Source: a virus (Duplodnaviria; Caudoviricetes). Taken from it: a DNA stretch of 26,553 bases. A program made the translations under genes and the position numbers. Under the pieces are notes generated by a model. It was not told where the DNA came from, ran no database searches, and was given only the letters and a program-made list of their open reading frames with translations. The DNA is taken from IMG/VR virus record IMGVR_UViG_3300032093_000719, positions 1 through 26,553 of that record; one strand, 5' to 3'. This document shows, piece by piece, positions 1 through 26,553 of this stretch (the stretch's first letter is position 1; the number at the start of each line of letters is the position of its first letter).

Positions 1-127
1 TGAAACTCGTCCGAAGGGTTGTAGTCGATTATTGCCTTGAGGGTAGTCCGGAGGAGAAGCTGCCTCCAGTCCTCCAGAGAGACCTCGTTCGCTTCGTTTA
101 TGAAAAGGATATCCCGCTTCCTGCCTC
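1..127. repeat. 127-bp terminal direct repeat (copy 1); assembly overlap marking a circular contig
   Basis: Identical to 26427-26553. It lies inside the TerL reading frame, and 127 is a common assembler k-mer size. Confidence 0.97.
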
Positions 128-452
128 TAACCTTTTGGGGCTGGTCTACGGAGATGAACTCCACGAGGTTTCCGAAGAGTAGGTAGGTAGCGTCGCTCTT
201 GTTGTGGAGTTCCGGGTTGTATATCTCCTCCCGTTCGAGGATAGAAAAGAAGTCCCGCATGACGGAAGCACGCAGAGCCGGGAAGGTTTTTCGGGCTACG
301 GTAACGACGGCTCCCGCGTTCGGGTTCTTGTAGCAGAACTCGATTAGGCAGAGGAGGATAGAATAGGTCTTCCCCGACCGGGTGCCTCCTTGATGTATCT
401 GGATGCGTGAGGCCGAGTTCTTGCAGTCGTAGTAAGACTGTGCAAGGGTCAT
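1..452 (-). CDS. terL: Terminase large subunit, N-terminal ATPase part (continues across the circular join into 26426..25733; 381 aa in total)
   Basis: Hand translation from the ATG at 452 gives MTLAQSYYDCKNSASRIQIHQGGTRSGKTYS (Walker A) ... RGRKRDILFINEANE (Walker B) ... DYNP. This is PBSX/SPP1-type TerL. ATGA overlap with the terS stop. Missing from the ORF track. Confidence 0.95.
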   Translation of the reverse strand, partial: MTLAQSYYDCKNSASRIQIHQGGTRSGKTYSILLCLIEFCYKNPNAGAVVTVARKTFPALRASVMRDFFSILEREEIYNPELHNKSDATYLLFGNLVEFISVDQPQKVRGRKRDILFINEANEVSLEDWRQLLLRTTLKAIIDYNPSDEF

Positions 453-781
453 TCCTTAAACCACGTAAGCGGCCGAGGCTCGTTGACTTCGATTTCTTGG
501 CGTTCTACGTAGCCGCGGTTCTTTCCTTTGGTTTTGAGGAAGAAGATAGTCGCGGCGGGGTTCTTGTCCTTGATGAGCGCGTGTAGGTGCGATTCCGCGA
601 AATCTATAGTCCGCTCTTCGATAGCTCGAACCGCCTCCTTGTATTCTGGATCGTCCTTCAGCCAGTTGTAATGGGTCTTGCGGTCTACACCCACCTTCTC
701 GCAAGCTGTGGACACGATGCCGAGTGAACGCTCCAGAGCGTCTAAGAGGTCCTTTTTACGTGTAGAATTTGTGGAGCTCAT
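449..781 (-). CDS. terS: Terminase small subunit
   Basis: HTH-like LGIVSTACEKVGVDRKTHYNW plus ATIFFLKTKGKNRGYVERQE; directly upstream of terL. Start moved to Met 781, which has an ATGA overlap with the upstream stop. Confidence 0.85.
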   Translation of the reverse strand: MSSTNSTRKKDLLDALERSLGIVSTACEKVGVDRKTHYNWLKDDPEYKEAVRAIEERTIDFAESHLHALIKDKNPAATIFFLKTKGKNRGYVERQEIEVNEPRPLTWFKE

Positions 782-1206
782 TTGCCGCAGGTTTCGCACT
801 TCTCTTTAACGGGCTTTTCTTCTTTTTCCTCCTCTTCTTGCCATACGTCGAGTCCCCAGCGGTCCAGCTCCAGAGGGTCCCACGTATTCGCGAGCTCGTC
901 CCAGTCCCATTCTCCGTACCCTACGTTGTCCTTTATGATAAACTCCCTCTGCTTCGCTTCCTCCCATGTAACGACGTAGGCGGGTACTTCCTTGAGCCCT
1001 GCCTCCCGGCACGCTTTGAGCCTCATGTTCCCTCCGAGAACTACCCCGTCGGGATCACACACGATAGGTCTTGCTTCGAGCATCTCGGGGAAGTCCTGAA
1101 TTGACCGAACCAGCTTCCGGAATTTATCGTCCTTGATTATTCGCGGGTTGTTCGGGTTGCTCTTGAGTTGGGAGAGCTTAACCCTTGTAAAGCCAGTACT
1201 GTTCAT
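778..1206 (-). CDS. ParB/Srx-like N-terminal domain protein
   Basis: LKSNPNNPR..FRKLVRSI..RPIV..VLGGNMRLKA..GLKEVP..IKDN, the ParB-like pattern often seen next to phage terminases. C-terminal CxxC. Confidence 0.85.
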   Translation of the reverse strand: MNSTGFTRVKLSQLKSNPNNPRIIKDDKFRKLVRSIQDFPEMLEARPIVCDPDGVVLGGNMRLKACREAGLKEVPAYVVTWEEAKQREFIIKDNVGYGEWDWDELANTWDPLELDRWGLDVWQEEEEKEEKPVKEKCETCGK

Positions 1207-1399
1207 CGTGCCGAATTTTTCCGAGTACGTCGTCTGCGACGGCTTGAAGCCAAAGGTAGTCCGTGTGGGTAGCGTACCGGGTGAAGCACCTCGTATCCTC
1301 TTTGAGGTCGTAGTTGCGCCAGTATTCTATCTTCCGCTCTTTGGCGTACTCACGAATGTTCTTCGCGATTTCTGCGCGTTCTGCTTTTGTATAGCTCAT
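1178..1399 (-). CDS. Hypothetical protein (73 aa)
   Basis: ORF track 1178..1429; likely start is MSYTKAER at 1399. Tightly packed in the operon. Confidence 0.6.
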   Translation of the reverse strand: MSYTKAERAEIAKNIREYAKERKIEYWRNYDLKEDTRCFTRYATHTDYLWLQAVADDVLGKIRHDEQYWLYKG

Positions 1400-1490
1400 C
1401 TCGTAGGACAAAGAAAAAGAGTGAAACAAAGAGGTACCAGCCGGTGAAGTCGAAGACGCTCCACGTGTCGAGGTAGCCGAGGTAGTTCAT
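1350..1490 (-). CDS. Small membrane protein (46 aa)
   Basis: Hand translation MNYLGYLDTWSVFDFTGWYLFVSLFFFVLRDELYKSRTRRNREEHS: hydrophobic stretch followed by a basic tail. ATGA-coupled to the upstream ORF. Confidence 0.55.
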   Translation of the reverse strand: MNYLGYLDTWSVFDFTGWYLFVSLFFFVLRDELYKSRTRRNREEHS

Positions 1491-1627
1491 TTCGCTTCTG
1501 TTTTAGGGTAGACTATATCGGCCCTGCCTTCCAGCCAGCCGTTAAAGAACGAAAACCAGTCGAGGCCCTCGTGGTCTATTTCGTTCCAGCGATCTCGCGC
1601 TCGTCCGATTAGTTCATTGCTGTTCAT
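1487..1627 (-). CDS. Hypothetical protein (46 aa)
   Basis: Hand translation MNSNELIGRARDRWNEIDHEGLDWFSFFNGWLEGRADIVYPKTEAK. Fills a gap, and its stop overlaps the next ATG. Confidence 0.6.
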   Translation of the reverse strand: MNSNELIGRARDRWNEIDHEGLDWFSFFNGWLEGRADIVYPKTEAK

Positions 1628-1661
1628 CTCGTTGTAAATTGTAGGGTCTTTTTACAACCGT

Positions 1662-1844
1662 TCAGGGTTGAACTCCTAAGGATTCCTTAGCGGTTCCTTG
1701 CGCGAGTTTCTCCGCGTACTGCCTCTCCATGATTCTTCGGGCCATAGCCATCCCCAGAGCCATCTCCGGGTTCTGTGCGTGGATCTGAATCTCGGTTCGA
1801 ACCAGCTCTCGCGTAATTGAGGCCAGCATTCCTTCGTGTGTCAT
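1662..1844 (-). CDS. Hypothetical protein (60 aa)
   Basis: ORF track; A-rich leader; same strand as the operon. Confidence 0.6.
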   Translation of the reverse strand: MTHEGMLASITRELVRTEIQIHAQNPEMALGMAMARRIMERQYAEKLAQGTAKESLGVQP

Positions 1845-1853
1845 TGCTTGATG

Positions 1854-2078
1854 TTATAGGACGTATGATAGAAATCGTGCCATATCGGTCTGGCTGTAAA
1901 CTCCCCTCATATCTGGACGCGCCCGGTGGGTGAGGAGTCGAGCCTTGAGACGTTCGTAAAGGTCCTCCGTCATCTCCGAGTAGAGAATCGCATCCTCTGT
2001 GGGTGCGTCGTCCCAGAGTACCGAACCTTCTTGAAGCCTCAAGAGCTCAACCCGCATATCCCACTCTGAGAGCTCCAT
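1854..2078 (-). CDS. Hypothetical protein (74 aa)
   Basis: C-terminal part of track ORF 1854..2267. The start MELSEWDM at 2078 overlaps the upstream stop (TGATG). Confidence 0.6.
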   Translation of the reverse strand: MELSEWDMRVELLRLQEGSVLWDDAPTEDAILYSEMTEDLYERLKARLLTHRARPDMRGVYSQTDMARFLSYVL

Positions 2079-2302
2079 CAGTTGATGAGGTGTGTGACTC
2101 CTTGAGCGTCGAGGCATTCGTAAAGTTCCGCACGGCACCGTTCCACGATTCGGGCTTCTTCGTCGTTCTGGATTTCGTGCTTGAGCTTCATCCGTAGGTT
2201 GTAGAGATGCCTCCGTACCGCGATAACCACGTTGTGACCATCCGTAGCGTGGTTGTACTCCTCCCACTCTTCGGGAAGGTTAAACTCCAGTGTGGCTTTC
2301 AT
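2078..2302 (-). CDS. Hypothetical phage protein (74 aa)
   Basis: The N-terminus MKATLEFNLPEE resembles small aquatic-phage proteins (recalled). Coupled to its neighbours. Confidence 0.7.
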   Translation of the reverse strand: MKATLEFNLPEEWEEYNHATDGHNVVIAVRRHLYNLRMKLKHEIQNDEEARIVERCRAELYECLDAQGVTHLIN

Positions 2303-2462
2303 CTTTCGAAGCGTAGTAAGCCGTCCGAATCCTTTGACCGATGGAGCGCTTGAAGTCTTCGAGGAGCCGATCTAAATCCCGCTCCCATTGCAGGTCGTCC
2401 TGCCATTCGTTGAAATCGCGCGGCGCGCGCTCCGGGTAGGAGGTGCTTTGAATGTTCGGCAT
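2280..2462 (-). CDS. Hypothetical protein (60 aa)
   Basis: ORF track; operon packing. Confidence 0.65.
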   Translation of the reverse strand: MPNIQSTSYPERAPRDFNEWQDDLQWERDLDRLLEDFKRSIGQRIRTAYYASKDESHTGV

Positions 2463-2466
2463 CGGT

Positions 2467-2715
2467 TCAGGGTTGGAAGTTTTTCAGAACGTAGTAGTAC
2501 TGATATCCGCAGTCGTCATCCTCAATCCAGTTCTCAGTCATGTAGCCGAGTACGTGGTTTTCCTTCAGGATGTTTCGCATGAGCTCCACATCGCACTCCC
2601 TCCAGTAGCCGAAGCGGAAGGTGAGCTGGTTCTCGTCCCACTTCGTGATGCGGACTTGAAAATCCCCGAATGTTTCTTCGAGGATTCTGAGGGTCTTGCT
2701 ATCGATTTGCATCAC
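2467..2715 (-). CDS. Hypothetical protein (82 aa)
   Basis: ORF track; 4-nt overlap with the upstream gene. Confidence 0.65.
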   Translation of the reverse strand: MMQIDSKTLRILEETFGDFQVRITKWDENQLTFRFGYWRECDVELMRNILKENHVLGYMTENWIEDDDCGYQYYYVLKNFQP

Positions 2716-2894
2716 AGTGAGCTTACATAGGTGCTAAACCGAAAGCGAAGCATCTGCAACTGGTCGCGTTTCGCGTCGTAGTTATCCATACGACCTTCTG
2801 CAAGCTCTACGAACGCTTCTCCCTGAAGCAGGAGAGCATTTGTGAAAAGGTCCCGGAGCTGTTTATGCTGCTCAAGCGTCAATTTCTGTTCCAT
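2712..2894 (-). CDS. Hypothetical protein, first gene behind promoter P2
   Basis: ORF track; ATG about 20 nt downstream of the -7 box. Confidence 0.7.
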   Translation of the reverse strand: MEQKLTLEQHKQLRDLFTNALLLQGEAFVELAEGRMDNYDAKRDQLQMLRFRFSTYVSSL

Positions 2895-2914
2895 TGTCTT
2901 GTTGTTTGACCTTC

Positions 2915-2947
2915 CAAAGGTAGAGAAAAGTTTTCTTTTCCTCCAAA
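2915..2947 (-). promoter_or_regulatory. Bacteroidota primary-sigma promoter P2 (-33 TTTG, 21-nt spacer, -7 TACCTTTG)
   Basis: Minus strand reads TTTG-GAGGAAAAGAAAACTTTTCTC-TACCTTTG, matching the TTTG/TAnnTTTG consensus. AT-rich intergenic gap; near-copy of P1. Confidence 0.85.
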
Positions 2948-2975
2948 TATTTCGGAGAAATTTTTACCCTTTCTC

Positions 2976-3113
2976 CTACTTCTCCCATGAGACGTAGCAA
3001 ACTACGGCTCTCTGTTTCTCATCCGGGAACTCCCGAACCATTGTCGGGTCCCCCATGCAGCGACTGATAAACTCGCTCTGTTTCTCGCTGGATGTAGGTT
3101 TCGGTATCGGCAT
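2976..3113 (-). CDS. Small two-cysteine phage domain protein (45 aa)
   Basis: Hand translation MPIPKPTSSEKQSEFISRCMGDPTMVREFPDEKQRAVVCYVSWEK. Overlaps the upstream ORF by 95 nt; not in the ORF track. Confidence 0.75.
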   Translation of the reverse strand: MPIPKPTSSEKQSEFISRCMGDPTMVREFPDEKQRAVVCYVSWEK

Positions 3114-3495
3114 TGACGGTCTTTTTAAGGTTCTCTATCATTCCTCGTACGCAAGATGAGCAATTACTCGGTACTTCGTTCGTGCCGTAGGTACGGTTGT
3201 ACATCTCCACCAGTCTCGCATTTTGCTCTCTCGAGATATAGTTCTCCAGCGAGTTCACAAACTCCCGAATCTCTGCAAGGTCCTCCGGCCGTACGGTAGG
3301 CCCCCACTTCCCGATAGGACACGCCTCTGATTTCAGCGAAGCCTTCGCGGGCATGAAGCACCCGCATAGGGTTCCTCCTTTGACCTTCTTCCGCTTGAGG
3401 AGCGTCCCGCACGATCTGGTAGAGGGGTTGAAGTGCTCACAGCCCTTGCATATCTCCAGACGCGCGGCCCTTGTGTTTTGCGATGCTAACAGCAT
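3019..3495 (-). CDS. Cys-rich, probably metal-binding protein
   Basis: RLEICKGC..SCG..LCGCFMPAK..ACPIGKW plus a CSSC motif; follows the sigma factor. Confidence 0.7.
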   Translation of the reverse strand: MLLASQNTRAARLEICKGCEHFNPSTRSCGTLLKRKKVKGGTLCGCFMPAKASLKSEACPIGKWGPTVRPEDLAEIREFVNSLENYISREQNARLVEMYNRTYGTNEVPSNCSSCVRGMIENLKKTVNADTETYIQRETERVYQSLHGGPDNGSGVPG

Positions 3496-3934
3496 TTGCG
3501 AGGATTTTCTTGGTTCGGTGAAGGGACTGATAGAGGGTAGCCGGGTGGATATCTGCCTCCCGCGCTACCTCCGAGAGCTTATGGCCGTCGAGGTAGAGCC
3601 GGATTACCATCTTGTCGAACCACGGGAGACGGTCGATGAAGAGCTCTATTTGCTCCAGCTTCAGCGACCTTTCCATACCGGGCTCGTACACGGGCTCTTT
3701 CCCTTCGGGAGTTTCTTGGATGTTGTAGAGGCTCTTGAACTTCCCTCTGGTGGCCTCCATGTACATGGCAGTACAGAAGTACCCCATCGGCTTCTCGGGA
3801 AACGGCTTGTCTATCACCCGGAGGTAGACGTGGTTCACGAGGTCGTGCTTGTCCGCCGTAAACCTTCCCGCAATTTTCAGCAGGTAACGGTATTCCTTGG
3901 AGACGAATTCATCCCACGAAGCCTTCGAGTTCAC
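3437..3934 (-). CDS. ECF-like RNA polymerase sigma factor (probable late-gene activator)
   Basis: Region-2-like DKHDLVNHVYL and region-4 HTH LPWFDKMVIRLYLDGHKLSEVAREADIHPATLYQSLHRTKKIL. Sits in the lambda-Q position after ninG. Confidence 0.75.
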   Translation of the reverse strand: MNSKASWDEFVSKEYRYLLKIAGRFTADKHDLVNHVYLRVIDKPFPEKPMGYFCTAMYMEATRGKFKSLYNIQETPEGKEPVYEPGMERSLKLEQIELFIDRLPWFDKMVIRLYLDGHKLSEVAREADIHPATLYQSLHRTKKILANAVSIAKHKGRASGDMQGL

Positions 3935-4307
3935 GGAGTTCTTTCGAGTACAAGGCTATCATTCCTTGTAGGTCTTCGTTGCTATAACCCGCCCTCTTTT
4001 GAGACTTGATAAAAATCTCCTCCGCGGTTCCTTCTCCGTAGGTGCTATCCAGCTTCCGTGAGAACTCGTACTGCTGCCCTCCGTTCATGTTGCACCGCTT
4101 GCACTGAAACTGAACGTTCACCGGATCCCACCGCGTCGCGAACTTGGCTCGCGTGATGAAGTGGCCCGCGTCGACTTCCTTCCAGTGCCTCCGGGTTCCG
4201 CAGGTGAAGCAGTCGGAGAATCCGTACTCGTCGCACACCCGTAGACGGACGTACTGCGAAAAGACCTTGTCCAGCTTCGCGATTAGGGCTGCCCGCTTTG
4301 TTGCCAT
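3909..4307 (-). CDS. ninG: NinG/Rap-family recombination endonuclease
   Basis: LDKVFSQYVRLR..CFTCG..DAGHF..TRWD..NV..QCKRCN..G. Start set at MATKRAAL (4307). Confidence 0.9.
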   Translation of the reverse strand: MATKRAALIAKLDKVFSQYVRLRVCDEYGFSDCFTCGTRRHWKEVDAGHFITRAKFATRWDPVNVQFQCKRCNMNGGQQYEFSRKLDSTYGEGTAEEIFIKSQKRAGYSNEDLQGMIALYSKELRELEGFVG

Positions 4308-4930
4308 CTTTCTCGGTCTCTGGCTTTGATTTCTTCGCGCTCCTGCGGCCCCAACTTCGGGCGGCGTGAGAGGATTTCGGCGAATGTAGGCCGAACCTCC
4401 GGGAGGGAGTCTATAATCTCCTGAAAAGACCTCGACGCGAGGGCTTCCTCTTGGATGGCTTCCTTGTAGTGCTTCTCCCTGAACTCGCACGCCACGTTTA
4501 CGTCGTAGTCTCGGAGCGCTTTGCAGATAGTCGGGGTGTCCAGCCGCCCGTAGATTTCGATTTTCCCGCGGCGGATCTGCGCGAAGACGTGAACTACCTC
4601 CTCTACTTTGAGCGTCTTGAACTCCTCGATAATATCGTCGACTGCCGTGTAGATATCCTCCTCGTTCGAGAACGTGTTATTGACCTTCACGGCCCGCATG
4701 AGCTGCACAAGCTCGCGCCCGAGGAGGGCCCGGAGGTAGGTGAGGTCCTCAGATTTCGCCCGTGAAACGCTCAGTCCATGCCGGTGGATTACCTCCGGCT
4801 CCCCTACTTTCAAAATGCCGTGTAAATCCCTCTCGCGTAAGGTTAACGCTTCCGTTGCCTTTGAGGGGAAAGAGACCGCGCCACCCGGCTGCGATGCTCT
4901 GGCCGATAATCCCGATTGCCGTTCGCTCAT
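4283..4930 (-). CDS. Putative replication protein (helicase loader/inhibitor by position); start uncertain
   Basis: Directly follows the initiator; helical composition. The start is either the ATG at 4930 (about 180-nt overlap) or a TTG near 4813. Confidence 0.5.
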   Translation of the reverse strand: MSERQSGLSARASQPGGAVSFPSKATEALTLRERDLHGILKVGEPEVIHRHGLSVSRAKSEDLTYLRALLGRELVQLMRAVKVNNTFSNEEDIYTAVDDIIEEFKTLKVEEVVHVFAQIRRGKIEIYGRLDTPTICKALRDYDVNVACEFREKHYKEAIQEEALASRSFQEIIDSLPEVRPTFAEILSRRPKLGPQEREEIKARDRERWQQSGQP

Positions 4931-5513
4931 TGTTGTTTGAGAGTTTCTGAAGTGAATGTAACGCCGTCTGTTGTGAGACGTGGGACTTGTACTTGAACCC
5001 GAACTCTTTCGCCCGGTACTCTTTCCAGTTCTCCCACGCGTTCGAAAAGTCGGAAGAATCGAATGGAAGAACAACCTCCTCCTTTTTTTCCTCCACCACA
5101 CCACGCGCACGCGTGTTCTTTCTAGTATCCTTTAAACTACTCTTTTTAGTAGTCTTTATAGTATGTGTTCGGATTTGAACTTCTTCAGGTTCAGATTTGA
5201 ACTTCTCAGAGTTCAGATTTGAACTTCTGGAGTTCAGAATTGAACAAGTTCCGATTTGAACAAGTTCAGAAATGAACAACTTCCGGCTGGATGCGTAACC
5301 GTCCCGAGAGAGGTATCCGAGGTCCAGAAGCTTCTTGATTGTCTTTCGGATTTGCACCTCCGACGTGTCGCACCGTTGGGCGAGGAATTCATTCGAAGCG
5401 AAACAATCCTTGCCTGTATCGGCGTAGGATTGAATAACCGCGAGGAAGATGCGTTCGTGAAGGGAGAGAGGGAGCGCCCAGATACGTTCCGGGATCCAGA
5501 GACCGTGGTTCAT
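4749..5513 (-). CDS. Replication initiator (lambda O-like, N-terminal winged HTH)
   Basis: CFASNEFLAQRCDTSEVQIRKTIKKLLDLGYL HTH, a central repeat-encoded linker, and C-terminal AWENWKEYR..IIGQSIAAGWRGLF. The start at 5513 is ATGA-coupled to the Cro-like gene. Confidence 0.85.
   Translation of the reverse strand: MNHGLWIPERIWALPLSLHERIFLAVIQSYADTGKDCFASNEFLAQRCDTSEVQIRKTIKKLLDLGYLSRDGYASSRKLFISELVQIGTCSILNSRSSNLNSEKFKSEPEEVQIRTHTIKTTKKSSLKDTRKNTRARGVVEEKKEEVVLPFDSSDFSNAWENWKEYRAKEFGFKYKSHVSQQTALHSLQKLSNNNERTAIGIIGQSIAAGWRGLFPLKGNGSVNLTREGFTRHFESRGAGGNPPAWTERFTGEI
5167..5277. repeat. Six palindromic iterons GTTC-N6-GAAC; probable replication origin
   Basis: Copies start at 5167, 5189, 5211, 5232, 5248 and 5264. 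AT-rich tract at about 5118-5165; all inside the initiator gene. Confidence 0.8.
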
Positions 5514-5731
5514 TCGATTTGTTGCTCGGTACGGGTTACGAGTTCTGCAATCTCGCCGTAAGAGAGTCCCGAATATCGATGAAATTCCCGAATGTGCTTC
5601 AGGAACGGAGCCGGGTTCTTGCGTCCCCAGTTGTGGATACACGCTTCTGTAACTCCGAAGTAGGCCGCGGCTCTGGTCAAGGTCCCGAAATGAAATCTCA
5701 GAACGGTTTGGAGTTCGGTAGGCTTTCGCAT
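5510..5731 (-). CDS. Cro-like HTH DNA-binding protein
   Basis: HFGTLTRAAAYFGVTEACIHNW fits the Cro/YdaS HTH pattern; upstream of the initiator. Confidence 0.75.
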   Translation of the reverse strand: MRKPTELQTVLRFHFGTLTRAAAYFGVTEACIHNWGRKNPAPFLKHIREFHRYSGLSYGEIAELVTRTEQQIE

Positions 5732-5871
5732 TGTTGGATGAATTGTTCCGCTTCTTCGCGGGTTAGGTTTCCGAGACGCATCAACCCAGACAAATTCGCG
5801 AACGGGCTGGTCCTCCAGTACACCCGCAAATCTGTCTGAGTTGTTTTGTCCTGTGCAATGTATCGGGCCAT
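5698..5871 (-). CDS. Hypothetical protein (57 aa)
   Basis: The start MARYIAQDK overlaps the upstream stop (TAATG). Confidence 0.6.
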   Translation of the reverse strand: MARYIAQDKTTQTDLRVYWRTSPFANLSGLMRLGNLTREEAEQFIQQCESLPNSKPF

Positions 5872-6233
5872 TAACGGCTTGCGATTTTGTCGCGAAGCTC
5901 GAGAAGCCCGATAGCTGTGCTTTCGATATCCTCCGGTGTTCTCGATCCGAGAGCGATGGCTTGACCTACGGACCAGCTTGCGTCGATGCGGCGCTGTGTG
6001 TCCGGAGAAGCCCCGAAGCTCTTTTGCTCCGGTCGCTGGAGCTTCCATTTCGTGAGGCCGCGCGGGTTCGGTTTCGCGTCCACGATTTCTACCTCGTCCC
6101 CGACCTTCCACGCGTCGGGCTTCTTTGCGTTTACCTCTCCGGCGCGGTTGTCCTCGAGGGTTACTTCCATGCGGTACATGAGTCCGTACTGTGACTCCCA
6201 CGTTCCGCTCTGCTGAATCTCTGCAATCTTCAT
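5871..6233 (-). CDS. Probable single-stranded DNA-binding (OB-fold-like) protein
   Basis: Beta-rich GTWESQYGLMYRMEVTLED..WKVGDEVEI; position in the replication module. Confidence 0.45.
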   Translation of the reverse strand: MKIAEIQQSGTWESQYGLMYRMEVTLEDNRAGEVNAKKPDAWKVGDEVEIVDAKPNPRGLTKWKLQRPEQKSFGASPDTQRRIDASWSVGQAIALGSRTPEDIESTAIGLLELRDKIASR

Positions 6234-6400
6234 TGCTGTAAGGTTTTAGGGTGTGTTTCGATGAACTTGTTGAGGTGGTCGATAGCTACGTCCACGTTGT
6301 GGAGGTGCCATTCGATGCCGTAGGGCTCCCCTTCTGCGAGGAGCTTGAGGAAGAACGAGTACAGCTCGTTCACGTCCTGCTTGAATTCTGGTCGTTGCAT
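6230..6400 (-). CDS. Hypothetical protein (56 aa)
   Basis: Hand translation MQRPEFKQDVNELYSFFLKLLAEGEPYGIEWHLHNVDVAIDHLNKFIETHPKTLQQ. The stop overlaps the ATG at 6233. Confidence 0.7.
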   Translation of the reverse strand: MQRPEFKQDVNELYSFFLKLLAEGEPYGIEWHLHNVDVAIDHLNKFIETHPKTLQQ

Positions 6401-6408
6401 TGCTGAGA

Positions 6409-6430
6409 CAAATAGAGGGGCCGAAGCCCC
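6409..6430 (-). terminator. C(UUCG)G hairpin; weak terminator or attenuator after the first early gene
   Basis: GGGGC-TTCG-GCCCC followed by TCTATTT; 17 nt are identical to 13564-13580. Confidence 0.5.
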
Positions 6431-6431
6431 A

Positions 6432-6629
6432 TTAGTTTTCTGCGATTGTGTAGCGGGTTCCGATAGCGTAACGGGCTGGCATCGTTTCGATATTTCCGTT
6501 CTCCGTGAGGACCTCGACGTAGAAGGTGAACTGGTCCTTCACGTGTCCGATAATCGTGAGGCGAAAATCGACGTTCTGTGAATCGTTGTAGAGAACTGTC
6601 GTGCCGAAGGGGAGGGTTCCGAGGGTCAT
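6432..6629 (-). CDS. Hypothetical protein, first gene behind promoter P1
   Basis: ORF track; ATG about 22 nt after the -7 box. Confidence 0.75.
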   Translation of the reverse strand: MTLGTLPFGTTVLYNDSQNVDFRLTIIGHVKDQFTFYVEVLTENGNIETMPARYAIGTRYTIAEN

Positions 6630-6651
6630 GTTTTCCGGTTGTTTGATGGCT

Positions 6652-6684
6652 CAAAGATAAACAATCTTTTTTCTTTCCTCCAAA
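6652..6684 (-). promoter_or_regulatory. Bacteroidota primary-sigma promoter P1 (-33 TTTG, 21-nt spacer, -7 TATCTTTG)
   Basis: Minus strand reads TTTG-GAGGAAAGAAAAAAGATTGTT-TATCTTTG; AT-rich upstream region; heads the early operon. Confidence 0.88.
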
Positions 6685-6713
6685 TTAATCCGGAATTATT
6701 TTTCTGCATAGGG

Positions 6714-6750
6714 CAAAAAAAGAGGGCCGCCCCACGTTTGGAGCAGCCCC
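6714..6750 (-). terminator. Rho-independent terminator ending the late/lysis operon
   Basis: GGGCTGCTCCA-AACG-TGGGGCGGCCC (11-bp stem with G.U pairs) followed by TCTTTTTTT. Confidence 0.88.
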
Positions 6751-6770
6751 CATCAAACAACAATGATGAA
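6714..6770 (-). ncRNA. Candidate antisense small RNA or 3' UTR regulator
   Basis: Unstructured seed UCAUCAUUGUUGUUUGAUGG, complementary to early leaders, followed by the terminator. Promoter-like TTTG-N18-AATCTTTG upstream. Confidence 0.4.
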
Positions 6771-6792
6771 CCGACAAAGATTCGGAGCGAAT

Positions 6793-7008
6793 CTACTCCC
6801 CAAAGAAGGAAAGCGACAAAGGGAGCACAGAAATAGCACACAAAGCTACCAGCGGCCACGTAGCCCCCGACTCAATAATCTCGTAACAGGCTGTAGACGC
6901 AATTAGACCGCCCACCGTTCGCTTCGCGGACCACCGCCGAAGGTCTCCCTTGGTCTTGAAGATTTCGGTTAAATCTAGGCCCTTTAAAATCGATAGTAGC
7001 GGATTCAC
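6793..7008 (-). CDS. Small membrane protein, holin-like (71 aa)
   Basis: GTG start overlaps the upstream stop; RWSAKRTVGGLIA is followed by two hydrophobic segments; last gene of the lysis cassette. Confidence 0.65.
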   Translation of the reverse strand: MNPLLSILKGLDLTEIFKTKGDLRRWSAKRTVGGLIASTACYEIIESGATWPLVALCAISVLPLSLSFFGE

Positions 7009-7163
7009 TTGTTCCGACCCAAGAATACCGCGTTCAGGATCCGCTTCGCGATATCCAGAATCGCGTCGTCCTTCTTGGTCTCCGTGAGCGCCGTAAACGT
7101 TCCCAAAAAGCCTATCAGAGCCAGCAGCAGCTCGGCCCAGTTTTCTGCGAAGAAATCCCACAT
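7005..7163 (-). CDS. Small membrane protein, holin-like (52 aa)
   Basis: Hand translation MWDFFAENWAELLLALIGFLGTFTALTETKKDDAILDIAKRILNAVFLGRNK: TM helix plus TxTKKDD motif. Not in the ORF track. Confidence 0.75.
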   Translation of the reverse strand: MWDFFAENWAELLLALIGFLGTFTALTETKKDDAILDIAKRILNAVFLGRNK

Positions 7164-7180
7164 TTTTGCGTGTTTAGTGA

Positions 7181-8038
7181 TTAAGTAGCCTCTCTAATAA
7201 CGACCTCTATCTTCCTATTGTAGCCGTCGTCGTCCATTCTTCGTGCAGGTTTCATATCAACCCACCACCCTCCGAGGCGCGGCTTCTGGAATCCCTTCTC
7301 TACCTCCCATCCCGCGAACCGGTCCAGCTCCTTGTAGCTTCCGAGTTTTATGTGGTGTACTACCCCGTCCCGGATCCGTCCGTACTTGTTAATCCTTTCG
7401 ACGGTAATCGGTACGTGCCACTTCTGGTGGGTGTGGCCGCTGACTATCATATCTGCGTCGGGCCATTCCTTCTGGTCTATATCCACCGCAAGGACTCCCT
7501 TCGACCTAGGCGCGTTCCCTCCGTATCCGTGGTGAAAGTGCAGCTTGTAGGTGCAGTCCGCTGCGCGCTTCCTTCCGGTAGTCTCAGTGAACCGAAAGAA
7601 GATCCACCCGGCGTAGCTTCCTACGTGGCCCGCTCCTAGCAGAGCCGAAAGACGGTCCAGAGGCGAAGTGCTCAACCTCTTTTCAATATTCGTCTCGTGG
7701 TTCCCGCGGCCGAAGAACTTTATCTGATTCTTGTACTTCTTCAGGTACTCGGCAGAATCCTCTATCACGTCGTCGAGGTACGTAATGGACTTGTACTCTG
7801 GACGTAGCCCGGAGTAGCTTCTGCGAGGGTCGTACATCCCCTGCATGAGGTCGAACCAGTCGCCAAAAACAAGAACACTCGCGTTGGTAGCGAGTGCTGT
7901 ATCGAGGTGTTTTGTAAGTAGGTCCCGGTCGCAGTGGGTCGAGTCGAAGTGAACGTCCGAAATCAAAAGAAACCGGCCTACCTCTCCGGGAAGCAGGCTA
8001 GGTTCTATCATGTAGACGGTGGGGTAAAGCTGCTTCAT
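7181..8038 (-). CDS. Calcineurin-like metallophosphoesterase
   Basis: All five motifs present: SDVH, GDWFD, GNHE, HHG, GHTH. Confidence 0.9.
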   Translation of the reverse strand: MKQLYPTVYMIEPSLLPGEVGRFLLISDVHFDSTHCDRDLLTKHLDTALATNASVLVFGDWFDLMQGMYDPRRSYSGLRPEYKSITYLDDVIEDSAEYLKKYKNQIKFFGRGNHETNIEKRLSTSPLDRLSALLGAGHVGSYAGWIFFRFTETTGRKRAADCTYKLHFHHGYGGNAPRSKGVLAVDIDQKEWPDADMIVSGHTHQKWHVPITVERINKYGRIRDGVVHHIKLGSYKELDRFAGWEVEKGFQKPRLGGWWVDMKPARRMDDDGYNRKIEVVIREAT

Positions 8039-8466
8039 GGAGGGGTGTTAGGATTGAGCTTCATATCTGCGAACTTCTCTCCGACTTTGAAGGACGGGCA
8101 CGCTTTCTGGTCGGTGAAATCGTTGTGTCCGAAAACCTCCAGAGCGCCATATTGAGCCCGTAAAGTAGAAACGAGCTTCCTCCACGCTGCTTCCTGTGCC
8201 GCGTTCATCGTGTCCTTCGGCTTCTTGTCCTCTACCCCGCCCACGTAGCAAACTCCCACAGAGTCGGTATTCCAGCCGATTACATGAGACCCCACCTTGT
8301 ACAGCGGCCGTCCCAGCTCCACCTTCCCGTTTAAACGGATCACGAAGTGGTAGCCTATATCCTTCCACCCTTTCCCTTTGTGCCACCCTTTAATCTCTTT
8401 AGCCCCGATATCCATAGATACCGGAGTAGCAGAGCAATGAAGAACGATGAAATCAAGGTTACGCAT
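8035..8466 (-). CDS. Endolysin, N-acetylmuramoyl-L-alanine amidase (T7 lysozyme/Amidase_2 type)
   Basis: IVLHCSAT..GWKDIGYHFVI..GVCYVGG..GHND..KACPSF. Start set at MRNLDF (8466). Confidence 0.93.
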   Translation of the reverse strand: MRNLDFIVLHCSATPVSMDIGAKEIKGWHKGKGWKDIGYHFVIRLNGKVELGRPLYKVGSHVIGWNTDSVGVCYVGGVEDKKPKDTMNAAQEAAWRKLVSTLRAQYGALEVFGHNDFTDQKACPSFKVGEKFADMKLNPNTPP

Positions 8467-8641
8467 TGAAAAGAGATTTGAACCAAGTAACCGCCACCAC
8501 GAACACCCCACCCAGGCTGCCCCACCACTTTACCTCCAGGTCACGGATTTTGCTTTCGTGCTTGTCTAGGCTCTCTTTGTGGAAGTCGAGCTTCGTCTCT
8601 ATCCGCGCGAGTGCGTCCACTACGTCTTCCAGCGTTGCCAT
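8459..8641 (-). CDS. Coiled-coil plus C-terminal TM protein (holin/XhlA-like)
   Basis: LARIETKLD..IRDLE followed by WWGSLGGVFVVAVTWF; immediately upstream of the endolysin. Confidence 0.65.
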   Translation of the reverse strand: MATLEDVVDALARIETKLDFHKESLDKHESKIRDLEVKWWGSLGGVFVVAVTWFKSLFNA

Positions 8642-8690
8642 CTATCCACTTTTTGAGCCGTTCGATATTCGTCTTGCGGTCCTGCTTCAT
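8541..8690 (-). CDS. Small basic hypothetical protein (49 aa)
   Basis: MKQDRKTNIERLKKWIDG...; ATGA-coupled to the adaptor gene; overlaps the next gene by 101 nt. Confidence 0.4.
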   Translation of the reverse strand: MKQDRKTNIERLKKWIDGNAGRRSGRTRADRDEARLPQREPRQARKQNP

Positions 8691-9247
8691 CGGTTAATGG
8701 CGTACGCGTACTCCGGAGTGATCGTAGGACGGTCCCACGAACCCGAGATAGAGAGCCCGCTCTGGTAGTAGCGGAACGGCTGAGCGCAGATACGGTTATA
8801 GAGGTTCGTGCTATACTCGGGAAAGAGGCTCGAGTTCTGGCAGAGGTAGAGGTACATCTGCTGCGTGTAGAAATTCGCGTTCTGGCGCATACGCTCGAGC
8901 TCCCGGTGGTAGTCCGTCTGAGAGATAGCCGTCGTATTTTCAGAAGACCGAATGACCAGCCCTCCGTTGTCGATTTTGACGTACAGGCTCGGCATGAGCT
9001 CTACCATAGTCCACCACGCCGTAGCCTTCCGGACGTAGTTCTCGACCAAAGTCAGGTAGTTCCCCGCGAGGGTGGCCGTAGAAATCTTCGTCCGTAGAGC
9101 GTCGTACAGGTCGGAGCCTAGATATATCTGTACGTTCTTGTCCTGAGCCAGAATTACAGCCTGCGAGATATAGTTCTCATCCACGGCCCCGTTCAGTTGT
9201 GTCACCCGCTTGAGGTAGTTCGGGTTCACGAATAGTACTTCTGCCAT
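8687..9247 (-). CDS. Probable head-tail adaptor/connector
   Basis: 186-aa helical protein (AQD..VQIYLGSDLYDAL) directly after the portal. Confidence 0.6.
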   Translation of the reverse strand: MAEVLFVNPNYLKRVTQLNGAVDENYISQAVILAQDKNVQIYLGSDLYDALRTKISTATLAGNYLTLVENYVRKATAWWTMVELMPSLYVKIDNGGLVIRSSENTTAISQTDYHRELERMRQNANFYTQQMYLYLCQNSSLFPEYSTNLYNRICAQPFRYYQSGLSISGSWDRPTITPEYAYAINR

Positions 9248-11259
9248 TATCTCGGGGTTGTGAATTTGCGAGGTTTCAAGAATCCGCGGTTCTTCATATC
9301 ACGTGGGCGCTGAGCCACCTCCCGGTCATTCTCTTCGATGCGGTTGTCCTTCCTTTCTTCGGGAGGTAGAGACCGGATAATCCGCTGCGCTTCGTTTACG
9401 GAGATGAGCCCGTTATCCTTCTTCAGGTACGTTTGACGCATCCAGAAATGACGGCACGAGCCGCCTCCCTTGTAGAACCATATATCGTAGGTCTTCGCTC
9501 CTTCAGGTCCCCAGCCCGGGTTGACGGCTTGCCTTCCGGCTTGCACGATATCTTCCTTCCGGTAGACCTTCATCGAGTCAATCATGCGTCGGCAGAAGTC
9601 TCGGCTCTTGGAGTCCGAAAGGGTCGTAGGAGCGTACGCGTAACGTACCCGTACGATATCGTTGTCCTGCGAAGACTTGGCCGAAGGGTTATTGCGGAGG
9701 GCACGCGCAAAGCTCCAGAGCGCGTCGTGAGCCTCTTCGCGGTCGTAGTCCACCTCCCGCTCGTCAATCAAAATCCAGTCCTCCCCCATCTCCTCTCCGC
9801 AAGTCTCGAGGTACTCTACGGCCCCGTCGAGGTTGACGTGTTCCGAGAGGTTAAGATTGCCGATTTCCTTCAGCTTCGCCCGGCTCCAAATCAGCGCCGC
9901 TGGCCCTCCCCAAAGGAGGTAGGAGATTGTTCCGCACGCTTCCGTGTCGGATGGGTTGTAGAACTCGCTTGCACGAGAGAGGTACGAGTACATCCGCTGT
10001 ACCGTCTCCTCCGAAATGGCTTCCTTATTTGCGAGCTGCTGGGCGCGCACCTTCCCGGTCTGCGTAGCGCACCGGTTGCCGTTCTTTTCGTTGAGCTCAA
10101 TTCCTTTCTTCGCGTTGTTAGAGACCGAATCCGGGTAATCAGAATAAGACCGGAGGTTGAGCTTCTTTGCTTCGACTTCTTCGAGGAGGGTAGGAGTGGC
10201 TCCAGAAGCGTTTAGAAGGGTCTCTACCGCGTCTTCGAGAATCATTCTGAAGGGTTGCACCACCTGCTGGTCGAAAAGCTCCGCTGAGGCCTCCATTTCG
10301 CTTCCTCCTCCCAACTTCCCCGCCACCATTACGCCGAACATCTGCGGGTTCGTCACCCGGTGGCCGATCATAATCTTCGCGGTGGTTTCCTCCGAGAGGA
10401 ATTGGTACTGCTTGTCTGCGTCCGAAAGGGCAAACGGCTCAATCGTAGGAGCGCGGTCGGGTTCATCCGAGAAGGTCATCCAGAACTTCCCCGCGTTCTG
10501 TGCTCCCGCGGCTTGATTCTCGATATCCCTGCGAATCATGCGGCGTTCCTCGTCCGAAGGGATGCCATTCTTGAAGTGAATCGCAAACGAGGGAGAGAGG
10601 CCGTTCTTGATATTGTTGATGTGGAAGACCGAAATCTCCTTCTCGAGCTCGATATAGTTGATAGCCCCGATATAGTCCGGCTTCGGGTAGTAGTAGCTAC
10701 CTACCGAAAACGGCTTCATGTACAGAATCTGCGTCGGGTATTCGTTCTTGGTCTCTGGATTGAACCGTGCGATAGGAGTCGGCTCCTGCCGCTTGTCCAT
10801 CCAGTCCCTCGAGTAGTAGTACCAGTCGACCACCTCGTCCTCGTCGCAGAATCCCGAGCGTACGTTCTCGAACGGCAGGTGAGAAATATTCGCGATTGTG
10901 CTCCGGTCGAGGCTCCAGTTCACCTCCAGAGCGAAGCCGTTCTGTATTTTCAGATCGATAGCGCACTTCCGGAGTTCGGAATCGAGGTCCCACTGTGCTG
11001 CGAGGAGCTTCGCGTTGAGGTCGGCAGGCTCGAAACCTTCGCCGAAGACCATCATTGCGATAGTCGTGCAGAGCGCGTTGTGGGTCGGGCTCGCGTGGTA
11101 GAGGTCTACCAGATACTGCGGGTAGAGGTTGTCGTCCCCGTAGTTCACCCAGTCCCCTTGCGTACCCTCTCGGTAAGATTTGGGTACGTAGCTCGCGAGG
11201 TTCACGGACTCTACCCTTCCCGGATTTCGAGGGGCTGTTATTCTTTTACTCGTTGCCAT
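9247..11259 (-). CDS. Portal protein with C-terminal fused domains (inserted ~95-aa domain plus MuF-like domain)
   Basis: YGDDNLYPQYL..SPTH..YYPKPDY..FHINNIKNGLSPS..AGAQNAGK..IMIGHRVT is portal-like. Later RDFC..YKGGGSCRHFW. Confidence 0.85.
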   Translation of the reverse strand: MATSKRITAPRNPGRVESVNLASYVPKSYREGTQGDWVNYGDDNLYPQYLVDLYHASPTHNALCTTIAMMVFGEGFEPADLNAKLLAAQWDLDSELRKCAIDLKIQNGFALEVNWSLDRSTIANISHLPFENVRSGFCDEDEVVDWYYYSRDWMDKRQEPTPIARFNPETKNEYPTQILYMKPFSVGSYYYPKPDYIGAINYIELEKEISVFHINNIKNGLSPSFAIHFKNGIPSDEERRMIRRDIENQAAGAQNAGKFWMTFSDEPDRAPTIEPFALSDADKQYQFLSEETTAKIMIGHRVTNPQMFGVMVAGKLGGGSEMEASAELFDQQVVQPFRMILEDAVETLLNASGATPTLLEEVEAKKLNLRSYSDYPDSVSNNAKKGIELNEKNGNRCATQTGKVRAQQLANKEAISEETVQRMYSYLSRASEFYNPSDTEACGTISYLLWGGPAALIWSRAKLKEIGNLNLSEHVNLDGAVEYLETCGEEMGEDWILIDEREVDYDREEAHDALWSFARALRNNPSAKSSQDNDIVRVRYAYAPTTLSDSKSRDFCRRMIDSMKVYRKEDIVQAGRQAVNPGWGPEGAKTYDIWFYKGGGSCRHFWMRQTYLKKDNGLISVNEAQRIIRSLPPEERKDNRIEENDREVAQRPRDMKNRGFLKPRKFTTPR

Positions 11260-11644
11260 AGAATATCACGTTATCGTCAAGGGAGATAGTGGGCAGGGTC
11301 ACAATGCCCGCACCGGGAACCCGCAAAGTACCTTGTTCTACCAGAGCCACCACCGCGGCGTTTAGAGGGTCTTTGTTGCTGCTGGAGTTCTGGATGTACA
11401 CGAAGTAGTCGTAGTCTCCCGATTCGGTCAGGAGGACGTTGTTCGTTGTGGTCGCGTTCGTAGCTACGTCGATTTTCGTGTACCGTGGATTATCGGTAAT
11501 CACGTACCCGACGAAATAGAAGTCCTCTTGGCTCATCCTGTGCACCAGCTTAAACAGGTAGTGCGTGTACGTGTAATCCCTCGCCGCGTCCTGAAGCGTC
11601 AAGTAGATACTTTGAGTACCGCTATTCGAGTTTAAGTACAACAT
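11246..11644 (-). CDS. Hypothetical virion protein (beta-rich; possible head-closure or Ig-like)
   Basis: 132 aa with GDYDYFVY..VEQG; just upstream of the portal. Confidence 0.55.
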   Translation of the reverse strand: MLYLNSNSGTQSIYLTLQDAARDYTYTHYLFKLVHRMSQEDFYFVGYVITDNPRYTKIDVATNATTTNNVLLTESGDYDYFVYIQNSSSNKDPLNAAVVALVEQGTLRVPGAGIVTLPTISLDDNVIFYGNE

Positions 11645-12308
11645 CTCGAGGAATTAGGTGTGCTTCGGGAACTATCTCGTCGAGGTCGTAGTTCTCGGGG
11701 CTGTACTTATAACGAGCGAACGCGCTAACATTGACCGAACTCTTTACATCCGCGACTGTTGGGGTCTGGCTCCAGAAAGGCTCCACTTTCGTCTTCTCCC
11801 ACACGTGCATACGAGAGCACCCGTCGAGGCCTACGTTCCGGTCCGTCCACATCACAGGCACCTTGTCCACTATCCTCCGGCTCATGAACCGTCCAGCCCC
11901 CGAAGCGTATCCACGAAATAGGGTCCCTTCTCGCGTGTCCGCGCGGAACATATAGATGTTTCTGGATCCTGCGAACTCGTGTTCTGCCATGAGCTCGAGG
12001 ATATGCGTCCCGCCTCCGGGAAGGATGAAGTCGTCGGAGCCGAGCTGAAGCATCCAGTCCCAGTCGGCCCCGCGCATCCAGTCGAGAAGTTCGTTGTTCT
12101 TTGTGCCCAGACGCTCGTTCTCGAACCACTTGTAGTTCCACCCGTATTCCTGAGCCAGCTCCTCGTGTTCGTCCTCCGAGACCGCGATATACGGAACCAG
12201 CTCCGCGCCACCTTCGGTGAACTCCTTTTGAATCCTTTTGATTCCTTCGTAACAGGCTCGCGTGAGATCGAGCCGCTTCCATACGGGTATGTGTAGTGCG
12301 ATTTTCAT
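11622..12308 (-). CDS. Glycosyltransferase, GT-A fold (GT2-like)
   Basis: MKIALHIPVWKR start, N..LGTKNN, and MLQLGSDDFI as the DxD equivalent. ATGA-coupled to the upstream GT. Confidence 0.8.
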   Translation of the reverse strand: MKIALHIPVWKRLDLTRACYEGIKRIQKEFTEGGAELVPYIAVSEDEHEELAQEYGWNYKWFENERLGTKNNELLDWMRGADWDWMLQLGSDDFILPGGGTHILELMAEHEFAGSRNIYMFRADTREGTLFRGYASGAGRFMSRRIVDKVPVMWTDRNVGLDGCSRMHVWEKTKVEPFWSQTPTVADVKSSVNVSAFARYKYSPENYDLDEIVPEAHLIPRDVVLKLE

Positions 12309-12958
12309 TCGTAGGTGTGGAATATAGCAGTCATATCTGCGGCTTGCGTTTGCTCCCAAATCGTGGTCCCTTTAGGCGGCGCGATATATCCAAAGTAGTC
12401 CGCTGGATGCCGGAGTGCATAGGCGCGAACGTCAAGGCGTTTCATCTGCCCGTACACGTACAAGTCGGCCCGGTTCCAGTCATGGTTTGGATGGAATTGC
12501 TTGTAGATATCTTCAGGGTAGTAAGCTACACCGGTGCCCGGGATATCTACGCGTACGTTTTCGTCGTTCCTGCGTAGGCAGTGAACCACGTTCTTGCAAT
12601 CGGTCCAGTAGTCGCGTACGCGGTCGGGTACAATCTTCCCGTGATGAGTTAGAATCACGTCCCGAAACAGCTCCGAGGTAGCCACGAAATCCGCGACGTA
12701 GGTAGAGGGATAGATGAGGTCGTCGTCCAGCGTGAGGAAAGCCCGGTAGTTTCCGAACGGCCAAAAGAACTTTCCCCGATCTCCGAGGTTCTTCCCGTAG
12801 TGCCATACCTCTATCTTCTCGTCTAGGAGCTCTGCGGGAATAGAATCGAACCCGTTCAAGCAAAGGAAGAGGCGGTCCACCTGCGGGAGGATGCTCTGGA
12901 CCGAGAGGAGCGATTCCGGGAACCTATCCGGGAGCATCGCCATACCTGCGTAAATCAT
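12305..12958 (-). CDS. Glycosyltransferase, GT-A fold (GT2-like)
   Basis: SILPQVD..LN..GDRGKF..FLTLDDDLIYP..PGTG..ADL. Start set at MIYAGMA (12958), because the track start would run through the terminator. Confidence 0.85.
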   Translation of the reverse strand: MIYAGMAMLPDRFPESLLSVQSILPQVDRLFLCLNGFDSIPAELLDEKIEVWHYGKNLGDRGKFFWPFGNYRAFLTLDDDLIYPSTYVADFVATSELFRDVILTHHGKIVPDRVRDYWTDCKNVVHCLRRNDENVRVDIPGTGVAYYPEDIYKQFHPNHDWNRADLYVYGQMKRLDVRAYALRHPADYFGYIAPPKGTTIWEQTQAADMTAIFHTYE

Positions 12959-12963
12959 ACTGC

Positions 12964-12992
12964 AAAGAAAAGGCCCCGCAGTACGCGAGGCC
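12964..12992 (-). terminator. Rho-independent terminator between the tail tube gene and the glycosyltransferases
   Basis: GGCCTCGC-GTACT-GCGGGGCC followed by TTTTCTTT. Confidence 0.75.
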
Positions 12993-13015
12993 CGTTCTAA
13001 CCAAAACAACCACCC

Positions 13016-13549
13016 TTAAGTCTCCTGCGTGTACGTGAGGTTCGTCGTAGCCGTAATGACCGGTGCGGGAACTTTCTCGCGTGAGGTGAAGGTAAGCGTG
13101 TATCCGTGGAGGTCTCCCATAGCAGCACCCGTAACGATCGTTCCGCCGGTTCCTTCCGCGCCGTTCTTGTAGCCCATCAAAAGCTTCTCGCCGTTCATCG
13201 TTTCCACAATGATAAACAGACGAACCTTCATCAAGTCTGCAAGCTCCGCGCTTACTGCGGCCTCCATCTTTGGAATCGTAACCTCGAGCACTTGCTCGTA
13301 GAATACCGAACCGTTCTCTACGCTGGCGTTGATAGTTTGAGTAAATGAGGCGTTGTTACGCGAAAGCTCGAAGCCGTAGAAAGTAATCGCCTCTGCAGCT
13401 CCCGACAAAGCTCCAGAGGTAGGAGAAGCGGCCCACTTCGAACCGTCCTCGTCGAACGGAGCCGTCCAGAATTTGCGAACGCCACCGATGGCGTCCTTAC
13501 AGGGGAAACCCCGTCCCGAAATTGTGATAGAACAAGCCATGAGTTTCAA
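13016..13549 (-). CDS. Probable major tail (tube) protein
   Basis: 177 aa, beta-rich (CKDAIGGV..NGSVFYEQVL..GAAMGDLHGYTLTF). Co-expressed with the capsid gene and followed by a terminator. Confidence 0.6.
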   Translation of the reverse strand: MKLMACSITISGRGFPCKDAIGGVRKFWTAPFDEDGSKWAASPTSGALSGAAEAITFYGFELSRNNASFTQTINASVENGSVFYEQVLEVTIPKMEAAVSAELADLMKVRLFIIVETMNGEKLLMGYKNGAEGTGGTIVTGAAMGDLHGYTLTFTSREKVPAPVITATTNLTYTQET

Positions 13550-13558
13550 TTTAAGGAC

Positions 13559-13587
13559 AAAAGAGAGGGGCCGAAGCCCCTCCCCTT
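13559..13587 (-). terminator. Stable C(UUCG)G hairpin after the capsid gene (partial terminator or mRNA stabiliser)
   Basis: AAGGGGAGGGGC-TTCG-GCCCCTCTCTTT with only a short U tract. Confidence 0.7.
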
Positions 13588-13601
13588 AATCCGGGTTTCT
13601 A

Positions 13602-14546
13602 TTACGTGGTCCGGCGGAGCAAGCCGTACGAGTTGTGATCCACAACCTGCGTACCGAACGCGAACTTCATGATAACGCGGGTAACGTCGTCACCGGTTAC
13701 GTCGATGAGATCGAGAACACGGGCCTCCGTCAAGTCCGTGAGGAGGTTCGTACCTGCGTACAAGTTCTCCGGGCGAGAGATGAGGAGCGTGTCATTCGGG
13801 AAACCGGCCGGAGTGACAACCGTGTAGCCTGCGTACTTGTCAGCCATCCCTTCTGCCAAGTAGGGCAGGTTGTAGGTAGCAGCCAAAGCGGAGTAGTACA
13901 AGGTCTTGGAGCCGCGGCTCATGTAGATTACTGTTTGCGGGTCACCCTTCAGGGCCGGAGGGCAGTTCGTCGTAGCCAAATTCTCCAGCTTCGAAAGGAT
14001 GTTAGCAGCGGTCAGAGCACCCGTCAAGTTTGCTTCGTAGGTCGGAGAAGCCAAAACCATCTGGCGAAGCAGACCGTTGAACAGCGTGTGGGTAGCGTCC
14101 GTAGCCTGACCCGCATCGATGTTGTAGTTACCCTGCCAGATATTGAACTCGATAGCTTCTGCAGCACGCTTTGCGACGTACTGCCCCGCGGCAGCCTTCA
14201 TGTCCGCCGGAGCGGTAGCAGCAGCGCCCACCATTTGCTCAGACTCCCACGCCATGTGGAGGTCTTTGTTGCAAATCTGGTCGTTGATTTGGAGATCCGT
14301 CAAAGAGAGCGCCACATCCTCAAGAGCCAAAGCCGTGCTGGTCGTGAAGGTGCAGGTAGCCGCAGTAATTGCAGAACCGGAGAACTTCCGCAGCTGTGCG
14401 CGGCCCCGGACGTTGTTCAGGACGGTGACGTAGTTATTCGCAATCGTGTCCGCCGCGAGGATAGCGGGAGCTACGTACGGAAGGGCTTGCTTCCCTACGT
14501 AGTTGCTCGTGATAGCGGCGTTTGCCAAGTTATACTGTTGAGACAT
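13602..14546 (-). CDS. Major capsid protein
   Basis: 314 aa, following the protease and scaffold; ICNKDL..W, EFNIWQG, FNGL motifs; followed by a hairpin. Confidence 0.85.
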   Translation of the reverse strand: MSQQYNLANAAITSNYVGKQALPYVAPAILAADTIANNYVTVLNNVRGRAQLRKFSGSAITAATCTFTTSTALALEDVALSLTDLQINDQICNKDLHMAWESEQMVGAAATAPADMKAAAGQYVAKRAAEAIEFNIWQGNYNIDAGQATDATHTLFNGLLRQMVLASPTYEANLTGALTAANILSKLENLATTNCPPALKGDPQTVIYMSRGSKTLYYSALAATYNLPYLAEGMADKYAGYTVVTPAGFPNDTLLISRPENLYAGTNLLTDLTEARVLDLIDVTGDDVTRVIMKFAFGTQVVDHNSYGLLRRTT

Positions 14547-14556
14547 TTCAGAGAAA

Positions 14557-15129
14557 TTAGAGATTCATAAAGTGTGATTGGATAGCGGCGACGCGCTGAT
14601 CCGTGGAGAGGTTCGTGAGGTTGAGCGCTTGACGTTCGCGGCGGGCCGGAGCCTTCGGGAGGGAAGGGGTAGCTGCCTTCGCGAGCTTCTGGATTTCGGC
14701 TTCTTTCTTTCCGAGTTCTTTCTTGAACTGCTTCGAAAGGGTCGTAGAGGCGGCCTCTACGGCATCCTGAATCATCTGAGCCACTTCCTCGCGAGTCAGA
14801 GCGTCTTCGCTCATCTTCTCCTCGTCCTTCTTGGCTTCTTCTGCGGGTGCTGCCGGAGCTTCTTCGGGCATCTCCCACGTGTTCACCTTCCCGTCTACGA
14901 CGGTAAACTCGATGCCGTCCTCGAGCGTGTACTCGCCGTCCGGGAGAGGAATTTGCTCGCCTTCGTCATTGACGACGAAAACGTCTACACCTACCGCCCA
15001 CTCTTCAGCGGCGGTTTGGATTTCTTGGCCACCCTGAAGTACAGCCGTAGCCAAAGAGACGGGAGCCTCTTCAGCCAGCATAGCCGAGTACTTGTTAAAC
15101 AGGGCCGCCACTCGTTCTTGAATATTCAT
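14557..15129 (-). CDS. Capsid scaffolding protein
   Basis: Acidic; PLPDGEYTLEDG..VVDGKV motif, coiled coil, and C-terminal STDQRVAAI; lies between protease and capsid. Confidence 0.7.
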   Translation of the reverse strand: MNIQERVAALFNKYSAMLAEEAPVSLATAVLQGGQEIQTAAEEWAVGVDVFVVNDEGEQIPLPDGEYTLEDGIEFTVVDGKVNTWEMPEEAPAAPAEEAKKDEEKMSEDALTREEVAQMIQDAVEAASTTLSKQFKKELGKKEAEIQKLAKAATPSLPKAPARRERQALNLTNLSTDQRVAAIQSHFMNL

Positions 15130-15148
15130 GAGAGATGGGTTTAAGCAA

Positions 15149-15754
15149 TTAACCTTTTAAGCTTTTGATTTTTGACACGGCTTCAGAAATAATGGCCTCC
15201 AGCTCGTCTACAAAGGTCTCCGCAGAGAGCTCGGGGATAGCCGAGAGGTCCACCTTGCGCGTGAAGAATCCTTCGATACTGAAGCCCTTTACCTTTCCTT
15301 CTTTGACCCACTCGTTCCAGATTGCTTCCGAATCGACCTTCATCGAAACCATCCACGTACCTACAGGAACGTTCAGCCCGTACATCCGCGACTTGTCTTG
15401 CTCCCCTTCCACGATCCACGACTCGATTACGGTAGTTCCATTTACGGGAACCTCGTGCTCGAGGGTCGCGCGGCTCTGGTTGCCCGCTTTGAAATAGAGC
15501 TCCATCGCTTTTCTTACCGTCTCTTTCGAGAAGTAGATGTGGAACTCCTCGTCTCCCCTTTTCCGGTAAATCGGCTTGTCAGGAATGAGGGCCGGGCCAA
15601 GGAGGATGCGGCGGTCTGCGTCTACCGTCTGGAAGTGATACTGAGCCGAGAGAGCGACCCAGTCCGTTTCAATCGCGGGCTCTTCTACCAGCGAGATTGC
15701 TTGGATGCCGTAGGTATCGGCTTCCTCGTCGATTACAAGTTCAAAGATTTCCAT
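15149..15754 (-). CDS. Prohead protease, XkdF-like serine protease
   Basis: AISLVEEPAIE..GPALIPDKPIYR..LEH..ESW..GTWMVSMKV..KGFSIEG. Confidence 0.88.
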   Translation of the reverse strand: MEIFELVIDEEADTYGIQAISLVEEPAIETDWVALSAQYHFQTVDADRRILLGPALIPDKPIYRKRGDEEFHIYFSKETVRKAMELYFKAGNQSRATLEHEVPVNGTTVIESWIVEGEQDKSRMYGLNVPVGTWMVSMKVDSEAIWNEWVKEGKVKGFSIEGFFTRKVDLSAIPELSAETFVDELEAIISEAVSKIKSLKG

Positions 15755-17295
15755 TAGCCTACGAGGGATGCCTGATCCCGGAGTTTTTGGTTTGCCTGCA
15801 TTGAATTATTCACGTCCGAAGCAAGGACGTACGAACGGAAGCCGGACGTTTGGGAACCTTGCATGAACGAGAGGTCGAGCTGTGGAGGTCCCGCAGTTGA
15901 ACCACCACCACCCCCACCCGGAGGAGGAGGAGGAGGGGGGCCCGGGCTCTCGAACTTGGATTTGGCGATAGCTGCGATTTGAGCTGCACCCGCCGCCGCT
16001 ACGGTAGCCGTCTGGATTATTCGGAGGATTGTCGAGGGCTGCGTCTTATCCGTGAGGGCCGTCGTGATACCCTCCGCCGTGTTTATGATAGCGTTCGCGA
16101 GGGAGATACTTTTCGAGAGCTGGAAGTTCCGCTTCGCGCGTTTCTCGTTGTTTTGGTCTTGGTCGTCTTGGAGTGCGGTTACTAGGTCGATAGCCGCAGA
16201 AGCGAAGTTCACCGCCACCTTTGCCCGGTCCGCTTGAATCTTTGTGTAGTCACGAAGCAGGTTTGCTTCGGATGTCTGGATTCTTTGGCTATTGTCGATA
16301 ATCGTGCGGGTCGTGTCGTTTGATACCTGCTGCAACCCTCGTACCCCTTCCTGAAGAGCTTTGTTCGTGTCGTTCAGCTCCTTTGCTTGCTCTACGGCTG
16401 CATCGTGTAGTGCCTGTTGTCTCTCTAATTCCGCAGCCGAAGCTTCGGCCCTCAACGAGTTGATTTTGTTTTGAAGTTCGGTCTGTATCGTGGTGGATTC
16501 CTGCTGGATGTTGTAGACCTCCGCCTCGAGTTCTGCCATACGCATGAGCTCCTCCTCCGTGGCTTGAGTCATCGCCGCCTTTTGGCGTGCAATACGAAGT
16601 TCTTCCTGTGCGATGGCCTTTCGGTCTGCTACAAGTCCCTTCTCGAGAGCCGCGGCCCGCTCTGCGTCTCTAATCCTTTGTTCTACGGTTCGGTTTACGT
16701 CGTCCGAAGCCATCTTCAGCCGCTCGATCTCTGCCCGTTGTTTGGCGGTCTCCACGATAATCTCGCGCTGTGAAGCTCGCAGCCTTTGAGTAGCCTGCGT
16801 GAGGCCGTCCATGGTTTCCGTTTCGGACGCTATCTCTGCCCCTATACCTTTAAGGGCGGAAGAAGCGGTCTCGTAAGCTGCGGCAAAGTCACCCTGAAAG
16901 AACTGGACAATAGCCCCGCCGATTTTAGCCACCCGGTCCAGAAGGACGTTGAAAGTGGCTGTAAGGATATTCAAGCCGCGCTCGAGGAGTTTGGCTCCGT
17001 CGGCCGTCTGCGTGAAGTAAGCAGCAAGTGAACCTACCGCCACCACAATCGCACCGATACCTGTAGAAATGAGGGCCACCTTCAGAAGCCCCATCCCCTG
17101 AGCCAAAGAGCGGGCCCCAGCTACCGACTTCACAAGCCCGGAAGCGAGTCCTCCGGTAAGCTGGTCTAATCCACCTAGCGCTTTCTCCCCGGCTTCGCCG
17201 AGATCCTCCATAGATTTCTCCGCGTCCTGTAGAGCTTTGTCGAGTTTGGACGTGTCCGCTTTGATATCTACTACTACCTCGTTCTTCTTAGCCAT
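15754..17295 (-). CDS. Tail tape measure protein
   Basis: 513 aa, Ala-rich and helical; hydrophobic LKVALISTGIGAIVVAVGSL; long coiled coil. Confidence 0.8.
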   Translation of the reverse strand: MAKKNEVVVDIKADTSKLDKALQDAEKSMEDLGEAGEKALGGLDQLTGGLASGLVKSVAGARSLAQGMGLLKVALISTGIGAIVVAVGSLAAYFTQTADGAKLLERGLNILTATFNVLLDRVAKIGGAIVQFFQGDFAAAYETASSALKGIGAEIASETETMDGLTQATQRLRASQREIIVETAKQRAEIERLKMASDDVNRTVEQRIRDAERAAALEKGLVADRKAIAQEELRIARQKAAMTQATEEELMRMAELEAEVYNIQQESTTIQTELQNKINSLRAEASAAELERQQALHDAAVEQAKELNDTNKALQEGVRGLQQVSNDTTRTIIDNSQRIQTSEANLLRDYTKIQADRAKVAVNFASAAIDLVTALQDDQDQNNEKRAKRNFQLSKSISLANAIINTAEGITTALTDKTQPSTILRIIQTATVAAAGAAQIAAIAKSKFESPGPPPPPPPGGGGGGSTAGPPQLDLSFMQGSQTSGFRSYVLASDVNNSMQANQKLRDQASLVG

Positions 17296-17479
17296 GGGTC
17301 CAGAGAATGATTTTCACTAGCAGGTAACCGAGTGCGCCGTACCACCCAAAGAAGACCAGAGAAGCCAAAACCGCGTCTAGGATTTTCACCCATCGCGGCT
17401 TCCCCGGCTGCCTCAAAAGGTGGAAAGCATCGATAATGTAACCGAAGTCCTTGCACCCCTTTACTTGGAATTGGTTCAT
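17288..17479 (-). CDS. Small membrane protein (63 aa)
   Basis: Long hydrophobic C-terminal half; overlaps both neighbours by a few nt. Confidence 0.65.
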   Translation of the reverse strand: MNQFQVKGCKDFGYIIDAFHLLRQPGKPRWVKILDAVLASLVFFGWYGALGYLLVKIILWTHG

Positions 17480-19647
17480 GGCTGGTAACAGTAGGCGGTA
17501 GCGTTGTCGTAAACGAATCCGTACCGCTCGCAGCAGGTGCGGTTGACGGTGAAGATTCCCGATCCGGTGGAGGTCGTAAACTCAATCCTTCCCGTTCTTC
17601 CTGTAGCCGGGAGGTAGGTACAGTCCCGCATTGTTCCGAGGACCTTCAGAAGCTTCACCTGCACCGTCCCTTCGCTCGTGGGGTCGTATGCGGAAATTTC
17701 GAGAATCCTCCAGTAGGTGTTGAAGAGGTAGATTTTGTCCGACCACTCGAACGTAGAGATATCGAGCGTAGAGAGACGGAAGTGGGCGGTAAGGAGTCGA
17801 GCGTCGGAGGAATAGAGCTGGTTCGCGTAAAGCTGCCAGTACTTGTTGTAGAGAGTGTCGTAGGGGTTCGCGGTAATCTCAAAGAGCGGAAGCTCAATCC
17901 CGAACATAAGCGAGTCGTCGGCCACGTCTGCGTCCTCTTTGGTATTCGTGGCAAACTGCCCGAAGAAGGGGAAGTTATTCGAGGTCCCCGTTCCTGCGTT
18001 GTCGAGCAAGAAAGGAAGCGTAAGCTGTCCGTTATAAAAGGCTAGGCGCGGCTTCACCTCGTCTATTTCTGGCTTTTCCGGATCGGAAGAAAGAAGCCTG
18101 TGGATGTTGTAGCCAGTTCCCGGGATGTAAGAGGTAAAGAAAGGAGCGAAACCCGACTCTATCTTTTCATCTCCAGTAGCAAAGTCGTTTCCGGGGTCCA
18201 GAATCTCGTGCTGCCCATAAACGCGCTCAGAGGCTTGTATCGCTTGACTTACAAAGTCCTCCCCGGCTGAGTGCGTCCACACATACCGCTTCCGCTGTAG
18301 GTCGGAGGTAGGCGTGATGGAGAGGTCCATGCTCATATCGATTTTGCCGGTCCAGTCCTTCACGTCACCCGTAGCCATGTAGTCGTTAAACGGCTCTATG
18401 TAAATCTTCTTCGGGTTAATCTTGTCCGGGATAAAAACAAGGTTGAAACACTTTTGAAGCCCTGCGATAAAATCGATTTGGCGCATCTTCGGGAAGTTCC
18501 TCGCAGTATCAAGCGTAATCGAAGAAAGGAAGCCGCCGTATCCTACTTTCCATGAGGTACCTCCCAGTCCGAGGATACCGTTCGCCGCTCCTCGAAGGAG
18601 AGTAATATTTCCCGCGCTGGTCTGTACCTGAACCTTCCACGTGCTCGTCGATGCGAGGGTTACCTGCAAAGAAAACCACGTATTGGTAGGCGAGGTTAAC
18701 CCGCTAGCAATCGTGTAGTGTGTAGTCCCGTTCGTGAGCCGGAAGGTAGCCGTAGCTCCTGCTGTGGCGAGGGTGAAGTTAAAATAGAAGTCGAGCTGGT
18801 ATACCCCTTCGAGCGGAACCGTCCACGTAGGGCTCACGAAATCCGCGCCCGTGTCGTAGAAGTTTCCATTCTCCTCATAGCTCACATCGGTAAAGGTGGT
18901 CGGGGCTGTGATAGTGAGATCGGTCGTGCGTCCTACCCAGAATTTGAAGTCGAAGTTTGTCGTGAACTTATTGAATTTCCCGCCGCTGTGGAGCATCATG
19001 TACAGCGTGGTCTCCAAGTTGGAGAAGTGCGTGCTCTCGTACGTAAATCCGGCCGTGGTGAAGATTTTGTCTAGAACGCTTTTTATCCGAATGAACGGCG
19101 TGAGATCTGCAGGGTATAGCTTGTTCGTCGCCGGGGTCGTGGTAGAGGTCCAGTTGCGCCACTTGTCCACCATGCCGTACCGGATTTGACCAGAAAGGAG
19201 CGTTCCGGCCCACGAATTAGTGACCGCGGTATAGGTAAGCGAGTGGTCGAAAGAACTCCAGTCTAAATCCGAAAGAAGATCCTCGCCGATGCTCTTCGCT
19301 AGGTCGGCTTGCTCCCCAAAAAATGCGAGCTCCACATCTACGAACCTGCCTTTCTGGACGAACCACCCTTTCACCTGAATAAAGCCCGTCATAATCGCCA
19401 CCCCTCCCTCCATGAGCCGGGCGGGTATCTTCGCTTTCAAGTCGTAGGAAGGTACCTGTGAGAGGTCGTACGGCCCGAATACGTCCTCGTTCGTCTTCGT
19501 GAGAGGTACGCGGAAGGTCTGCGAGTAGTTCGAGGTAGGAGAATTGACCTTCGTGATATCCGTAAACGAGTAGTTCAGGTTCACAGGCTCGAACTCGTAG
19601 AGCTCGACGGGCTTCCACGTAGTCCGATAGGCGAGAAGGGTTAGCAT
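17476..19647 (-). CDS. Large tail-tip/baseplate hub protein
   Basis: The N-terminus VELYEFEPVNLNYSFTDI..SNYSQTFRVP..N..F is siphovirus tail-tip-like. Start set at MLTLLAY (19647). Confidence 0.65.
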   Translation of the reverse strand: MLTLLAYRTTWKPVELYEFEPVNLNYSFTDITKVNSPTSNYSQTFRVPLTKTNEDVFGPYDLSQVPSYDLKAKIPARLMEGGVAIMTGFIQVKGWFVQKGRFVDVELAFFGEQADLAKSIGEDLLSDLDWSSFDHSLTYTAVTNSWAGTLLSGQIRYGMVDKWRNWTSTTTPATNKLYPADLTPFIRIKSVLDKIFTTAGFTYESTHFSNLETTLYMMLHSGGKFNKFTTNFDFKFWVGRTTDLTITAPTTFTDVSYEENGNFYDTGADFVSPTWTVPLEGVYQLDFYFNFTLATAGATATFRLTNGTTHYTIASGLTSPTNTWFSLQVTLASTSTWKVQVQTSAGNITLLRGAANGILGLGGTSWKVGYGGFLSSITLDTARNFPKMRQIDFIAGLQKCFNLVFIPDKINPKKIYIEPFNDYMATGDVKDWTGKIDMSMDLSITPTSDLQRKRYVWTHSAGEDFVSQAIQASERVYGQHEILDPGNDFATGDEKIESGFAPFFTSYIPGTGYNIHRLLSSDPEKPEIDEVKPRLAFYNGQLTLPFLLDNAGTGTSNNFPFFGQFATNTKEDADVADDSLMFGIELPLFEITANPYDTLYNKYWQLYANQLYSSDARLLTAHFRLSTLDISTFEWSDKIYLFNTYWRILEISAYDPTSEGTVQVKLLKVLGTMRDCTYLPATGRTGRIEFTTSTGSGIFTVNRTCCERYGFVYDNATAYCYQP

Positions 19648-20882
19648 CGGATTGTCTGAGCGAGTTCTACATTCATCGTAAACTGCGTAACCTGCGAGTC
19701 GGGCGTGGTCTTGTACGGCGCAGATCCATCCGTGATGCGAACCGGGCTCCATACCCCGTCAATCTTCGCGTACACTTGGCGAGACCTTAAGAGGTAGGGG
19801 ATGAGGTACGCATCGGCAGGGTCGAATACCCCAGAGAGCGCGTACGCTTGAACCGCGGTCTTCTGGTAGGCTACCGTCTCCGGTGCGTACGAGTTGAACG
19901 TGTAGGTCGTGGCCGCGTAGTCACCGAGGATTGCTCGGTAAGTCTTTTCCTCCGTCCGGATTGTCTTGCGCGTGTAGCCGTCGAACCGGAGGAAGTCCCA
20001 CCCTCCCCGAGAATTTGCAAAGGCTACCTGTGCTCCGCTTCCCCGAGTGCCCGGGCAGCTCGGCAGGATCTGGATTTGGTTCCCTTCCTGAACCCCCGAA
20101 GCGTTCTGTGGCGTGATAATGATTTCCGACCACGCGGTTACGCTGTTTAGAGCGAGCACCTGGGCGGGCATCACAGCCGCGTATACGAGGAACCCGTTCG
20201 TAGGGGTCGAAGCGCTCGGAAGCTGTGCGCCGTTCGTCGTGTTCAAATCCTTCTGGACGGTAAGCGGGGAGGTCCCGGGCCGTACAATCACGTACTGAAG
20301 CCGGGTAACATCCGAGACCGCGTTCGAGTGAATCGAGTCCTTGTTTATCAGGGCCATGAATCCCTCGTCCTCGTCCGCCGCGTACATCGTAATGATGTTT
20401 CCTACCGGAGCGCGATCCGTGAGCCAGTATTTCTTGGTGGATGCGGTCCCGAAGTAGTCCGAGAAGGAAGGATGCAGGCCAGCCGAAACTTGCTCGTACC
20501 CGTCCGTGACGTAGATGTTCTTCGAGGCTTGATTCAGGGCCTCCGTCCCGGTGTATTCTCCGATTTTTACCGTGTACTTGTTCAGCCCGGTATTCGCGCG
20601 GGTGTAGTAGTTCGCGCTGTAGTCATGCAGGAAGGTAGTCGCAGAATACACCGAAGGGTCCACCTTCGTCCGTCCCTCAATAATGCGGGAGAGGTCGAAG
20701 TGGGCGCGGTTATTCGAGTTGGCTTTGAGGTAGTATTTCCCGATCTCAACAGCGTTCTCTTCTACCTGCACGATAAACGCGAACGTGTCGGTAATCGTGA
20801 GAGACGTTTGGAGTGTGTAGATGAGAGGCTGCCCAGCCGGGTAGAACGTCTCCGTAGGGTTCGAGGTAAATGAGGCGGCCAT
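19641..20882 (-). CDS. Tail structural protein (distal-tail-like)
   Basis: 413 aa, beta-rich, C-terminal FANSRGGWDFLRF..LLRSRQVY; upstream of the tail-tip gene. Confidence 0.6.
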   Translation of the reverse strand: MAASFTSNPTETFYPAGQPLIYTLQTSLTITDTFAFIVQVEENAVEIGKYYLKANSNNRAHFDLSRIIEGRTKVDPSVYSATTFLHDYSANYYTRANTGLNKYTVKIGEYTGTEALNQASKNIYVTDGYEQVSAGLHPSFSDYFGTASTKKYWLTDRAPVGNIITMYAADEDEGFMALINKDSIHSNAVSDVTRLQYVIVRPGTSPLTVQKDLNTTNGAQLPSASTPTNGFLVYAAVMPAQVLALNSVTAWSEIIITPQNASGVQEGNQIQILPSCPGTRGSGAQVAFANSRGGWDFLRFDGYTRKTIRTEEKTYRAILGDYAATTYTFNSYAPETVAYQKTAVQAYALSGVFDPADAYLIPYLLRSRQVYAKIDGVWSPVRITDGSAPYKTTPDSQVTQFTMNVELAQTIRC

Positions 20883-20883
20883 C

Positions 20884-21462
20884 TTATTTGGGCTTCACAG
20901 TAAGAGTTACCGGGCTTGCTGTAGCTACGAGTTTCCGAACGAAATCCTCACCTACCGCTTGAGCGAGCTTGTCCCCTTTGCGGCGGATAGCCCAGTCGTA
21001 CCCGTTGATGAAATAACGGAGCGGCGTGATTCCTTTACGCTTGATGCCTCGAGCGATGAGGAACGCAGCCGAGTTCAGTTTCGCCTCCGTAGGCTTGATA
21101 AACGCTCCCGTCTTCGGATCCCTGAGACGAATCGGCTTGACCTTCATCCACGCGCGTACCGCTTCGGTAGGAGGTTGCTTCGTAGTAAAGGAGAAAGGGG
21201 AGCCGTGGCGTACCTGTGTCCCGTTCACTCCCCAGTGGACGAAAGAGGCATAGCTCGAAGCTTTACCTTTCGCGTAGAGCTGAATCTCCGAGACTCCGGT
21301 CTTCCCGAAACGGAACTTAAACGCGAGCGACCGCTGGAGGGTCCTCGTAGCTACCCCGTAGTTCTTGTTCTTCCCGATACGTTTCGTTCCGAGCTCACGC
21401 TTCGACGCGTCAAGCACCTCTTGAGCGAACTCCACCCACAGCTTCGAAGCTTCCTTGCTCAT
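20884..21462 (-). CDS. Probable neck/tail-completion protein (HK97 gp10-like)
   Basis: Basic; TRTLQRSL..YASFVHWGVNG..AFLIARGIKRKGITPLRYF. Confidence 0.65.
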   Translation of the reverse strand: MSKEASKLWVEFAQEVLDASKRELGTKRIGKNKNYGVATRTLQRSLAFKFRFGKTGVSEIQLYAKGKASSYASFVHWGVNGTQVRHGSPFSFTTKQPPTEAVRAWMKVKPIRLRDPKTGAFIKPTEAKLNSAAFLIARGIKRKGITPLRYFINGYDWAIRRKGDKLAQAVGEDFVRKLVATASPVTLTVKPK

Positions 21463-21599
21463 CGTCCTTGACCCTTATAGGTCTTCTTGTACAGTTTAGA
21501 GCCTTTGTGAGTTCCCTGCTTTGTCTTCGCGTGCACACCTGGCCGCGAAATCTTCCGCTCAATCCGAACGGGTGCCGCTTGTGCTTTAGGCTTCGCCAT
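21459..21599 (-). CDS. Small, highly basic protein (46 aa)
   Basis: Hand translation MAKPKAQAAPVRIERKISRPGVHAKTKQGTHKGSKLYKKTYKGQGR; the stop overlaps the next ATG. Confidence 0.75.
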   Translation of the reverse strand: MAKPKAQAAPVRIERKISRPGVHAKTKQGTHKGSKLYKKTYKGQGR

Positions 21600-21711
21600 G
21601 GGGCTCCAAGTTCTCGAGCGCCCGCACCCCGTCCGCTACCTCGTGGTAGGGCTTACTCTTCAGGTAGGCGAGGATGGCCTCCCGAAGTTCTGCTGGTAGG
21701 GTGTAGTTCAT
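21586..21711 (-). CDS. Small hypothetical protein (41 aa)
   Basis: Hand translation MNYTLPAELREAILAYLKSKPYHEVADGVRALENLEPHGEA; ATGA-coupled. Confidence 0.7.
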   Translation of the reverse strand: MNYTLPAELREAILAYLKSKPYHEVADGVRALENLEPHGEA

Positions 21712-22052
21712 GGCCGCTCTCCGGGTTGTCCGGGTTCGTACACATCGGTCGCGCCGGTGAATGGGTTCACGTCTTCGGTTTCGTTAATTACTTGAGCCAT
21801 GATAGGCAGCTTGAGCCGCTCGTATGCTTCCGTAATGTTGTAGCCATCCGCCGTGAACGGCCAGTCGTCGTAACGGAACACCTGCGACTTGTATTCGAGG
21901 GCCTCTACTCCGTTGAGGCGTGCCTGCTGGTTCGGCCAGCCGCCAAGGAACACCTCCCCGATTTGGTTCAGCCAGTCAATGTTCAGCCGCGTGACCTTCC
22001 AGTAGGTGAGGTCCACCCCGTAGGGGGTAGGGATTGTTTTGTTGAGTGCCAT
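21708..22052 (-). CDS. Probable fibre-associated or assembly protein
   Basis: Starts MALNKTIPTPYGV (22052) right after the fibre gene; AYERLK..FTGATDV. Confidence 0.6.
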   Translation of the reverse strand: MALNKTIPTPYGVDLTYWKVTRLNIDWLNQIGEVFLGGWPNQQARLNGVEALEYKSQVFRYDDWPFTADGYNITEAYERLKLPIMAQVINETEDVNPFTGATDVYEPGQPGERP

Positions 22053-22053
22053 A

Positions 22054-25026
22054 TTATGCTGCGATGATTCCTTTCGTTTTGAGATCCACGATGAGCGTGC
22101 CGAGGATGTCCGCAAGTTCCTCCACCGTGGTAGCGTTTGCGTCACAGGTCCGGTCGGTTGTGAGGTTCGTGAAGGTAGTATACCCTGTTTGCGCCGCGCC
22201 TACCGTGCCTCCGGCAAATGCGTAGCCGCCGTCATCCCGTACGGTGAAGCGTGCGGTGCCGCCGCTGTTCTCGACGAGCAGCGTGTTGTTCGTACTGGTG
22301 CCCTGCCCGCGAACTGTAAGGGCAGTAGTGCTTGTGGGGGCACTGTTACGGATTCCAAACGCCCCGCTACCTAAACATACCAGTAGATTCGTTGCAAAGT
22401 TGTCAAATTTCCACGCCGTCTCCGCGTTGCCCAGCGTAGTGTACCCGCTGCCACCGTTTGTTTTCGAGCCCTGCATTGTGAATACAGCCCCAGTTGGCGC
22501 TGTGCTTCCGTGAATACCTATCCATCGCGTCGCCGGTGGTGATGCCTGCCCACTAGCCGAAAGGCCCATAATAGTAGCGTACACGGCCGGTGCTGCTTCC
22601 GTTCTAACAAGGAAGAACGTGTCTGTGCTTTGAGCATTGCCCGCAGCGAGGGTATGCGAAGCATCAGACCGCCGCAAACTAAAGCCACCACTGAGAAGTG
22701 TTGGCGCACCTTCAAGGATAGAATAGGCGGCCGTGTTTGAGACCGCCGCAGAAGTCAAGGTAAACCTTCCGCTATCTAAGATTTCGAGTCGCGTAGTCGC
22801 TGCACTGTCTTCAATGCGAAACGCCACGCCAGTCGTCGTCCCTGCCCCCCGGCTTGTGATAGTTCCCGTCGGGCTGGTGTTGCCACCTACAGAAAGACGG
22901 TTGTTCGTAGCGTCGTAGTAGAGAGCCGCCTCTGCTCCAAATGCTCCCGCGTTGTTGTACTGAATTTGCCCGGTAGATCCAGCCGGGCTTCCGCTACCTC
23001 CAGCTGCTGCGATTGTTATGGTGTCGGTAGTGGCGTTCGTTGTTAGCGTGATGTTGCTACCCGCAACTAGCGTTAGAGTATCGCTACCACTGTCTGCTAC
23101 TACGTCGCTCTGCCCAGATACAGCAATGGTGCTGAAGGTGTTCGTAACCGTTCCGCTGTTCGTGATAGTCAGCGTGTCTGTGCTTGCGTTCGTTGTAAGC
23201 GTGATACCCGTACCCGCTGCAATTGTGAGCGTGTCGATATGGGTGTCCGCCACGATGGAGGACTGCCCGGATACCGCGATGGTCTCAAAGCTATTCGCCG
23301 CCCGTGTGGTCCACGAAAGACCTCCCGCCGCGTTCGTCGCGAGTACCTGCCCGCTGGTTCCGTCCGCTGAAGGGAGGGTGTAGGTGGTGCTGGCCGCGAG
23401 TGAATCAGGTGCCTTGATTGCAATTGAGCTTCCCCCGTTCGTGGTAGCCTCCGCTAGTGTTATTTTTCCACCCGTTCCGCCGGTGTAGTTCCGAATGACC
23501 GGGTCAGTCATAGTAACCCCATCGGCTTCCACTAGCAGTATATCAAAGCCTGAACTAGTAAAATTTAGGTTCTCTCCGTTCAGGTCAATTTCCCGAATGC
23601 CCGAGAGCGTCACGTCGTCGTCGTCAAGCCGAGCGGAATCGAAGGTAATCGTGTCCGTCGTGGCGTTCGTAGTGATAGCCATGCCGCCAGCCACCGCGAA
23701 GGTGAGCGTGTCGGTCGTGCTATCTGCGACCACGGGCGACTGCGTAGCGACCGCAATCGTGCCGAACGTGTTCGGAGCTGTTACGGTACTCGCGATTGTT
23801 ACCGCATCCGTTCCCGCGTCTGGAGTGAGAGAGATTCCCGTCCCTGCCGTGAGGATTAGCGTGTCTTCCTGCTTCTCTGCTTCGATAGTTGTAGCCCCTA
23901 CCGTAATGTACCGGAATGCCTTCCCCGAGTTTGGGGTCCACGACCGAATAAAGAGCCGCCCGGTATTCTGTTGTGATCGCGTCACGATAGCAATAGCGAG
24001 CTCTGGAGAACCCGCGGTAGAGCTCAATACTCCGGGAGTGCCCGAAGCGTAGAGAATCGTTCCGACGGGGTACGTGTCGGTAGCAATACCTCGAAGCTCT
24101 CCGTAGGTCCGTACGTGTCCCGTCCCTGAAATGGCGAGCTGTGCCGTAGCCAGACCCACCAGAACCTTCGGGTCGTCTACGTCGAGGTCAAAGAGACCCA
24201 CAGAAACCTTATCTCCTTGCGTTCCGATAGCCTTGCATAGGGCTCCCTTCGAAATGATAGCTCCGCTGCCGTTATACACCGGCATATCAAGAGCTTTTGG
24301 GGCTCCGTTAATCCAGTCTCCGGTTACCTCGTCGTACACGAGCGAATCGTGGTCCAGAGGGTCCGTGATAATTACGTCTGCGAGGCCGTCCAGATACTCC
24401 GCTCCGCCTCCTCCCGTGTCGATAGAGACCACTCCGTTCCCCTCGTCGATTAGGGTTCCGTTCGTGACCTTGATAGTATTCACCGAAAGAACGTCTACCG
24501 TGCCGTTCTGAGTGAGAACCCGGAGCAATCCGCGCCGCTGGTAGACGAACCCGCCTCCCTCCGGCTGAACTCCGTTAATTGGTGCATCGCACGCAGAGCG
24601 ATCGTAGGGAAGGGTGATAGAAAGCTCCAGAAGGACGCCGGCGAGTACGTTCGAGTTCGCTTCCTGAAGGGGAGTGACGCTGGCATTCGCTATCTCGTAG
24701 TCTTCCGAGTCGATAAAGATGTTCTGCCCGTTCGCGATATCTGCGAGGATATCCTCTGCGCATTGTTCCGCGTCGCTGACTACCTCCTTCTGGCGCTCGT
24801 TCTTGTCCTCGTATGCGGAAGGAAGGTCGAAGATATATACCTCGAAGTCGAGGGTCTTGGTAGTGTCCTCGTACGTCGCTCCGGTGTAGATGAGGTGAAG
24901 GAGAGGGTACTGGTCGAACTTCTCCAGATCCACATCCTCCGGCCCTCCAAACGAGAAGGAGCGGATAAAGAAGTGGTTATCTGCGAAGTCCTCGAACCTC
25001 TTTACAATCGTGTTTAGTGTAATCAT
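22054..25026 (-). CDS. Fibre protein with an N-terminal tail-terminator-like domain
   Basis: The first ~150 aa are acidic and globular, ending in DRSACDAP. The rest is a T/G/A/S-rich fibre with repeats, a YTLPSADGTSGQVLAT motif and a PAGSTGQIQYN motif. Confidence 0.7.
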   Translation of the reverse strand: MITLNTIVKRFEDFADNHFFIRSFSFGGPEDVDLEKFDQYPLLHLIYTGATYEDTTKTLDFEVYIFDLPSAYEDKNERQKEVVSDAEQCAEDILADIANGQNIFIDSEDYEIANASVTPLQEANSNVLAGVLLELSITLPYDRSACDAPINGVQPEGGGFVYQRRGLLRVLTQNGTVDVLSVNTIKVTNGTLIDEGNGVVSIDTGGGGAEYLDGLADVIITDPLDHDSLVYDEVTGDWINGAPKALDMPVYNGSGAIISKGALCKAIGTQGDKVSVGLFDLDVDDPKVLVGLATAQLAISGTGHVRTYGELRGIATDTYPVGTILYASGTPGVLSSTAGSPELAIAIVTRSQQNTGRLFIRSWTPNSGKAFRYITVGATTIEAEKQEDTLILTAGTGISLTPDAGTDAVTIASTVTAPNTFGTIAVATQSPVVADSTTDTLTFAVAGGMAITTNATTDTITFDSARLDDDDVTLSGIREIDLNGENLNFTSSGFDILLVEADGVTMTDPVIRNYTGGTGGKITLAEATTNGGSSIAIKAPDSLAASTTYTLPSADGTSGQVLATNAAGGLSWTTRAANSFETIAVSGQSSIVADTHIDTLTIAAGTGITLTTNASTDTLTITNSGTVTNTFSTIAVSGQSDVVADSGSDTLTLVAGSNITLTTNATTDTITIAAAGGSGSPAGSTGQIQYNNAGAFGAEAALYYDATNNRLSVGGNTSPTGTITSRGAGTTTGVAFRIEDSAATTRLEILDSGRFTLTSAAVSNTAAYSILEGAPTLLSGGFSLRRSDASHTLAAGNAQSTDTFFLVRTEAAPAVYATIMGLSASGQASPPATRWIGIHGSTAPTGAVFTMQGSKTNGGSGYTTLGNAETAWKFDNFATNLLVCLGSGAFGIRNSAPTSTTALTVRGQGTSTNNTLLVENSGGTARFTVRDDGGYAFAGGTVGAAQTGYTTFTNLTTDRTCDANATTVEELADILGTLIVDLKTKGIIAA
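23005..23920 (-). repeat. Four ~45-aa repeats in the fibre (NTFxTIAVSGQSxVVADSxxDTLTLxAGxxITLTTNATTDTITI)
   Basis: Two tandem pairs, at about 23920-23640 and 23295-23005, visible in the translation. Confidence 0.85.
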
Positions 25027-25696
25027 CGCTTCTTTTGCTCTATAGCTAGGTCTTTGAGGAACGCGAGGTGCTGAAGTACGACGTGAACCGGGAGCTCCGT
25101 GATTTTATCCATATGGAGAACGTCGTTGTTCGCGAGCGTGTAGAGGATGGGGTACCACTTCCACTTCTCGTAGAATTGAGAACTCCCTCCGTCACCTCCA
25201 GCAAAGACGCTTGCAAAGTTTGCAGACGTGTTATTCTTGTATTCCAAAAAAAAAGCAGCGCACCTGAAAAGAGGTCGGCTGGCATCCCTTTGAACGGCTC
25301 CGCGTCCTCTTTGGCCGTGTACTTCTTCAGGCTGTATTCCTTCCCTACGTGGTACTTCATCGGACGGTAGAGAACGGCCATGATTTTGTGCGCGTTCGGC
25401 CAGAAGTCTTCTTGGTAGCTCTCGCAGTCAATCCACTCCCCGGTGGTGAACTCGTCCCAGTCTTTTACGAAGCCGTACTTCTTCCCTTCGATTGTAATCA
25501 CTTGCTCGTGCCGGGCTACTTCGGGGATGTGGTTAATCCGGTTGAGCGCGTCGAGTACGGTTCCCATCGGGAGCTTCAGTACCTCCTCTTTCGAGAGGCG
25601 GCATACGTGGCCGACCTTTTCCAGATCGGGCGCGTTCGACATTAGTACCTGAAGGTCTCCGAGCGTGAGGTCTGCCCAGCGGTAGGGGATGTTCAT
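25023..25696 (-). CDS. Tail assembly chaperone, -1 frameshift (GT-type) product, 224 aa
   Basis: T9 run at 25246-25254. The -1 frame gives FLEYK..KWKWYPILYTLA..LAFLKD, and its TGA overlaps the ATG of the next gene. Confidence 0.7.
25046..25696 (-). CDS. Tail assembly chaperone, 0-frame (G-type) product, 216 aa
   Basis: W.DLTLG..YGF..TTGEWID..IMAVLYRP..GALLFF, followed by a low-complexity S/T/R tail. Confidence 0.65.
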   Translation of the reverse strand: MNIPYRWADLTLGDLQVLMSNAPDLEKVGHVCRLSKEEVLKLPMGTVLDALNRINHIPEVARHEQVITIEGKKYGFVKDWDEFTTGEWIDCESYQEDFWPNAHKIMAVLYRPMKYHVGKEYSLKKYTAKEDAEPFKGMPADLFSGALLFFWNTRITRLQTLQASLLEVTEGVLNSTRSGSGTPSSTRSRTTTFSIWIKSRSSRFTSYFSTSRSSKT

Positions 25697-25732
25697 ACGA
25701 GAGAATAACGGAAGAGGGTGGATTCCTCAAAG

Positions 25733-26553
25733 TTAGCCTATCCTGTACCTCCCGAAGTTGGGGTTCGACTGGTTGAACATCGCCGCGTATCTCGCAGCGT
25801 CGATAGCGTGGTTAAACGCGTCTACAGGCTCGTTGAGTACCTTCCCGTTCTTGTCTTCCTTCCACTTGTAGTTCCTCAGTTCCTTGATGAGGTTTACGCT
25901 CCCTGAGGTCACCGCAAGGGGTCGAGATTGAAGGAACTGAATCCCTGCACGCACGGAGTCGGGGCCCTTCCTTGCGTGGTGGACGTTGAGCCCGTACCCG
26001 TGGAGCTCGTCGATAGATTTGGGTTCCGCGGAGTCGGCTATCACCTGGGCTTTCCCTACCTCGAGGAGCTTCGATATCTCCCGGTTCGAGAGTCCGGTCC
26101 TGTAGAGCACCTCGTCGAGAAGGTACCCGTGTCCATCGGTGTAGACTCCTACCACCGCGGTCGGATCGTTCGTGTATCCGAAGTCTAGCCCGTAGGCTAC
26201 GAGCTTCCATTCCGGGCCTACTTGGTCTACTGTGGTGTAGTGGGTGAAGACGGTGCTTCGGGATGCTCCTCGCTCTCCGAGTCCATAGACTCTCCAGAAG
26301 TTCTCGTCGGCCACTTGTAGCCGTTCAATTTCGGCGACGAGTTCCGCCGGTAGGAAGGGGTTGTCTCGGTAGGTCGTCTTGAAGAATTGCGCATCGTCTC
26401 GGGGTATTACTTCGTCGTAGATCCAGTGAAACTCGTCCGAAGGGTTGTAGTCGATTATTGCCTTGAGGGTAGTCCGGAGGAGAAGCTGCCTCCAGTCCTC
26501 CAGAGAGACCTCGTTCGCTTCGTTTATGAAAAGGATATCCCGCTTCCTGCCTC
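25733..26553 (-). CDS. terL: Terminase large subunit, C-terminal nuclease part (joined to 1..452)
   Basis: TTYRDNPFL..YGLGE..GLDFGYTNDPT..ADSAEP..NHAIDAARY (RNase H-fold nuclease). Confidence 0.95.
   Translation of the reverse strand, partial: GRKRDILFINEANEVSLEDWRQLLLRTTLKAIIDYNPSDEFHWIYDEVIPRDDAQFFKTTYRDNPFLPAELVAEIERLQVADENFWRVYGLGERGASRSTVFTHYTTVDQVGPEWKLVAYGLDFGYTNDPTAVVGVYTDGHGYLLDEVLYRTGLSNREISKLLEVGKAQVIADSAEPKSIDELHGYGLNVHHARKGPDSVRAGIQFLQSRPLAVTSGSVNLIKELRNYKWKEDKNGKVLNEPVDAFNHAIDAARYAAMFNQSNPNFGRYRIG
26427..26553. repeat. 127-bp terminal direct repeat (copy 2)
   Basis: Identical to 1-127. Confidence 0.97.

Follow-up and report, generated by a model that had tools for sequence, protein, structure and literature searches.

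The window analyzed here (the whole stretch of 26,553 nt, a complete phage record with a 127-nt terminal repeat) carries, between the last gene of the late lysis block and its terminator, a U/G-rich tract complementary to the starts of early and replication genes in the same phage. The element is real, conserved, and co-varying, as seen directly in the complementarity, its limitation to early starts, the conserved terminator, and the clade-specific fit of the tracts to their own starts. Because the tract matches these early and replication starts, it likely acts as part of a small RNA by which their expression is lowered. Judging from sequence, we consider it reasonably probable that the tract is the seed of a trans-acting, multi-target phage RNA that lowers early and replication translation.

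All recognized genes of the window are on the minus strand (38 ORFs were scanned), as are the promoters, tract, terminator, and target sites described below. The identified products are terminase, portal, tape measure, amidase, an O-like initiator, NinG, and an ECF-type sigma factor. The closest isolates are the Nonlabens phages P12024S and P12024L, with 25% capsid identity, and a host search returned three genome matches, all to non-Bacteroidota MAG contigs that are probably mis-binned. The original prediction was right that the genome has no recognizable CI repressor: six-frame searches of the window found no integrase, S24/CI-type peptidase, HTH_3 protein, or tyrosine recombinase, and no antirepressor was found among the 38 ORFs. 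With neither integrase nor CI there is no sign of lysogeny, and the immunity circuit that had been suggested is unsupported. A cro-like gene gave a weak P22_Cro match (E 0.002), under the cut-off. Two early promoters were recognized from sequence, P1 (6652–6684, TTTG-N21-TATCTTTG, with the Bacteroidota −7 consensus) and P2 (2915–2947, TTTG-N21-TACCTTTG); together they follow the pattern TTTG-N21-TAYCTTTG, which is of the Bacteroidota type in the available part of PMC6847099. Palindromic or near-palindromic stretches that share a TTTGGAGGAAA block lie upstream of the −33 boxes of P1 and P2 (6688–6700 and about 2945–2962) and are candidate operators for the cro-like protein. The initiator gene contains short tandem iteron-like repeats of the TTTGAACTTCT type at 5190–5275, a probable replication origin.

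The seed tract, GGUUCAUCAUUGUUGUUUGAUGG (6750–6772), lies before the terminator in the 3′ UTR of the last lysis-block gene (6793–7008; 71 aa, hydrophobic, no family match), upstream of which are the amidase and holin-like genes. Its predicted fold is a weak 5-bp stem presenting the loop UUGUUGUU (6756–6763), which is unpaired with a probability of 0.93–0.99 in three RNA models. The 23-nt seed core is identical in 8/8 close relatives, and the adjoining linker and lysis codons vary. The intrinsic terminator that follows (6715–6751) consists of a 13-pair GC hairpin with an AACG loop (6735–6738) and a U-run, so the hairpin claimed at this place is real (6751–6722 plus U-run, z −5.25). The late lysis mRNA probably includes the tract at its 3′ end, because the stretch from the hairpin at about 12,960 to the junction hairpin showed no terminator other than two weak intragenic hairpins. 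The tail-tube terminator of the window (12960–13010, −) also has a G/U-rich tract upstream, one with no start-region match, and the U/G composition may therefore be partly generic. An opposite-strand ORF of 47 codons starting at 6764 was rejected as it is not conserved. Rfam gave nothing above the gathering score in the window or in 12 relatives, and six weak matches within 5500–7300 all fell below the cut-off. Four of seven sequencing runs were compared with the window, and all consisted of contigs with small word shares. One RNA run has even coverage across all 30 bins, the pattern expected of DNA; two contigs stop inside the hairpin (6733 and 6736), and assembly alone explains such ends.

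The four perfect matches originally reported, at 4927–4940 (14 nt), 6638–6649 (12 nt), 2899–2909 (11 nt), and 5729–5736 (8 nt), are all present, and shuffled controls bear the longer ones out. In 5,000 dinucleotide shuffles of the 31-nt tract, sites of at least 11 nt averaged 0.12, the probability of at least three such sites was printed as 0.0000, and that of a best match of at least 14 nt was 0.0012. Furthermore, matches of at least 10 nt occur at 3/16 early starts in the window, whereas matches of at least 8 nt occur at 0/19 late starts. With opening costs included, early starts bind the tract better than late ones (p 0.0007; 17 versus 16 hand-picked starts), one top early score (4307) relying on a non-conserved linker.

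The predicted targets differ in strength. The 14-nt match at 4927–4940 (−17.5 kcal/mol) lies at the start of a 215-aa gene that follows the initiator; pairing there spans the AUG at 4930 and has the best energy among 33 starts. This site sits within the LSNNNE codons of the initiator and may in part reflect them (the chance is about 0.012 given LSNNNE), and AUG 4930 is a putative start. The 215-aa gene and the initiator overlap by about 180 nt (4749–4930), and the ATG of the downstream gene derives from N-E/Y-E codons, an arrangement that recurs in several clades and is absent in L201. At P1, the target comprises the leader and the first early start codon (6627–6649; 12-nt match, −9.7 kcal/mol), and at P2 the leader (2899–2909; 11-nt perfect match, −12.2 kcal/mol). 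A further target, overlooked originally, is the start of the O-like replication initiator (ATG 5513, site 5504–5535; PHROG replication initiation O-like), where pairing is gapped, with helices CAACAAA and AUGAAC. In a genome-wide duplex scan, this site (−25.8) ties with the 4930 start for best and P1 ranks fifth; with other scan sizes they come fourth and sixth, respectively. After opening costs, the initiator site retains −13.1 kcal/mol. The cro-like start is a weak predicted target: its 8-nt match (−9.7 kcal/mol) exists as claimed but carries little weight alone, as there are about 20 other 8-nt matches.

Is the unit found beyond the window? Using the last lysis-block gene as an anchor, we retrieved 80 of 142 relatives' loci, and a hairpin with a U-run follows the anchor in 73 of these 80 (four were too short and three had none). 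An AACG or AGCG loop caps 62 of the 73 junction hairpins, and 70 have a U/G-rich tract upstream, the detection script being one that chooses the hairpin with the richest tract. In 33 aligned homologues picked for having the AACG loop, all 10 pairs change on both sides and 97.6% of the cells are paired. The closing pairs of these AACG/AGCG loops vary freely, and such loops also cap some terminators elsewhere, both phage and host. In loci with further genes after the anchor, a search model built from the homologues places the unit at a later late/early junction (L116, L188), and in L162 it is located elsewhere, before an early promoter. The cultured phage P12024L has a TATATTTG box, a U-rich tract, and a terminator 3′ of its holin gene; its best start matches, 12 and 11 nt, are both at promoter-proximal leaders, and 8 of its 59 starts reach an 8-nt match in a genome that is AT-rich.

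Several relatives show related arrangements. In L019 (570–680, +; z −3.0), a further promoter–terminator unit, consisting of TATCTTTG, a long stem with an inner hairpin, and a terminator, lies between the seed unit and an early promoter and is possibly a second ncRNA. L035 (5047–5110, +) has a second U/G-rich tract with an AACG hairpin in the early region, before another promoter, with 9-nt matches at two start regions. The early region of L178 holds repeated promoter–leader cassettes with 12–13-nt tract matches, and a copy of the terminator hairpin lies among them. L255 (plasmid pFA13 of Fulvitalea axinellae) resembles a phage-plasmid, with genes for a tape measure, an amidase, ParA/ParB, and a replication initiator.

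Does the RNA have a promoter of its own? The original prediction named a near-consensus promoter at 6775–6804 (−), which we rejected. Its AATCTTTG element (6782–6775) lacks T-12, a position nearly invariant in F. johnsoniae promoters in the part of PMC6847099 available, and is carried by only one of 8 close relatives (L001, whose anchor is 99% identical); its spacer is 18 nt, and those of P1 and P2 are both 21 nt. Since this promoter fails, the predicted RNA length of ~55 nt is unsupported as well. A non-canonical alternative, TTTG (6820–6817)-N21-TAGATTCG (6795–6788), could instead be used (6788–6820). It has the 21-nt spacer of P1 and P2, incorporates the stop codon of the lysis gene, occurs in 7/8 close relatives, and would give an RNA of about 69 nt starting near 6782. 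This candidate differs at two positions from the TAHHTTTG consensus given in the same part of PMC6847099, so that no promoter is established in the window's clade; as the conserved alternative is thus also non-canonical, the RNA may be a late 3′ end. A word search for late promoters gave nothing convincing. Of 28 representatives, 12 have a strict −7 box ahead of the tract, compared with 10 of 462 other stop codons; these boxes are 36–63 nt before the stem, and some sit in codons. The canonical box is present in clades B, C, N, H2, I, O, and U, and clades B and C have a stand-alone unit, in which the lysis gene has its own terminator and after it come TATCTTTG, the tract, and a second terminator. 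In 16/56 distinct anchor genes, the x-P-L codons (any first residue) read NTA CCT TTR, which resembles a −7 box (TACCTTTR) and may be a promoter inside the gene; these lie in its last 40 nt (L021, L032, L035, L057, L062, L069–L080).

The tract sequence is clade-specific (anti-UCAAACAAC, anti-UCAAAUCAAACAGA, anti-AAACCAAACA, anti-CUAUGAAAAAU, anti-AUGAAACAA), and, as the original prediction expected of related phages, the tracts fit the early starts of their own genomes better (20 clades, p ≤ 0.0025), with no such effect at late starts. Across 20 clades, which are not fully independent and whose stems in this discovery set were placed by eye, tracts had 1.38 start-region sites in their own early regions versus 0.55 in permuted ones (maximum p 0.0015), and 0.15 versus 0.15 in late regions. 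Shuffled tracts gave 4.1 sites versus the 36 observed. Even the adjacent leader taken alone pairs better with its own tract (−13.8 versus −11.6 kcal/mol when permuted; median p 0.001, 20 clades). In the 28 representatives, 45 matches of at least 9 nt fall in 130 kb of early sequence, 33 of them at starts, compared with 7 in 154 kb of late sequence (one at a start) and 15 on the opposite strand; seven representatives had no 9-nt match among the matches listed. Comparing each clade with its nearest relative, the own match exceeded the cross match in 10/13 pairs and fell short in 1/13 (p 0.002).

A second set of 10 clusters with automatic calls gave a weaker signal, with a median p of 0.016–0.032 at 8–9 nt (maximum 0.075) and no significance at 10 nt; three of the 10 clusters evidently had wrong hairpins, one being a discovery contig. 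This set was drawn from 86 distinct junctions, leaving out 23 with no terminator within 130 nt, 17 with <2.5 kb downstream, and 27 resembling discovery tracts. Single sites vary between clades. The start within the C-terminal codons of the initiator is matched in clades A, B (with wobble), and C, and the initiator-start pairing was not seen at the starts of distant clades, outside the window's clade. In L006, the P1 leader is swapped and the tract unchanged, leaving a 6-nt match. In most GC-rich relatives, the top free-energy sites are intragenic, and scans of this kind, run with no accessibility term, are noisy there.

Could the tract act in cis? A late transcript that reads through the terminator might pair its tract with the P1 leader, which lies 100 nt downstream, and so remain untranslated itself, a safety catch that we regard as unlikely. 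The read-through RNA is predicted to fold exactly so, and in clade F the tract follows the adjacent leader: a tract C is always opposite a leader G and a tract U opposite A or G, changes that probably represent one or two events. However, of 37 loci, 22.5 have their best match at a distance, against 8.5 with an adjacent one and 6 with none; in clades J, I, O, S, and V it is distant starts that are matched, the adjacent leader being unmatched, and clades B and C carry the stand-alone units. The distant matches could be accounted for in cis by early leaders sharing one motif; that the best match is usually far away nevertheless favors action in trans.

The main targets might instead be host mRNAs, with their A/C-rich leaders and AUGAAA-type starts, the phage early genes simply copying host-type initiation. 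The tracts of several relatives carry UUUUUCAU or UUUCAUAG; FopS-10, a repressor of host susC genes according to the available portion of PMC11697453, has such a word at its 5′ end too. We nevertheless find this improbable as the main function, because tracts fit their own phage better than its nearest relatives; also, 80 gut Bacteroidales starts, a distant proxy and hence a weak test, included 8–9-nt matches in four and 10-nt matches in none. Host targeting is compatible with an anti-early RNA, and the two are not exclusive.

The tract could also be a generic 3′-end feature, serving termination, stability, or protein binding, and complementary by composition only. G/U-rich tracts do precede other late terminators (window ~12,990; L188:1494; L085:2691), and tracts of other clades still match early starts at 0.55 per pair. 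Against this stands the own-versus-other excess in both the permutation and nearest-relative tests. Moreover, in 43 tail-tube-anchored loci used to view 3′ UTRs, the tail-tube tract varies among near relatives, whereas the junction core does not, and 10 gut Bacteroidales terminators, a small and distant control, have no tract (TTG/GTT words 0.4 versus 3.4). We therefore consider a purely generic role quite improbable. A DNA-level role as an opposite-strand ORF leader, protein-binding site, or invertible promoter end is very improbable: tract and P1 leader do form a 12-bp inverted repeat and many tracts contain CAT, but the opposite-strand ORFs (2–112 codons) share no common length and are absent in 10/28, a canonical opposite-strand −7 box occurs in only five junction loci (the window not among them), no junction among those listed is flipped, and no tyrosine recombinase was found.

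The preferred reading, an anti-early RNA acting in trans, has parallels among known systems. In an accessible, conserved seed that is complementary to several initiation regions, the predicted RNA shares one defining feature of trans-acting base-pairing sRNAs. GibS and FopS repress SD-less Bacteroides mRNAs by start-region pairing in the excerpts available of PMC7366714 and PMC11697453, and they are built in a similar way, with a U-rich, single-stranded 5′ seed ahead of an intrinsic terminator. As described in the same portion of PMC11697453, FopS RNAs of Bacteroides thetaiotaomicron have a host-sigma promoter, pair at the initiation region of the first genes of SD-less operons, and include one 3′-UTR-derived member and one copy seen in a phage. 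The window unit is predicted to have the same single-stranded 5′ stretch and Rho-independent terminator, and its tract occupies a 3′-UTR position; its promoter candidates are non-canonical with respect to sigma-ABfr. Membership by the R1/R1′ seed was rejected, the window seed sharing just 5 nt (UUCAU) with FopS-10 in a comparison by eye with a 5′ end taken from a primer table. Eight distinct relatives carry an 8-nt FopS-like word, and some share 9–10 nt with the FopS-10 5′ end. Unlike FopS, seeds of the window type differ between clades and are matched to early genes of the phage itself rather than to host glycan transporters, and the element is usually present as one copy with an AACG-loop hairpin. 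No FopS/GibS match was obtained from Rfam in the window or relatives, although Rfam 15 may not hold the model.

GcvB of enterobacteria is similarly a multi-target RNA that silences ACA-containing translation enhancers upstream of starts (PMC3879156, available part). The predicted targets of the window RNA are ACA-rich. GcvB is Hfq-dependent. It differs from the window element in serving a chromosomal amino-acid regulon in SD-using hosts, and it has no Rfam match in the window. Bacteroides are described as lacking classical RNA chaperones in the excerpt of PMC11697453. As presented in the available part of PMC12197685, c4 antisense RNA of phages P1/P7 is a trans RNA that blocks an mRNA of its own phage near the ribosome-binding site by phage-specific pairing, as proposed here, but it targets antirepressor mRNA in temperate-phage immunity. 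The window element would target several early and replication starts, and its structure is seed plus terminator. Identity with c4 or P4 CI RNA was rejected: neither had an Rfam match at E up to 5 within 5500–7300 or at the gathering score in the window, which has no antirepressor, integrase, S24 peptidase, or HTH_3 protein that we could find. StxS of Stx phages also acts in trans on phage and host mRNAs in the accessible section of PMC12197685. Its targets, however, are other ones. StxS originates from the 5′ end of the late transcript, and the window element lies at the 3′ end. Flavo-1 RNA (RF01705) had no match in the window, nor in 14 control genomes. By analogy, then, the anti-early element would work like FopS/GibS and GcvB and, like c4, would have own-phage targets, being a member of none of them. 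No report of it was found in a literature search covering non-subscription papers, and upstream tracts are not addressed in the part of PMC13613805 available.

How would such an element act? An RNA of 55–80 nt that carries the seed (open as a loop in the window's clade) and ends at the hairpin would probably be released from the lysis mRNA or also be made apart from it. This RNA would bind early and replication mRNAs of the same phage across their A/C-rich leaders and AUGs, presumably hiding the AUG and the adenine-rich initiation region used by Bacteroidota ribosomes, in which such a region replaces the Shine–Dalgarno sequence. Located at the 3′ end of the late transcript, the RNA would rise late, so that the products of two strong host-sigma promoters and the replication genes would be damped as late transcription rises. 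An own host-sigma promoter would add an early feedback brake.

We found no description in the literature of how small lytic-type Bacteroidota phages shut off strong host-type promoters, and the element recurs in dozens of relatives of a small aquatic phage. It is directly testable, because the cultured phage P12024L has the same layout. We tentatively propose, as a possibility short of an even chance, that in this CI- and integrase-less family of aquatic Bacteroidota phages the early-to-late switch is made partly by RNA, through an anti-leader seed that can be re-tuned and co-evolves with a tag on early leaders and replication starts; as the tag is common to clades, silencing may extend to a superinfecting relative or to host mRNAs. 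If true, a multi-target RNA that co-evolves with the early leaders of its phage would give FopS/GcvB a phage counterpart, the conserved UCAAAC-type leaders would be explained, and the element would offer a compact, programmable repressor for SD-less Bacteroidota.
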